Assembly (NCBI GenBank): GCA_046563655.1 | Contig: CM102284.1 | Span: 4,836,001 to 4,900,000 of the forward strand | Length of the DNA: 64,000 bases | From: Yuukianura sp. NJ FZ-2021 | Taxonomy: Eukaryota | Reading direction: 5' to 3' | In this document: positions 1-64,000 of the stretch, one piece after another | How positions within the stretch are numbered: the first letter of the stretch is position 1 | Layout: the number at the start of each line of letters is the position of its first letter | Notes under the pieces: generated by a model | Databases searched by the model: none | Told to the model about the DNA's origin: nothing | Seen by the model: the letters and a program-made list of their open reading frames with translations, nothing else | Position numbers and translations under genes: made by a program

Positions 1-378
1 AATGTAGCCGAGCTAATTGCGCATGGCAAGCAAATTGTGGGCGATCTCAATCGGACTAGACGTTTTGAAAACAAGCCTTTGATTCGTGCGACAGCTTCTG
101 ACGATTTTTCCGATTTCAATCAAAGACTCAAGGACAGAGCAGCAGCACGTCAACCGTCTAGAGCGGCTTACATTCCCAGGGAATCGTTTCAACCGCAGCC
201 TATTGGGCCTATTTCAGTCCCACCCGAAAATTCTGGGGCAAGTCAATTCTTTCCAAAGCAAGACTCGGAGGCTCAAACAGCTCCAATTTTTTCTGCTATG
301 ACTCCAAAACAACCGGAAATTTCCTATTCGCGCCCAGACCGCGCTCCTAATATTCCGCCAAACTCCGACGGAAGGTAG
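1..378 (+). CDS. gag: Gag C-terminal part (partial, frame open from base 1)
   Basis: Frame 1 is open from 1 to TAG 376-378, has a Pro/Ser-rich tail and overlaps the pol frame, which opens after TAA 348-350. Confidence 0.75.
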   Translation, partial: NVAELIAHGKQIVGDLNRTRRFENKPLIRATASDDFSDFNQRLKDRAAARQPSRAAYIPRESFQPQPIGPISVPPENSGASQFFPKQDSEAQTAPIFSAMTPKQPEISYSRPDRAPNIPPNSDGR

Positions 379-3300
379 GACGGGAGCTCCCTATCCTTCC
401 GAAATCGGATTTTTCCAAAGCAGCTCCCACAATCAAAATCAAAATTCGGAATTCCTTTTATTTTGCTCATTTGGATTCGCTATCAACTTATTCGCACATT
501 TCCGCTTCTTTAGCAAAAGAACTCGGAATGATCATTCACAAAGGGCAAATTCAACTAACGATTGGTGACTCAAGTACAATCAGTACTTCCGGAACAGGAG
601 AGTTACATTTCAAAATTTATACGGACGATTACATTCACACAGTCCACATTCTCCAGTCTCCGCCTTTTCCAATTATTCTCGGACTTGACTTTATTCGGAA
701 ATATCATTTGGTCCCGGATTTTCATGACGGTACATTTTCTATTCTCGGAACTAAAACAAGAGGTCGACTCGAATACTATTTTCAAAACCGTGAGTACTTA
801 TGTGCATTGCTCGGTCTCAGTGACGCGCAAACTGAGGAACTGAAGCATTTGACCGATAGTTTTCCAGCACTTTTCTCTTCTCAGTTAGGCCAAACTGATT
901 GGGTGAAGTGTGAGTTGACACCGTCTCCCGGACCTCCTATTTCCTCTAAACCCTATCCTGTTAGTCCTTTCAAGCGACAGCTCATTTCAGACAACATTTC
1001 GGAAATGTTGAAATTGGGCGTCATTGAACCCTCTGATTCTGAGTGGGCCTCCCCTGTATATATGCACACTCGTGACAAAGGTCAGTCATGGAGATTTACT
1101 TTGGATTTACGGAAAGTAAATGCTCGGCTACCTCATGATCCTTTTCCTATTCCTAGATTAGATTATTTATTTCATAACTTAGGTCAAGCTAAATTTCTTT
1201 CGGTGATTGATCTTAAGAAGGGCTACTGGCAAGTGGCCATGGACCCACAGAGCGCAAAGTACACCGCTTTCATTTGTCATGAGGGTAAATTTCAATTTAC
1301 GCGCATGCCCTTTGGTTTAAAGTCGGCCCCTTCTTTATTTCAACGCCTTGTAAATAAAATTTTAGGCACAGCGCGAGGACGCTTTGCTGACGGTTACATA
1401 GACGATATAATCGTCTATTCTAGTTCCTGGAAGGAACATTTAGAGCATCTCAAATACGTTTTTGAGAGATTAAATGCGGCTGGTCTCACTGTAAATATGC
1501 AGAAATGTGAGTTCGGTAAAACTACCCTCAAGTACTTAGGGTACATTGTTTCTCCAAATGGAATTGAGAGAGATCCGGATAAGATTTCCGCTGTTTCTGA
1601 TTTTCCCAGGCCGACGACACCCAAACAAGTTCGTCAGTTTTTAGGTCTTTGTTCTTGGTATCGACAGTTTGTCGAAAAATTTTCGGAGCTCAGCGAGCCC
1701 CTGAACCGGTTATTACATAAGGATGTTCCTTTTGTTTGGTCAGACGACCAGGAATCTGCATTTTTAAGGCTCAGAGCAGCCATTTGTTCGGATGATTTGG
1801 TTTTGGCTTTCCCGGATTTTTCCAAAGAGTTTATTATTCGGACGGACGCGTCACGAGTTGGAGTATCCGCGGTTTTAGCCCAAGAAATTAACGGATTTGA
1901 GAGACCCATTGCATTTGCGAGCCGCTCTTTAAATAACGCTGAGAAGAATTACGGTTCCAGCGAAATTGAATGTGTCGGTATTTTATTTGCTTTAAAGAAA
2001 TTTGAACATTACATTGACGGTCAAAGATTTCGGCTTGAGACCGACAACAAAGCTTTGGTTTGGTTGGACAAAATGAAAGACGTAAACAGCAAGTTTACTC
2101 GTTGGGCCCTTCGTATTCAAGATTTTCAGCCCATTATTACGCATTGTCCTGGCAAACTTAACGTTGTTGCTGATGCCCTGTCACGTGCTCCCGTGGGAGA
2201 AAGTGAGGATTGTGAAGATCACCGCGAAAAATTAAATTTTCCATTAAATTGTTCTTCACCCGCCATTTTTCTTTCATTGACGCGCGAAATTTCATTGGAG
2301 ACGCTCAAAGAAGAGCAAAGTAAAGATTTAGAAGTCCAAGCACTGCTTACGGACACTGGAAAGGATTTCGTAGTCGACGACGGAATTCTTTACCGTTTGG
2401 GGAAATACTCCGGAAAGCTTCCCTTCATTCCATCATCTTTACGTTCTCAAGTTTTGAGCTATTTCCATGATAGACCGGAAGCAGGTCACATGGGCTTTCG
2501 TAAAACGCTGTACCGTCTTTTGCGTCGCGTCTTTTGGTTCGGAATGCACGAAGACATTTACAAATTTGTTCAGTCTTGCGACATTTGTCAGCGGATTAAA
2601 AATCCTACTTCTAAACCGGTTGGTCAACTTCAAAGTGTTCAAACCAGAGGTCCTTGGGACATGCTGGCTCTAGATCTGATTGGTCCCCTTACGAAAACTC
2701 AACGTCAAAATACTTTCTTGCTCGTTGTCACTGATCATTTTACAAAATGGGTAGAATTATTCCCAATTCGAGAAGCTACGGCTCCTATGATCATTAAAAA
2801 AGTCGAGCAAGAAATTTTCTGTCGTTTCGGCCGTCCTAGAGCCTTGCTAAGCGATAACGGTTCTCAATTTACTTCGGAGTTATTCAAAAAGCTTTGCAAA
2901 ACATGGAATGTCAAATTGAAGTACACCACTACTTATCATCCCCAGGCAAATATCACTGAGCGCGTAAATCGTAACGTCATTGCTATTCTTCGCGCCTACG
3001 TCGCGAGAAAACACAGCAAATGGGATGAAAATTTACCGGAAGTCGCCATGGCTTTACGCACTGCTATTTCGGATTCTACCGGTTTTAGTCCTTCTATGCT
3101 CAATTTTGGTCGTGAACTTTCGACTCCCTTTGATTTAGCGCTAGACGACTCTGACAGCGATGATTTTGCTGAGTGGACGCAGTACCAACTCACGTTGATT
3201 GAACGGCTTTTTAAAGTTTACCGTTTGGCTAGAGAGAACATAGAAAAAGCGCAAGCGTCGCAGGCTAAATACTACAACAAGCACCGTCGTTCTGATGCGT

Positions 3301-3614
3301 TTCAAATTGGCGATTTGGTACTTTTGCGTACTCATGAGAAGTCTGACAAAGCCAAGGGTTACATGAAAAAGTTCGCATTTAAGTGGGAAGGCCCTTACAT
3401 GGTTTTTGAAAAGGTTACGGATTTAGTTTATGGCCTGAAATTTTGCGATTCTGACGAGGAAATTGGTCGTCATAACATTGTGAATCTAAAACGCTACTTT
3501 TCAAGGCCAGGAACAGTCATTTCAGCGCCTTTGCCGCCTTCTAAGATCCCTAAATCAAAGCCTGAGCCTGTCATTAGCAATTACAATCTGCGCAGTCGTG
3601 GTACACTCAATTGA
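351..3614 (+). CDS. pol: Pol polyprotein (aspartic protease, RT, RNase H, integrase), probably reached by -1 frameshift
   Basis: Protease region (HLDSLST...IILGLDF), RT YIDD, RNase H TDAS, integrase HHCC (H..GHMG..CDIC), DDE core (LDL..SDNG..ER) and GPY/F motif (WEGPY). No stops or frameshifts. Confidence 0.95.
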   Translation, partial: YSAKLRRKVGRELPILPKSDFSKAAPTIKIKIRNSFYFAHLDSLSTYSHISASLAKELGMIIHKGQIQLTIGDSSTISTSGTGELHFKIYTDDYIHTVHILQSPPFPIILGLDFIRKYHLVPDFHDGTFSILGTKTRGRLEYYFQNREYLCALLGLSDAQTEELKHLTDSFPALFSSQLGQTDWVKCELTPSPGPPISSKPYPVSPFKRQLISDNISEMLKLGVIEPSDSEWASPVYMHTRDKGQSWRFTLDLRKVNARLPHDPFPIPRLDYLFHNLGQAKFLSVIDLKKGYWQVAMDPQSAKYTAFICHEGKFQFTRMPFGLKSAPSLFQRLVNKILGTARGRFADGYIDDIIVYSSSWKEHLEHLKYVFERLNAAGLTVNMQKCEFGKTTLKYLGYIVSPNGIERDPDKISAVSDFPRPTTPKQVRQFLGLCSWYRQFVEKFSELSEPLNRLLHKDVPFVWSDDQESAFLRLRAAICSDDLVLAFPDFSKEFIIRTDASRVGVSAVLAQEINGFERPIAFASRSLNNAEKNYGSSEIECVGILFALKKFEHYIDGQRFRLETDNKALVWLDKMKDVNSKFTRWALRIQDFQPIITHCPGKLNVVADALSRAPVGESEDCEDHREKLNFPLNCSSPAIFLSLTREISLETLKEEQSKDLEVQALLTDTGKDFVVDDGILYRLGKYSGKLPFIPSSLRSQVLSYFHDRPEAGHMGFRKTLYRLLRRVFWFGMHEDIYKFVQSCDICQRIKNPTSKPVGQLQSVQTRGPWDMLALDLIGPLTKTQRQNTFLLVVTDHFTKWVELFPIREATAPMIIKKVEQEIFCRFGRPRALLSDNGSQFTSELFKKLCKTWNVKLKYTTTYHPQANITERVNRNVIAILRAYVARKHSKWDENLPEVAMALRTAISDSTGFSPSMLNFGRELSTPFDLALDDSDSDDFAEWTQYQLTLIERLFKVYRLARENIEKAQASQAKYYNKHRRSDAFQIGDLVLLRTHEKSDKAKGYMKKFAFKWEGPYMVFEKVTDLVYGLKFCDSDEEIGRHNIVNLKRYFSRPGTVISAPLPPSKIPKSKPEPVISNYNLRSRGTLN

Positions 3615-4220
3615 TTTCCGTTTTTCTTCTTTTGTTTCCAGCCAAGCAATTCCTGAACCGGCTCCTTTCTAAATCAAAAACAAAAAATTGCCAAATTCCA
3701 AGCGCTCGGACGCGGAAAATGCTCATTTTAAACCCAAACTCTGTTGGAAATGCTCCGTTTCGCATCCATACCAATTTTCAAAAACCAAAACCGAAGTTTC
3801 GGTACACCAAACAGCCTTCAAAGCGACGATCTTTTGTGCTACTAAATGTTAGTTAAGCTGGGGCTAGAGCCCCGTAGCTAAGTGCCTTCAGCACCATTTT
3901 CCTAGTTCACTTTAGTTTTTTTGCACATTTTCATTCATTTTGCCATTGTTTATTGTTTAATTCATTAATTTTTGTCAGTTTTTGTTTATAGTCGATTCCA
4001 ATTCTTTAGTTCATTTTTTGTAGTTTGCTAAGTTTTTGTTTATTTCATTCATTCGTCATTTTCCTTTTTGTTTATAGTGTATCCCACTAAGTTTAGTTTC
4101 TTTTTAGTTTTGCCAATTTTTTGCTCATTGTAGAGTTAGTTTTTGTTTAGTTGCAAATTTTGTGTGTAGATTTTAGAGCTAAGTATAGCCCTCGTCCAAC
4201 CCCTGGAGCAACGCTTCATG

Positions 4221-4232
4221 GCGAGGAGGGGG
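4221..4232 (+). other. Polypurine tract
   Basis: GCGAGGAGGGGG directly abuts the TG start of the LTR. Confidence 0.85.
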
Positions 4233-4794
4233 TGATATGAGGTCATGGACCTCATCGGAGAACAATTAGTCAATTAGTTAAGTTAAATTAAGTAGGGCGA
4301 ATGCCCATAAGTGGTTGTCCCCGGTCTCCCTCCCTTTTTGTGTCAGCAGAGCCGACAGAAGAACTCAAGCAGACTCTCTCTCCAACTGCCATGCCGTTAG
4401 CAGCTCCTCCAGACAGCTCCGCCAATGTCAACCGCCTGATCGCCAGCAGAGAGGTCAACAGGTCAGATCAGCCGTCGGCCAGTGATTGGCCTATGACCAG
4501 TGATTGGTCTGCCAGTGATTGGCATTGTTTTAGCCAGTGATTGGCTTTGGTTTGGCCAGTGATTGGCCGGGAGCCTGTGATAGGCTTTTCCCTTCCCCCG
4601 GATCGGCGTTTGGTTAGTGTATGGCCCTTCAGGCCCTTTCGTTTAGCCCAAAGGGCTTAGTTAGTTGTTAGTATTTTGAGAGAGCTACGATTCAATAAAT
4701 CGTAGCCCAAGAGATCGGTTTTTGCTCGTTTTTGTTTCATTTATTCATTGTGGGATTGAGCAGTGCGGAGAGGCACTGCTCAAGCCTCATAACA
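4233..4794 (+). repeat. 3' LTR (562 bp)
   Basis: Starts TGATATGAGG and ends CCTCATAACA (9/10 inverted termini), follows the PPT and contains AATAAA at 4694-4699. Confidence 0.85.
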
Positions 4795-7048
4795 GATAGT
4801 CCACAAAGTCTGAACTCTTGCTCACCAAAAGACAAAGAAGAGGAGGTTGACCCCTTCTGGCATAAAAATGACTTAAGAGGTCACAAGAGAAAACTTGAGT
4901 TTTTCATTTAAAAACTATTTTTATACGAAAAAAGTAAGAAAAATGGCATCGTTTAGGTACTTTTCAGTCTAAAAGTCAAAATATACATCATTTCCCGCTG
5001 TGCTTCCGATTCTTTTCTTTTTAAATTAGACATTTTGCTAACCAGGGGGGAGCAAAAGTAAAAAAAATGCAAAGGGGGAAAACGCTTGAAGTTTGTGCAT
5101 TTGTCAATGTCCCTTCAAGTAAATTTCTGGAAAAGAAAGTTGGAGAAAGCTAAAGGGAGAGTTATGTAGGCTAGAGCATATGGGCATGTCACGTTTCATG
5201 CTAATTAACTTTCTCCGGTGCCGTTAGCCTTGCGTTTAAATTCCTTCAAAAAAAATAATCTGACATGGGATATTAATTTTCTGGATGCAACGGAGCCTTA
5301 TGCAATGAAACAAAACAAGAAATTTCTTAAAACGCAAACTTCCTCTTGTTATTTCAAATAAATGATACGTGAGTAGCTTTGTTTAATAGAATTTTTGTGC
5401 TTTTGAGTATGTAATTTCGTGAAAAATTGAGGTCTACATGACCTTTGTGACCTTTCGTTTTTTCTTTGAGTTCCAGAATGTCTTTTGGTCTCTTCACCTT
5501 CTTTTTTGCGTTCTAACAAAAAATCTTTAGAAACGGAACGACGGAAGACGAACTCAATAATCGACTCTTTTCACTTTCACTTTCAGACACTTTCACTTCC
5601 CATTTCGTCACATCCTCCCACATTCAATACTTTACTGACTTCCAAAACATTTCAAAAGTGAAAGTAGAAAATTTCAAACACAAAATTTTCAATCTACTAC
5701 AAAAAAAATCGACTCCATATAGAATAGCTAAGTCAAAAATCGACTTCATCTTGGATCTTGAGAATTTTCGAAGAAATTGTGAGAGAAATGTGACCGAAAA
5801 TGTGCCATAACCTAGTACTAAAATTTCAAAAAATTCTAAAACTTTCTTTTCATATTCTAAAAAACTGGGTAATGTTTTTGGTATAAATAGGACAAACTTT
5901 TTTCTTTTCATTTTTTGCATTTTCCTCCCCTTCCTCTATGCAATTCAAATGCTAATGAAGAGGAGATGGTGAAGTGATCGCTCTATTTCTGGTTAGAAAA
6001 TGAACAAAAGAAGGAAGACGATGGAGAAGAAAAAACGAGGAAATTATCATCATAAAGACTTTCTCCAAGGAGAAAGCAGTTGAGCCACCGACGGCGGCGG
6101 GGCCACGACCCGCCACCAAACTTTGTTTTGAAAAGTGCGGACTTTGTGCTCAACTTTCTCCTTTGAGATTCTAATACTTCTTCAACGATCCAAAAGTTTG
6201 ACGCAACTTTCACGTTCTACCGTTTCACGTCTTTTTGAATTGGAAATGGGATGGTTTATAGTTAGTAGAACTGGAAGGAGTTTCACAGGAAGAATGGACG
6301 TATTAAGGACAGTTGAACATTGAAAAGACAATGGAGCTGGAGCTTGGGTGCGGCAAACCACAACTTTTGTGTCTGTTTGATACCGCACACGGGAGTCTAT
6401 AGGCACTTTGAGAAACGCGTTAAGGTAGGAAGAAATTTCGTCTAAAAACTATTTCCCCAAAGGGAATCGGTCTAATTAAAAACTTTTCCTTTTGCGGGAA
6501 CTTTTGATTTGACTCAAAATCTGACAAAGACAAAAGAAATGGATATGACAAAGTTGGGAACTGGCAGAGGAAGAAAGTTCTCCAATTATTCCACTCTAGC
6601 GCGTTTTCTATTTGAAGAAAAACTCTCAAAGTTTTCAAAAAAAAATTAAAGTTTGATTTTTTTCGGTGAATTTTGAAAAGAATCAATTAGGAAGCGAGTG
6701 AAGTGGAAAGAGAAAGTGAGATTTTTTAATTTTGACGCTACTATTGTTTTAACCGCGAGATCCTAAGGTCGTTGACCTCAATTTTCCATCGCTCTATGCA
6801 TCGTAAAAATAAAAATTTCCAATTCAATTTTTACTACCCATTGACTTCTCTTTTAATCACTTGTTCACGACTTAACAATTTCTAAATTTAGAAAACCGAA
6901 ATAAAATTTCAGTTTTAATACTTAGCCTTCACCAGTTTACTAAAAATTTGTGAAAGCTTTTAAAATTTCTTGGGTAAACCATCTGCAGTGTGCTGAAAAA
7001 TTTATAGTCTAGAAAATTTTGAATCTGAGTTTTTTCTTTTTGTGGAAG

Positions 7049-8712
7049 ATGGAAAAGGATCTGAAATCAGTTTATTCTGAAATTTTGAAAACGAATGGAA
7101 TTGACAAAGAAATTTTGGAAATTGAAATTTCTGAGCCCGATGAAATTAAGGGTGAGCATTTTGGGAGTAAGTGTGCCTATGTCAAGGTCATTTTCAATGA
7201 CCCTGCAGAGGTCAGTCTCCATTTGTTCGTAAAAGAACCAATAAAAATGCCAAACGCAGCACATACAGACAGATTTGTAAAAGTGATGGTGAAAGAAGGT
7301 ACTTTCCTCACGGAAATTGTGAATCGATTGAACCAATTTTCACAGGAACATGCGGGGTATGATTTTCAATTTTTTAAAAGTTTTCAAAAACTATATTTCA
7401 CACTTTACAATTTTGAAAAAGTGATGCAATGATGGACGGTATGTTTCCAAAAATGCTGTACGCTGGGTCAGACAGGATTGTTATGGAAAACTTGACGTTT
7501 CGAGGTTACCAAATGATTGACAAATTGGTTGGTCAAGATCTGAATCAGGCCAAGTGAATTACACATAACATTTATACACAGAATTTGTGTTTACAAATTA
7601 ACATGTACAAAATAGTTGTGTGACAAGTTGTCATTGATGATTTTGTGTTTAGGCTAGTGTTGACCACTTTGGCCAAATTGCACAGCGTTTCGTATGGTTT
7701 GATTCAAGAATGCGGAGGAGTAATAGCCTTGTTGGAGAAATTTCCGGAGTTGACCGAAGTCGTGTTTCATGACGAAACGAAGGCAATTATGGCGGAAATG
7801 TTCGAAGGAACGTTCATCCTGCTTCAGAAAATTATACAGGTGACATGTCCAAAAAATTTTTTTTAAAAATTCTTTTTTGAATTAACACTTTCTGAAACTT
7901 TCTGTCGAAGTAGACCTCAAATGTTGACGGAAAAGCGGGAGCAGTCAAATTTTTAGAACCGTATTGCGGTTTAGTGATGAAAAAAATGCAACAGAATTTG
8001 GAAAAAGAAAGCATCCTACTCTGCATAAATCATGGAGATTGCTGGTAACTTTGTTCTTTGTTTTAAAACTAACCCCTTGGACTACAAGAATGTTTTAAAA
8101 AAGTTGAATTGCGTTAATTTTTGTTTGAATTGGACATTGCAGGAACAACAACATGATGTTTTCAAAGCAATTGGACCAAGTGACCTTGCTTGACCTCCAA
8201 GTGAACAGAATTGCTTCACCATGCTCTGACATTGGGTACTTCCTGTTCAGTAGTGTTAAGCTCGAAGTGCTAGAACAATGGAAACAACTTCTGGAATTCT
8301 ACTACGAACAGTTCAAGATCATCAATTTAGCCTTGGGTCAACCCGTGACGTTCAGTTTTGAGGTTAATTTTAATCTAACCTAACGAAAAAACAAAAATTT
8401 TGTCGTCGAATGCATCAAAAAAAAATTCTCTCTTTAAAAAATTCAGAAATTTTGCAACTTTCTTCGATGTTTCAGGAACTGCTGAAGGACTTTGCCTTAA
8501 AATGCGAATTTGGATTTCTGTTTAGCCTGTTCTTTTCTATGGCTGGCCTTGGAATGAAAAATCAAGAAGCTGGTTCTGAAATATTTGAAACTGGACACTT
8601 CGAAGGCATTATTACGGCTTACATTGAACAAAATCAAGAGAAAGTTTCAGAGCTCGTTCAACGCGTGATCAAAATGATCAACATTTTCCATGAAATTCAA
8701 ACTTACTGTTAA
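7049..8712 (+). CDS. Ecdysteroid kinase-like (EcKL/CHK family) protein, ~6 exons
   Basis: GEHFGS N-lobe motif, LFVK, IVMENL..RGYQM, LAKLHS, spliced HGDCW|NNNMMF and LLDLQ...SPCSDIGYFL motifs; GT-AG introns join the frames. Confidence 0.9.
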
Positions 8713-11700
8713 ATTTTTTACAAAATCACAGAAGTTAAAAAAAATCTGAATAACAAACTATACCGATTAACTTAATTTTGAAGCTTTTACTGCAGTTCAG
8801 GCTTACATATGCTAATTCACCTGCTACGCAAAATTTGAGTCTCCTGTTTTGAAACTACTTTTGCACAGTTAAAACTTAGGTACGGCTATGAAATTTTGAA
8901 ACGTGGGACCAAACTGGAATTTTAGTTTTCGCTATTCATAATTCATAAACCTGTTTCCATTGTTTTGTCTAAATTCTGTAACTCCCAGTTGTCTTCCTAT
9001 TGTTTCCAGACATGTTATTCCAGGACTTTCCCGGGTGAAAGCCATGAGAGTACACAGTTCACATGACGGAAGGAACAACTTTACTTATGCCTTCTATTCA
9101 TCAAACTAATTAGCAAACTTTAAAGCTCTACCTTCCAGAAGAAGCTGATGCTAAACATAACAACAGTATCCCAGCAACTCACAATTTCTAAATACTTTAG
9201 CTCAGACAATACTTAAACAACATTTTCCAGCTATAGCCATTAACCTTTGACCCTGCTTTGGCCAATTTCCATTCTCTTGTTTCCACAGTTGCAATCAATC
9301 CTGGTTCATCTCCTGCCCAAAAACACATTTCACAAAGATTAAACAATTCCGTAAGTTTATGCTGCTGGTGAAACCTGCATTTTTTCAAGAAAATGAAAAA
9401 ACGTGAGAGAAAGCGTGTTGTGAAAATGAAAATTTTCTTAGTGAGAAGTCGGAAGGCGTGCGTAGAGTACAAACGACCGGAAAAAAGTTCTGAGAAGAAG
9501 CAAACAGCCTCATTTCATTTGATCATCTTCCTAAAGTAATTCATTCTGAAGCATTTCCTTCTTTATTTCTGCAAACGAAAAAAGCTGTTCCAGCGCCTTT
9601 TCTTCCAGTATTAAACCAACTACCACTTTCACCCGTTTTGCCTTTACGAGAAAGAATTCTAATCCGATAAATTTTCTAAAAGTTATCTGAAAAGTCAATA
9701 TGTTCTGGAATTTTGAAAAACAAAATTTGACCTTTGATCTGACATTAAACATTTAAAAACAAAATTAAAAGGCCATCGATTCAACGTAAACTTTAAGTTG
9801 TGAGAAGCGTCAGAAGTTGCAGAGTTTTAGTAAGAAAAAAAATTCCGAAATCCGAAACTTTCGTATCTTGTTAGTGCGAAAGTTCGGAATGTTCGGAACG
9901 ATTCGGATTGTTACGGAGTACTTTCTATATGTTCCAAGTCCCATTTGGTATTGAGGTCAATTTGACCTCTCCAGGTGACCTTCTTGAAACTTTCAGAAAC
10001 ACTCGACTAACTCAAGGCAGCGTACAGTTGGACTTTGAGTGAAGTATTTTGGTTTGACTTGGAAGTGACATGGGAAGTATTAGGATGAAAGTCGAGGAGG
10101 CTTCAGACTCCAGAAAATGACAGTGATGAATTCTGACGCTCAATTTTCCTCCAGTGTACTGCACAAAACATACTTCGCCCAGTTCCATCTGCTTTCCCCA
10201 GTGCCAAAACAGCTCAAAAATAAATGAATTTGCTCCAACCTTACACCGAAATCCTCTCAAACTTACTTTCCCCCCTGCTAGCACGCTGTTATCAATTAGT
10301 AAAATCTGGAAAACTAAAACTACGGCTTCCAAAGCAGTAGTGACTGTTGGTCACTAATAAAAACAGTTGGGAGAGGTCTGACAGCAGTGTCGGAAAGTGT
10401 TTGACTCGACAGCCTAATGAAGAGCTCATCCTTTGAAGCTCTTGCTGGACACTCGCCTTTGCAAATCCAGGTCAAAAGGAAACAAAAAGCCTTGTGATAC
10501 AAAATTCTACTCCAATTCACCATTTCGTGGAACACGCACAGAAAACAGACTAGTAACAAAATTAATTACCATACGAAATCAGTGTTCTCATTCCCAAAGA
10601 GTATTTCGAAATCGAAACTCTGCTATGAATCAATCGTTGCTTGTCAACGCAAGCAACTTGGAATTTGAATTACATGGAAGTGTAATTTCAAAAATTTTGG
10701 CAACAAAAAAGGCATGGCTTAACTTCTGCTTTATTAAACAATTCTTTCTAAATTGTCGAATTTGTTAAATTTTTGAGCAGGAAAGCCAAAAATATACAAA
10801 ATTGCTAAAAATTGATTTTTCGAAATTTGTCAATCATCACCTGAAGGAATTCCGAAAATTTGGATTTTGAGCACCCAGAACATCACTACCACTTTTGAAA
10901 AAGTCATGTTTTCAGAAGCTGGTGGTCTTTTTTCAAAAATGTTATTCTAAAATTTGTAACCTTATTGCAGGTTCGTCTCGATTTGGAAGTTCTGTTGAAG
11001 ATTGCATGGCTATGCACTGCTTGCTTGAACTGAAAACAAGTTGAAACTGAAAAGTTTAGAATTTTTTAAAATTCTAAATGTTCAAAATGTTTTTCTAAGT
11101 TTAGTCTACCACTACTACTATTGGACAAAAAATTGTGAGTTTCTGAAAATCGTTCCTAATGTCTTGTGTATTTTCACTCTGCTAGTGTGAACGCCCACTT
11201 TCACTTGTGTGCTTTGCTCTCACCAGCCAAATTCGGACTGAACTTTACAGAATGAAAGTTCTTCCGGAAAATGTGGATCTTGGGCGCTGGAGCTCTGGAT
11301 CTGCCTCTGGGAAGCACTCATCCTCATCTCATGTGATCCTGCTCCTTCCCAACTGCTTGCTCTAGTACAGTTAGGTTAGCTTTCACCGTCCATGGCCATC
11401 CGTGGTCTCCAAAAATTCCAAACTGTTCCACAGGAATGAAGCTACAAGTCCAGTGGTTCCATTTTTTTCCATTTCTGGGTTCACAAAATGAAAAACTTAG
11501 TGTTTCTGGAGCTCAGAACGATATGGGCTGGAGGTGATCGGAAATGGAATTCTTCCATGGACTGAACACAAGTAGACATCAGCTAACACTGACCGCTGGA
11601 GCTTACTATGGAGCTGATGTTAGCGAACTGCGGTGACAGAGAAAGAAGAAGGATGGTGGGTTAATGGTGAAAGTTGGGCTCATATTTACCAATAATTCCA

Positions 11701-12032
11701 TTACTTTGCCCTCATCCTCTGCTTGAGAGTCTTCTGCTGAAGGAATCCTGGGAAAGGAGAAAGTTGGAGAAGACACCAGGAACAAAATGAATTGTGGAAG
11801 AGAAAGACAATGGAATTGGATAATACTTTTAGTCCAAAGTTGTGGAAGGAGTCTCTTGCACCACTGGAATTAGCTAATTAGTCCATAACTTACGCACTTC
11901 CTCCCTCCTTCCGCCTTTCTCTATTTATTTATTTTGTTAACTTTCTCCACGAAATGATTTTCCCATTAGACCAAACTTTTTCAATGACACGTGACCTTAC
12001 CCTTATAGCAAAAAGAAAGTTTCATCAGTTTC

Positions 12033-13812
12033 CTAATTGTTTTCCAGGGCTGGACAAGTTTTACAAGATTTTGGACAGTAGATGGTCATGTAGTCTCGGT
12101 TGTCCGGATGAGTACATTCGCCATCACCAGCCCACTGATCACACATTTCAGAGTAGTTTGCACAATTTTTGTCTAAAACATATTTAGAAAAGGGTTTTCT
12201 TGTAGAATTTTTGAAATTTTTTGAAACTTTTGAAAAAATTTCACTTTAAGAACTTTTTGTGACTAACCTGTAGCACTCGGACAAGACTCTCGACAGGTCA
12301 AGCCGATCCACGCTGAGCTGCAGGCTCCAAGTCTTGCAAATTCTTTGCAGTTTGGGTGAAAGTCAAACTTCATTCGGTTGACCTCCGGGGTCACTGCGGG
12401 TATTGGGTTGGAGCAGTTGTAGAACGTGTTGATTTTTAATTTGTCAAGCTGTAAAAGTATGATTGTGATTAAGATTAAGCAGGAGAAGCTTAGTTAGGCT
12501 AACTACGATTAACGTATATAGTTATACGTTAGATTAGGTTTACTTCGCTTAAATTTTGTCGTTGACCCATTTGACCTCCTTTGTCTTCCTTTTTATTTGG
12601 AAATATCGTTTGAAGTCCCTCTTTCTTTGCAAAAGCGAACTGATTGTAGTGCGTAATTGACGCAATGTCGTAAGGTCCTGCGTAGTTGGCCCTTGGAGGC
12701 GGAATTTTGAAAAAGTTGTGTTTTCCATCTAAAATCGAAAAATTTCAAATTTTAGTGAAAGGAAGATCAACGGAGGTCAACGGTCACTGACCTTCTGAAA
12801 CATTGTAGAAGGAAATCCTAACATGATCGTCTCTGTCCATGCGACACTGCTCATGCTCAAATCCAATCACATGCATAAATTCGTGCAATACGCTGCCAGG
12901 GGTCATGCAGTCATCGTTCAAGGTCACCAACTGCTCCCCTCCAAGCCGTCCCACATAGCTCCCACAAGGCTTTGACCTTGGCGTTTTGGTGATGAATACA
13001 AAGTCTTTGTGAAACAACTTTGTGATGAAATTGATACAGGAAACTTGTCTCAAACGTGCAATTGCTCTTGCAATTGTTGCCCGTTCGGTCAGTCCTGAAA
13101 GCAAGCCAAAACTGTTTTCAATGGAAAGTTGACCTCAGTCACTACAGGTCAAAGGTCATCTCAAAAACATGTTTTAGAATTCGGTGTTACCAAATTGAAA
13201 ATCGACAAAGTACGGAACATAACCGTTGTCCCATTTGTTGAACGTGGGTTGATCTTTAGATCTTTGAGTTCCTAAAAGAAGAAATTCAATTTTCAAAACT
13301 TTCCAAATTTTGAAAAACTTCCAATTGAATTTCAAATAAAATTCTTATACCATGAAGATCATTCCGTAGGATTTCACAGTTCTGAAAAACTTTCGTCGTT
13401 GCCGACTCCTCGTGTGCTAAAAACGAAAACCTTTCTTTTGTTATAGTCCTTACTATTTTACATACAATCCAAAAATGTAAATTTTCAAAATACTTACCAA
13501 AAAATGTTCGAGCATTTTGAAAGTCTTGTGGGTTGAGTGGTTCTCCAGGAAGATTTATCTAGAGTATCATTGAACCGAATAATACATAAAATGAAGAACA
13601 AAAGCCGAGAACCCGTACGAACCAACCATTTTTTGAAAAAAAAAATCAAAATTCGTAAATTTTGTAACCTCGGTTAAGTCTGATTTCCGCTCCGACAGAG
13701 CATCTCTACCAGCACTACACACTTTGAAAGCACTGTTCCAGAACAAAAAAGCTACTAAAATGTGCTCGAGCTTCAAAATTTTAGAAATTAGTGAAAGTGC
13801 TACTGGACCCAT
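12033..13812 (-). CDS. Secreted astacin (M12A) zinc metalloprotease with C-terminal ShK-like domains, multi-exon
   Basis: Signal peptide in exon 1, propeptide GEPLNPQDF, KWDNGYVPY, zinc motif HEFMHVIGFEHEQCRMDRD, Met-turn region YDIASITHY, and C-terminal CANYSEMCDQWAGDGEC...YMTIYCPKSCKTC. Confidence 0.9.
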
Positions 13813-16800
13813 TGTATTTTTTTCTGGAACGAGGAATTAAAAAATTCTGACTGCACTGGTAGAGCCTCCTTTCCAGAAAAACTGGAGCGGAACAAAAATT
13901 TACTAAAAACCAACAGAAGAGTCATGCACAAATTTATGCTGCCTGCATCCGATTGACCCGCTTATGTCAACATATCTCTAAACACTTTTGTTATAACCTC
14001 CACGTGCCATGGTCGACATTTTGGCTTGCTAATTCAAAACTGCCGCGTTACGTTTGCATCACTTGCATAAAGTTAACACACGCTGAATAGGAAGTACCAT
14101 AACATCAACACACTGTGAATAGGAAGTTCTACAGATACAGTCCTGGAAGAACGAGGGCGAAAGACATTGAAATATCAAAGGGAAAATGGTCTACTTTGAA
14201 ATAAACGAATTTTGGAGAAAGACTAATTAAAATTGACACTTGAAAATTAAGTGGAAACTGTGATCTGTTTTCAAGTGACGAGTGGAGTGCTCTTGACTTT
14301 GGCTCCTTGATTAATAATTAAAACTAATTTGAAAATTGGTTAGGATGACCTCGAAAGGCAGTTACCTGTGACCTTTGAAGAGATGCGAAGCACAGGGCGT
14401 TACGTAATGAAGATGAATTATGGAAAAAAGAGAAAGTAAAACTTTTTTGATTTTTAATGAATATAATATATTTTTTTTATAATTGAGCAACTTCCGAATT
14501 GCGGATTTTAATTTCCGGGGCTCATCCCATTATCTTCTTCAATTTCTTTGGTTTTCTCTCCTTCCACATTTTGATCTCTCTGATTCTGCTAAAAAAGGAC
14601 AGGAAGAAATCTTGCAAGATTTTTGTAGGAGCCTAATCTTTCAGCTTCTCCAGAGCATTTCATGTCCAACATGAACGGAAAGTTATGCTCGGTGGGGTAT
14701 CGGCACATTGATGGACGGATACATACGGACGCAAAACATTAATCAAAGTTAATTTACTAACTTACTAAATAGTTACAATCACAGCCTGTCCATCATTTTC
14801 GTCCATGGGTTGATCGGTCCTTAAGTGTCCGTAGATGAGGGTTCAGATACCTTTCTCCAGAAACAAACGTGGAAGAAAATAGCAGAGAAAATTTCCTAAC
14901 TTTCCCCAAACTTGTCAATAATCCTTAAGACGAAATTGTTATAAGGAACATAATAAAATGAAACTGGATTACGCAAGTTACTTTTTCATCAGGAAATGAA
15001 GCGTTTTTAGTGCGTAAGTTGATAATCTAAAATAACGATAAAAATCTAAGTAATTGCTTCCTTTTTCTTCTGTTTGCGTAAATTTATTGCTAAAAATAGA
15101 AACAACAAATTTAGGAAAGAAATGTTTTCAAAATTCTTGAAGTTGCAGAAGATCCAAGGCAGGAGAGAGCAATAAGGTGACTCAAAGTTTGTGAAGTTTC
15201 AAAATTTAATTTCCAAAATATTGGCATGTTGTGTAAAAGTTTAACTTTTGTTCAAACTCAATTACAAAACAAATCTGTTTCTAAAACTGCACAACTCTTC
15301 TGGAAGTAAAAGCAGAGGAAGTAAATCTACTAGGACGAAAAAAGAGTTCGGAGAAAGTAGCTAAACCAATTTTTAAAAAGAAAGTTTTTCTTAGTTCATT
15401 TTTTCAAAATCTCTTGTTGTCAAATTTTGATTTTTTTTCATTTTTAAAAAAACTGCTTCGAACGAACTGTCAACCAACAGGCACGTCTTCATTATTATAC
15501 GAAAGGCATAACTTTTTTTTTGGGTTGTGCGTTAGGAAATGTCACTCGCTTTTTGGCAGAAAAGAGAAAATTGGTTGAAGTAAGAATTTACTTTGGTCTT
15601 GTGTCTCTCCCACTCACAAACTTTTCCCGTATTTCTTCAAAAAAAAACTTTATACTTTTTCAGTTTTTGAAAATGAAATTTCCAAAGGTGGCTCAACTTT
15701 TTTGACATGCCTAGACAAGAACCAAAAATCAAATTTGAGCACAATCACCTTTCGGGCTTTTACAGAAATAAAATTGTGCAATCTTTGGTCAATCTAAAGT
15801 TTCTGTTTGAATTCTTAAAATCTACCGCCTATTTCAATTTATTTTCAGCAGTGCTTTTCTAGAAAGAAAGTTTAAGTTTGTACTTCAATCGGGACTTTCC
15901 CGCTTGAATGTTTTTTAAATGTGACCTCTTGACCTTTATCGGAATGTGTGATCTGTCTAGCTGCTCTTTGACTTCAGGTGACACTTCAAAGGAACTTGGC
16001 ATATCTTAGTGTTTCGGATGTGTCAAAGCTGTTGAAATTGTACAAGAACGGTGCGAGATGCTGCGGAAGAGCAACCATACTACTTCCACTTGAAAACAAA
16101 TTGATTCTTCTTTCACTGCTTTCACTTTCCCGTTCATTAAATTGGAGAAAAGAAAGCACATCTTGGTTGAAGTAAGTATAAAGTTCACACGTGTAGTTCG
16201 GCTAGGACTAGCCAATCAATACCATACCAACTTAACAGCCTAATAACACAACTTTACATGCCAAACTCACCAGCATAACCTAATCTAACATAATTTTTTA
16301 AATTCAAAGAGAAACTGAAATTAATTTACTAAAATTTAACCAATCAGCATCCTTCAGTTGTTTGTAAATTTCGCGCTCGGATTTATGGTCACACCGTAGG
16401 GGTTACCCTTACTTCAACCAATGTATCTTACGTTTTGCGTCACCACGAAATCAGATTTCTAGAAGTCAAATCCCAACACCTATATATTTAGAAGATGAAA
16501 TCATGCAAAACACTACACAGCACAAAGGGTTAGCATGAAAGTGAAAGTGACAGAGGAACTTTCACTTTCTAATAACTTCCTTCACCTTCCCTTCCAGCCC
16601 GCTTCCTTCTTCTTCCCCGAAAATCCAAACACGCTTGTCTTCTTTTTAACCCAAAAATTCAATTGTCAAAGATTTTCATTTCCTTCTTTTCGCATCTTTC
16701 CTTCCTCCATTTTGTATAGAAATTCGAAATTCTTTTGAGGTCATTCACCTTTCCCGCAAATCGCTTGAGGATTCTGAGCTTCGACGTAACTTCGTGAATA

Positions 16801-18044
16801 AGGTAGCTTTTCTTTTTGTTCAAGAATTTGACATTCCTGGGAACTTCTTTTTTAGAAAGCACATAAAAATCCAAGCCTTTTCAAAATTTTTGGCTAGAAA
16901 GTATGAATTCCCTGCGTGGGGATTTTGATTTTCGCTAGCCTAGTCAATTTAGCATATTAGACAGATATCCTCCGCAGGACGTAAAAAACGAAACGAAATC
17001 CTTTAAGACACTAAGAAGCCGTGCGCTGCTGAATTCAAAACGATATTTTTCGTTTCCTTTCTTCAGCGATGTACTGCTGATACACTGAAATGTACTGGAG
17101 GCTTTTCCTTGTTATGAAATTCAAATAAGTTTTATCGTAAAAGAAGCTGGGAGTTTACTAAAACGTGGAACAGTTAGGCTCGCACCGCTTTGTAAGCAGT
17201 GACAGCCCAACCCTAAACGGATTTCCGCTCAAAGTTTCCATAATTCAAGTGAAAGTAAAGGAAATGGATTTCCTTTCACTTGCAAGATTGATTGAGACTG
17301 TGTGTCTCCGTGGTCACTGCGGCGGTTCCGTCTGATCGCCGTATTTGAAATTCTGCTATATTGCACAATTTTCCTAATGGTCATGGCAGTGGTCGATTCT
17401 CAAGAGACGGCAAATAGGAAAAGTTACGGTAAGATTCCTGTTTGGTTTGTCCCACCATCAAAGTTTAGTATGAAAGGAATAAAAAAAAAGAAGACGTACA
17501 AACTCTGGACACAACATCAATCATTTTCTGTAAACTTTTTAGTGTCTGTACCTTACCGCTAAAGCGAGACTATTTTGGAAATATATTTTCATGTGCCTTG
17601 TACTAGAAGTTCCAGCATTCAGCATCTTGCTTGCAGAAGTAAAAAAAAGAAGATTTCCTAAGAATTTATTTCTGTCATGTTTCCTTTTCTTCAACGTTTA
17701 CGGAAGTTAAGGGGGTTGTGCTACTGTATAGTATCGAGAAGTGAAAGGGCTGGAACTGGAGCGTTTCTGAAAAGAAAAAGAACGCTGCAAGTGAAAAGTT
17801 CACATAAATAATATTCTTTGTCCGAAAGTATTTACATAAGTCTGAAAGTGAAGAGATGGGCTTTTCCTGTAACGGCTTTAGCTTCTGGAATCCATGGAAA
17901 TACAACACCGGAGCTATTCTTCCAGGAAGATTTTCTTGGCAGGAAGAATTTAAGGCTGTTTTTGCTTCTCCAGGTGCTTTGGGTTTAACTTTCTCTGCTT
18001 TTAGACAGGCAGAGAGAGACTTAAGTTTGTCCAGGAACACCTTT

Positions 18045-19042
18045 TTAGATTCCGTTAGAGCCGATGAGGTAAGCCGTTAAAACAAATCCAATTGCAGAGA
18101 AAAGTCCAACAAAGAGGCCAAACCAGCCCATGAGAGCTATGATCAGTCGATGTGTTCCAAAAATTTGATGAAAACAGCCACGCGTGTGCAGAAAGTAAGT
18201 AGAATTGGGATGGTTTGGTAAACAAAGGAACCCGCATTCCATGGAATTATGAAGGTCATCTGCTGATGTACTAAGGTTACTTGGGCTGGAAGACTTGATG
18301 CTGGGCTGACCTTTGACATTTGACAGCTTGCAGCAACTTCTGGGTACTTTGAGACTCGTTCGGCCAAATTCAACGTCTTGCCAGTCCATGAAACTGTTTA
18401 CACCACAACACTGTTTCAAAATGATTAAAACTAATTTCAATTTGACAATTAAGTTACAATAAGGAATGATTGTTTACCTGACTAGTTTGCTGTAGATTGT
18501 CGATAAGGTCAACAACGTTCCTCCGTACCACTTTTCTTCTGGATTCGTCTTCATATTGTTGCATTAGAGTAAACATGTTGCGTTTGGCCACGGACATGTC
18601 AAGGGTGAAAGCACTTCCAGATGCAGTAAAAGTGACGAGAACAATGAATCCCAGAATGGTGCAATAAGTCATCCAGAGGTAAGCTTTCTTCTTGTTAAAA
18701 AGTGCAAAGAATCCCAATATCGAATTTGAAATTATCACGGCTGTAAAAATTATAAAAAATCAAAGTTAAGAGTAAGTTGATATTTAAAAAAAAACGAAAA
18801 ATATTTGAAACCTTACAGCCGACGGTGTAAAAAGCGACACGCATTCTCCTTGTGAGATTCAAATGAAGTTCTGGAACGATTTTTTTCTCTAGAAGATTCC
18901 TCAAAAGTAGAGGAACTATGATCATTAATATTCCAGAAAGAATTGAAACGATATGAAAAATTATAAATCCGAGTCGTATTCTCCTCTGGCGACTTGGCGA
19001 ATTAGTCGATGATGTCGGATGACTTTTCGTACTACCTGGCAT
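18045..19042 (-). CDS. Tetraspanin family protein (3 exons)
   Basis: Four hydrophobic segments; large extracellular loop with CCG, PRSCC and GC cysteines. Confidence 0.85.
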
Positions 19043-19673
19043 GCCTAAACTGAACCGATTTCTATTGACGATGAGTTAAAACTAGAAATACTCTTAATTT
19101 AAACGAAATTACAACTCGCGAAATGTTTTTCAATCTTATTCCGGAAGCTTCGGATAAAGTGATGCGAAAGCGAAGATTATAAATATTTGCAATTTTAAGC
19201 TAAATCCTGTTGTTATGAAGAACTCAACTAAAAGTGGCATTTTTGCAGATTTTCAAAGTGAAAATAGGTTAGGTTAGGTTAACCTAACCTAACAAAATAA
19301 ACCAGAAACTGCAAAATAAAATAAAACCACAACGAAAATTTCAGTTCTACTACTTTGATTAGTGAATTACTATCTTATTTTCTTATTTCGAACAAAAAAA
19401 AATCATCATCGTGATGATAATACAATAAGTAACAAATCGCTTGACTCTAATAATTGAGAACAAAAATGTTTTAGTTAGTAGTTCGATTGTTGTATTGTAA
19501 TCAACCCTCTCATCAGTCGAGCTATGCCAGAACGTAAATACGGTTGTGTCTGTCTCATGTTATTAGTAGCCCTGCCTGCCCTGTCACCTAAAGACTACAA
19601 TATAATAATGTTGAGATTCGAACTTCGTCCAGAAGAGTGTCGAGTGTATATGAAGAAGTGTTAGTATTTCAGC

Positions 19674-20645
19674 TCACCACATTGAATACTCAGCATCGTC
19701 GCTTCCAAAGGTTAAGAAGAAGCCTAATATTGTAAGGTAGACTACAATATTTGCTCCCATTGTGAACCAGCAGGCTGACGCGGTGATCTAAACAGAAAAG
19801 TCAAAGCAGAACCCTTGCTTTTTATAGATGCACAAACCAGAACGGAACACAAAAGCCACCAAAGCAAATTAAACGAGTGGTTCTTACCACTGGGTCTGTA
19901 AAAGGGTGACGAGCGAGAACGATTGGTAACCCGAATGACGAAATTACTATTCCAATTGTAAGAAATATGGCCAATTCTTGACAGGAATTAGAAGCGCTGC
20001 CCATGCCAATTGAATTATAGCGTTTCGAGAGGATGAATGGAATAGGTGACATCATGTAAAACAATACGACAAAGAATGAATACCAACTGCAAACATAAAA
20101 CAGTAATTTAGGCAATGACGTAGATATAATGTCGCCGAGAACTTTTGAGTCATGATGAAACTCACTTTGCATCTTCTTTACCCTCTTTTCCTCCAGTGGC
20201 ACAACCGACGATGAGCAACGTCATCCCAACAGATCCGAAAAATGCCAGTCCTACCAAGCTAAAATACCGAACAGTATACACATGAATAACATTGTTCTCT
20301 CAATGAAATGAAATTCGTAAGTTAGTAAATAACTTACGCTGCCATGTTGGTAATCATCATTATGAATTTGAATTTAGTATGTTTGTAGGCGAGCCAGCCA
20401 AGTTACGAATTGGTTTTCGGAGCGGGTGAAGAAATCGAACAGTCAATCCGACAGTTTCACAACAAACGAAGTAGCAGCAACAGGAAGTATGGTGAGACCG
20501 TGAAAGTAAATGTCCAAGTCCATCATTGTAGAAATAAATAGTTTAAAGAAATTCGATAATCAATTTCCGTCAAGGTATTACGTAAATGAGTCATCTTAAA
20601 ATCAATGATACTCTTCTTCGTTTCGTTACCTTTGAGTCCTGCCAT
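19674..20645 (-). CDS. LEPROT: LEPROT/OB-RGRP (Vps55 family) membrane protein
   Basis: Exons 20645-20630 (MAGLK), [20338], 20258-20166 ([20 protein letters not shown]), 20086-19888 ([39 protein letters not shown]) and 19787-19674 ([28 protein letters not shown]). The 5' exon structure is ambiguous (see findings). Confidence 0.92.
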
Positions 20646-22013
20646 GGCTTTACTTTGTTTCAAGTGATTTACGAAACTCCGAATCCAGCAACAAAAGTAG
20701 GTCCGGAAACTGTTAATTGGTCTAATTTGGCAGTGACTAACTCTGTCTGATTAATGTTGACTGAATTGGCGCTGTTTAATTTCCCTATCTCATTTTTATC
20801 TCGCTACTTGTCACAGTTTTCTAAACAGTTTCATTTAATTTTTTGTTGTTATGTATTCCCTTGCAGCTTTTCTCCACCCTCCTGTTTTTAGCACGGGGGA
20901 CGAGTTCACGAGTTCAGCGAATCCAACCAGCTGCCTGCAAAATTAATTTTGCGAATTACGGCAACAATGCACAGAATGCGGAACTAACGTGAGTTGTGTG
21001 CCATAATAATCAATAATGTATTTCTGTTTAAAATTTTAATCTTTGTAAATCACGTTTATTCTTCCTCTTGAGAGTTAATGAGACTACAGCTCATTCTAAG
21101 CAAAGATAAGCACGTCTTGTTTTGTTTGAACTGAAGTAGATACCATAGGCATTTTCTCAATCAGATTTTTAAAATCCGAAATAAAATTCTTTTTTCTTCT
21201 ATAAAAACAGTTTTCGAATAGTAAAAAAAGCTAATCTTACGACTAATACAAAGAGAATAATAATCAACCTAAATCAAAGAAAAAGAAATTGCAATGTAAA
21301 GTGTCAGAAAATAGCATTCATTTATAGAATTTGAGCTACTGTGCTAACTCTACTGTGGTAATCCTACTCAGGTTGGAATTTTTATATTATTTGCATATTT
21401 TTCGAACTTTTAAAACTACAAAGATTTAATTAGGTTTGAAATTTGTAAAGCACTAGGGAAAATAGAAAAAATCAGTGATACTATAGATCTTACTTGTGTA
21501 AGACCACTTATCGTGGGTACAATGAAAAAATGAATGAAAATTACAGCATTTACTCGAATAAATAAATAAAAATGTGATCGAAAAAAAGACGTAAAATCAA
21601 GTGTGTTTTTGATAAAAGTTAGAACAGTCTCGATGGACTGTCAACTGCATGCTGTTGCCCTGTGGCAGCATAACTCTAGTAAAATTTTTTGATGTGTAAT
21701 GGCATGGCAACGTGGGATGACAAGTACAAAGAAGTTGGTGTTTTCTAAAACGTCAGTCATTGCACACAGCATCATTTTGTCCTACGTGTTTTTAGCCGAC
21801 ACAAAGATTTGTCTTCACTTTTTGGTGTTCATTCGGAGAGGTCAGTCATTCTCTCTGTCAGGTCAGTTCAATAGTCTTCTAGTTTTTGAAAGTCATATTG
21901 GTGTATACGCACAAGGAAGTAGAGTATCCACGGGTTGGAATTGGATTTGAGTCAGTGGCAGTCATTCGATTTCTGGACAAAGTCACATATTCGTATCAGG
22001 ATCAAAGTCAGAA

Positions 22014-25630
<3,617 letters not shown>

Positions 25631-27370
25631 CTACTCCCTAGAATTCCTCCAATTGAATATAACACCATCACATCTAAACATTACGTTAATTAATCCTTCA
25701 CAAATTCTAAATTGTTCAACCTTCACCTAATGTTAAGACGTCAAGGTGAATTTGGTTAATCAATCCCGTTGGATTTATAAGAACTTAAATATTACTAGAA
25801 TTAAAATGCATTTTTTTTCGTGGGGAAAGGTGTGAAAATTTGATTCTTCGAATTTCAGAAAAAGAATTTATAATTAACTTTGTAAATAAAAAAAAACTGT
25901 GTTTAGAAATCCATGAATTACCGTGTTAATTAGATTCCTTGTACTTTATACAATGAATAAAATGTAATCAATTTAGTAATAGATACACTCAAATTTTGAC
26001 GAAATTTCGAGAATTTAAAAAAACAATTCTGAAAAGTCCGAACGAACATCGTTTTTGGCTGCTATTTGAAAAAAAAATTGCATGAACAGGAATTTTTTCT
26101 TACAAAGTTTCAAAGGCACTTTTTGGTTTTTGCACTAAATTATGTGGAAAGATGGAAATTTTTGCAACTGCAGTTTTAAAAATCGCTGCAAAGTGAATTT
26201 TTTAAAAGTTTTAAAAGCGAATAATTGTGCTTGTGTTTTTGAAAGTTGTTGGGGAGGCCTTTGTGAGAGTAGAAAACGAGACAGGGGATTATACGAAGCG
26301 AAGAGGCAGGTAGCCTCTCTCTGCTTTTGGGATTTTTGTATGGGGAGATCACCAGCGGGAAAAAGGTTGAGGAAGGAGAGGAGCCTTTTTGCGTCGCCTA
26401 ATATCCGCATAACTCCGGTCAGTTTTCAAACCTCACAAGAACTCCACAAGTCCACAACCTCACAACTTCACAATGCAAAATCTATTTCCAAAAATTAATT
26501 TCTTTTTCAAAATTCATAACTTAGGAGCGAAATGGTTTTAATTGCTAATAATTAGCAATTAGCAAGCAAACAATTTTTTACGCCATAATACCGAAATCAA
26601 AAGCCTGATTTTTTTTTATGAAATTCACCTGAACTGCAACTGCACAAGGGATTTTTCATTTGATGCAATCTTGAAGATGCGTTTTTTGCAAACTTTTTGC
26701 ACCAACTTTTTTAATTTTTAATTGTATTAAAAATCTGATATTTTAGAGCAATGATAATAAGATTAGCCATCAAATTTTTTATGACACCATTTCATTCCCT
26801 CATTTATTTATATAAGTCAGATATACAATTGAACTATTATTAAAATTAAATGAATTCTTAAGGGGGAGCTTCTGCAAGTACTAAATATAAACTGAAAAGT
26901 AAGTTTGATTCTCAGATATTTCTTAATTGTTTTAAAGGAAAAGGTTATGGTTAGAACAAACTAACGTAAAGACGTATTACCAAATAGATTAGTTGTGATG
27001 CTCTCTTTTCTTTCGTCGAGGTCAAAGGTCATCCGAATCCTATAATGCACTATTAACTGAACCTTAGGTATAGTTTTACTGACAAGGTCAACGGACGAAA
27101 GGTAAGCAGTTAACTTACAACTAAAATTGCTTAGGTATTCCCTCTGGGGCCACTTTTTAGTTCAAATCCTACTGAGGAGGAGGAGCTAAGTGAGAACAAA
27201 CATTTACATTTGCCGGAGTAGTAAGACCTAACTGGAATTGATTTGAATTTAAATGGTTCTTATAACAATTACACAAGGTGAACGAGTGTAACTCTATGTT
27301 AAGCCGATTTAAAGTCTAAGTGAGTGTTGGGCTACTAACTTAGCTTGGCTGTAACAATGGTTTTGGTACT

Positions 27371-29498
27371 TTACAAGTGGACGAACAGGACGATGGGACA
27401 ATGGTCAGATCCGAAAACGTCTTTTCGGATGGTACTCTCAACGAGGGATTCCTTCAGTTTCTCAGACAGCAGGAAATAATCCAGTCTCCATCCAACGTTT
27501 TTGGAACGGGCGTTTCCTATGTACGTCCAGAAAGTATACGCCTTCTCATCCGGATACAAAGAGCGGAAAGAGTCAACCAACTTCAAGCTATTCAGTAGCT
27601 CAGTGAATCCATCTCGCTCTTCCTGGGTAAACCCTGCCGTGTTCGTATTCGTCTTTGGATTGGCAAGGTCTGTAAAGAGGGGGACAAAATTGGTGAATTC
27701 ACGGTATCATTTAAGGGCGTGTCAGTTCAATACGTTGCTCAACTCACCAATGGACTCATGCGCAACATTAAAGTCACCGGTGACAATGACTGGTTTCTTC
27801 TCGTCTAGCGTTTTGATGTAATCTTTGAAAACCCGATCCCAGGTTTGACGCTCTCCATTTGTCACACGCGGAGGATATCCTCTTGGATGCTTGTCATCTT
27901 TCACTCCACGTCCACCGTTAGGAACATCTAATGAATCAACATAAAGAGACATGATGAGTTTTAGAACTTGTAACTCAGCGGGAGTGCAGATTTTTAGATT
28001 TGGATTTGATGAAAAGTACTTACAGACATTCAACAAGTAAAATTTTTCAAATTCAGTCACGATTAGTCGACCTTCTTTGTTGAAGTTGCGTTTTATCTTT
28101 TTGTCCTCTTCTGAATCATCGTCTCCAACTGGAATGCCATAAGAGACACTCTCGGGCTTAACTTTAGAGAAAGTTGCCACTCCATTGTGTCCATTAGCTT
28201 CTTCTGCATAACACCAGTAGGTGTGCGGGTAGTCCGGAATGGATTTCACCTCTGAGGGTTTCGTTTTCTCAGAACATTTGATTTCTTGTAAGCATATGAC
28301 GTCGGGGTTCTCACGTTTCAAATATTCAAGGCCATCTTTCTGAAAAACAAAAGAATTGACATGTAAATTCAATTTGATTATAAATTTTATGCGATTTGAT
28401 AAATAAAAAAGTGTTATGTTAAGTTACCTTGACCCAAGCCCTAATGCCAGCAACGTTCCAACAAGAAATTTTGAAATTCCATGAGTCATCAGCCGGAGTT
28501 TTCTTGTCGCAAGTGAAATCCAAGGAATCGTAATCAGTTTTAGTGGGATTCATCAGATTTGATTCCCCTTTTGAGCCTGAAGAGGAGCCCGGCTTTTCTT
28601 TTTTCTTCGTTTTCTCCTCGTCTTTCTCTTCTTCTTCATCGTCACTACCACTCTTTTCTTCGGCTTCTTCTGATTTCGGACTTTCAGCCTCCTCAGTCTT
28701 ATCGTCCTCCTCTTCTACGTCGTCTTTTCCTGAACTCTTTTTGTCCTTGTCCAGAACTGGTGCTGCTGCTGCTGGTTTGGTTTCTTTAACTTCGTCTTCG
28801 GTAGTTCCCTCACCTTCTTCGTCAGACCTCTTCTTCTCAGGCTCATCGGTTTCCATATCGTCCTCACTGTTATCCTTCTCTGCTGCTTCCAGTTTAGCCT
28901 TCTTATTTCCATTCGTCGTTTCTTTCGGCTTCCGACCTCGCTTCTTTGGAGCTGGAGCAGCTTGTCGCTTCGGTTGAGACCTTGTTGGTGGCTTTTCTTT
29001 CTTGAGTTTCTTGTTGCTCTTCTTCTTTCCGTACTCACTGCCGGAAGTATCACCAGAACCAGAGGCCTCATCCTCCGACACCTCTTCGGAGCTCGCCTTC
29101 TCTTCTTCATCAGAGGACTCTGCTGGTCGCTTTCTTTTGCCATTAGAACTGGCTGCAGTTGCAGCCTTTGGTTTCCGTCCACGTTTCTTTGGGCTCAACT
29201 GAGCTTTACCGGCGGGCTTCCGACCACGTTTTGCAGGAGCTTTCTTTGGTGACGGTTTACCCTTCTTCTTCTTTTTTCCGTACTCACTTCCAGAACTTTC
29301 CGCCTCAAAATCCGACCCGGAATCACCACCAACATCTTCCGGTGAACTGGGAGCATCATCTCTGAAGTCTTCTTCGGATCCCTCATCTTCGACGTAACTC
29401 TTGCGTGCTCCTCGGGTCGTCCGTGGAGCCTTATCCGTTGGTTTTGTACTACCGCTCTCCTTATTAGCTGCCTTCGTTCCACCGCGTCCACGACCCAT
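27371..29498 (-). CDS. APEX1: AP endonuclease (ExoIII/APE1 family, Rrp1-like) with long charged N-terminal extension
   Basis: [61 protein letters not shown]. Confidence 0.95.
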
Positions 29499-31265
29499 GT
29501 TAATAATACAACTGAAAAGAAATCATAAATGAGTGAAAGAATAGCAAACCAGTCATTAATAAGCATATATGAGTAACATGCTGAGATAATGCCAAGGTTG
29601 TAACTTACAGTCGCAGTTGTGTAGCAAGGTGTATTTCTAGATCCCAGTTGGTGCAAAACGAAGTACTGGCAACTGCGTTGTATCGTTTTACCGGAACCAC
29701 CGGTTGGAGTGAGAGTAAACTTGTGAATGAGTTGTGTTTCGGGCGGGCAAAAATGGAAGAGTAAGACTTCGAGAGCAATCGACACCGAATCAAACGAAGA
29801 ATTCGATCCCGAATTGTTTTAACTTGACAGGCTAAAAGTAATAGTAAAACCTCCGGTTTAAATTAGGAATTAATTAAACTAAATATAAATAATTATGAAC
29901 TAATTGTGAATTTGATTTACAACTAATCTATCACCGAAGATGTCCAATTCCCCACGAAACAAGCAAGGAGGGTTCACACAGCAAACGGCAATAACCAACA
30001 AGGCTTTTCTTCCAACCCAAAATGCAGACGCAGAGGCAGACAAGTGCGAGTGTAGTGTAATGCATTTTGGCTGGGTTGACTTCGGTGGCGGAAGAGTCAA
30101 CTAATTCGGTTGATCATAAGGATGCCATATTCTAATTGTACCCAGCATAAAATTATTTATTTAAATACAAATTATACGCGTCAAAAAATATTAAACCACA
30201 GAAGGGGACTTATGAGCTTTAGAAAAGTAAGAATTGCTTAAATTGCTGTTTTTTCTCCAATTTTTGGACCTATAAATTTTTTCTCTCCCACTTACAGTGA
30301 GTCATAAAAAGGCTACAACACTTCCACCGGAAATTGATTTTTAAATCCTTCTTTCACGGGTAAAGAAAAAAAGCAAAGCTTTCAAATCTAATATACTAGC
30401 CGAAGCTGGTTCATGTAGAAGATGCTGCCAGTACTTTCACTTTTTCAATTTTAATTAACAATTGGCTGTGAAAGCACGATTTAAAAATCAACTTCCGGGG
30501 AAAGCGTTGCAGCCATTTTATGGATCTCTGTACATCATGTTAGGTGGAAGTATCCGGAAGTATCTATTTACATCCATTTTATCTAAGCATTTCTTCCGGG
30601 TAAAATCGGAGGAAATATACCATCCACATGAATATGCACTTGACGAAATGTCAAAAAGGGGATATCCAGCAACACTGTTGCGTTATCATTTCAAAGTCCG
30701 TATTGAAGTCATCCTCTGCTGACTATGATGTCAATACAACTGGGAAGTTTAATATAAATATTTATGGTTTTTGTTCCTCACCTTCTCGGGTATTGTGTTA
30801 CAATTATGAAGCTTATCCTGTACGTCAACCAGCTAGTCAAATCAATGCAAGAAAAAAAAAAGATAAAAAGACGCTTTTGTTGTTCTTTTGAATCAACACA
30901 ATCCACGCATGCGTAATTGTAATTAGAAAATGTACCCACCCACCCATGTTAAGCGTTTAGGTAGTTTATGTTTATGATGTTCTAATTGCTGAACCGATTT
31001 TTTTCTTCTAATTTTAGCCTATTTTTGAGGGAAATATACACATATAGACGACCTTGGTTCGAAACTTGGAAAATTTTGGACGTTGCGTTGGTCCCCGGAC
31101 TGCACTACTGCAACTGAGCAATTTTATTTCGATTTGGGCACCCTTCGAGAGGAACTTTGAAAGACTAGACTATTGTTCACTTGGAAGGCCATAAACACTT
31201 ATTGCTGGCAATAATCAGAGGAGAAGTTTCAATTTCCATTGAAGGAAGACTATTGACTACTGCTA

Positions 31266-31993
31266 TTACCAGTACTTCCGATACGTTGAGTCCATTACCC
31301 AATCGACAAAATGATCAATGGGTTTGACGATAAACGGGATGCTACCGAGGCCAATTCCAGTAGTGGTCCATTTCTGGGCGTATGGAGTGAGAACACGGAC
31401 GTTCCGGAGAATCATAGCTGAGAGAAAGCATATTCGATTGATTGTGAATCCAGGAATGGCTACCGATGCTATGCGAGGAAAAATAACAAGATGAACTTAC
31501 TATGATATTACTTGTATATGAAAATTCGGAACAAAAACAGAAAGATGAATTTACCTAAAGTCTGCCAAATTAGCACATCAAACCCTCGACGTAGCTTCAT
31601 ATTCTATACAAACGAACATCAAATCTTAAAGTCCGATGCAAGGAAACTTAAAAATTCTAGCAAAATGACTCACCCTGTCATTAAATCTCTTGGTTTTGTC
31701 GTATGTATCAGCTAGTACGTACGTAAATGCAGTTACGTAAGAGAGTGTTACAATCTTGGGAGGTACTAAGGCTCGAAACGCTTCTCCTACCTCGTTTGCG
31801 TAACCTGTTTACACATACGCATTAAAATTTACATCTTACTTTACTACAAATACGTGGTTTGAATGTACCGTTTACCTAACAAGCGTATAGGTGTGTCTCG
31901 GTAAATATCAACGGTGTGCGATGAGGACCCTGAATGATCTTTTGCGAAGGCCTTGTAATGGTTGGTGTCCTTTTCTTTGGTGGAGTCCCCCAT
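31266..31993 (-). CDS. MTFP1: Mitochondrial fission process protein 1 (MTP18), 4 coding exons; absent from the ORF track
   Basis: Spliced translation DIYRDTPIRLL|GYANEVGEAFRALVP...YVLADTYDK|...DVLIWQTL|ASVAIPGFTINRIC...IPFIVKPIDHFVDWVMDSTYRKYW*. Confidence 0.93.
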
Positions 31994-32606
31994 ATTTACG
32001 TCACCTGTAAATAAGTAAGTTGGAAAAACATTAAAATGCGAAGTACCAGACTAAACGATGCGAACGACTTACGTTTGTCGCGATGCCTTTTTTGGTAGTG
32101 TACAAAGATCCACTTCTTTGAGCGTTTATCAATATCGAATTCCGATTGTTTCGTTCAATTTTCAATTCAAGAATCAAGATTCAAGAGCACCGAATCTGAG
32201 GAATTTCTTAAATGTCAAACGTCGACACATGAAATGAGAGTGAGAATTTAAAAAAAAATCTAAAAACAAAAACAAACAGTTTGAATTGATGCAATTCCCT
32301 CCAAAAATGGACGAATTTTTTATGTGATTTTGAATTTTGAGACGAATTTTGGTTTTTAACGCAATGCCGCGAACTTCATAATTCAAGTACTAGCTGAAAT
32401 TATGAAATATTTGAAATTGTCAAATTCACAAATTCGTTTGTGAATAAATTGCAGTTTTTCAGTTTACTTTCAGTACTTACTTGACACTTTTACTTTTGTC
32501 AACTAATTAATCCGTTTGTCAACATCGGTAATTGGCATAATTTAAATTTTGTGATTGTAGATACGGCATTGCGCATGAGAGACAAATGTTGCTCACCTGG
32601 ATAGAA

Positions 32607-33029
32607 ATGGCGACGACAAGAAGAGACGTTCTGTCACTGTACCGGAGAATACTACGATTGGGACAAACATGGGTAGCCAAGGACCCGGCAAGCACTTCCG
32701 CCGAACAACAATACATTCAGCAAGAAGCAAAAACGTTATTTCGTAGTAATAGAAATGTTTCAAGGGATGAGATAGACGCACTGATGAAGACGGCCGAGGC
32801 TCGCATTGAGATAGGTAACAGTTAATTAACACTAGTTTCGACATTTGTATGCTGTTTTTATAATAATTTACTTGTAGTATGTGGTGGATGATTTGTTTTT
32901 TGATTTGTTGCAGCACTTCACTACCGTAACCCATACCCGAGACCGGTTAACGTTGCTCCTAAGACTTTAGCCTTGAAACATGGACATCAACGAACAACCG
33001 ATAGCCACAGATCCGAAAAACTGAGATAA
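32607..33029 (+). CDS. LYRM1: LYR motif-containing protein 1 (2 coding exons)
   Basis: VLSLYRRILRLGQTW...YIQQEAKTLFR...AEARIEI|ALHYRNPYPRP; intron 32815-32913. Confidence 0.92.
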
Positions 33030-33925
33030 TAATCAAATCACTGAGGATAAACTTATTACAAGGCACAGGGGTAGTTCGTTCTTGTAAATTCGGAGCTTTG
33101 CCGCTAACCGCCCCGCTCCTGCAAGATCGGCCGACGCCGAGCCATGGACTTCTTACCGGTCTGCTTGTACTAGCTTTATTTAGTGAAACTAGTCTTTGTT
33201 TCGAGTTTAGCGGTTGAGAATTAAAAATTACCGGAGGTAATTAATTGTTATGAAAAATATTAAACTTTTACAAGCGTATGTGCAGCAATACAAGCAGTTT
33301 TTATTTCCCTATTTACGTCACATTTCCTAAAATCTAGAGGGTATTCTTGTAGTATTCTTTTTAGTTTTTAATATCTTCGTACTCGAATCGAATGCAACAT
33401 CCGAACAATCAAGAGTATCACTAAGAAGTACTACCATCTTGCAGAGATTCTCAAATTTGAAATTAGGTACATCTTTTTAACTGTAAACATTGAGATTACC
33501 ATTGAGATATGATAAACATTGAGATATGATTAACTTTGACCTGTGCCCTGGTAAAACTTTACATTGTTGACAAGATGCTACTAGAATCTACACAGATCAT
33601 TAAAGTACACTGGTGTAGCACGCGAAAAATTATAGCTAAGCTGAGTCGTTAACATCCTAATCTCGTTGAGTTTGGCTAAGCGTTCTTGAAAATATTTCAA
33701 ACTCTTTGAATTTTAGAATTTTTCTTACCAAACAATATTGAAGGCAACATCATGGACCATCCATTTCAATCAAAGAATAGAGAAATATTTTGGGAAAGGA
33801 AAGGCATACGTTTAAGGCATTAGAGATTTTCAGCAACTGAAGTTTATGGTTAATCTTGTACATTACTTGTAGAATTTCTGCCAGTTTTTGCCACTCTTCA
33901 AATAGCTGCATTTGTGGAACGCTAT

Positions 33926-34946
33926 TTAGTAGTTGGTGGTCGTAGATTTATACGGCAAGGGTGCACTGTCATCCGACGGAAGTGGTGGATATGCAGGTTG
34001 TGCGAAACCAACCTGCGGTGGGTACGCAGCAGTAGCAGGTCCATATGGTGCATACCCACCTTGTCCATAAGGCGGTGGATTTTCAACTGTGCCGTCCTTC
34101 GGAACGTATTGGACTGCGGCTCCAGTTGGTACACGTCCGTCTTCCTTCACTTCTTCCATGAACGCGTAGACAACCCAAGCTTGGTAGCCAACAATGACGA
34201 AGACAATGAGAAATCCAATAATGATTCCGCCAGCACTTGCCGCTTCTTTATCGCCATGAGATGTAGGTTTTCCGTAGAAAAGGCTCGAGCAGGCCTGGAT
34301 GAAGGAGAAGAACAAGAACAGCAAGGCCAACACAAACCAAATTCGGCATTTGTAGATGTTTCTCTGTTGGAATAAAATAAAATTACGTTTTAATTAGTCA
34401 TGTACTTGAAAGAATATCGAATTTTTAGTATCCAAACGCTTCGACTTGAGAAATTCACCTTTCTGGCTCCGATGAAAAGGAAGATAGAAGCAACCAGGAA
34501 AACGATAGCTTGGACGATGTAGAAAATCGCAACGAGCAGCACAACAATACCGACGGCAGCAACTAGAATATTCAAAAAACGACATTTGAAAAAAAAACTG
34601 TCTTCAAAATTGGAATCTACACCAATTCTTACGAGTGCCTGCCTTTGTAGACTCGTCCAGTGACACGGTAACCCTTGTGGAGTCATCTTCATACTCATTC
34701 TTCTTTGACGTGGTTGAAGTCGCTGCGACGGAGATCGCTACTAAAAAGAAGATCAGTTGAAGAATTGATCCAATCAACATCAGGACGGAACCGATCTACG
34801 CAAGTCAGCAAATATTTCAAAGAAAAATCATAGTAAAAGTAATTACTAAGGCCACAATTGGTAAAGTAACTTACGATATTGATGATCGCGACAATCGTCG
34901 TACCGAGCTGCAGTCTGCAGCAACAACAGGGATTCATGACAGCCAT
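33926..34946 (-). CDS. Four-TM membrane protein (LAPTM-like architecture), paralog A
   Basis: N-terminal MAVMNPCCCC.L.LG, hydrophobic helices, LFIGARK, WVVYAFM and a Pro/Tyr-rich tail with PPPY. Confidence 0.75.
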
Positions 34947-36363
34947 TTCGTCTTAAGCCTTGCCTTCTTCCTCAAAAAATTGTCTGTTCTGGACTTGAAC
35001 TGGTTTTGATCGGTGGTTATTACACAAAATACTCTAAGACTTGTTCCAAATTATCTAAAAACGAAACCACAAACCACACATTAGCAAAATTCAGCCAAAT
35101 GAAAAATATGTCCAAGTAATTATTAACGAATTAAGCTCACCTTGTTATCGTTGTTAACACACTGCTGGTTATTTACCTCTTCGTTGCTACAGTTATGGTT
35201 TCAGACGAAGCTTCCACCGCATCGAACGGAGAAGTAAAGACGATGCAAAAGCCAGAACCAGACTAGCGATGAATTTTGAGGTCGAAATGAACAAAAAGTC
35301 TGAATCTGGATTGGATATCCAACTTCCTTTGTAACGTTTAACTAGTTACAAAAAAAGATACTGAAAACACGCAAGGAAGAAACAAAAGAGATATGATTAT
35401 GCTTTCGTATACAGACCTGTGAATACGCAGGAATATGGGTGTGGGATAAGATGTAAAAGATGCTTCCGAGAAGCTCTGCTCTTGCTGATGAAGTTTAGTG
35501 CAGAGATGACGACAAAAACAACTCCAAGGCTATTCGATCTCAGATGACCTTTTGACCTTCTGTTTCCAATTAAAGAGCTATACTAGTCTAAACCCAGGGA
35601 CACTACTTGGAAGCCTGCTTCCACTTTTTGTCCAGCATATTACATGAGTTTCATACCCGCCCTTCCCTAACGTGATTGGTTAATCATAGTAATTGTAAAA
35701 AATTGAATAAAGTGCTGTAGAATGCGTCATCGTCACACATTATCGCATGGAGGTCCTTCCACTGTTCCACTTGTTTCTTGCTTTATTGCTCCGGACAGAA
35801 CAATATTCTACAAGCATATTTTAGAATTCCAAAGAAATGCTATTTACCTAACTTTAAAAGCGATAACAAGAATAACTGTTTACAGTTTAGTTTTAGCTGC
35901 ACAAAGACTGTGAGTCATTTGTTAGCAAAATCGAGTCTAACGGGAAGCTTTGTAAAATAAAAATGCTGGCCTAGCAAAAATATGTTGGACGTAATTACCT
36001 TCAATTGCTTCTTTCGCTTGAAATGGCACCAATGAGTCATTGACATGCGATCCAGTTCACTTCGAATCAATTCTGTAGCTTAGTCACTGACTACCTTTGG
36101 TCAAGTGACTTATTCTTGAAGGTCGAAATGGTATGACGGTGAAGAAACGCCGGATTCAATTACTTATATTTAAGCGCTGTGCTATTTCTGGAGAATCTTG
36201 AAGTCACGAGACGAAGACTGTTGATTCCTCGCGGTTTAAAATTTTACGGAGTATTTCAGCACATTCTGTTTGATTCAGTTCCAATTTCCAACATCGCATC
36301 ATTTCATCTGGCTTGAGATGCTTGTACTGGTGATCCATCTCATGTCGTTGATGCGGCGACATG

Positions 36364-37457
36364 TTAATTGTTAGGATGTATGAGAGGTTGCGTTGGTTGA
36401 TATGGATATACACCCGATGGCCCCTCCGTCGTGGCTGTGAAGCCCGTGTAAGACACGGTAGGATTTCCATACGGTGGTGGTGGATCTCCCGGTTTCGGGG
36501 CGTAGTACACGACTCCTCCAGCGGGGTTGAAGGACGGAGCGGACTGTTCCCTCTTCAGTTCATCCATGAATGCATATACGACCCACAGTTGGTATCCTTC
36601 GATGGCAAGACTGAAAAATAATGCCACCAATTCCTTGACGACCGTCACGATAATCAACGGCGTGTGTTCAGCACTGCTGAGTCCCCAGGCCCATATAGCC
36701 ACTCCGATGTTGAACAATTTGAAAATGACGTAAACAGCCAGAAAAAGTAGAGTGACGATGTACCAGAGGCGACATTTCGCGATTTCTCTCTGTAAAAAGG
36801 AACAAATGAAGCGTAAAGGTTTCGGTTCTGGTTTCAGATTTTTAGTATAAGCGGTGACATTCTGCGTCTGTGTAATAGTCTAACGGTGACGTACCTTCCT
36901 GGCTCCGAGAAACAAGACGATGGACATCACGAAGGTGATAAGACAAGACAGGACGAACACTATCGTCAGTACCATCAAGAAGATTCCTATCGCTGCAACT
37001 GAAAAAAGTAAACGTTTATGTTGTGTTTTAGCTGTATGGCCTTCAAACAAGTTAGATTTTAGTATTTGAAGGTTTACTGGCCGCTTCTTCTGGATGTGTT
37101 GTGGTTGTGGCGCTGGAGTCATCATGTCCGTCTGGTGATGGGTAAACCCAAGGTCCGTCAAACTCTTCATTCTTTCTGTTATTCTTCTGGGCAACCGCAG
37201 CCAGTGCCAACCCGACTCCAATCATTAGCGTCACAGTGTACCAGATCAGTGCCGTCATTGACAGCGCCTATTTCATACCAAAATGATATTTGTAATTTCA
37301 ATTTCATAAAACAAGACCAAGCTCAACAAACAACGTATTTTCCGGAGCTGAATAACCCGGAACCCGACGGAAGTGTATAACTGCTTACCATATTCACAAT
37401 GGCGACTATTGTTACTCCCAGTCGAAGTTCGCAGCAGCAAGGGTTCATCACCGCCAT
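36364..37457 (-). CDS. Four-TM membrane protein (LAPTM-like architecture), paralog B
   Basis: MAVMNPCCCELRLG..IVAIVN, LFLGARK, YQLWVVYAFM and a PPPPY tail; same exon layout as paralog A. Confidence 0.75.
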
Positions 37458-38045
37458 CTTAGATCTTGATGAACGAAATCCGCCACCACAAAATGGAATT
37501 CGATAGAATTCCTATGTAATCTTTTTACCGATAGGCTGGAATCGTATTCGTAACGAGGCCCACAGTCCTCCGACAGTTGGACACCAAGAAACTATAATAC
37601 TCTAGCAATACTAATTGGCAATTAATTAGTTTCTTTAGGTCAGCAAATGCGGAGGTGTATGAACTGGAGTAAAATCTGCACAGCAGATCATATGATCAAA
37701 CATAAACAAAAGAACCGTGTTTTAGGCAGGCGTGGCTTGGGTGTTGCTTATCCATCCGAACTTCGGTGGTATTGGTCATGTCACTGCCAACAAATTGTTA
37801 ATTAGTAACATCAATTTAATCGTCAGTTCTTAAAACTATTAATTCACACCTTAAATTATTCTGTCGTTAGTAAAAGCGAATAAAATGAAAGAAAAGGGAA
37901 AGTAGATGAAAGTTTGCAGTTGCTATGACGACCGAATGTTCCTTGGAGCAATCTATTCTTTGCAAACTTTCTAAAACAATGATCCTACTCTCTCCCACAA
38001 AGTGAAACGAACAGAAATTGTGATCAGTAGAGTTAGCCAAGTCAT

Positions 38046-38549
38046 ATGGGCTGCTGCTGTTGCAAGAAACAAAATCGTGGTGGACGTTTCAATAGACCAA
38101 GATTCGGATCCAAAGCCCTGGAAGAAAAACGACAAGAAATCATGGCCTACAACTCCACGCACACCGTTCATCAAGTACTGGATCGAGCCGATTTCGAAGA
38201 ACAACTGAAATCCGCCGGTTCGAAGCTCGTCGTGGTCGACTTCTTTGCCACTTGGTGCGGACCCTGCAAGATGATCGGACCAGAAATGGAAAAAATGGCT
38301 GACGGAATGGCGGACGTCATTTTCTTGAAAGTAGACGTGGATCATTTGGAAGAACTTGCAGCCGAACACAACATCACTGTCATGCCGACGTTCATCGCTT
38401 TCTTGGAGGGCAAACGTGTCGGGGACTTTTCTGGAGCCAACGTCGAGAAATTGAAGGCTTTCGTCAATGAGAAGAACAAGTTGGAGCGACAACCTGTCAC
38501 TGCCAAGGTCACGGAGGAACCTGCTGCCCCCGTCCCAGTTAAAGACTGA
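38046..38549 (+). CDS. Thioredoxin with N-terminal extension (intronless)
   Basis: LVVVDFFATWCGPCKMIGP, FLKVDVD and MPTF cis-Pro motif. Confidence 0.93.
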   Translation: MGCCCCKKQNRGGRFNRPRFGSKALEEKRQEIMAYNSTHTVHQVLDRADFEEQLKSAGSKLVVVDFFATWCGPCKMIGPEMEKMADGMADVIFLKVDVDHLEELAAEHNITVMPTFIAFLEGKRVGDFSGANVEKLKAFVNEKNKLERQPVTAKVTEEPAAPVPVKD

Positions 38550-39994
38550 AAAATTCAAAAATACAACAATCAACACACAGCAATAATCATTTCCAAAGTC
38601 AATTAACGTTAAACTACACGTTCGAAGCTCTAAGTAATCACACTAGATTCCTCTTATCCAAATTAATCTAAAATCTTTTACCTCAAAACACCGAATAAAC
38701 CTGATTTTCTGAAAAAAAAAAGTTAGCCTTTGCGAACACGGATTGTGACCTTGACCTAGGTCATTTCGGTTTAAAACCAAAAGATTTTAAGTTTAAGATT
38801 TCTAAACTTTGGTACAGCATCTTTTTGGTATCCGATGACACGGGTATTAGAATTTGGATAAGCTTTTGTAACAATGATCCACTTAAAAGCACTGCTGCGA
38901 AACTGAGAGCACGACGGTACATGATACTTGCAGCATTTTCAACTGGGGCAGATGCTGCATTCCCAGTCTTATGGCCACTTTTTCAACATTGTACGTTGAC
39001 AATGACAACGGAGCGTCCGTGGATTCAATTTCCACTGCAGGCTTCAACACTTCAAGTTTCGAATGTAAGCCAAACAATTTAGCAGCACCTCCACGGCCTA
39101 TACGAAGCAAACACATCACAAATTAGAATATACCTTCGTAGATGATACCAAAATCATAGGATATCCTTACCAATTGGTTTTGGCAGTACACAAGTACACA
39201 CACGGGAGTTGACATGGTTGAAGTTCCTCCCTTCGATGGATCTTACAAATAATACACTGGACACAAGAGTTACCACTTGTAACTTACAAGGAGTTACAAA
39301 AATTTATTAAATTAATTTAGATTTACAAATTAATTCTAGCCAAATAACAAGTAAAGAGGGCCCTTATTCACCAATTATCCTAACAAGAGGTGTAATAATT
39401 ACTAAAATCTCCCTCCAAGTTAAAACATCCGAAAAATCTATTACACAACTTATGATAGGAGGATCAAAAGGAATGAAACTTGTCTGGACCCACACTCTAT
39501 TTCAATAAAACTAATCCAATTAATTGATTTAAACAAAAACTGTTAATCGTAAACCTAAAACTAAAACTTCTGGACCACGGCATCTCTCAAAGTTTCAAAC
39601 TGTTGGATCAGCGTGGTTGTAAGGGAGTCCAAGGATATCGACGTGGGAGAAGACAACAGGAGGGCAGCTCCAATGGACACGGACATTCCGCAGCACAACA
39701 GTGCTGCCCTCATTACACTTCTTCTCCCCAGTTGACTCTTGGACGCGGGAACTGGAGCAGTCCCGTTGTCTATACGACGACCACTGGATCCAGGGAGATT
39801 AGTGCTATTGGTCCTTACCAAATTAGAATTAAGTCTATTAACTTCCTCAACTAAACTAATTTCTACTCTACGCAGGGGAGGAAGTTGGTTCCGATTATTC
39901 TTTTCAATACGTCCTACGGACACACGTCTTCGTGGGTCACGTGATTCCAATTGTCGTGTCGCTGAATGACGTGAGCTCCGCTCCGTCGAGGCCC

Positions 39995-41607
39995 TCAATC
40001 TTCTTGTCCGTGATACGTTGTCCTAAAAACAGCAAAAAACGATCGATTATGAACGCAGTCAAGCGTACTTTCTACTACAAAATCCCCCAAGTAATATTCA
40101 CCAAGCATAAAACACAAGCTGAAGTTTATGCTGCTAGGAAGCTGCATGCTTGAATTGGAAACGTTTTAGAATGAAAATGTGGTAAGCATTAATCGATAAT
40201 CGAGTGACATAGTGTCAATTAGTAGGTTATTGGTTAAAGGAAGGCGAATAGGATTAGGAACTGAGGTATAGGATTAGGAACTGAGGTTAGTTTCAAAAGA
40301 ATTGGGCACAAAAGTTTGTGAATTACGGTGCGTTACCTCGGTTTGTTAGAATTCCGACGAGACGAACGAACTCCAGCGTTTCTGTTTGTGTCAAAGTATC
40401 GTTGCGTCTGCTTGCGGGCTACTCTAGTCTCCCTCGGAACTCGTTCTTTCAACTTGTAGGAAAACAGTTAAAAATTGTGTCAGATTAACTTCAATTCACC
40501 ATAAATGTTCCACTTTTAAGTAAAAGCTTCATTCCAATGTTCTTGACAAGTGGTGGGAAACTAAACTAACCGCCTGTACGAGGATGAGGATAAAATGAAA
40601 TTAAACCAAAGGGAGCAAAAGAAAAACGAAGGTGAAAGAATAAAGTTGCAAAGTCTAACAGCGTAAGTTGTTAGTTTAGCATGGATAGATGCAAATGCAA
40701 TCGGTTTAGTTAGAACGGATGCAGAAGAACCCAAAATAAGAGCCGTCATGTGACTTACGTTGTCGACTTTGTGCATGAAGGCTTCAACGAGCGCATGACA
40801 CGACAGGTTTTCTTCAGGCTCCCAAGTTGCCCTCTCTTTGCTATAGCCTTTCCATTTGATGAGGAACTCACGCTTATGATTCTTATTTGTGTGTACGTCC
40901 ATGATGCGGTCAACCTAAAGTGTTTGGATTGCAGAAAATCAATTAGCATTCAACAATTTTTGATTAGTAATTAGTTATAAACGTACCTCATATTCAGTTC
41001 CGGAATCTTCGTCTGTTTCTGGCTCTTCCTTCTTTGGCTTCTTAGCCTCTCGTTTGGAACCTTTACGTCCTTTCGGCTTCCCATTCTTTGCCGGGCGTTT
41101 GGATCCAGTAGCGACACGCCGCTTGCTGCTAGAAGCTTCAGCTTCCTCTTCCTTGTCTTCGTCACTGCCCTCCGAATCTGAAGCATGGTCTTCTGAATTA
41201 GCGTTGCTGGATTCTGTTTTGCTAGATGAAGCTTTCTTGGATGCTTTCAGATTTTTGGAAGCCCTTTTTCCGGCACTGGATTTTTTCTTTTTGGGAGCGG
41301 GGGCACTCAATTCTTCTTCGTCTGTGTCGTCGTGTTCCGAATTGCTAGCAGCCTCCTCGGCAGTTGATTCTTCCTTCTTCGCAGACGTTTTGGCCGTAGA
41401 AATCGTATTTCTTCCTTTTCCCTTATTGTTTACATTCCGTTCGTCTTCCTCCTCTGCTCTCTCGTCTTCACTATGGCTGGAGTTGACATGTTCTTGATCA
41501 TCCCCGGAATCTTCATCGCGGTACGATGCCTTGGTGGCTTTACGCCTTGTCGAAGTTGAAGCCTTACTCTTTGGGACTGTGGTAGAACGTTTCTTCGGCC
41601 TACCCAT
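39995..41607 (-). CDS. Chromodomain protein with acidic/basic disordered N-terminus (exon-3-included isoform, ~306 aa)
   Basis: Exons 41607-40987, 40914-40759, 40452-40337 and 40022-39995. Chromodomain EYEVDRIMD...EFLIKWKGYSKERATWEPEENLSC with intact Y/W/Y cage; no chromoshadow domain seen. Confidence 0.85.
40248..40287. repeat. 20-bp tandem duplication in an intron
   Basis: ATAGGATTAGGAACTGAGGT occurs twice in tandem. Confidence 0.85.
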
Positions 41608-43072
41608 CTTAGTATATGAAAGAAATCTGCGCTAAACAAAATTAGTGATCTCAGTTAATGCTATTACTAGGCTCTCCTTTTAAAAATTGGTGTATGGAGC
41701 AACGTCAAACGTTCTTCTTATTCTGTTGTTCCTTACCTAGTTTTAGTTAGGGAAGGGTACTGCTCTTTTCACACACAGTAGCACGATTACGTTCCGTGTC
41801 TCTCCAATCCAGTAAAGTTCAACTAACAAAACAAAAGTCAAATAATATTAAGTAACTTACACTTTGACGGCTAAAGACTAAAAAGTCTCATATTTTTCCA
41901 AGGCCTTTTCCTTACCTCTGATGGAGTGTCGCCGAGCCACTAATCGTTTCTTCGGATCGTTCCAAATTCCTCTGCGTTCACTTGTAACTCCTAATGAAGT
42001 AAATCCCAGCAAAACTTCGGTGTTGGCTGTTTGCGAATCGCGAAATCCAGTCTGTTTTCTAAACTCCGTTCCCTCCTGTTTTCCAAACAGAAACACATCT
42101 ACGCGTACGCAGTATAGGCAGAGACAGAGAGCAGAGAGGTATAGGAGCCAGCGGTTGGGGTAACGAAAACGTACATTTATTGGTACCACAAATGTAACCA
42201 CGGCCGCAGTAAGGCTAATCAGGGTCGCTGGATGATCGACCACTATCAATAAACTGACCCTGTTTATTAGTAAAGATAAAAGGTCTGATTTACTTTGTTT
42301 TTACTTTAACACAACTTTATCTTTACTTATACTTTACGTGTATAACCCGCAATAATTATTATTGCGGCAATAACAATTATTGTGGCCAACCCACCCGTTA
42401 CGAAACTAAATTCATTTATTTTTGCAACGAGTGGCTACATACGACGAACCTCACCTAAACTACCCGCACAAAAGGTGTGTAAAATGATTGCCAAAATTTA
42501 ACCAGGTATTGTACGCCGCTGGTGGTTTGAATTTCATAGGTACATTGGTGGGTTACAATGTGGTTACAACGGTGGCAATTGTCCTTACCAGAATCGAGAA
42601 GCAGTACGGCGGCTATGATGATCCAGAAGATATGACCGGGCAAAACAAAAAGAGACGCCACGCCACACTATGTCAGTTGACAATATTGGCGCGAAAAAAA
42701 GACTGTTAGTTACAGTTGCTGCCCAACGACGCAGTTTAGCATCCGCGGGCACCCATCTTGCAAACTGTAGGTACGAAAGTAGCGAAGGGTAGTTAACCTT
42801 TGACCTGGACAACACTTAATGCATGGTTAGCAAATGGTGACGTGTGTTTGAGCAAACCGTAGGAAACTTAAGTCCGCTGCCTACTCATACAGTAACCTCC
42901 ATAAATCATCTGCTTAGGGCACACGCAGACTCAACAACAATGGCATCGGTGACCCTACATAATAGAGAGTTATTATGTTGTTTCTGTTTCAAAGGTTACA
43001 TTTTCTAGAAGAAAGAATGCTAATAATTGTCAATAACGTTTTCGGACAAACGAAATAAAAACCTTAGACGTT

Positions 43073-44334
43073 TTAATATTTGTAACTCTGTTCAAGCCTC
43101 TTCTTGGTATGTTCATACGCTGACACTGGAACAAGATTTTGGCAAGTCTTGGCTTGTGGTCCGATTGGTGCCACCATCACGCTGTCGTCTGGGTGTATAA
43201 AATAAGGTATCGATTGCCTGTAGATTTGCTTCTTCGTTTCAATTTCAGGAATTAAGACACGGTGAACCTAAAAATCAACCGTGCAAGTTAGTCAACGACA
43301 AAATTGTTACTAATCGAAATCACTTTTGAATCTTACCGTCGCTGGATATCTTCCTCCAGACCAAAATTTTAGTAAATCTCCAGTGTTAAGAAGAATCGTT
43401 CCAGGAACTGGCGTTGCTGGTACCCATACTCCATCAGCTCTTAGAACCTAAAATTTTTCCAGAAAAATTAGAAACGATTAAATCCGAAATGGTGCAACTC
43501 AAATTCTAGAAATTGCAGAAACAATTGTATAGTTTTATACTTCGAGTCCGCCAATGTCATCTTGGAACAGTAGCGTGATTGTCCCATAATCTGAATGCGG
43601 AGAGCACCGAATGCTGCCCGGTTCAACATTTTCCGGAATGGGAGGGTAGAATATTGACCGAAAAGTTGTGTACGAGCTAACAGTTGGATCAGTGAATGCT
43701 TTTGAAACGTTATTGAAGTATTCCACATCTTCAAGCTGCAGCGCCCTTGCTAACAGTCTATGGATGCTGGCAATTAGTGGATGACATGCGCTGGCCAATC
43801 GGACCAAAGCTGACACAAATCCAGGACTTTCTGGAATCAGTTCTTGAACTTCGAGCTTTCCTTTTATGTTGATGGAAACGTCGAAACTCTCTCGCAATTC
43901 GGTCGTATACTTCCCTGGTTCAAGTCTTTAAAAATGTGTAACGAATTTCTCAAAATAAATTTTTAATAGCATTGTTCTGAAATAGTTTGACCTTTGACCT
44001 TACATTTCTCTGCTTGGTGAAGTATATCCATAGATATTCGGGAACTGCTTGACATACTTTTCTTTCAGCTCAGTTGGAAGCGTAAAAAATTCTAAACTTT
44101 TCGCAAAGGCATCGTCTACCTTGGTATCAAAAATTGAATTTTTCAAAAATTTTAGAATTCTCTTCCAAAATTATTTTTAAAACTTACAAGTTCTTGAGGT
44201 ACTCCATGATTTTTCAAGTAGATGAAGCCGATTGAAGACAGCACTTGGTCCACTCTATTGGAAACTGAAATCCACTCTTCCTCAGAGGGGTCACAGAGCA
44301 GTGACCCAATGTCAACTACTGGAATGCTCTCCAT
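43073..44334 (-). CDS. 2-oxoglutarate/Fe(II) dioxygenase (DIOX_N + 2OG-FeII_Oxy, IPNS-fold family), 5 exons
   Basis: IPVVDIG, IGFIYLKNHGV, HSDYGTITLLFQD..GGLEV, ATVHRV, RQS. Confidence 0.92.
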
Positions 44335-45180
44335 TATTTTACAAAATTTAACTTTATGGAAATATCAAAGCTTGTTTTTGAAAAAGTAAAATTGTTGGTG
44401 TTCTAGAAAGTAACTACTAACACCCAGTGCAAACTCTCTTGCGCTTATCTGTCCTGCTTCAACTTAAACTCTTATCTGCTTTTAAGTGGGACACTTAAAG
44501 CTAAGTATTTCCAACGACGACACCCATTCACGATTACGCTATAAAATCCAAAACAGTTGGGCTTTGGGCTGTAAGGTGTCAAATCAAGCTAGAAATGAAC
44601 GGTGAAACTATGCAACAATTTTCAAAAATCTTGAATGAAAACATCAAAATAAAACTTTCAAATTTTACCCACCTCCGTGATTTAGAAAATGGTCATGATG
44701 GAATCGAATTCTCAGAAATTTTTATGTCACTAAAATCATTGTCAGTCGTTCAATACAATTTTTAGATGGGAGCTTCGAAACTGGAAAGTTGGCATAGATA
44801 GTAGAATCATGCAAGATGCAACAAGCAACATGATCATATTGCATGGGAATAACCATCCACTGATGCGTTACATTATGGTTACGGCTTGACTTAATTTGGA
44901 GTCGTTGCCATGCCGACAAAGATTTCGTGCGCGTTATTTTTATTGACGTACATCTACGCCACCATTTTTAACCACCGGAAAGATTTCACACAAGCCTCAA
45001 ATCCTAAGAGAAAGTATTCTGCGCTGCGTCGCATCGTGTACAATTTTTCGAACCTGCTATTTGGCCATTTACCAATTCGTTGAACGATCGCTGATTCAAT
45101 TGGACACAGATTTCAACACTTTCTTATCTACACTACAACGCTCGTAACTGATTTCAATTCCAAGATCTCAGAAAATCGAA

Positions 45181-47134
45181 ATGGACACGCCAACATCATT
45201 CTCACAGGTAAAATATGACACTTAAAACAGAAGTTATAGCTTTCTTTTCAATTTCAATAAGAGATATAAATTTAAAGTAAATTTTTGGCCATTTTCCAGA
45301 TTGCCAGTTCTCAAATTTTGAGAAAAATCATCTCTTACTTACCGAAAAACGACCAACTGAACGTTCGCCTGGTGAACAAATGCTGGAACAGTGAAGCTCG
45401 TTACGCCATTGACGAATACGGTCTTACCAAAATTTGGTTAATCGAGAAATGTGACATGGATAGATTCCTGCGGGATTTTCCCAGCGCATGCGTGCAGCTC
45501 GACTTGAAAATCGCTGCAGCATCAATGTCCTACCAACAATTGGAGACTTTTGGAACCATTCACGGTAGTTCCGTGATTATCGGAGAAATTTGGCTTCCTC
45601 CGATGATCCAGAATTGGATGGAACACAAAGCTCGCTTGAGCATCAAGTACTGGACCAACGTTCAGAAATTGTCTGTCCGCTACTATTCATTCTTCATCTC
45701 AAGTCCCGAACTTCCTGAAGCACAGCAGACCATTTGCAGCAAATTTCCGAAATTTGAATTCCTGCGGGAACTGTGCGTCAGTGGCGTCACAACGGAACTG
45801 GAACTGATGCGTGACGTTCTCATCAATACTCCAGCGATGCTCAAAGTCGATCTGGAAATTATGTCCACAAATCCACCAATCCCAGCAGCTCTTCGGCCAC
45901 TACTGGACACTTTGTGTCAAGTTTCTGCCGACGCTATTGTCAATCTAGACGTTGGATTGGATTTCCTACCGCCCGAGAACCGTGCCCAGGCCACTCCTGC
46001 TCAATCAACGAAAACATTTTTGGAAGAAATGAAAGATTCTGGATTAGTTCCAGACGAACTACGCATTTCTTTGATCGTTGAGGTAGGTCCATGCCACCTC
46101 TTCGAAGGCGAAGTTCCGAAACTGGATTTGCCGGGTTGTATTGACGCCCAGTTGCAACCTTGGTTGAAGCAAGTATGCGAAGGCGGTCTGGAGAAACTGG
46201 CAATCCGAAGTGCAATTCCATCATTGGTGAGAATGAACATGTCACACAAGATGCCGGAACTGACAGTTCTTGACCTTGGATTCCACCTTGACACGCTGTT
46301 TCTTGGAGGATTCTTCGGTTTGTTCGGACTGATCGAACCAATGGAACCGATCAAATCTTGCCAAGTTCCAAACCTGGATACAATCATTTCCAGTGGAGTA
46401 CACAATCCTATGAGCAAGACTTGCGTCTTTCACCAAGTTACACGCCTTCGTCTGTACCATGGTGCCCAAATCTACAAACTGCCGTTGACGCTTTTCGAAG
46501 ATTTTTCTGGATCATGGGTGACGCAGTTTCCAAATTTAACTGCAGTGGACATCCCTGTGTTACCAGAAAGTTATGGGGCAATCAAGTCGCTTTTTACAAA
46601 TTTTGGGAACCTCACGGAACTCAGACTGCTTTTCAACGAAAATCTGTACGATGAAGATGAGGACACGACTGAAGGCAGTTGGGACGTTATGACTGGCGGT
46701 CTCCGACCAATCATGGACGCGGATACGTCCCTGGCTGTTCTCAAGGGCGAATCAACCAGTGGTGGTAGTAGTTGTGCTGGGTCTGCATCGGCGTCGGCTA
46801 CTGCTGGTCAACCTTCCATCAAAAACTTGAAAAGTGAGAAAAACTTAACTCGAATTGGTGTTTTTAGGACAGTGACCTCGTGTGACCTTTGTGTCTTTCC
46901 ATTCTTCTAGATCTCAAAATGTTGGATCTCTTTGGTCCACCGGACTGCATCGTCATGGCTATCATTCACTTTACTGCAACGAAGGCCATTCCGCGTCTGA
47001 ACAAACTCAAGATGTCGTTGGTCAACGAAGAAATGCTGTCGGTGGTCAGCAATTGCTGGGACGTTCTGTCGCCTTACCATGGAAGAGTGGACGTCACGGA
47101 TTCTTTTCCGGTGCCAATGTTGCCCAAGTGGTAA
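45181..47134 (+). CDS. F-box protein with degenerate LRR-like C-terminal region (3 exons)
   Basis: ILRKIISYLPKNDQLNVRLVNKCWN F-box-like segment and LxxLxL repeats; exons 45181-45207, 45300-46833, 46911-47134. Confidence 0.75.
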
Positions 47135-47849
47135 TGAAAATATGAAAAATTTCAAGAATTTCTCCAAAAAAAAAAGAAAACATCGTTACAATTTCAAAAT
47201 TTCACAAAATTGCTTTCGCTAAAAAGCAATACTTAAAGTAAAGGTGATCTGTAGTAATAGCGGTATTATAAAAGTTCCAAAGTACAAAGTACAGGAATCA
47301 TAAAACAGAAAAATGTGTTATAACACTTTACTATAATATAATATTTTTGAAATCGATGATTCAATAAATCGGTAGTTTTGAAATTTCTTCATCATTTTAT
47401 TTGATCACTAATATAATGCTGACTTGTATCATTTTCATTACCAGAAACTTGCTGCAATTTATACGAAGAATTTAATAGCGACGCCTCCGGTAATAGTATT
47501 GGCAAAAGGCAGGCAAAGAGTCTTGTAGACAAATTGCGCACGGAATTTCTTGCTTAGTTTTATTCAAGTCATTTGAAAATGCGGATAGAATTTTTAAAAA
47601 AAAATTATAAATTTTTAGTGAATTGGTTCGATTTCTACATTTTTATACAAAAAAACGAGGATGTAGTAAAACCACATTTAAAAAACCAACGGAAATTCAC
47701 ATTTTATGACAACTCCTCATCACTCCGAAGTGAATAACTTCTCATTTTGATTTTGTTGCTTTTGGTATACTTTTATAACGCTTAAACTGAAAAGAAATTT
47801 TGTTGCAAAATTTTGAGCAACTGACAAAGTTTCGTAGCCATCCTTCACT

Positions 47850-50369
47850 ATGAAGATTTTAGGAATTCGTAAATTTTTAACCAATTTGGCATTCCTATTC
47901 TGGTAACAATAACGTCATCATCATTGAAATACTTGCACAAAGCTTTACGGATTTTCACAGACAGTTTCTTAATGTAGAATGTATTTTTTAACTTGTTAAC
48001 TTTTTTTTTTCGAAGTTTTCACAATTGGGTTGCGGATGCGAATCATCGAAATTATGAAAACTGGGACCGAATTTACAGACAAACGCAGCAAATGGACACC
48101 ATGTCGCAAACGACTTCGTCGAAATTAGAAACAAATTCCAACATGGGGACAATGATTATGAAGAAACTGGACCAAATTGAGCAGAAGATGAACGAAACAA
48201 TTACAGATGAGCAGAGAGAAAATGAACAACTAATTAAACTGCTCAGTCTTCCAGAAAAATACAACAAATTCGAACTACCACGACTAGGTAATGGTTGGGC
48301 AAAGAGTGAAAAGTCAATAATTTGAGATTTGTTAAAACTAAAGTATCAAACAGCTAAACTAAAAAGTAGGCATATTTAACACGCTTAAAAACAGTTTTCT
48401 ATCTTTAGGAAAAGTCGGAAACTTTAGCAGAGTCAAAATATCTGTGGGCGTTCGAATACGAAATATTAGAGCCATTGACGTACTCAATGAGGTAAAACAA
48501 AAAATGGAGCATTTTCAAAAGAAATTTTTCGATTCGCAATTTTTAGTTACGATTTAAGTTAAACTTTATCTTGATATTTTATAAGGAAATTGGAATGGAG
48601 CTTGATTTAGTAGCAAAATGGATAGATCAACCTATTAAAAACCATCATAAAAATTACCGCAATATGTCACATAATCTGGATTCTGGATTTCTTAAAGAAA
48701 TTTGGTGGCCAAATTTAATTTTCAGTAAGCTGAATAATTTTAGGAATCATGCATATTAAAATTTGTTTTCATATAATATAAAACTAATCTGATCCACTAT
48801 TTCATTTTTGTTAGGCAGAACTGTATCAGTTGTTCGTCCAGATTTGCATGGATCTTATTTAATTCCAAGACCAGTGCGGCTCATCATAAGTCCACGACAA
48901 GGACTAATTGAAATGTCATCAAGGTAAGCCGAGTTCAGCAAAATGAATCATTTTTTGAAAATTTTGAAAACACTTGTTTTTTTTTTAAATTTTGTTTTCG
49001 GGTTTGGTTTTTATAGAATAGTGCTCAAAATTTACTGCCCAATGAACTTTATATACTACCCAGCGGATACCCAAAGTTGCGATATTCGCCTGCGTTCCTG
49101 TTAGTCAACAATTTTGAAACAATTCTAAGTCAATTTTTTTTAAATTTCGAAAGCAAAACATGAAAAGAAAACATATTTTAATGTTAGATGCAGAAACGAC
49201 TGATGACATTGACCTCAACTGGGACCTCGTCAGTGGTTCGGGTGACCCAGTCCCACAAGCCTACTTTTCTAACAGAGGTCATCCCAACTATGATATTCAT
49301 ATGCACAATGTCACAACAGTTTACCAACAAGAAGTCAATGTCAACAACCGACGCAGTAACATAAACATAACAATAACCTCTCTTTAACATAATGTAAAAC
49401 CGCGTGACCTCTGACCTCTACGACTTTCCTTATTTTCAGGTTTAAATTTCACTTATCTGCAGTTCACTCTGTCGACACGGAGAAAGCTCAGCTTCCACAT
49501 TATGGTAAAGTGAAAGTTTTAAAAGTAGTTTGAATTTTTCGCAATTTCTTATTATTTTTTGATTAATTTGTATTATTATATATTATTAATTTTTAGCAAA
49601 CATATATACCAAGTATTTTTCTGGTGGTGATTACATGGCTGGCTTTTTTCATCCCAATTGAACTTCTGGAAGCTCGGATTGGAATCTCAATGACAATTCT
49701 TTTGACGCTAACAGCTATGTTTGGTTCAATCAAGTAGGTCCTATGACTTTTGACCTTTTGAACATTGAAATTGACCTTTGACCTATTTTCTAGAGAGTAT
49801 ACACCGCCAGTGTCATACCGAAAGTCCATCGATACGTGGATGTTGACTTGCATCGTTTTTGTGTTCTTGACGCTATTTGAATTCACATTCCTCATGTACT
49901 TGAGGCACGTGAATGAGAAAGCACACGCGAAAGCTCTTGAATCAACTATTGAATCTTCCAACCAGCAGGTCTCTCGACTTTAAAAAAATAAACAAATTTA
50001 AAAAATTTCAATTCAAAACTCCACTTTTGTTTTTAGATTGAAAAAGAAAGTGTTGACGACACGGATAAATTGGGATCCAACACATCTTTGATTCAGAAAT
50101 GCGCTCATGAAAGGGACGTTGAAAAATACTTGCGAATTGCCAAATTGTACAAACTCACTACGTTCATTGTGGAAACTTATGGATTTATTACAGTCTCATT
50201 TGGATTCCTGCTTTTTAGTAAAAACCAAAATTTCATTTTTAATGAAATTAAAAAAAATGTACATTTTCGTTTTTGTGTTTCAGACATAGCCTACTGGCCG
50301 TGGTTGCTAACGTGGTCCCAGTACAACTTATTTAACCCCAACTCAACATTCAATGAGCCCATCCCTTGA
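47850..50369 (+). CDS. Cys-loop ligand-gated ion channel subunit (GABA/glycine/GluCl-like clade, divergent); start uncertain
   Basis: IWWPNLIF, Cys-loop CPMNFIYYPADTQSC, TM1 QTYIPSIFLVVITWLAFFI, TM2 ARIGISMTILLTLT, PPVSY.KSIDTWM..C TM3, TM4 ending in YW. Confidence 0.9.
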
Positions 50370-51154
50370 TCTATCGGAGGTCAAAGGTCAAAGCTGCCTC
50401 TTGTGGTCAAGTTCTTATCATTACAACAGGGACAAAATTTACCAAAATTTTGCTTTAGCATAAGGAAGTACAGCAATGCAGTGCTTTTTTTTTCAATTAG
50501 CTTTGTAACATTAGGTTAACTTAGGATGTTAAAGGTCTAAACTTCATTACTTACCTAACTTAAAACAGATTCAAACTCATAATCTAATTCAACTTATCAT
50601 AACATTAAATTTTACAACATAGTACTTGTGCAAAATTTTCAAATTTACTAAATTCCAAAAATGTTGCTTTTCGTTCTATTAAACAGATCATAAGATAATT
50701 CACTAAATCTTAAGGCAATTAGTGGCGAAAAGACGTGATTAAGTTCATAAGAAGTCAAAGTTGTGTGTATTTCAGTTTCTATACTTTTTTTTCAAAAATC
50801 GATTCAGTGAGTGCACAATTTTGGAAAATTTATCAGCATTTTGCCATCAGCTACTTTTAGAACTTAACTGTTTCGTCATTGTCATCATCGTTTCTAGAAG
50901 TTTGCTGTAATAAGCGTTGAGTATTTGTTTTTAGTAATAAAAGTTTTGCTGTTTCGTTAAATATCCGAAAATCCCCGAAACCGGGGTTTTGGAATATCCC
51001 CGGGAAAACATCAAATCCCCGGGGAAAATCATACACTGCAAATTATTTCCCAATTCGTCTGAAAACTCCTACGAAGCTTCTCCGCGTTGGTATGTAGCTG
51101 AACTGCTGACCTCGTTTTTCTTGTGTTTTTGAGTTTCTAGAATTTAGAAAACTG

Positions 51155-54100
51155 CTAGCTGAGAGAATTGGGCGGAGTCCAGTAGACTGAGGAAGTGTTG
51201 GAGTTGGAATTGAGGTCAACGGGACTCATAATTTGTTTCAAAATATCCAAGTTCTCATTTTCAACTGCCTGTGGAATGGAGGGAGTGGAAGATGAGTAGG
51301 TTCTTCTATTAGCCAAGTTTCTAAAAAAGCAAAACATGTGGGTTCAATTTAGAACAAATTCTTTTGTTTAAAAAATTTAGAAAGAATTTTGTTTAGAGCT
51401 CACAAAGTGGGTGAAGATTTTTTCCAAAGTGCTTCCATGATTTCATTTCGTTCCATTTGAGTCAAAATTCCAGAAACAGATTTGGCTTTACTCCTGTATA
51501 AAATTGGATTACAAAAACATTTATTTCAAATTATTAATAAAATAAATTAAAACATTTAATTCATAATAATTATTATGGTTCTCATTATAGAACAACAGCA
51601 AACTACTTCGTCACCTTTTAAGCTTTTGAGAGTCATTTTCTTTAAGATATTCCATAAGATAGTTAAAGGAGGTAACGGATAATTCTGGACCAGCAATCAA
51701 TGTCTACATACATAAAATTAAATAAAAAACTTAAAAATAATCTGAATATATTTATATATTAATTAATTAAATTTATTTAAATAAATTGTGTTTTTCACTT
51801 ACCGTGGAAGGCGGTGGAGCTCTGAGTTCCCTCAAATCCAGAGTTCTGTAAAAATCTAATTGGCCAATTTCAGCTAGGGTAGGAATTCTACCTTCTGGAT
51901 TTCGGAGAACGTACTCCAGTACTTCGCAAGCCTAGAGAGTAAAATTGTTATGTTAAACATGACTTTGTTAGGTTGTTAGCCTATTTCTTGTTAGGTTAAC
52001 TTTCAGCTCACTTGTGGATGACCTTTGACATGAGTCCAATTTTCTAGGGTCAGTTGGGAAGAATTTGCTTCATAACCAGAACACATTGAGAAGAGCACAT
52101 GGGCTTCAGAAAACAAAAATTTGAATTTCAACTTAAACTTTTCAAATTTCAAATTGAATTGTTTTAACGGGAGGTCAAAGGTCATTTAAGTTCTTACCAA
52201 ATGCAACGGAATCTATTTCCTCTGGAGTGGCTTCAAGCGTTTTGGAGTGGTGTTTAAAAAATGACTTGCGAATTGGTTGGTGTCCAAACAAAACATTGTC
52301 TAATCCCGAAAATCTAAAACATTCCCAGTGTTTTTTTTTAAAGAAAATACTTGAACTCTCAGTTTTAAAACTGTTTTGAATTTACCTGGCTGTTCCATAC
52401 TGGACCAAGACATTTCCTGGATGGAGATGCAGTCCTAGTCCAGGGGGAAGACCTTTAGATTTAAGCTCCAGCAATGCTTCCAGTACTTGGCAAGACAGTC
52501 GCTGAACTTGAACTTCGCTCAACCCACGCCCACCTTTCTTCCATTTCCTTTCCCACGATTCAGTCCAATCAGTCTGCATTCAAACAGAAAACAAATCAAT
52601 TTTTAATAACTTCTTGCATAATGCAACATAACCTCGACTGTAATAAACATAACCTCGAAGGTAATTTCAAATCAATATTCTATGCTCCATTAACTTTAAC
52701 GATTAACGATTCAAGGTCACGTCAAGGTCACAAATCAGTTTGGTTTTCACAACAGCTCACCTTTTGGAAGACATCTCGTACACTGCCTCTTACAACTACT
52801 GGTGCCACGACTATTGCAAATTCTTGACCCAAATTGTCTGCAAGCAGCACATCCAGGTCAAGCACAGGACATACATAAGGATGCTGAAGAGCTTGACAGG
52901 CCTACAAGCGAAAAAAAATCATACGATTTAACAAAAATTTAGCAAATTCAACACATTTTTAGGACTTTTAAAAAATTTCAAACTCCTGAAACTAGTGAAG
53001 AAAAAAAAGTTTGAAAAGTGAAAGTGACTTTCTCCTTTTGGAGAAAATTTCCACAAGAAATGCTTCCAACTCAAAAAAAATTGAACAACATTTTTTTTCA
53101 GTCCGACAATTCCTGGTGGATTTGACGCTTTTTCTACACTATTTTTTTGAATTCAAGGAAACAAAATGAAGTTGTCCTTGGAAATGACATTGATTGACCT
53201 TGAGCAGTGTGTTGAGAGGGTGGGGTTGTGACCTTGGGCTGAGCGGAGTGATGCTAAGGAGCCGCTCCGCACCCACCGTTGAGTCATTCAGTAAATACCA
53301 AAGGCGGTTCCCTCTCCAGCCTGCAAAATAATACCAAGTTAAGGAAAAACAAGCTTACTTTCACCGTACACTTTTCCTTTTACATAAGAATAAGAAAAGT
53401 CCATTTCCTGGAAGCGGCACCTAATGTTTTTTAGTGTGCTGGTGGTGGTGATGCTTGTTTAACATGCAATTTCTCCATCAACCAACAAGAGTAGTAATCT
53501 TCCTGTTTTTCATTACTGTCACTTCTACCCAAAAACGAATGGTGATACTTATTTACCGATTGTCGGAAGATGATCGATGAGGACATAACGCCCCCGCCGG
53601 GACTCCAAGTACTGCAAACATATCCGATGGGCAGTTGCACGCTCTAGTCTAAGTGATCCCTGGGCCAACGAAGAGGTCAAGGGGTCCAGCGTGGATGACA
53701 TCGTACTAAGTCCACCAAGTTCTCCCGAACAGAGGCTGTTTAAGTAAAAAGCTGTTTTACACTATGCTAGGTTGTCCCACTTTAATTAAAATTTACATCA
53801 GGTTTTACTATGTTTTGGATCACGCAGCATTAGCTGGCATTAGGTTTTAGCGGTAGGAGGGTGTGGCAGCATCGAAAGTGAAAGCAGGCACGCCAATAGC
53901 ATAACCTAATAGGTTTAGAATTGGATTAGCCTAACCTAACTAATACGTGAACCTAGGAAGAGAATAACTTAGGAGGAGAAAGTGAGGGGGTAATTATGCG
54001 TTTAACAAATTGAGAATGAAGGGTGGAGGGAACTTTTGAATAATTGACTAACGTAATGCTAGGATGATGGGGAAAGAGAGCATCGATTTTTGTTGGACAA

Positions 54101-55372
54101 AGTTACTACAGTGCCAAGTAGGTTAGGCAAAAATTTTAAGCTTTTTTGCAACAAAAAATACAGTTAGTGTGGTAAAGTCCGAAAAGAGAAAGTTGGAGAA
54201 GCGACGGGCGAACACTTAAGGAGCTGGAATCGCTGCTGGAATTGGATCACATAAATTGCACTGGAAATTTAGAGCCAACTAAAACAATTGACTCAAATTA
54301 GACTTAATTCTTATTCATCATCATAAAATTTTGGATTCAGCAATAAAAAACGTGGCGTGCTAAGTTTTCGGCTTCTCTTCAACCTTTCTCTGCTTTTACC
54401 TGATTTTATATGTTAAGAAATTCTAAGAAAATGAAATTGTAGTATGAAATTTGCAATTTTTTGCACAAAAAAGAAAGCAGAAGCGAGACGGAGGTAGTTT
54501 CAGGTTGCTTTCAAAACAAATTTTTTCATATCACGTACGACATGTCGTGATCAAATTCCATTGCAAACTAAAGCGCACATATCTTAAGATCTCAAGGAAT
54601 TTAGGGCTTCGTAAAACGATTTGTATAACATCATATGCTGAAAGCAAGGTCAGGCTAACTAAAAGTTAGGTTGTGTCTGTGACCTCTGACCTGGGTTCAT
54701 ATTTGAGTGAAGTTTTGCGAATATTGGCACAGCCCAGCATTCCACCAATGGAAGATAGAAAACCACCCAAAGAGCAAACAGATTCACCCCCGCCTCCGTT
54801 TCCTTCCCATACCACAATGCCTAGAATTTTTGAAAATTTTGAAAGTCATTCTAAATGTTAGCAAAGCAATTCAAGTTGGAGATTTTAAATTTGAATTGAA
54901 TTGTAAATTGTAGTGCCAAATCAAACTCAAACTTTGAATTTTCTTCTGTGTTTTTTTTTAATTTTAGCGCTTTTGCAAAACCTGTTTTTGGCTGAACGTG
55001 AAGCTGCTGCTGATGTCCGCGGTCCAACGACGGAGACATTGGCGAAATTTCGTTGTTTGGAATAAGTGTTTGAGCGACATTGTTCGGCAGTGTTGCCGGA
55101 GACTGAGAATGTGGCGGTGGTGAAAGTCCTGTGATTGACCCTGCCGAAACTGACGCTGACGTTGACGCTTCGGCTGGAGAAGTTAAATTAAGCGCACTTG
55201 TGATTGAAGTCAATTCAAACGCTGCTTCAATCTCCGACTGTTTCCGTTTCGTCGTGCGTCTTCTCCGGTATCTCGGAATGTGCACTTTTTGTTGACAAAA
55301 TCTGTCGTGGCCAATCAGTCGTTCCTCTCTGCGTTGTTCCGGTCCACCACCGTCTCTGTAGAACTTGAACAT
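51155..55372 (-). CDS. Slob: Slowpoke-binding protein (Slob)/PXK-like pseudokinase, multi-exon
   Basis: RRRRT.KR.QS N-terminal motif, LQHPYVCPVLDL, GSVRDVFQK, QVQRLSCQVLEALL, HLHPGNVLVQ..TARFSGLDN. Exon boundaries approximate. Confidence 0.8.
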
Positions 55373-57745
55373 GCTGGAGGAGCGTTCAGCGTTGTTGGAA
55401 ATGCTGCGTTAAAACTTCCTGTTCCAGCTGCTACAGCCTTGTTCCAAACGCTCCTCTTTTTCACCATTGTCCATTGAATATTCAGTGCCTGGAGAGAAAG
55501 TCGCTTGGAGCGACAGCTTTGTTGTACTTCAACTTTCTCCTGAGAGTGACTTTGACAATTCCGAAGAAAAATAAGCTCCAGTTCTAGACCACACGACGAC
55601 TAGGTTTTCCAATACTAAGGGAAATGCAGGAGCTCCGACGCACTCCAGGTCCACTCCAGAGTTTGATGTTTGTTAGGTTAAGTTTAGGTTGGTTAGGCCA
55701 ACCTAGCCTGTTTTTTCAGTTGTAATTTTGCAACCATTCCCCTCTCCAGTTCTGCTGGATAAATAATCAAGCTCTGCCCAAATCAACTTTCATTTCACTC
55801 CAAAGCTAAACCCATGGCTATGTAGGAGGGTGAAAGCATTTTGAATATCATGAAAAAAGCTTTTTTTAACAAAGAAATGGTTTTCTAACATCTTTTCTTT
55901 CTGAAAAATGGTTTTCATTCATTTTTTTTTAAAGTTTCCATTAGAAAAGTACGATCAACCTAAATGAAAAAGTGATGATGCGGAGAAAGCTATTCACTCT
56001 CAGCCTTGATAAACTTCTGATGACATTTCGCCAATTGACCTTTCAAAAATGGAGCACAAAAGGCGCCTTTGAGGTATTTCCACCGTTGAGTCACGGTCAC
56101 GGTGGAAAAAGCAAGCCACGGTTTTTTTTTTTTTGAAAAACTAAATGAAAATTTTAGACAACATGTTATGTCAGAGGCGATTTGAATCAGAACGGCTGTC
56201 GTCACTTCACTTTGCAACACTCTTTTACATCAAACTTTTAACAAAACTTTCAGTAAACTGCTGAAAACGAGCGTAGATTGGTGAAACTGGAGAAAGTTTT
56301 AGTCAATTACTTATTGCAACAAAGTGAAAAAAAACTTTCAGTTGAAAAATTTAAAATTTGTCGAAATTTTGGGAAAAACTGAGCCCTACTTCTGGAATCA
56401 ATCGCTTATGATGATGCCAATTTAGAAAAAAAGAACTCTATAAATATAAATTTTTTTAAAAAAGAGTTCTTAAAAAGCGTCATCTATTTTTAGCAAACCT
56501 GTGCATTTTTCTTGACAAATCAAACAATAACCATAACAAACAGCCTGGAGGTTAAAAAGTTTTAGTCATTAAGCAGATGTAGATACAACGCTTGCAAAAA
56601 TTGTGCGAAAATCTTTCTCCAAAATAATTTTATGCACAACGTAGCACATTTTCGCTAGGTGCTAAATGCCTCCAGGGCGAACCCAATCGTTATGACCATA
56701 TTCAAAGGCTGACATTTGGTTCATGTCATTTTGTTTGTTTCTCCAAGGTCAAATCGTTTCTCAGCGAGACATTTCCATCCTGTCCGCCTTGCTCGCAGTT
56801 TCTGTCTGACTGGATCTTGGCCAAGAATTCTTTACTCCACAGAAGACGAGAATAAACCATCTTCCTACTGCCCTTGTTCCTGAGAAGATCTTTGCACAAA
56901 CGCAACGCTCTACTCAAAATTTTCGACTCCTCTAATAGCCTACACTTCCATTTTCATTTTTTGTGGGCTACAAATCTTTCCTTTGGGAAAGTTATGGTAG
57001 AATGGACGATCTTTCTGCGTTAACTCCCTTCTTCCATAAAACCGAATAACAAAAGTTTCCTCCCTTGCTGTGGCCTTCAGACCTAATAGCACACCATACT
57101 AGAAACCATGGAGGGAAACGCTCCATCTTCTCCTTAATTTCTGCTTGGAATTCTGCAAAATTCTGCTATTCGTGTCGACACTCAACCTCCAGTCGCCTTG
57201 GCTTTGCTTTGCCCTGATCCTCCATCACTCCGAACTTTTTTTGGTCAACCACGCCCTTCCTTCCCACTCAGAACTGTTTTGAATCCTGAACAGTCAAGAT
57301 CTCTCAGTTTCCTTCCACGTTTCTCTTTTTAACCACCAGCGTCCTTCTGTAATCCAAAAATTCAGGGTAAGAATTTCAAATTTGATCATTCCAGGAGAAA
57401 GTGGTTAAGCTGAGAGATGATATTTTGCACAAAAACTTTCAATTTTAGGATAACCTGGATTAAATCTAGGAAAACGTCGAGATTAAGTAGCGTTTTCAGC
57501 TAAAAGTTACCTTTATTCCAAAAAATTTTGAGTAGTTTTGGTTTGCTTTAGCTTCCACTACCTTCAGCGGAATCTGAAAAATCAAACGTATTTTCTTAGC
57601 TTATTAGGCATGCATTGATTGGGTGACCTTGATCATGGTCAAGCGTTAATCCAGTTGACCTTGGCCAGGGTTTTACGAGTCAATCCAGTTATATCAACCT
57701 CACTTCTTAAAATTTTTCAGGGATTTCAATTGCAAGAAAAATAAG

Positions 57746-58624
57746 ATGGAGTGGAAAGTGAGCTTTGCTCTTTGCGTCTTCGTCGCCCTCTGGGGAGAAA
57801 GTTATGGAAACGCTGCAGATCAAATCCAGCGATTGACCGCAAGTCTCAACTTGAAAAACACACTCAGCTTTGGAGACAAGTGTAACTACGAATCGGAGCA
57901 GTCGAGACAAAAGTATATCAAGGAATACTTGGACAAGACCAAGAATATGATGGGAATGGGACCGGGAGGCCCGCCTGGTGGACCAGGAGGCCCACCCGGT
58001 GTACCCGGAGGGCAAGGGGGGCCAGGGGGATTGAATTTGGACCTCAAGAACCCCACAAACGCACAAAGTTCATTGTTCCAGCTCGCACAGCAAGGAGAAA
58101 CTGCTCTAGTGGCCGCACTGGACTCCTTGTCCAAACTGCATGGAAATCTTTGCAACACGAGTCAAAATCTGGCTTGTCTCCCCACGGGTACTTGCGGATG
58201 TGCTGAAAATGACATGTCATCGGGATTCACCGTTTCGTTTGAGCGTGAAGGAAACGCATGCGTCGTCAAAGCTGGAACCAACGCCGTTTGTATGCCAAAG
58301 GAAATGACGTCCGAGGCGATGGACACAAAAGGGGGTCCACCACCACCAATGTTTCGCAGCGCTGCTAGCATGGCCAGTGCAGTGACTTGTCCAGCATCGG
58401 AACGCTGTTTGATCAGGGATAGTGAGGATGAATGTAGCCAGGAGAAAGTCCAAAAGAAAATGGCGGCCGACATGGCAGAGCAGGCGAAATCTGGCAAGTT
58501 GGACTTTGGCAAAACCGCGGGATCGTTGATGGAAGGCCCTTGCGTCTGCGCTGGAACGAATCTTGCAGCGTCCATTTTGGTCATCATTGTTTCCACAGTT
58601 GCATGCGCGACTCGGCTGTTCTAA
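57746..58624 (+). CDS. Secreted/GPI-anchored Cys-rich protein with Gly-Pro repeat, unknown function
   Basis: Signal peptide, GPGGPP repeats, Cys-rich module (CNTSQNLAC...CGC...C) and hydrophobic C-terminal tail; single coding exon. Confidence 0.85.
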   Translation: MEWKVSFALCVFVALWGESYGNAADQIQRLTASLNLKNTLSFGDKCNYESEQSRQKYIKEYLDKTKNMMGMGPGGPPGGPGGPPGVPGGQGGPGGLNLDLKNPTNAQSSLFQLAQQGETALVAALDSLSKLHGNLCNTSQNLACLPTGTCGCAENDMSSGFTVSFEREGNACVVKAGTNAVCMPKEMTSEAMDTKGGPPPPMFRSAASMASAVTCPASERCLIRDSEDECSQEKVQKKMAADMAEQAKSGKLDFGKTAGSLMEGPCVCAGTNLAASILVIIVSTVACATRLF

Positions 58625-59960
58625 AACAAATTTAAAACAAAAGAGCTTCGTCAGATTTCTTAAAGTTACAAAAAAAATGTCGCCGACAAATTAACAATAT
58701 CGTCCTTCACTTGCCTTTCTCTACAACGTAAATTACAGGATGGTGGTAAAAGTTACAAAGAAATAAGAAGCTTTGCTTTCAAGTCTTGCGTTCTTCGTCC
58801 AGGACGTGCCATTAACCAAGTTATAAATTATAAGTTAATTGAATTCACACAAACTCCAGAGATTTTTTGTGGTAACTAACAAAATTGTTCAGAAAGAAAA
58901 TGAAAATTTTAAAATGCATGAGATATAATTTAGAAAAAAAATTGAAATTTGAAAATGTATGAGATAATTTAGAAAAAATATGAAATTAGAAAACCAATGT
59001 TAGGGGAAAATACTATATGGAATTACTAGCTTTACAAAAATTAGAAAATGTACAAAAATATAATTTAGCAATCTAAAGTTCTACGAAACATATTAGCCTT
59101 GAATGTATTTTAGCCTTGTGAAATTGAAAATGATTAAAAAATGTCATAAAAAGTTATGATGATGAGTTTTGCAAGTAAAATTTAGTATTTCGATCGCTAT
59201 TTAACGAATTTGTATTTGACTTTTGTTTCAAGGATAAATTCAGAAAATCTTACGTTGTTTCACCTTGGATTTTACTTTTTGGCACAGAAATCTAATAATT
59301 TTGAATCTAATCTTTCTGGGTTTTTGGAATTTAGACAATATTGAAGCCAAATCGATCCAAGAGTGTCTAAATTGAAATTCATTTTCAATGCCAAAAAATT
59401 TTTCGAAAGAAGAGCAGGGAATGACATAAGTTTTCAAATTGAAAAAAAATTCCAAAATTCTAGAAAGACATACTGATACTATGGAAAAAAGCAAGTTTAG
59501 TCATCATTAATACTTAACCCGCTCGCAACGCGTTTCTTGTCACGTACAAAATTCAGTGTTGTTTTTGACCAATTTTTGAACTTTACAGTTAAATGAGGTC
59601 ATTTATGGAAAAATTTCTCAAAATTGTAAATTATCAGAGCTAGTGCTATATTGGTAATCATGACTTTATTAAGTGATCAAAAACGATGAGGTCATCTCTT
59701 AAGAACTGTAGGTCCAATTTCCAATGTTTCATTCCAAATTGTTCAAAATTTTGACGCATCAAGAGTTTTTTTGATCCAAAATATTAGATTGACAATCTCA
59801 AAATTGATCATCGCCACAATCCACTATCAACAACTTCGTTAACTTCGAGGGTTTTGATTTTGATGGATATAAAACTGAAGTCAATTGTTGGAGCGTGCAC
59901 ATCAGTCAATTAATTCAAAGGTTAAAAAAATTCAGTTTTTCGAATTTTGAAAGTTCCAAA

Positions 59961-60982
59961 ATGGAAAATTTCAAAGTTTTTGTCACTGCTGTAGTCCTTG
60001 GACTAATTGCTTTGACTTGTGCCCAGTACATTGAAACTGAAATTGAAGCATACCATTTCCATACGTACATTTTTGATGTAAATCCACGTCATGTTGATGA
60101 AGCTCTTAGCTTTAGGTAACCACCAAATTTTTTGTTTAAAAAAATCGAAATTTTTTCAAGATTTTGAAAAGTTGTATTTCATTTAACTGTTTTATGTAAT
60201 GTAGGAAAAAGGCACGAGAACTTATTAACGACGGAACATTTGCAGAATGCTCACTGAATCAGGTACTAGCTTGAAAAATTAAATTTTGAAATTTGAACTT
60301 TTGAATTCGAAATTTTGAAAAACAAGGTTGTAAACGTAGCGTTGCTTTTCCTTTTGCAGATTTATGTAGGGTGGGATGGTCCTCGTAAGTTGAAAATTTT
60401 TATGAAATTTTTGAAAAATTACTTTAAAAAAACTAACTCAAACTTATAATTTTGACATTTTCAAACGCAGATCCATTTTCGCAATACGAAATGTGTTGCA
60501 ACAAAACGTCCTACGCAGCAGCCTATTCGTTCCACACGCAAAACCACGGAAACTTGTCTGTGCTGGTCCATCCTCTAACAATTTACGACTTGGAGGACCA
60601 TATTACAGGAGCCACTTGGATGGGACAACCTGTCCCACTTGACACAGAGTGCCCATGCCTCTACCCTGTAAGTACTTTGACCTTTGACCTCCCTAGCATT
60701 TGAGTCTTTTCATCATTCCCTCCAAAGTCCAAACTGATTGTTTTGATTAATCTCGATTCTAGGAAATTCCGAAACCCCGCCCATGTCCAGGTAAGAACTA
60801 AAGCTACAAAAACTTTAACAAAAATTGCTTTTTTTTTTTAAATTAAATTTTCAAAATTTTCAGTTTACCCGGAATATTCTGACGAAATGCCAACCTCCCC
60901 CGAAGACATTTTGCCACCACTTCCAGGAACGGAAGATTACAGGAACTTGACGGGCTTCAATATGTTGAGCGGATTTTACTAA
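59961..60982 (+). CDS. Secreted DOPA 4,5-dioxygenase family (DOPA_dioxygen/DodA-type) protein, 6 exons
   Basis: Exons 59961-60115, 60205-60262, 60360-60384, 60471-60667, 60763-60790, 60864-60982. Motifs YHFHTY, GPHPFSQYE, NHGNLSVLVHPLT, EDH, ATWMGQPVPLD; N-terminal signal peptide. Confidence 0.85.
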
Positions 60983-61707
60983 CAAGAACAAAAACTAAAA
61001 TTAAAATTGTGATTGAATTGTCAAAATTTCCAATTTCCGAAAATTACATACAAGCAAAACCGATTTTCCTAAGAGACGTCAATCGAACAACGTCAAGTAA
61101 ATCTTTACACAGAATCGAAATTACAAGTTTTCACTCAAATTCTCTATCTCCGTGTACTTAGTGAATCTTCCATGTTGATTCAAAACTTAAAGTTGATCAC
61201 GACCTCAACGCTGACCTTGCAGTTGAGATTGTCGTTCGTACATGAAATGAAACCACTCAAAAAGATATTGTGAGACTGCAAAAATAGCGTTACGTCGTTA
61301 ACCCTTAATTAACCACTACTAAAAAATTCCTTATCTGACAATATCACTTCCAAGAACAAGTTTCAACTTCTCAAAAGTAGCAAATACTCAACTTAAGATG
61401 CGTCAGTTCAGTCAGTTCAGTGCAATTTTGAAGTTCATCTGCAGTTTTACCACCCTAATAAACAGCAGCACGACACTACGAGCAATTGGCACTTCAAGTG
61501 GGTATCCGGTGAAAATTTGCAAATTACAAAAAAAGCTACTTTATGCTTGTCTTTCAGGATTTTTCGTATTTTTATGCTAGATAAGCCTCGATTGGATGAC
61601 CTTGGGCAGTTTCACGGGTCACACCCAGTTGACATCAACTTAACTACTAACTTATTTTCACTCTGGCTTAACTTTTTTTCAGGGATTTCAACTGCAATAA
61701 AAATAAG

Positions 61708-62684
61708 ATGGAGTGGAAAGTGAGCTTTGCTCTTTACGTCTTCGTCGCACTCTGGGGAGAAAGTTATGGAAACGCTGCAGATCAAATCCAGCGATTGACC
61801 GGAAGTATCAATTTGAAAAACACGCTCAACTTTGGAGACAAGTGTAACTACCAATCGGAGCAGTCGAGACAAAAGTACATCAAAGAATACTGGGACAAGA
61901 CCAAGAATATGATGGGAATGGGACCGGGAGGCCCGCCTGGTGGACCAGGAGGCCCACCCGGTGTACCCGGAGGGACTTTACGGGGAAAATTTCCTCAAGA
62001 ACCCCACAAACGCACAAAGTTCATTGTTCCAGCTCGCACAGGAAGCTGAAACTACCTTAGTGTCCACATTGGACTTCTTGTCCAAATTACAAGGAAATCT
62101 TTGCAACACGAGTCAAAATCTGGCTTGTCTTCCCGAGGGTACTTGCGGATGTGCTGAAAATGACATGTCATCGGGCTACACCGTTTCGTTTGAGCGTGAA
62201 GGAAACGCATGCGTCGTCAAAGCTGGAACCAACGCTGTTTGTATGTCAAAGGAAATGATGCCCAAAGCGACACAAGGCGGGGGTCCACCACCACCAATGT
62301 TTCGCAACGCTGCTAGCGTCGATAGTGCGGTGACTTGTCCAGCATCGGAACGCTGTTTGATGAAGGACAGTATGGATGAATGTAGCAAGGAGAAAGTCCA
62401 AAAGAAAATTGCGGCCGACATTGCAGAACAGTTGAAATCTGGCAAGTTAAATTTGGGATCGCTGATGGAAGGCCCTTGCGTCTGCGCTGGAACGAATCAA
62501 GGTTACTATTGTAACGTCTTCTTTAAAGTGAACTTGGGTGAATTCATTTTTGAAAATTTTGCTTAAAAATTTAGAGCTCGAGTTACTGCCCAACCTCTTA
62601 AAGACCAACCTTGGAACGAATCTTGCAGCGTCCATTTTGGTCATCACCGTTTCCACAGTGGTCGGCGTGATTCGGCGGTTTTAG
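61708..62684 (+). pseudogene. Disrupted duplicate of the 57746-58624 gene
   Basis: Highly similar to copy 1, but a 30-nt segment is replaced by 19 nt near 61975-61993 (frameshift) and there is a 116-bp insertion with TSD at 62498-62613. Confidence 0.75.
62498..62613. mobile_element. Short non-autonomous DNA transposon (MITE), hAT- or P-like
   Basis: Absent from the paralog; termini CAAGGTT...AACCTTG are inverted; 8-bp TSD GAACGAAT at 62490-62497 and 62614-62621. Confidence 0.8.
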
Positions 62685-63189
62685 AACACAAAAAGCTTTC
62701 GTAATTTCTAACCTACGAAAAATGTTGCCGTGAATCTCGTGGACGTGAAGATGACATTAAGTAAAACAAAAAAAATACAGATGTATTAAACTAATTCACC
62801 TCCCTGTTTTTTCAAGTAAAATACACGCTAAAACTATTTGACAATGACCTAAATCTGACCTAGTTGAATTTAGCGTACGTACATGAAATCAAATCAAATC
62901 ATTTCAAACACACTTCAATCTAACATATAATACACAGTGTGTGTCCGGGTGTGACTAAAAGTCGGAATTCTGCTCACTCCTCGGATTTGTATGAGGGGTG
63001 GGAGTTTACATACATTTCTCCAAGCACTGCACTGACTTTTTCTCTCATAGGTACCAACTTCGAGCAAAAAATGAAAACACAAAAATTGGCTGCAGTAAAC
63101 CGGAATTGCATCCGCTGTATGCGGTTCTGCCAACTCGGATGCGTTTCGTTTGGACTTTAGTCTGTCAATTCGGTTACGTACGCAACAAC

Positions 63190-63229
63190 CTAGGCTTTCG
63201 ATTTGCCGTGAGGCAAATCGAAAGCCTAG
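63190..63229. repeat. Perfect 18-bp inverted repeat (hairpin, 4-nt loop)
   Basis: CTAGGCTTTCGATTTGCC-GTGA-GGCAAATCGAAAGCCTAG. Confidence 0.9.
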
Positions 63230-64000
63230 TTTATCAATATCAGCAACAAGAAAATACTCAACTCGGAGTTGTATGATACTTCGCGTGGTCAGTTCAGTTG
63301 ACAGCAACACCCTGACACTTGTAATTTTGAAGTACTAATAGTGCCACAATAACAAAAGTACTACTAGATTTGTACAAATCGCAATTTAACTGAATTGATT
63401 AGATTCTGTCATAATTTACAGGTGTTTGTACTTGAAATACAAACATTCAGGGAATCAATTGAAAAACTGCGCAATGTTGCAAATTCTGCTTATCATAAAT
63501 CAACCGATTTTTATTTTGAACGTTTTACAAAGATATAAAAAGAACGATAGTAAGAACAACGTAAAAAGAAGGAACTGTAGTTTCACCAGGCAATATTTTG
63601 TACAGAGAATGAACAAATGTTGAATAACTTACTAGTACACAATATTTGCAGTATTTGAGCAATTTGATTTACATTTGACCTCTGATTTAGTATGACGTAA
63701 GTAGCAGTTCGTTGAGACCTTGAGACTTTGGCATAAAGTGAGAAAATGACAGTGGGGTCTTGCGGATGTGAAATCGCACTGGAGTCTAAAAAAACAACAA
63801 GTATTTTTCAATCAAACCTGAATTTTGCCTTATTCCAAACAGGAAAAACAATTGATTCAAAAATTCTAACAAAGAAAATAAAAAGTTAAAAATAGTAAAA
63901 AGTCAAACGCCAAACCTTAGAGAGCTGCCCTCTAGTGAGTATTCCTCCATAGTATTTGAGATTCAGACGTTCCAGTATCCATGCCATTTGCTGCGGTGAC

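Follow-up and report, generated by a model that had tools for sequence, protein, structure and literature searches.

The question raised by this locus is how the first coding exon of a Vps55/LEPROT gene can be joined to the second when the first ends in phase 1 and the second needs two preceding bases, i.e. how a deficit of a single base is made good. The gene lies on the minus strand of the window, by which is meant the whole 64,000-nucleotide stretch of springtail DNA that was analysed, and consists of four exons with a candidate single-nucleotide exon counted apart (Table 1). Its product is a member of the Vps55/LEPROT (endospanin) family, and matches the Pfam profile PF04133 over its whole length: exon 2 corresponds to profile positions 1-21, exon 3 to 25-87 and exon 4 to 90-120, out of 120. 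The named relatives of the protein are arthropod "leptin receptor gene-related" or "overlapping transcript" proteins, the closest of them a spider protein with 58 % identity. The reading favored here, to which a probability of about 0.7 is given, is that this gene is the springtail orthologue of LEPROT/endospanin and that its productive mRNA would be made by splicing in one nucleotide, the C at 20338; from the arrangement of the genomic sequence we infer the use of this C in mRNA.

Table 1. Positions of the features discussed, in the window and in the related contig L004; slashes mark splice borders.
Feature	Sequence	Position	Strand	Details
Distal first coding exon	window	20645-20630	-	ATGGCAGGACTCAAAG = ATG GCA GGA CTC AAA G; MAGLK + first base of codon 6; donor G/gtaacg
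Intron 1a	window	20629-20339	-	291 nt, gtaacg...catggcag
Candidate single-nucleotide exon C	window	20338	-	second base of codon 6 (GCC, Ala); atggcag/C/gtaagt
Intron 1b	window	20337-20259	-	79 nt, gtaagttatttactaac...tattttag
Exon 2	window	20258-20166	-	93 nt; third base of codon 6 + 30 residues + AA; acceptor tattttag/CTTGGTAGG
Exon 3	window	20086-19888	-	199 nt; Pfam Vps55 match, E 1e-14
Exon 4, coding part	window	19787-19674	-	114 nt; stop TGA at 19676-19674
Proximal in-frame ATG	window	20345-20343	-	caacATGGCAGC/gtaagt; start of rival first exon
Second AG	window	20252-20251	-	8 nt inside exon 2, CTTGGTAG/GA; in-frame MAGLKGLAFF if acceptor for distal exon
Second conserved island, intron 1a	window	20594-20584	-	ATGACTCATTT; also at L004 263-273
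Exon 1	L004	199-214		ATGGCAGGACTAAAGG/gtatgt
Intron	L004			419 nt, between exon 1 and exon 2
Candidate 1-nt exon C	L004	483		aaacttttcag/C/gtaagttaatc
Exon 2	L004	from 634		acceptor ttttgcag/CTTGGTAGGACTTGCC
Astacin metalloprotease gene	window	12784-13134	-
Tetraspanin gene	window	18045-19075	-	directly downstream of LEPROT
VCP/TER94 exon	window	22352-22810	+	neighbor of LEPROT
Thioredoxin gene	window	38037-38549	+
2OG-Fe(II) oxygenase fragment	window	43535-43927	-

In the window and in L004 alike, joining the first exon straight to the second (20630 to 20258 in the window) gives MAGLKAW and then a stop as codon 8. The earlier note had predicted this result of direct splicing, from coordinates (20645-20630 followed by gtaacg; the C at 20338 with tatttactaac; 20258) that are all correct on the minus strand, and joining of the exons confirms it. 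Placing the C at 20338 between exon 1 and exon 2 leaves the reading frame open, with a protein that starts MAGLKALVGLAF and a coding length of 16+1+93+199+114 = 423 nt, or 141 codons. An exhaustive search was made for internal exons that would restore the frame, with AG before and GT after, a length of 1 mod 3 and no more than 120 nt, introns of at least 40 nt and no stop. In the window the search yields nothing but the C at 20338. L004 offers four candidates, of 16, 7, 4 and 1 nt, and the two sequences share just the 1-nt C.

The cag/C/gtaagt of the LEPROT intron is more than a chance occurrence. The motif AGNGTRAGT is found eight times on the two strands of the 64-kb window, three times with C as the single base, and counts in the window give an expectation for AGCGTRAGT of ~0.01 per 371-nt intron. 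The shorter AGNGT occurs twice in the window intron, the other site lying 16 nt from the donor, and once in that of L004. The donor that follows the C is non-consensus on its exonic side (AGC) and perfect on its intronic side (GTAAGT) in both sequences. The acceptor that precedes it in the window has a weak pyrimidine tract (attaccaacatggcag) in comparison to the acceptors of the eight VCP-gene introns and the other LEPROT acceptors; the corresponding acceptor of L004 (cttttcag) is stronger. Some other readings of these signals were tried and set aside. A donor shifted by one base (GG/ta), or an acceptor shifted by one (tta/G), would give MAGLKG and needs borders other than GT-AG; retention of intron 1b reads AAA GCG TAA, a stop; and the TACTAAC behind the donor, considered as a branch site, is only 10 nt from the 5' splice site and is missing in L004.

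The comparison with L004 bears most directly on the question. A metagenome scan for relatives returned this one genomic contig with introns together with three intronless contigs (L001-L003), whose N-termini read MAGLKALVSLAFF and MAAGLKSLVLLAFF. L004 comes from a different species and has the same exon-intron layout as the window, the same one-base deficit and the same CAG/C/GTAAGTTA. The search for a conserved AG-N-GT in orthologous introns that the earlier note proposed is thus answered in its favor, with the C at 483 of L004, and AG-N-GT is conserved in 1/1 orthologous genomic loci found; two genome-contig scans and one viral-contig scan returned no further such locus. With MAFFT the two introns, of 371 and 419 nt, proved too diverged for the motif to fall into register, and shared words were compared instead. 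The longest word common to the two introns is the 12-mer CAGCGTAAGTTA, at 20341-20330 in the window and 480-491 in L004, and it spans the C; shared words of at least 12 nt appear in 31 of 2000 mononucleotide shuffles.

The coding sequence on either side of the divergent introns has been kept under constraint. Exon 1 is identical at 14 of 16 positions in the window and L004, both differences being synonymous. The opening 13 codons of exon 2 have six synonymous and no non-synonymous changes; over the whole of exon 2 the codon differences are 14 synonymous and 4 non-synonymous. The 5' flanks of the two sequences have no word as long as 8 nt in common. Since change is exclusively synonymous in the MAGLK exon and in the part of exon 2 that precedes the internal Met, both are evidently translated in the family frame, and therefore the two must be joined in frame.

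Protein relatives indicate what the joined N-terminus should look like. A word-seeded protein search with exon 3 as the query gave four close relatives. One of them, P0005, has 140 residues and carries the same clade-specific GGKxGxED insertion as the window protein; its uninterrupted ORF on a contig of 986 nt marks it as transcript-like. P0005 starts MAGLKALVGLAF, identical to the window protein as read through the one-base exon. A second search with P0005 as the query produced 62 relatives at E 1e-10 or better, of which 34 have an N-terminus of the form MAG[LIM][KR]xL[VIM]xLAF with equal spacing. The codon GCC completed by the C specifies Ala, which is also the residue most often found at position 6, in 26 of these 34. 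The earlier claim that inclusion of the C yields a family-type N-terminus is borne out by these sequences and by P0005. Unrelated N-terminal peptides are present in 2/62 relatives (P0006, MSSSLAK-LV..., and P0009, MNMIGK-LV...), and on their evidence alternative first exons do occur in the LEPROT family. Two members of the clusters nearest to the window, P0004 and P0190, start at the internal Met, on contigs where no ORF reaches MAGLK.

A one-base frame problem is also the expected product of a homopolymer or indel error, and a 1-bp assembly error at the junction was among the alternatives named at the outset; a frame-broken pseudogene copy would be the corresponding form of decay. Either kind of artefact is now scarcely credible. 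Five DNA runs from two samples carry the stretch, and four of them were compared over 19300-20900 (X1-X3 from one sample, X4 from the other). Contigs of all four runs span 20204-20351, and those of X1, X2 and X3 reach the distal exon as well; the covering contigs have no inserted or missing letters at 20255-20262, 20330-20345 or 20628-20645, and none of the four runs has a variant at the C at 20338. It is true that the four runs are all represented by Logan contigs and that the best-matching run may be the source sample of the window itself. However, the run contigs are not mere copies of the window because they differ from it at other sites: X3 has a synonymous GCA to GCT change at 20640 in exon 1, and X4 has three substitutions and a 7-nt insertion inside intron 1b that leave the donor unchanged. 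The absence of an indel at the splice junctions in runs from two samples and studies makes the 1-bp assembly error suggested for 20255-20262 unlikely, and the identical deficit in another species argues in the same direction. Decay is opposed by the excess of synonymous over non-synonymous differences in exon 2 given above and by the run variants in coding exons, which, read in this frame, are all synonymous (20640 in exon 1, 20252 and 20234 in exon 2, and the three in exon 3 at 20029, 20017 and 19984).

The remaining explanations accept the DNA as it stands and dispense with the one-base exon. Transcription might start inside intron 1a and translation at the ATG at 20345 (or at 20357/20360), so that ...ATGGCAGC/gtaagt is spliced to exon 2 to give MAA-LVGLAF and a protein of 137 residues; in that case the distal MAGLK exon would be non-productive or an upstream ORF, or the two arrangements could co-exist. 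This proximal ATG is in frame, has A at -3 and G at +4 (caacATGG) and shares the strong donor; in L004, too, an in-frame ATG precedes the C by 24 nt; P0006 and P0009 attest unrelated first exons; and genome-based models of other arthropods often begin in this proximal style, e.g. the spider MNVFNIA-LV. However, the peptides that would result differ, MAA- in the window and METNGNFSA- in L004, where the ATG comes directly after a TGA and has T at -3. No protein among the 62 relatives starts with MAALV, and P0005, from the clade of the window gene, has the start already given; it would also be left unexplained why the distal 16-nt exon retains MAGLK, with synonymous change only, amid diverged flanks. 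A proximal start as the whole explanation is therefore unlikely: the peptide of the ATG GCA GC exon that the earlier note offered as an alternative is not conserved in L004, although its ATG may co-exist as a start. Less probable still is a route that the earlier note does not mention, in which the distal exon is spliced straight to an AG lying 8 nt into exon 2 (CTTGGTAG/GACTGG); it would give 137 residues in frame with no microexon. Such an intron is canonical GT-AG, in frame and free of stops in the window and in L004. Against it, the spacing that it predicts (Lys, one residue, LAF) is found in 0/62 relatives; the codons TTG GTA that it skips are conserved and are part of the family LV..LAF motif; the conserved island CAGCGTAAGTTA is not accounted for; and the first AG, 8 nt upstream, sits behind a good T-rich tract and would normally win, as the established scanning behavior in 3' splice site choice favors the first AG. 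The comparative evidence of L004 and the protein relatives thus supports the single-nucleotide microexon over the two alternatives that the earlier note had named, the assembly error and the proximal first exon.

Under the preferred reading, inclusion of the C at 20338, the 16-nt start exon (MAGLK + G) would be joined to the lone C and the C to exon 2 at 20258, creating codon 6 as GCC (Ala) and a 140-residue protein starting MAGLKALVGLAF. The 291-nt and 79-nt GT-AG introns would presumably be removed sequentially, in either order, by intron definition; whichever intron leaves first, the C would stay attached to an exon of normal size for the second reaction. The eight VCP introns in the window are roughly 60-120 nt with varied donors, and introns as short as these in this genome fit with intron definition. 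Exons are normally recognized by contacts at both ends, and an exon of one base would therefore represent the lower limit for the spliceosome; the perfect intronic donor GTAAGT may compensate for the missing exonic contacts. If the C were skipped, an ORF of 7 codons would result, MAGLKAW and a premature stop, so that the C would be obligatory for the full-length protein. The C at 20338 could in principle act as an on/off point. Drosophila recursive splice sites are zero-nucleotide exons in very long introns and leave no base in the mRNA. The springtail site is like these in having an acceptor beside a strong GTAAGT donor within an intron, and in its proposed stepwise removal; here, however, a single base separates AG from GT and would be kept, and the two introns measure 291 and 79 nt.

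One-base exons have been described elsewhere. Land-plant VPS55 and APC11 are reported to have 1-nt exons (Yu et al. 2022, Nat Commun, PMC8831610), and the case of plant VPS55 that the earlier note mentioned is thus a real one. In that paper the VPS55 exon has conserved GTRAGT donors and is supported by RNA-seq and RT-PCR; intron retention or a second gene copy also yields a form that lacks the exon, and "13 amino acids missing in Arabidopsis" are mentioned (PMC8831610). The springtail and plant genes belong to the same Pfam family, and share a single-base exon, in the springtail a putative one, near the N-terminus that is missing from annotations and is followed by a strong donor (GTRAGT in plants, GTAAGT here); in both, without this base the N-terminal peptide and the first transmembrane helix are lost or altered. 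They differ in that the host here is a hexapod and not a plant, and in that the plant exon is known from RNA and the springtail exon is predicted from sequence. The Arabidopsis APC11 exon, likewise cited in the earlier note, is published as a constitutive single-nucleotide spliceosomal exon demonstrated with GFP fusions (Guo & Liu 2015, PMC4674806). It too is a 1-nt exon between GT-AG introns that was missed by annotation, as the springtail exon would be; however, the gene is unrelated, and the APC11 case is a plant one with splicing shown experimentally.

A parallel in the form of the deficit is found in the Fusarium CYP621A P450 genes, where a 1-nt exon is described with a motif conserved in 24 genes and with SRA reads that confirm the splice (Nelson & Syed 2026, PMC12940212). 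There also a phase-1 exon faces a phase-2 exon, one base short, with an AG-N-GT conserved in the intron of every orthologue; unlike the springtail case this is an unrelated gene of a fungus, and 24 genes and reads compare with one orthologous genomic locus here. By the authors' count only one example preceded it, and none in a fungus (PMC12940212). Among animals, a single-base-pair exon is described in the placozoan mitochondrial cox1 gene (PMC5436844), an organellar case with self-splicing or trans-splicing introns, whereas the springtail exon is a nuclear spliceosomal candidate. Full-text literature searches found neither a nuclear 1-nt exon in animals nor a 1-nt exon linked to LEPROT. The springtail LEPROT exon would thus apparently be the first one-base exon of an animal nuclear gene.

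Such an example would show that animal annotations lose genuine N-termini through one-base exons, and its place among short, intron-defined introns would open the mechanism to tests in arthropod cell systems. Because the Vps55/LEPROT family is shared with the land-plant 1-nt exon, common descent versus convergence becomes a question that can be tested. It is possible, though doubtful, that the one-base exon arose long ago and is spread widely among the LEPROT genes of hexapods or arthropods, in a form that annotation pipelines have no means of representing. The family N-terminus is present in 4/21 of the relatives on contigs of at least 100 kb versus 30/41 of the others, which are mostly short, transcript-like contigs. 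The RefSeq models of the wasps Nasonia, Leptopilina and Microplitis and of the flea Ctenocephalides start at an internal Met, and the wasp-like transcript assemblies P0017 and P0020 start MAGLKALV; several genome models begin with what appears to be a translated 3' splice site ending in ...S-LV. This split of the N-terminus by contig type would fit a wider 1-nt exon and would also fit a simple failure to find the 16-nt first exon. Were the exon widespread, the presence of another 1-nt exon near the start of the land-plant family members would suggest either very deep ancestry or a shared constraint favoring it.

A number of minor features of the locus and of its relatives may be added. The word ATGACTCATTT is the second-longest word common to the two introns, at intron position 36 in the window and 49 in L004, i.e. 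about equally far from the exon 1 donor; it and the 12-mer around the C are short islands in introns that otherwise do not align. It holds the palindrome ATGACTCAT, which we take to be an AP-1/bZIP-type site, and the island could be a conserved intronic enhancer or splicing element. At the other end of the gene, the P0004 and P0187 gene calls run past the position of the window TGA stop (...YSMWWALEA...), and P0188, on a contig of equal length, ends ...YSMW; the P0004/P0187 contig was probably also translated with TGA as Trp. All three of these calls begin at the internal Met or slightly before it, and not at MAGLK.

The neighboring VCP/TER94 exon is 95 % identical to that of Orchesella cincta, 93 % to those of Orchesella dallaii and Allacma fusca and 89 % to that of Folsomia candida; all other named matches are below 88 %, and the four that rank higher by bit score have only 63-79 % identity. 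This exon accordingly places the window in the Collembola, i.e. among hexapod animals. The other neighbors listed in Table 1 (tetraspanin, astacin metalloprotease, thioredoxin and the oxygenase fragment) are of kinds usual in animals. Elsewhere in the window, an uninterrupted ORF of 1087 residues at 351-3614 (+) has reverse transcriptase, RNase H, integrase zinc-binding and integrase core domains, and looks like an intact Ty3/gypsy-type retrotransposon pol. An AP-endonuclease-type gene (Exo_endo_phos) at 27371-29522 (-) is preceded by a Lys/Glu/Ser-rich exon of 367 residues (28419-29522), a layout similar to that of Drosophila Rrp1. Two tandem gene copies at 57659-58624 and 61672-62566 (+) encode a signal-peptide-like, Gly/Pro-rich, Cys-containing protein with no Pfam match, which looks like a lineage-specific duplicated secreted protein. 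The 3' flank of LEPROT has a small palindrome of the arthropod telomere unit (TTAGGTTAGGTTAACCTAACCTAACCTA) at 19265-19292. Some contigs of runs X1, X3 and X4 diverge from the window at 19304, with an identical loose end, and there is a 5-nt deletion at 19340, which suggests a structural polymorphism near 19304.

Follow-up and report, generated by a model that had tools for sequence, protein, structure and literature searches.

The window analysed here, a stretch of 64,000 nt of DNA, carries on its minus strand a eukaryotic gene with fungal-type introns, whose last exon can be read in two frames depending on whether the exon before it is retained. The parts of the gene are given below in the order of transcription, followed by the features predicted within the long reading of the last exon.

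40987..41607, minus strand: exon 1, 621 nt, ATG at 41607-41605, 207 codons; Lys/Glu/Ser-rich N-terminal region, presumably disordered; no Pfam family
40915..40986, minus strand: intron 1, 72 nt, GTACGT...TTTAG
40759..40914, minus strand: exon 2, chromodomain, 156 nt, 52 codons, ending in phase 0; donor GTAAGT, common to both splice forms
40453..40758, minus strand: intron 2, 306 nt, removed in the form that includes exon 3
40337..40452, minus strand: exon 3, putative cassette exon, 116 nt (38 codons + 2 nt), AAG acceptor, AG/GTAACG donor
40023..40336, minus strand: intron 3, 314 nt, GTAACG...TTTTTAG
39995..40022, minus strand: last exon, short reading, after exon 3; (R)TTYHGQED, stop TGA at 39997-39995
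39561..40022, minus strand: last exon, long reading, phase 0 straight from exon 2; 153 codons, stop TAG at 39563-39561
39807..39854, minus strand: conserved short helix (AlphaFold2), long-frame residues 57-72, SLVEEVNRLNSNLVRT, with invariant Asn65
39651..39725, minus strand: predicted membrane helix, long-frame residues 100-124; AlphaFold2 pLDDT about 74-78
39564..39650, minus strand: C-terminal tail, 29 residues, net charge -1, predicted helix 136-152, invariant Leu145

As a preliminary description of this DNA had pointed out, exon 2 ends in phase 0 and exon 3, with its AAG acceptor, measures 116 nt. This length, found also in the related contig L001, is not a multiple of three, so that inclusion of the exon alters the downstream frame. 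With exon 3 included, the product would be a protein of 306 aa (~34 kDa) ending with a conserved basic peptide of 47 residues, which comprises the product of exon 3 (…RKQTQRYFDTNRNAGVRSSRRNSNKPR) and closes on RTTYHGQED. With exon 3 skipped, positions 40023-40758 (736 nt) leave as a single intron and the 153-codon frame is read down to 39561, giving 412 aa (~46 kDa) with an Arg/Ser-rich linker, a short conserved helix, a hydrophobic helix and the 29-residue tail. Both endings and both lengths agree with those first proposed. The two frames share only ~28 nt of the last exon, or 37 nt when the end of exon 3 is added.

The introns on both sides of exon 3, originally put at ~300 nt, are 306 and 314 nt long. 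The companion claim that most introns here are of ~70 nt holds for intron 1 (72 nt), the sole one checked, and the window-wide count of donor and branch motifs, which gave an intron-length estimate no different from a random control, is uninformative on the rest. The ACTAAC motif reported upstream of exon 3 is indeed present in intron 2, but it lies as far as 218 nt from the acceptor, the nearest branch-like motif being a TCTGAC 27 nt away; no CTRAY branch-like motif occurs within 190 nt of the last-exon acceptor. Intron 3 contains two perfect tandem copies of a 20-nt unit (40248-40287). Scans of the window for Rfam families and tRNAs gave nothing that bears on its taxonomic placement. As for the remaining joins, exon 1 terminates in ...GTEYE (Tyr codon 40992-40990), and the resulting EYE/VDRI is collinear with EYEIDRI in the related sequence P0012 and with EYEVEKI in both P0011 and L001. 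The VDN/LKER join of exons 2 and 3 is likewise collinear with LEQLKDR in P0012, and the N-terminus MGRPKKR resembles the MGKPKGK of P0011.

The only domain recognised in the gene is the one encoded by exon 2, which matches the Pfam Chromo family (PF00385) with an E-value of 2.3e-17 and 63.1 bits over a cut-off of 25.1; at E-values up to 1, Pfam returns Chromo only, with nothing in exon 1, exon 3 or the long frame. P0012 has its best match in human CBX5/HP1alpha (E 1.3e-16), and its best relatives of solved structure are CBX5, CBX1, CBX3 and Drosophila HP1. The alignment of P0012 with CBX5 matches three aromatic residues, the Y in EY, the W in KWKG and the one following KG; their counterparts in the window are the Tyr encoded at the end of exon 1 together with the W and Y of IKWKGY. 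We take these Tyr/Trp/Tyr columns to be the methyl-lysine aromatic cage of HP1-class chromodomains. As far as these alignments tell, the three cage residues are present and the chromodomain is HP1-class. Pfam detects a chromoshadow domain neither in exon 3 nor in the long frame, the sole Chromo_shadow signal (15.7 bits, below the cut-off of 22.4) falling on the chromodomain itself.

Both ways of joining the exons are found as contiguous sequence in relatives. On the one hand, P0011 (309 aa) corresponds to the skipped form, since its chromodomain runs (...AEDN-DLSRARR...) straight into the linker and the hydrophobic tail, with the fusion point at the position of the join between exon 2 and the last exon. 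On the other hand, the intronless contig L001, the one stretch confirmed among 116 matched in a metagenome scan, carries at 353-468 a homologue of exon 3 of exactly 116 nt (86 of 110 aligned nt identical), followed by a stop at 497-499, and its tail frame stays open over 460-885, out of frame with the short reading. P0012 also carries the exon-3 homologue and a short ending with its stop, and the three short endings are RTTYHGQED in the window, RTTYHGLDD in P0012 and RTTYFDQEAD in L001. These observations support the suggested switch, by which the protein would be either soluble or anchored at its C-terminus, with the two junction types coming from different relatives, the skipped one from P0011 and the included one from L001 and P0012. 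The species of P0011 could lack exon 3, and L001, rather than a transcript, could conceivably be a genomic stretch from a relative with few introns. A full-length skipped form is on record in one of the 11 tail-bearing sequences (P0011). Searches for longer tail-bearing proteins gave none that scored among 1408 candidates, a weak negative; the same holds for the region 175-309 of P0011, with none scoring of 275 candidates, a set of cluster representatives only of which P0011 is not one, and the ESM Atlas gave no usable match to P0011.

That exon 3 might always be included, with the long frame reached by ribosomal frameshifting, by reinitiation or as a separate downstream gene, is a very improbable account. 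It would suit the presence of exon 3 in both L001 and P0012, as well as the fact that the tail frame of L001 has been called as a separate protein (P0009), but P0011 is a single 309-aa fusion of chromodomain and tail, and the long frame of the window opens exactly at the acceptor. Moreover, the sole Met of that frame lies 2 residues before the hydrophobic segment, past the conserved linker and helix. Programmed -1 frameshifting was considered and discarded, as no slippery heptamer of the X_XXY_YYZ type exists in the overlaps of 37 nt (window) and 40 nt (L001).

The preliminary description had seen exon 3 as a weak, near-incidental exon and its skipping as the hypothetical step, a view that has to be reversed, since nothing else in the gene is as conserved as the exon-3 peptide. 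In the comparison of the window with L001, the most constrained part is exon 3 (pN 0.176, pS 0.728), with pN 0.261 and pS 0.868 for the chromodomain exon and pN 0.323 and pS 0.955 for the tail, and the exon-3 differences fall 8/7/20 over the three codon positions. Its peptide is also ~79% identical to that of P0012, as read off the alignment. Modelling of the included form by AlphaFold2 (P0012, four alignment rows; mean pLDDT of the model 50.2) leaves the exon-3 peptide unstructured and is uninformative. A mimic of the histone H3 tail in exon 3 was considered and rejected, the ARK motif being unconserved (VARKQTQ in the window, VERKQTQ in P0012, VGPKQTQ in L001). Quite improbable, too, is that only the 412-aa mRNA is made in the organism of the window, exon 3 persisting as an unused relic within the 736-nt intron. 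The rare AAG acceptor and the non-consensus GTAACG donor of exon 3 would fit such a relic, as would the direct join in P0011, but the exon-3 reading is unbroken, its two splice sites and the stop further down are all retained, and a relic would decay at the synonymous rate (pS 0.73), which is at odds with the low pN, with the 20 of 35 differences at third positions and with the identity to P0012.

The long frame is conserved in its turn. It remains open in 5 of 20000 shuffles of its 459 nt, and the other two frames of the exon hold 10 and 13 stops. A search of 1,835,955,588 proteins with the 153-codon frame retrieved seven relatives with E-values from 1.4e-14 to 7.9e-06, and the alignment of these long-frame relatives (A1) is invariant at 17 columns, of which 15 lie from R101 to S125. 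Conservation is also frame-specific, with BLOSUM62 local scores between the window and L001 of 211 for the long frame, 136 for exon 3 and at most 55 for any other pair of frames. The chance that the long frame is an accidental open frame in a 3′ UTR is virtually negligible; all that speaks for it is the place of the frame downstream of the stop of the included form, against the rarity of open shuffles, the seven relatives and a pN far below pS in the tail (0.32 against 0.96). Such an accident, one of the outcomes that had been named as fatal to the proposal, is already refuted by the relatives, the invariant columns, the frame-specific conservation and the pN/pS values, and related sequences keep the frame unbroken under purifying selection. 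Altogether, these comparisons indicate that both alternative C-termini are under purifying selection, and both products look functional.

The distinctive element of the long form is the hydrophobic stretch close to its end. Its core comprises long-frame residues 106-124 (39707-39651), AALLCCGMSVSIGAALLLS, with a mean Kyte-Doolittle hydropathy over 19 residues of 2.03, and it follows a +4 flank with the basic sequence GRRSVMR. The AlphaFold2 model of the long frame, low in confidence overall (mean pLDDT 57.6), places helices at 57-72, 100-124 and 136-152. The hydrophobic stretch after basic residues and the ~30-aa tail that had first been noticed are borne out. A hydropathy of 1.6 is the usual threshold for membrane segments, and tail anchors are limited to a tail of ~30-40 residues. 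In the 412-aa form, windows of 19 residues at or above 1.6 start only at residues 362-367, and in the 306-aa form none reaches that value, the maximum being 0.11. In each of the 11 tail-bearing sequences (P0001-P0011), the hydropathy maximum, 1.81-2.12, falls on this segment and 27-43 residues follow; in the tail-less P0012 the maximum is 0.07. The transmembrane-type helix is both predicted and conserved, and a single hydrophobic segment in this C-terminal-proximal position, with no further one and no signal peptide, is the arrangement expected of a tail-anchored protein. Gly, Ala, Ser and Cys are frequent in the segment, whose hydropathy is only moderate. A profile of the tail found no relative among PDB sequences (best E 0.25), and the predicted pairing of two copies of the tail (residues 50-153) scored 0.01, a value that bears on self-association neither way.

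A rather unlikely reading, though one with arguments of its own, accepts the switch and both proteins but has the helix anchored elsewhere (ER, mitochondrial outer membrane or peroxisome) or bound to a partner as a buried helix, with a non-histone ligand for the chromodomain. The concentration of 15 of the 17 invariant columns in the hydrophobic segment, unusual for a simple anchor, suggests specific helix-helix contacts, its hydropathy of 1.8-2.1 is moderate, and chromodomains with non-histone ligands exist, such as that of chloroplast cpSRP43. On the other side, the chromodomain is nearest to HP1-type readers of H3K9me and has aromatics in the positions aligned with those of CBX5, and the remainder of the protein is rich in Lys and Arg (82 K+R in the 412-aa form), as expected of a nuclear protein. 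Moreover, a basic flank before the helix and a slightly acidic tail after it form an ER-type pattern, not a mitochondrial one.

The interpretation that we prefer, to which we give somewhat better than even chances, is that of one gene for an HP1-class chromodomain protein with two conserved C-termini chosen by a cassette exon, the long form being a nuclear-envelope tether. Within it, the cassette-exon switch between a soluble and an anchored chromodomain protein is well supported by the sequences compared, and from there we infer that the long form sits in the inner nuclear membrane and tethers heterochromatin. The hydrophobic helix, with its N-terminal basic flank and short tail, would be a tail anchor inserted post-translationally into the ER and the nuclear envelope, from where the Lys-rich disordered N-terminus would bring the protein on to the inner nuclear membrane. 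The chromodomain with its intact cage would bind methyl-lysine, most likely H3K9me, and the long form would in this manner fasten methylated chromatin to the envelope. For its part, the short form would act as a reader in the nucleoplasm, where it could compete for these marks, and the ratio of isoforms may be set by the weak sites of exon 3 (AAG, GTAACG) against the strong outer pair (GTAAGT/TTTTTAG). A fuller version, which we put forward tentatively and at a little less than even chances, would see here a tether made of one polypeptide, with an HP1-type methyl-H3K9 reader, an Arg/Ser-rich linker and a tail anchor of the inner nuclear membrane, in a lineage with fungal-type genes presumably devoid of lamins and LBR. 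In such a lineage the conserved cassette exon would yield a competing soluble reader, and splicing would set the amount of silent chromatin at the periphery.

The attachment of methylated heterochromatin to the envelope is known piecemeal, from LBR in vertebrates, CEC-4 in nematodes, and Lem2 and others in yeasts. If the proposed tether is real, a membrane anchor attached directly to a chromodomain would be as simple a tether as can be imagined and easily tested, and through the soluble isoform built into the gene, splicing would come to regulate nuclear architecture. The gene also matters for annotation: gene callers split or truncate it, since whichever isoform is chosen, a conserved coding frame seems to go untranslated, and the tail family, with neither a Pfam model nor a name in any source, has one full-length anchored form on record.

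In the titles and abstracts covered, which are those of openly accessible papers, no chromodomain protein with a C-terminal membrane anchor is described. The closest parallels share only some of the elements. The protein of the window resembles HP1 (CBX1, CBX3 and CBX5) in the class of its chromodomain, in the acidic stretch before the domain and in the basic region after it, but it has no chromoshadow domain and hence lacks the module for HP1 dimerisation and PxVxL binding, in place of which we find two alternative C-termini, one of them hydrophobic. In its logic, the long form is similar to LBR, which also combines a methyl-lysine reader, an Arg/Ser-rich segment and an anchor in the inner nuclear membrane, and in the excerpts of PMC5617974 LBR is described as binding chromatin through its tudor domain (1-60) and RS domain (61-89). 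This is an analogy and not a membership: LBR has a tudor domain instead of a chromodomain, and eight membrane segments forming a sterol reductase in contrast to a single C-terminal helix, and the two are unrelated in sequence. Neither of the defining domains of LBR, tudor and sterol reductase, is found by Pfam in the window protein, where it detects Chromo only and nothing in the tail.

CEC-4 of C. elegans, an anchor of H3K9me chromatin at the nuclear periphery, is comparable in having a chromodomain without a chromoshadow domain, and the anchoring of methylated chromatin at the envelope is what we propose for the protein of the window. To our knowledge, CEC-4 has no predicted transmembrane helix. 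CEC-4 binds H3K9me1/2/3 according to the excerpted literature, and its membrane attachment is left unexplained in the excerpts of the review PMC4783997. The excerpts mention no alternative splicing of CEC-4 that would yield both an anchored and a soluble form; the gene of the window has a candidate switch of this kind. A further comparison is offered by yeast proteins, among which Bqt4 of S. pombe is tail-anchored. Bqt4 and Lem2 are presented in the excerpted parts of PMC4783997 as nuclear-envelope tethers of chromatin. Both recognise DNA or telomere proteins, or use other factors, and do so without a chromodomain, the module that the protein of the window carries.

The chromodomain gene on the minus strand of the window comprises the following parts, which could be joined with or without a third exon of 116 nt.

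Parts of the chromodomain gene (window coordinates)
Start ATG 41607-41605, minus strand: exon 1, 621 nt, coding a Lys/Glu/Ser-rich region
Directly after exon 1, minus strand: intron 1, 72 nt, GTACGT...TTTAG
40914-40759, minus strand: exon 2, 156 nt, chromodomain, phase 0 at its end, then GTAAGT
40452-40337, minus strand: exon 3, 116 nt, acceptor AAG, donor AG/GTAACG
From 40022, minus strand: last exon, preceded by TTTTTAG
39997-39995, minus strand: short-form stop TGA, reading with exon 3
39563-39561, minus strand: long-form stop TAG, reading without exon 3, 153 codons from the last-exon start

Joining the exons by coordinates with a script reproduced the 306 aa with exon 3 and the 412 aa without it given in the preliminary description, and the long frame opens exactly at the acceptor of the last exon because an in-frame TAG sits just upstream. 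Two observations concern the neighbouring introns. The frame of exon 2 continues past its donor (40561-40758) for 65 more hydrophobic codons before a stop, so that retention of intron 2 would append this stretch to the chromodomain. Intron 3 contains two tandem copies of a 20-nt unit (40248-40287, 100% matches), each with a CCTAAT branch-like motif ~230-250 nt ahead of the acceptor of the last exon; they could act as a decoy for the branch site, or as a site through which splicing regulators influence whether exon 3 is chosen.

The decisive result for the predicted exon-3 switch comes from relatives, the skipped and the included form having been observed in different ones. P0011, a member of cluster 6 and the only full-length anchored form on record, is a complete protein of 309 aa on a 1277-nt contig, where MGKPKGK..., a Lys/Glu-rich region and the chromodomain are followed by ...AEDN-DLSRARRVSS... 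and then directly by the linker and hydrophobic tail, collinear and with zero indels relative to the exon 2/last-exon join of the window (...HKVDN-DNVSRTRR...). L001, a 1260-nt intronless locus and the sole one recovered by a metagenome scan (1 of 116 matched stretches confirmed), encodes the chromodomain, the exon-3 homologue, RTTYFDQEAD and a stop (ORF 2-499), with the tail frame open at 460-885 in the -1 frame. Since its exon-2 homologue ends at 352 (codon register) and the alignment with exon 3 (86/110 nt identical) reaches position 468, the inserted piece spans 353-468, exactly the 116 nt of the window exon. A search with the exon-3 peptide alone found P0012, a tail-less relative of 239 aa with a precomputed Pfam Chromo match, which ends in ...LEQ-LKDRIPREVRVERKQTQRYFDSSRNAGVRSSRRNSQRPR-TTYHGLDD, the window counterpart being ...VDN-LKERVPRETRVARKQTQRYFDTNRNAGVRSSRRNSNKPR-TTYHGQED. 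All four proposed junctions (exon 1/2, 2/3, 3/last and 2/last) are thus found in contiguous sequences, as P0011, L001 and P0012 carry them, and this comparison supports the switch between soluble and anchored forms that had been proposed. In a second alignment (MAFFT), the P0011 linker (SSRPSTIRSTR...) was placed opposite the exon-3 peptide (SSRNAGVRSSRR...), and the window long-frame linker also contains ERSSRH (compared regions 40337-40452 and 39960-40022); a duplicated copy of the linker start may have given rise to exon 3.

The long frame is more than chance. Shuffling its 459 nt left the frame open in only 5 of 20000 trials, and the remaining two frames of the last exon hold 10 and 13 stops. 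An exhaustive HMMER search of 1,835,955,588 representative proteins returned seven relatives (E 1.4e-14 to 7.9e-06), none of which carried a name; they come from contigs 720-2745 nt long in Logan, JGI/IMG and ENA assemblies. Aligned with the window, these relatives show 17 invariant columns, 15 of them between R101 and S125 (R-AALL-x-x-G-x-x-x-S-x-GAA-x-LLSS) and the others at N65 and L145. Between the window and L001, the last exon reached a BLOSUM62 local score of 211 in the long frame vs at most 55 in other frame pairs, and exon 3 scored 136 in its coding frame vs at most 74 otherwise. As synonymous sites are saturated in this comparison, Nei-Gojobori proportions are given instead of dN/dS: pN 0.176 and pS 0.728 for exon 3, 0.261 and 0.868 for the chromodomain exon, and 0.323 and 0.955 for the hydrophobic segment and tail, the last pair speaking against a chance long frame. 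Amino-acid change lies far below silent change in all three parts, and constraint is strongest on exon 3, which differs at 8 first, 7 second and 20 third codon positions. A poison exon is ruled out by these values, and exon 3 is read as coding for a conserved alternative C-terminus; an AlphaFold2 model of the form with exon 3 gave no further information on it. Altogether, one gene is shown by sequence comparison to have two conserved C-termini, with the 116-nt exon predicted to choose between them.

Skipping of exon 3 would be the simplest route to the long frame, and splice-site strengths agree: the outer sites are strong (GTAAGT donor, TTTTTAG acceptor behind a 70% pyrimidine tract) and those of exon 3 weak (GTAACG donor and AAG, a rare acceptor). 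The ACTAAC reported upstream of exon 3 is present, but lies 218 nt from the acceptor, the nearest branch-like motif being TCTGAC at 27 nt. Ribosomal frameshifting on the included mRNA is counted against by the lack of an X_XXY_YYZ heptamer in the stretch where the frame could change (37 nt in the window, 40 nt in L001). Independent initiation would have to use the sole Met of the window long frame, two residues ahead of the hydrophobic segment, so that the product would be without the conserved linker and helix. For exon skipping, P0011 offers a direct example of a chromodomain-tail fusion protein.

Tail-anchored membrane proteins are recognised by having just one hydrophobic helix, at the C-terminal end, with basic residues ahead of it and a short tail behind, and by hydropathy and flank charge the long form is predicted to follow this pattern. 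The Kyte-Doolittle 19-residue mean peaks at 2.03 over AALLCCGMSVSIGAALLLS, the sole stretch of at least 1.6 in the 412-aa form, and the 306-aa form has none (maximum 0.11). Net charge is +4 in the 15 residues before the segment and -1 in the 29 after. All 11 tail-bearing sequences peak at the same segment (1.81-2.12), with 27-43 residues behind it, vs 0.07 for tail-less P0012. AlphaFold2, run on the seven-relative alignment, predicted helices at long-frame residues 57-72, 100-124 (block pLDDT 74-78) and 136-152 in a model poor as a whole (mean pLDDT 57.6); the hydrophobic helix described earlier after basic residues is among them. That this helix is nearly invariant hints at a specific membrane partner.

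Exon 2 matches Pfam Chromo (E 2.3e-17, 63.1 bits, cut-off 25.1), and Pfam has no family that matches exon 1, exon 3 or the long frame with an E of 1 or less. The best solved relatives of P0012 are human CBX5 (E 1.3e-16), CBX1, CBX3 and Drosophila HP1, followed by CDY-type, MPP8, Chp1 and Clr4, with Polycomb-type last. Aromatics are kept in P0012 and the window at CBX5-matched columns (Y in exon 1, W and Y in IKWKGY), which we take to be the methyl-lysine cage. Since Pfam found no chromoshadow domain, the predicted protein is not HP1 proper.

The introns are of fungal type, a Ty3/gypsy element is present, and the chromodomain gene has a Frizzled-like neighbour; scans of the whole 64 kb found no tRNA gene and no Rfam family at gathering score.

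Other features of the window
351-3614, plus strand: Ty3/gypsy-type pol, 1087-codon frame with reverse transcriptase, RNase H, integrase zinc-binding and integrase core, apparently intact
41881-42300, minus strand: Frizzled/Smoothened membrane region, 140 codons, E 1.5e-05, 24.8 bits (cut-off 22.3)
43538-43927, minus strand: 2OG-Fe(II) oxygenase family fragment, E 1.3e-05
45276-46907, plus strand: sub-threshold F-box, 544-codon frame, 20.1 bits (cut-off 20.5)

The Frizzled/Smoothened frame adjoins the chromodomain gene immediately upstream, and this family, unusual beside fungal-type introns, might be a lineage clue.

A plausible function of the long form would be that of a heterochromatin tether. 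By its tail anchor the long form would enter the membrane of the ER and nuclear envelope. Its nucleoplasmic portion, ~360 residues that are basic and for the most part disordered, would reach the inner membrane, where the chromodomain would hold H3K9-methylated chromatin; the short form would be a soluble reader that may compete. A full-text search of open papers found no description of a chromodomain protein with a C-terminal membrane anchor, and such a tether between heterochromatin and the nuclear envelope would here be built on a C-terminal domain family without a name. The closest functional parallels are LBR, whose membrane anchor is preceded by a reader domain and an RS segment (PMC5617974), and CEC-4, a lamin-independent chromodomain anchor at the inner membrane (PMC4783997).

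Follow-up and report, generated by a model that had tools for sequence, protein, structure and literature searches.

The dioxygenases of the PF08883 family are familiar from fungi and bacteria, in which they serve as cytosolic enzymes of pigment formation. These DOPA dioxygenases (DODAs) require a metal and perform both 2,3- and 4,5-cleavage, and in the enzymes AmDODA, GdDODA, and AcDODA the metal site consists of three histidines and one aspartate, as assigned by homology to the structures 2P8I and 2PEB (PMC9097196). In animals, DODA1 of the tardigrade Hypsibius henanensis has been reported as horizontally acquired and as making betalain-forming products (Li et al. 2024, as cited in PMC13389832 and PMC13263728), and this one bacterial-like tardigrade PF08883 copy has been linked to radiation tolerance. 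The view of a preliminary description of the present DNA, that betalain-type chemistry is not a standard animal pathway, thus has a precedent against it in the tardigrade enzyme, although the latter belongs to another PF08883 subtype than the gene described here. This gene is located in a window of 64 kb, being the whole stretch of DNA analysed, to which all positions below refer. With a probability of roughly 60%, it represents a functional nuclear springtail gene whose predicted secreted product belongs to PF08883, an extradiol catechol dioxygenase family, and probably carries disulfide bonds and N-linked glycans.

The gene consists of six exons on the forward strand, separated by five GT..AG introns. 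Exon 1 (59961..60115), located by tblastn of springtail proteins, contains the ATG, the signal-peptide-like leader (residues 1-21), and the motif YHFHTY with His32 and His34. Intron 1 (60116..60204; 89 nt) interrupts an Arg codon in phase 2 and is followed by exon 2 (60205..60262; 58 nt), coding for a helix segment with Cys67, and by intron 2 (60263..60359; 97 nt, phase 0). Exon 3 (60360..60384) is a microexon of 25 nt, coding for IYVGWDGP and providing the first base of the codon of His80, which is separated by intron 3 (60385..60470; 86 nt, phase 1) from exon 4 (60471..60667). The latter encodes the PF08883 core (GPHP, CCNKT, LSVLVHPLT, EDH, and WMGQPVPLD) and, with ECPCLYP, the beginning of the tail. 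Intron 4 (60668..60762; 95 nt, phase 0) precedes a second microexon, exon 5 (60763..60790; 28 nt), coding for EIPKPRPCP and one additional base, and intron 5 (60791..60863; 73 nt, phase 1) precedes exon 6 (60864..60982), which encodes what is left of the tail specific to the clade (VYPEYSDEMP ... GTEDYRNLT ... Y) and closes with the stop codon TAA. Flanking signals on the same strand include a candidate TATA box (TATAAA; 59868..59873), about 36 nt upstream of a candidate initiator (TCAGT; 59902..59906) that lies 55 nt upstream of the ATG, and a candidate polyadenylation signal (ATTAAA; 61000..61005) 18 nt past the stop codon. A second TCAGT occurs at 59932. The putative role of TATAAA follows the general arthropod core-promoter consensus.

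Joining of the six exons yielded a coding sequence (CDS) of 582 nt with an intact frame of 193 amino acids. All six exons were matched in order by the Orchesella dallaii protein P0001 (tblastn), of which residues 67-81 aligned at the exon 3 microexon and residues 144-152 at positions 60763-60789 of the exon 5 microexon; both microexons were also colinear with the loci L001 and L002. In addition, the spliced product was identical at 118 of 182 positions to the uninterrupted open reading frame (ORF) of the metagenome locus L001, with gap-free junctions. Both microexons are supported, since homologous proteins and the L001 ORF align through them. Hence, the six-exon springtail gene, as a predicted gene model, is real and intact, and the early proposal of a six-exon protein with exons of 25 and 28 nt was borne out. 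A pseudogene was rejected, given the intact frame and a nonsynonymous divergence (pN) well below the synonymous one (pS). No second dioxygenase copy was found by tblastn within the window. A second copy of the gene arising from a flanking duplication of about 3.95 kb was rejected as well, the repeated DNA comprising 57713-58628 and 61675-62688 only and thereby sparing the dioxygenase gene.

Membership of PF08883 was evident from exon 4 alone (65 amino acids), which matched DOPA_dioxygen with 55.9 bits (E 5.6e-15; profile positions 48-105 of 106), the curated gathering cut-off being 25 bits; an 88-amino acid open frame scored 55.0 bits. This agrees with the family assignment made previously, for which a Pfam match had been named as the check. 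Exon 1 alone and exon 6 alone gave no Pfam match, but the N-terminal half aligned to Pfam-annotated relatives. PF08883 was the sole Pfam match on the frames of the gene, with no LigB-family domain among them. The His-rich motifs were present as had been described, namely YHFHTY (residues 31-36), GPHP (78-81), LSVLVHPLT (108-116), EDH (121-123), and WMGQPVPLD (129-137). Across 56 aligned animal, fungal, oomycete, and bacterial sequences, two N-terminal His, GPH, PL, DH, and one Gly were invariant and the His of HP was nearly so. The window protein keeps all family-wide residues (His32, His34, His80, His113, Asp122, and His123), and this conserved His cluster with its Asp is the proposed metal site, assigned by way of the characterised enzymes (PMC9097196). 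Similarly, the clade profile matched the solved structures 2NYH/2P8I (E 2.3e-10) and 2PEB (E 1.1e-5). The fold was assessed on P0003, a relative with 65% identity, rather than on the spliced window product. Its AlphaFold model had a pLDDT of 87.5 and a pTM of 0.81, with values above 95 in the core and of 84-95 in the tail blocks (131-170). The top four Foldseek matches of this model were 2p8i, 2peb, and 2nyh (E 4e-9 to 1.2e-8; TM 0.77-0.79 on the target; probability 1.0), the next match having an E value of only 0.023. An atlas look-up of the tail of P0003 (residues 135-192) returned no usable match.

Several features point to the secretory pathway. The leader reached a Kyte-Doolittle 9-mer mean of up to 3.06 at residues 4-13 and ended in a T-C-A cleavage motif before Q22. 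When a signal-like N-terminus was defined by hydropathy only, as a hydrophobic 9-mer mean of at least 2.0 before the HxH motif, it was found among the scorable rows in 7/7 sequences of the springtail clade to which the window protein belongs (LONG clade, see below), 16/19 named animal sequences, and 22/22 unnamed short sequences, compared with 0/18 fungal and 0/2 bacterial ones. The window protein contains seven cysteines (residue 20 in the leader, and residues 67, 88, 89, 140, 142, and 153), three sequons (NKT 90, NLS 107, and NLT 182), and a Pro-rich stretch with 11 Pro in 34 residues (144-177), in accordance with the leader, extra cysteines, sequons, and Pro-rich tail noted before. A CCNx[S/T] motif occurred in 8/9 LONG rows and 18/19 named animal rows, whereas the fungal, oomycete, bacterial, and 'other' rows all lacked it; in the window protein it reads CCNKT (88-92), and is accompanied by the subgroup-conserved Cys67 and Cys153. 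After the HxH motif, the window product has six Cys, versus four in the short type and a median of one in fungal relatives. The protein is probably secreted, disulfide-bonded, and N-glycosylated. Its alignments also displayed the tail signature of the LONG clade (ECPCLYP ... PRPCPVYP.Y.DE ... GTEDY ... Y). In a library clustered at 50% identity, P0007 and five fragments (P0012, P0208, P0210, P0223, and P0315) passed profile position 160 and P0225 reached position 161, both among the 150 of 465 matches listed.

A maximum likelihood tree of 106 rows, including rows without a named host and based on only about 130 informative columns, placed the window gene in the nine-row LONG clade (ultrafast bootstrap 100, SH-aLRT 99, stem length 1.0; 99 in a quick tree), of which all named members are springtails (Orchesella in the tree and Folsomia by sequence). 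This clade is nested among secreted animal-type sequences of springtails, acariform mites, Bradysia, and Hypsibius, which were also the named animal holders of the secreted type among the matches listed. Nearly all insects, crustaceans, spiders, and ticks were missing among the matches listed (the best 120 of 250 and of 236, NCBI proteins included). The secreted animal-type sequences were compatible with one clade (AU p 0.515; constrained tree 1.62 lnL better) and were parted from fungi, oomycetes, and protists by a branch of length 0.8 (95/99). A branch of length 2.66 led to the bacteria, whose attachment point was unstable, and the Romanomermis copy was of a different, fungal-like PF08883 subtype. 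The placement has two levels, the window protein belonging to a predicted secreted animal-type subgroup (signal peptide, CCNx[S/T], conserved Cys) and, within it, to the clade with springtails as its only named members. The LONG clade probably arose by gene duplication followed by the gain of a conserved, Cys/Pro-rich C-terminal tail of about 55 residues. By these comparisons, it is an old, constrained, and elaborated branch with an extra Cys/Pro-rich tail, of which the named members are springtail only.

The age of the gene is indicated by its introns and its divergence. Intron 1 occurred at the same place and in the same phase in the loci L002, L003, and L004 and in the short-type locus L005. 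Intron 2 was common to L002, L003, and L005 and missing in L004, intron 3 was missing in L002 and L004, and introns 4 and 5 were missing in L002, the window gene having three introns more than this genomic relative. Among the loci compared, introns 1 and 2 were matched in codon and phase between the window gene and the short paralog type. Synonymous sites were saturated among the clade members (pS about 0.8, above the Jukes-Cantor limit, so that no dN/dS ratio is given), with a pN of 0.18-0.26 in the core and in the tail alike. Because two introns are common with the short paralog type, pS is saturated, and pN is about 0.2, the gene is, on this evidence, old and constrained rather than a recent import. 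Its neighbours within the 64-kb window, an exon of a Cys-loop channel and an element of the Ty3 type, are those of an animal too. The term 'old and domesticated', applied to the gene earlier, is upheld by these spliceosomal introns, the saturated synonymous divergence, the low pN, and the animal neighbours on the contig.

As to its origin, the preliminary description proposed a horizontal acquisition or a patchily retained gene. The patchy distribution was retrieved (springtails, acariform mites, Bradysia, and Hypsibius) and fits either transfer or loss. The transfer step itself is putative; the animal-type sequences can form one clade, and no donor lineage nests beside it in the 106-row tree. 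Two old origins have to be weighed. It is possible, at somewhat less than even odds, that one old acquisition from a eukaryotic microbe (a fungus or protist) was followed by spread in the soil microfauna, partly from animal to animal. Such an origin would suit the short list of named secreted-type holders among the matches listed, and an order of taxa within the animal clade that departs from the species tree, the short forms of springtails being united with Bradysia, Hypsibius, and oppiid mites in a clade of 22 rows (99/96). The same pattern of Sciaridae, Collembola, and Acariformes, with intraphylum transfer as the proposed route, has been published for canonical terpene synthases (PMC11665903), and the PF08883 domains of Xiphinema and Longidorus appear only among the transfer candidates (PMC5664137). 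The lack of an adjoining donor lineage speaks against it, however, and old paralogy with loss could yield the same tree, which has few informative columns and hosts assigned for part of its rows only. That the gene descended vertically from early ecdysozoans or panarthropods and was lost many times seems rather unlikely, even though the named animal holders among the matches listed are all ecdysozoans, the animal-type rows can form one clade, two intron positions are common to both paralog types, and synonymous sites are saturated. Indeed, it would have to account for the absence of the gene from nearly all insects, crustaceans, spiders, and ticks among the matches listed, and for the different subtype in Romanomermis. 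That the gene was transferred recently and directly from a fungal or bacterial source, or is a microbial contaminant of the assembly, is extremely improbable. Although the family is mainly microbial and the nearest non-animal matches are Agaricomycetes (34-40% identity), both were rejected on the five spliceosomal introns (GC content of 0.44 in the CDS versus 0.18-0.38 in the introns), the animal genes in the same window, the Orchesella and Folsomia orthologs with about 60-64% identity and the same tail, and the saturated pS among clade members.

With respect to function, the protein most likely acts outside the cell and depends on a metal to cleave the ring of L-DOPA or of some similar catechol, judged by analogy with its characterised relatives. 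Upon export and cleavage of the leader, the ferredoxin-like core would bind a divalent metal through the His cluster and the neighbouring Asp, and the substrate, L-DOPA or a catecholamine akin to it, would have its ring opened adjacent to the diol, as the characterised relatives suggest. The seco-DOPA-type products might then cyclise spontaneously into betalamic acid or muscaflavin-type yellow aldehydes. The tail, tethered to the core, may tune stability, pocket, or localisation. Substrate, product, and physiological role, putatively in the catechol chemistry of cuticle or gut, are inferred from these analogies, and the functions in pigment synthesis or catechol detoxification suggested in the preliminary description are likewise putative. 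Literature searches on springtail or arthropod DOPA dioxygenases returned nothing relevant and no assayed enzyme of the secreted subgroup.

An active enzyme could also act on a catechol other than L-DOPA that it encounters outside the cell, such as dopamine, the N-acetyl- and N-beta-alanyl-dopamine of cuticle tanning, or gut phenolics of dietary or humic origin, with a role in detoxification or the control of sclerotisation instead of pigment synthesis. This is unlikely, though to be taken seriously. The secretory leader would bring the enzyme to where cuticular and gut catechols occur, and in AmDODA the pocket is wide and the KM for L-DOPA lies in the millimolar range (PMC9097196). Furthermore, GWDGPHP is invariant in the LONG clade versus P-x-GPHP in other animal types, a change that adjoins the metal-site His, so that the substrate or regiochemistry may differ. 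Against this, every characterised PF08883 enzyme in the papers cited acts on L-DOPA. A secreted binding or structural protein that keeps the fold only, or a decaying gene, is very improbable, as all family-invariant His and Asp are kept, the frame is intact, and pN is well below pS in core and tail, the long Pro-rich tail being the feature in its favour. Returning to the favoured secreted catechol dioxygenase, a broader extension is speculative and quite improbable, namely that the CCN-type proteins constitute a hitherto unrecognised system by which the soil microfauna (springtails, acariform mites, fungus gnats, and tardigrades) opens catechol rings outside the cell. The family would have spread among these animals along the intraphylum route proposed for their terpene synthases of microbial type, and the LONG form would convert DOPA or dopamine of the cuticle or gut into betalamic acid or muscaflavin-type aldehydes. 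Such aldehydes might condense with amines and so give rise to yellow pigments, UV screens, or cross-links. If true, this would bring betalain- or hygroaurin-like chemistry to hexapods, distinct from that of the bacterial-like tardigrade DODA1.

Springtails carry an old, constrained, and structurally elaborated branch of predicted secreted proteins, with sister forms in mites, fungus gnats, and tardigrades, and this branch provides a concrete candidate for an enzyme that opens catechol rings outside the cell, in the cuticle or gut of arthropods. After the terpene synthases (PMC11665903), this is also a second gene family distributed over Sciaridae, Collembola, and Acariformes, a pattern that bears on the frequency of gene movement among soil animals.

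Compared with the known systems, the window protein shares with AmDODA (the DodA of Amanita muscaria) the PF08883 family, a small alpha/beta core of the kind seen in 2P8I and 2PEB, the conserved Asp with its His cluster, and a C-terminal extension past the bacterial core of about 120 amino acids (PMC9097196). AmDODA itself was absent from the sequence set, the comparison being made through Agaricomycete homologs with 34-40% identity. Unlike the window protein, the fungal relatives have no hydrophobic leader (0/18), no CC motif, and fewer cysteines, and the tails of the Agaricomycete homologs are unrelated to that of the window protein. The bacterial GdDODA and AcDODA (PMC9097196), 2NYH/2P8I of Burkholderia xenovorans, and 2PEB of Nostoc punctiforme are alike in fold and metal-site residues. 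The bacterial PF08883 proteins, however, are of about 115-127 amino acids, without leader, cysteines, or tail, and are separated by the 2.66 branch in the tree. Plant-type LigB DODA, of the PF02900 family, performs the same reported reaction on L-DOPA, but its fold and family are unrelated.

Tardigrade DODA1 resembles the window protein in its Pfam-type sequence (GPHP ... LSVLVH ... DH ... WLG..LPLD) in the aligned part, but it has a CDS of 387 nt and its aligned part is without the CC motif (PMC13389832). Its best match in H. exemplaris is OQV14965.1 (73.75% over 80 residues), whereas the secreted-type H. exemplaris protein in the tree is OQV16348.1, another gene, and identity to a CCN-type Richtersius sequence is 43.75% over 64 residues (PMC13389832). 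Because its best H. exemplaris match differs, the CC motif is lacking, and the identity to the CCN-type is weak, DODA1 is, judging from the published BLAST tables, a PF08883 subtype other than that of the window gene. In these tables (PMC13389832), no orthology of the window gene to H. henanensis DODA1 was found. It follows that no member of the secreted subgroup is among the assayed enzymes in the literature found, and caution is warranted, as not all animal 'DODA' matches are orthologs of tardigrade DODA1.

The closest counterparts are the LONG clade-type proteins of Orchesella cincta (ODM92146.1), O. dallaii (CAL8117826.1 and CAL8074717.1), and Folsomia candida (XP_021950275.1). These springtail orthologs, on which no literature was found and whose name 'DOPA 4,5-dioxygenase' is an automatic annotation only, count 191-210 amino acids, possess the same tail (ECPCLYP ... 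PRPCPVYP ... GTEDY), and are about 55-64% identical to the window product, colinearity with Orchesella, Folsomia, and other relatives extending over the full length with identities of 60-65%. The short secreted paralog type has the signal peptide, CCNx[S/T], conserved Cys, and introns 1 and 2 in common with the window gene. It differs in its length of 145-190 amino acids, an identity of 37-48% to the window product, four instead of six Cys after HxH, and the absence of both the insertion-like motif GWDG and the tail ECPC ... PRPCPVYP ... GTEDY.

The PF08883 (DOPA_dioxygen) gene at 59961..60982, whose product is predicted to be secreted, consists of six exons on the plus strand (59961-60115, 60205-60262, 60360-60384, 60471-60667, 60763-60790 and 60864-60982), separated by introns of 73-97 nt, all of the GT..AG type. 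The joined exons give a CDS of 582 nt that encodes 193 residues without an internal stop. This confirmed the six-exon structure of the preliminary description, including its microexons of 25 and 28 nt (exons 3 and 5). Indeed, all motifs named there were retrieved (YHFHTY, 31-36; GPHP, 78-81; LSVLVHPLT, 108-116; EDH, 121-123; WMGQPVPLD, 129-137), as were the three sequons (N90, N107 and N182) and a proline-rich tail (11 prolines among the 34 residues 144-177); seven cysteines were counted, one of which lies within the leader. The assignment to PF08883 is secure, exon 4 alone matching this family (55.9 bits, E 5.6e-15, cut-off 25); exons 1 and 6, each searched alone against Pfam, gave no match. 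The GC content was 0.44 for the CDS and 0.18-0.38 for the introns, compared with 0.33-0.43 for the window. Putative signals read from the sequence are TATAAA (59868) and TCAGT (59902) upstream of the ATG, and ATTAAA (61000) after the stop.

The predicted splice model rests on homology. Using tblastn, all six exons were matched in order by an Orchesella dallaii protein (P0001), both microexons included. Five relatives of 185-196 aa were 62-65% identical to the spliced product over its whole length, and the identity amounted to 64% for a second O. dallaii copy and to 59.5% for Folsomia candida XP_021950275.1. In addition, a metagenome locus (L001) contained an ORF without interruption (40-618), which has short UTRs and, beyond an AATAAA, a 3' end rich in A. 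The product aligned to this ORF with 118 of 182 residues identical and zero gaps at the junctions. Whether L001 represents a transcript or a copy without introns, it shows that the exons, when joined, encode the conserved protein.

Relatives were searched with exon 4 and two profiles, and ranked from the best 120 of 250 and the best 120 of 236 matches, among which the closest proteins were from springtails. Among the matches listed, the second rank comprised a shorter secreted type in the springtails Orchesella and Allacma, the acariform mites Medioppia, Oppia, Halotydeus and Leptotrombidium, the fungus gnat Bradysia coprophila, and the tardigrade Hypsibius exemplaris. Agaricomycetes, chytrids, Podila, Aphanomyces, Acrasis and unnamed eukaryote-like sequences formed the third rank of these matches, and bacterial proteins of about 125 aa the last. 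The phylogeny called for in the preliminary description was inferred by maximum likelihood from 106 rows and 187 columns, chosen from 207 proteins, most short fragments and most near-identical bacterial and fungal matches being omitted. In this tree, the product falls within a clade of nine rows with a Cys/Pro-rich C-terminal tail (LONG; support 100/99, stem 1.0), together with O. dallaii, O. cincta and unnamed sequences. The full tail was also present in F. candida XP_021950275.1, which is outside this tree. In a library clustered at 50% identity (150 rows listed of 465), the full-length P0007 and five fragments (P0012, P0208, P0210, P0223 and P0315) reached past profile position 160, and P0225 reached position 161.

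Deeper in the tree, a branch of length 0.8 (95/99), starred in the tree, has fungi, oomycetes, protist-like rows and the nematode Romanomermis on one side. The bacterial rows, on a branch of length 2.66, attached near Romanomermis and the protist-like rows in a quick tree but beside a Halotydeus mite row (79/71) in the 106-row tree, which makes the root uncertain. When all 59 animal-type rows were constrained to group together, the tree gained 1.62 lnL over that of the unconstrained search (p-AU 0.515); a single clade of these rows is not rejected, nor is it proven. The protein of Romanomermis culicivorax (P0178) has a signal-like leader, yet it carries the fungal-type W-C-P motif and groups on a long branch with non-animal eukaryote rows, hinting at a history separate from that of the secreted type of arthropods and tardigrades. 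Furthermore, O. cincta ODN02768.1 (P0345; 1110 aa), named Endoribonuclease Dcr-1, clusters at 90% identity with P0013, a short-type dioxygenase of 169 aa, suggesting a merged gene model in that assembly, in which genes for a dioxygenase and for Dicer are fused.

The secretory leader proposed before, scored as a hydrophobic stretch preceding the HxH motif in those rows that could be scored, was found in 7/7 LONG rows. It was also present in 16 of 19 named animal rows, all 22 unnamed short rows and 8 of 10 protist-like rows, and in 0/18 fungal and 0/2 bacterial rows. The motif CCNx[S/T] occurred in 8/9 LONG and 18/19 named animal rows and nowhere else, and the median number of cysteines after HxH was 6 for LONG, 4 for other animals, 1 for fungi and 0 for bacteria. 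Specific to LONG are GWDG immediately N-terminal to the PHP motif and an invariant tail comprising E-C-x-C-L-Y-P, P-R-P-C-P-V-Y-P-x-Y-x-D, G-T-E-D-Y and a final Y. Two conserved tail tyrosines have acidic surroundings, presumably favourable to their sulfation during passage through the secretory pathway, making them candidate sites. In F. candida, isoform X2 (P0022) diverges from isoform X1 (P0346) directly past CCNK and ends 11 residues further, as would be expected of a retained intron or an alternatively used exon; the gene studied here has no intron at that point.

The intron positions and the substitutions bear on the age of the gene. Two introns of the gene are placed identically, by codon and phase, in the genomic loci L002 and L003 (LONG type) and in locus L005 (short type), namely intron 1, of phase 2, within the Arg codon that follows the start of the first helix, and intron 2, of phase 0. 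L004 has intron 1 and lacks intron 2. The 25- and 28-nt exons are created by three further introns. In L002 (305-1051), only introns 1 and 2 were found, the third exon extending to the stop; therefore, the microexons stem from introns that are not common to all clade members. This varied intron content may reflect introns that individual lineages gained or lost in this small gene. Synonymous differences from L001 and L002 were saturated (proportion 0.80-0.83), and the proportion of non-synonymous ones was 0.23-0.26 for the whole product (core, 0.18-0.21; tail, 0.23-0.24). LONG is an old clade, in which purifying selection acts on the core as well as on the tail. Of the earlier proposal of an old, domesticated horizontal acquisition, age and domestication are supported; the horizontal part is decided neither way, and no donor can be named.

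The gene content of the window is ordinary animal. It includes a weak F-box ORF and, on the plus strand, a channel exon of the Cys-loop neurotransmitter-gated type (49762-49980; Neur_chan_memb, 34.7 bits) as well as a long reading frame for the pol of a Ty3/gypsy-type retroelement (351-3614; RVT_1, RNase H and integrase domains). The dioxygenase gene is flanked by two tandem copies of an unannotated gene (57659-58621 and 61913-62563, plus strand), neither of which matched Pfam. Their protein begins with a signal-like segment, contains numerous cysteines and a stretch rich in Gly and Pro, and has a hydrophobic C-terminus that appears GPI-anchor or membrane-like. The dioxygenase gene lies outside the repeated DNA of these copies (57713-58628 and 61675-62688; 88-96% identical, about 3.95 kb apart), and no second PF08883 copy was found in the window by tblastn.

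Concerning the fold, the LONG profile matched the PDB entries 2NYH/2P8I (E 2.3e-10) and 2PEB (E 1.1e-5). The structure was predicted for P0003, a 65% identical relative with a similar tail, from a 56-row alignment (mean pLDDT 87.5, pTM 0.81). The pLDDT exceeded 95 in the core, was 84-95 in the tail blocks (131-170), which have no regular secondary structure, and was near 62 in the last 20-30 residues. Foldseek returned 2p8i, 2peb and 2nyh as its top four PDB matches (E 4e-9 to 1.2e-8; TM 0.77-0.79 on target), the next match having an E of 0.023. Both His of HxH, a Tyr, GPH, PL, DH and a Gly are invariant among the 56 rows and the His of HP nearly so, and the product retains all of them. According to the accessible part of PMC9097196, AmDODA, GdDODA and AcDODA have a three-His site and a nearby Asp, assigned by homology to 2P8I and 2PEB; L-DOPA is cleaved at both 2,3 and 4,5, the cleavage products cyclise spontaneously into muscaflavin and betalamic acid, and activity is lost upon metal removal.

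The gene, its family, the fold, the conserved residues and the constraint are established by the analyses above; for substrate, product, location and role, we infer the following. The leader would route the product into the secretory pathway, and its six cysteines and up to three sequons would fit an extracellular protein. The core may bind a divalent metal and act as an extradiol enzyme that cleaves L-DOPA or another, related catechol, and the cleavage products would cyclise without enzyme. The tail, modelled confidently against the core, is probably held by disulfides.

Public databases already contain the springtail orthologues, with automatically assigned names. New here are the springtail-only long-tailed clade, its shared introns with the evidence of age and constraint, and the separation of the LONG/secreted type from tardigrade DODA1. 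In literature searches, no assay of any secreted-type member was found. In the accessible part of PMC5664137, the PF08883 domains of Xiphinema and Longidorus are listed only among transfer candidates. The same pattern of Sciaridae, Collembola and Acariformes has been described for canonical terpene synthases, with a proposed mite-to-gnat transfer (PMC11665903, in part); this is a parallel, not evidence for the present gene. The horizontally acquired, betalain-making DODA1 of Hypsibius henanensis is credited to Li et al. 2024 (in the accessible parts of PMC13389832, PMC13263728 and PMC12669191). In the BLAST tables of supplement 1 of PMC13389832, DODA1 has a 387-nt CDS, and its aligned part is without the CC motif. 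Its H. exemplaris counterpart there is OQV14965.1 (73.75% over 80 residues) rather than OQV16348.1, the protein in our tree of the CCN-type, the secreted animal subgroup with CCNx[S/T]; its identity to a CCN-type Richtersius sequence is no more than 43.75% across 64 residues. Thus, the tardigrade enzyme that has been characterised belongs to another subtype. The tardigrade matches to DODA1 in that supplement are of three visibly different PF08883 subtypes, namely DODA1-like without Cys, CCN-type (Richtersius), and fungi-like with W-C-P or W-V-P (Paramacrobiotus), and BLAST counts of DODA1 presence may mix paralogue types.
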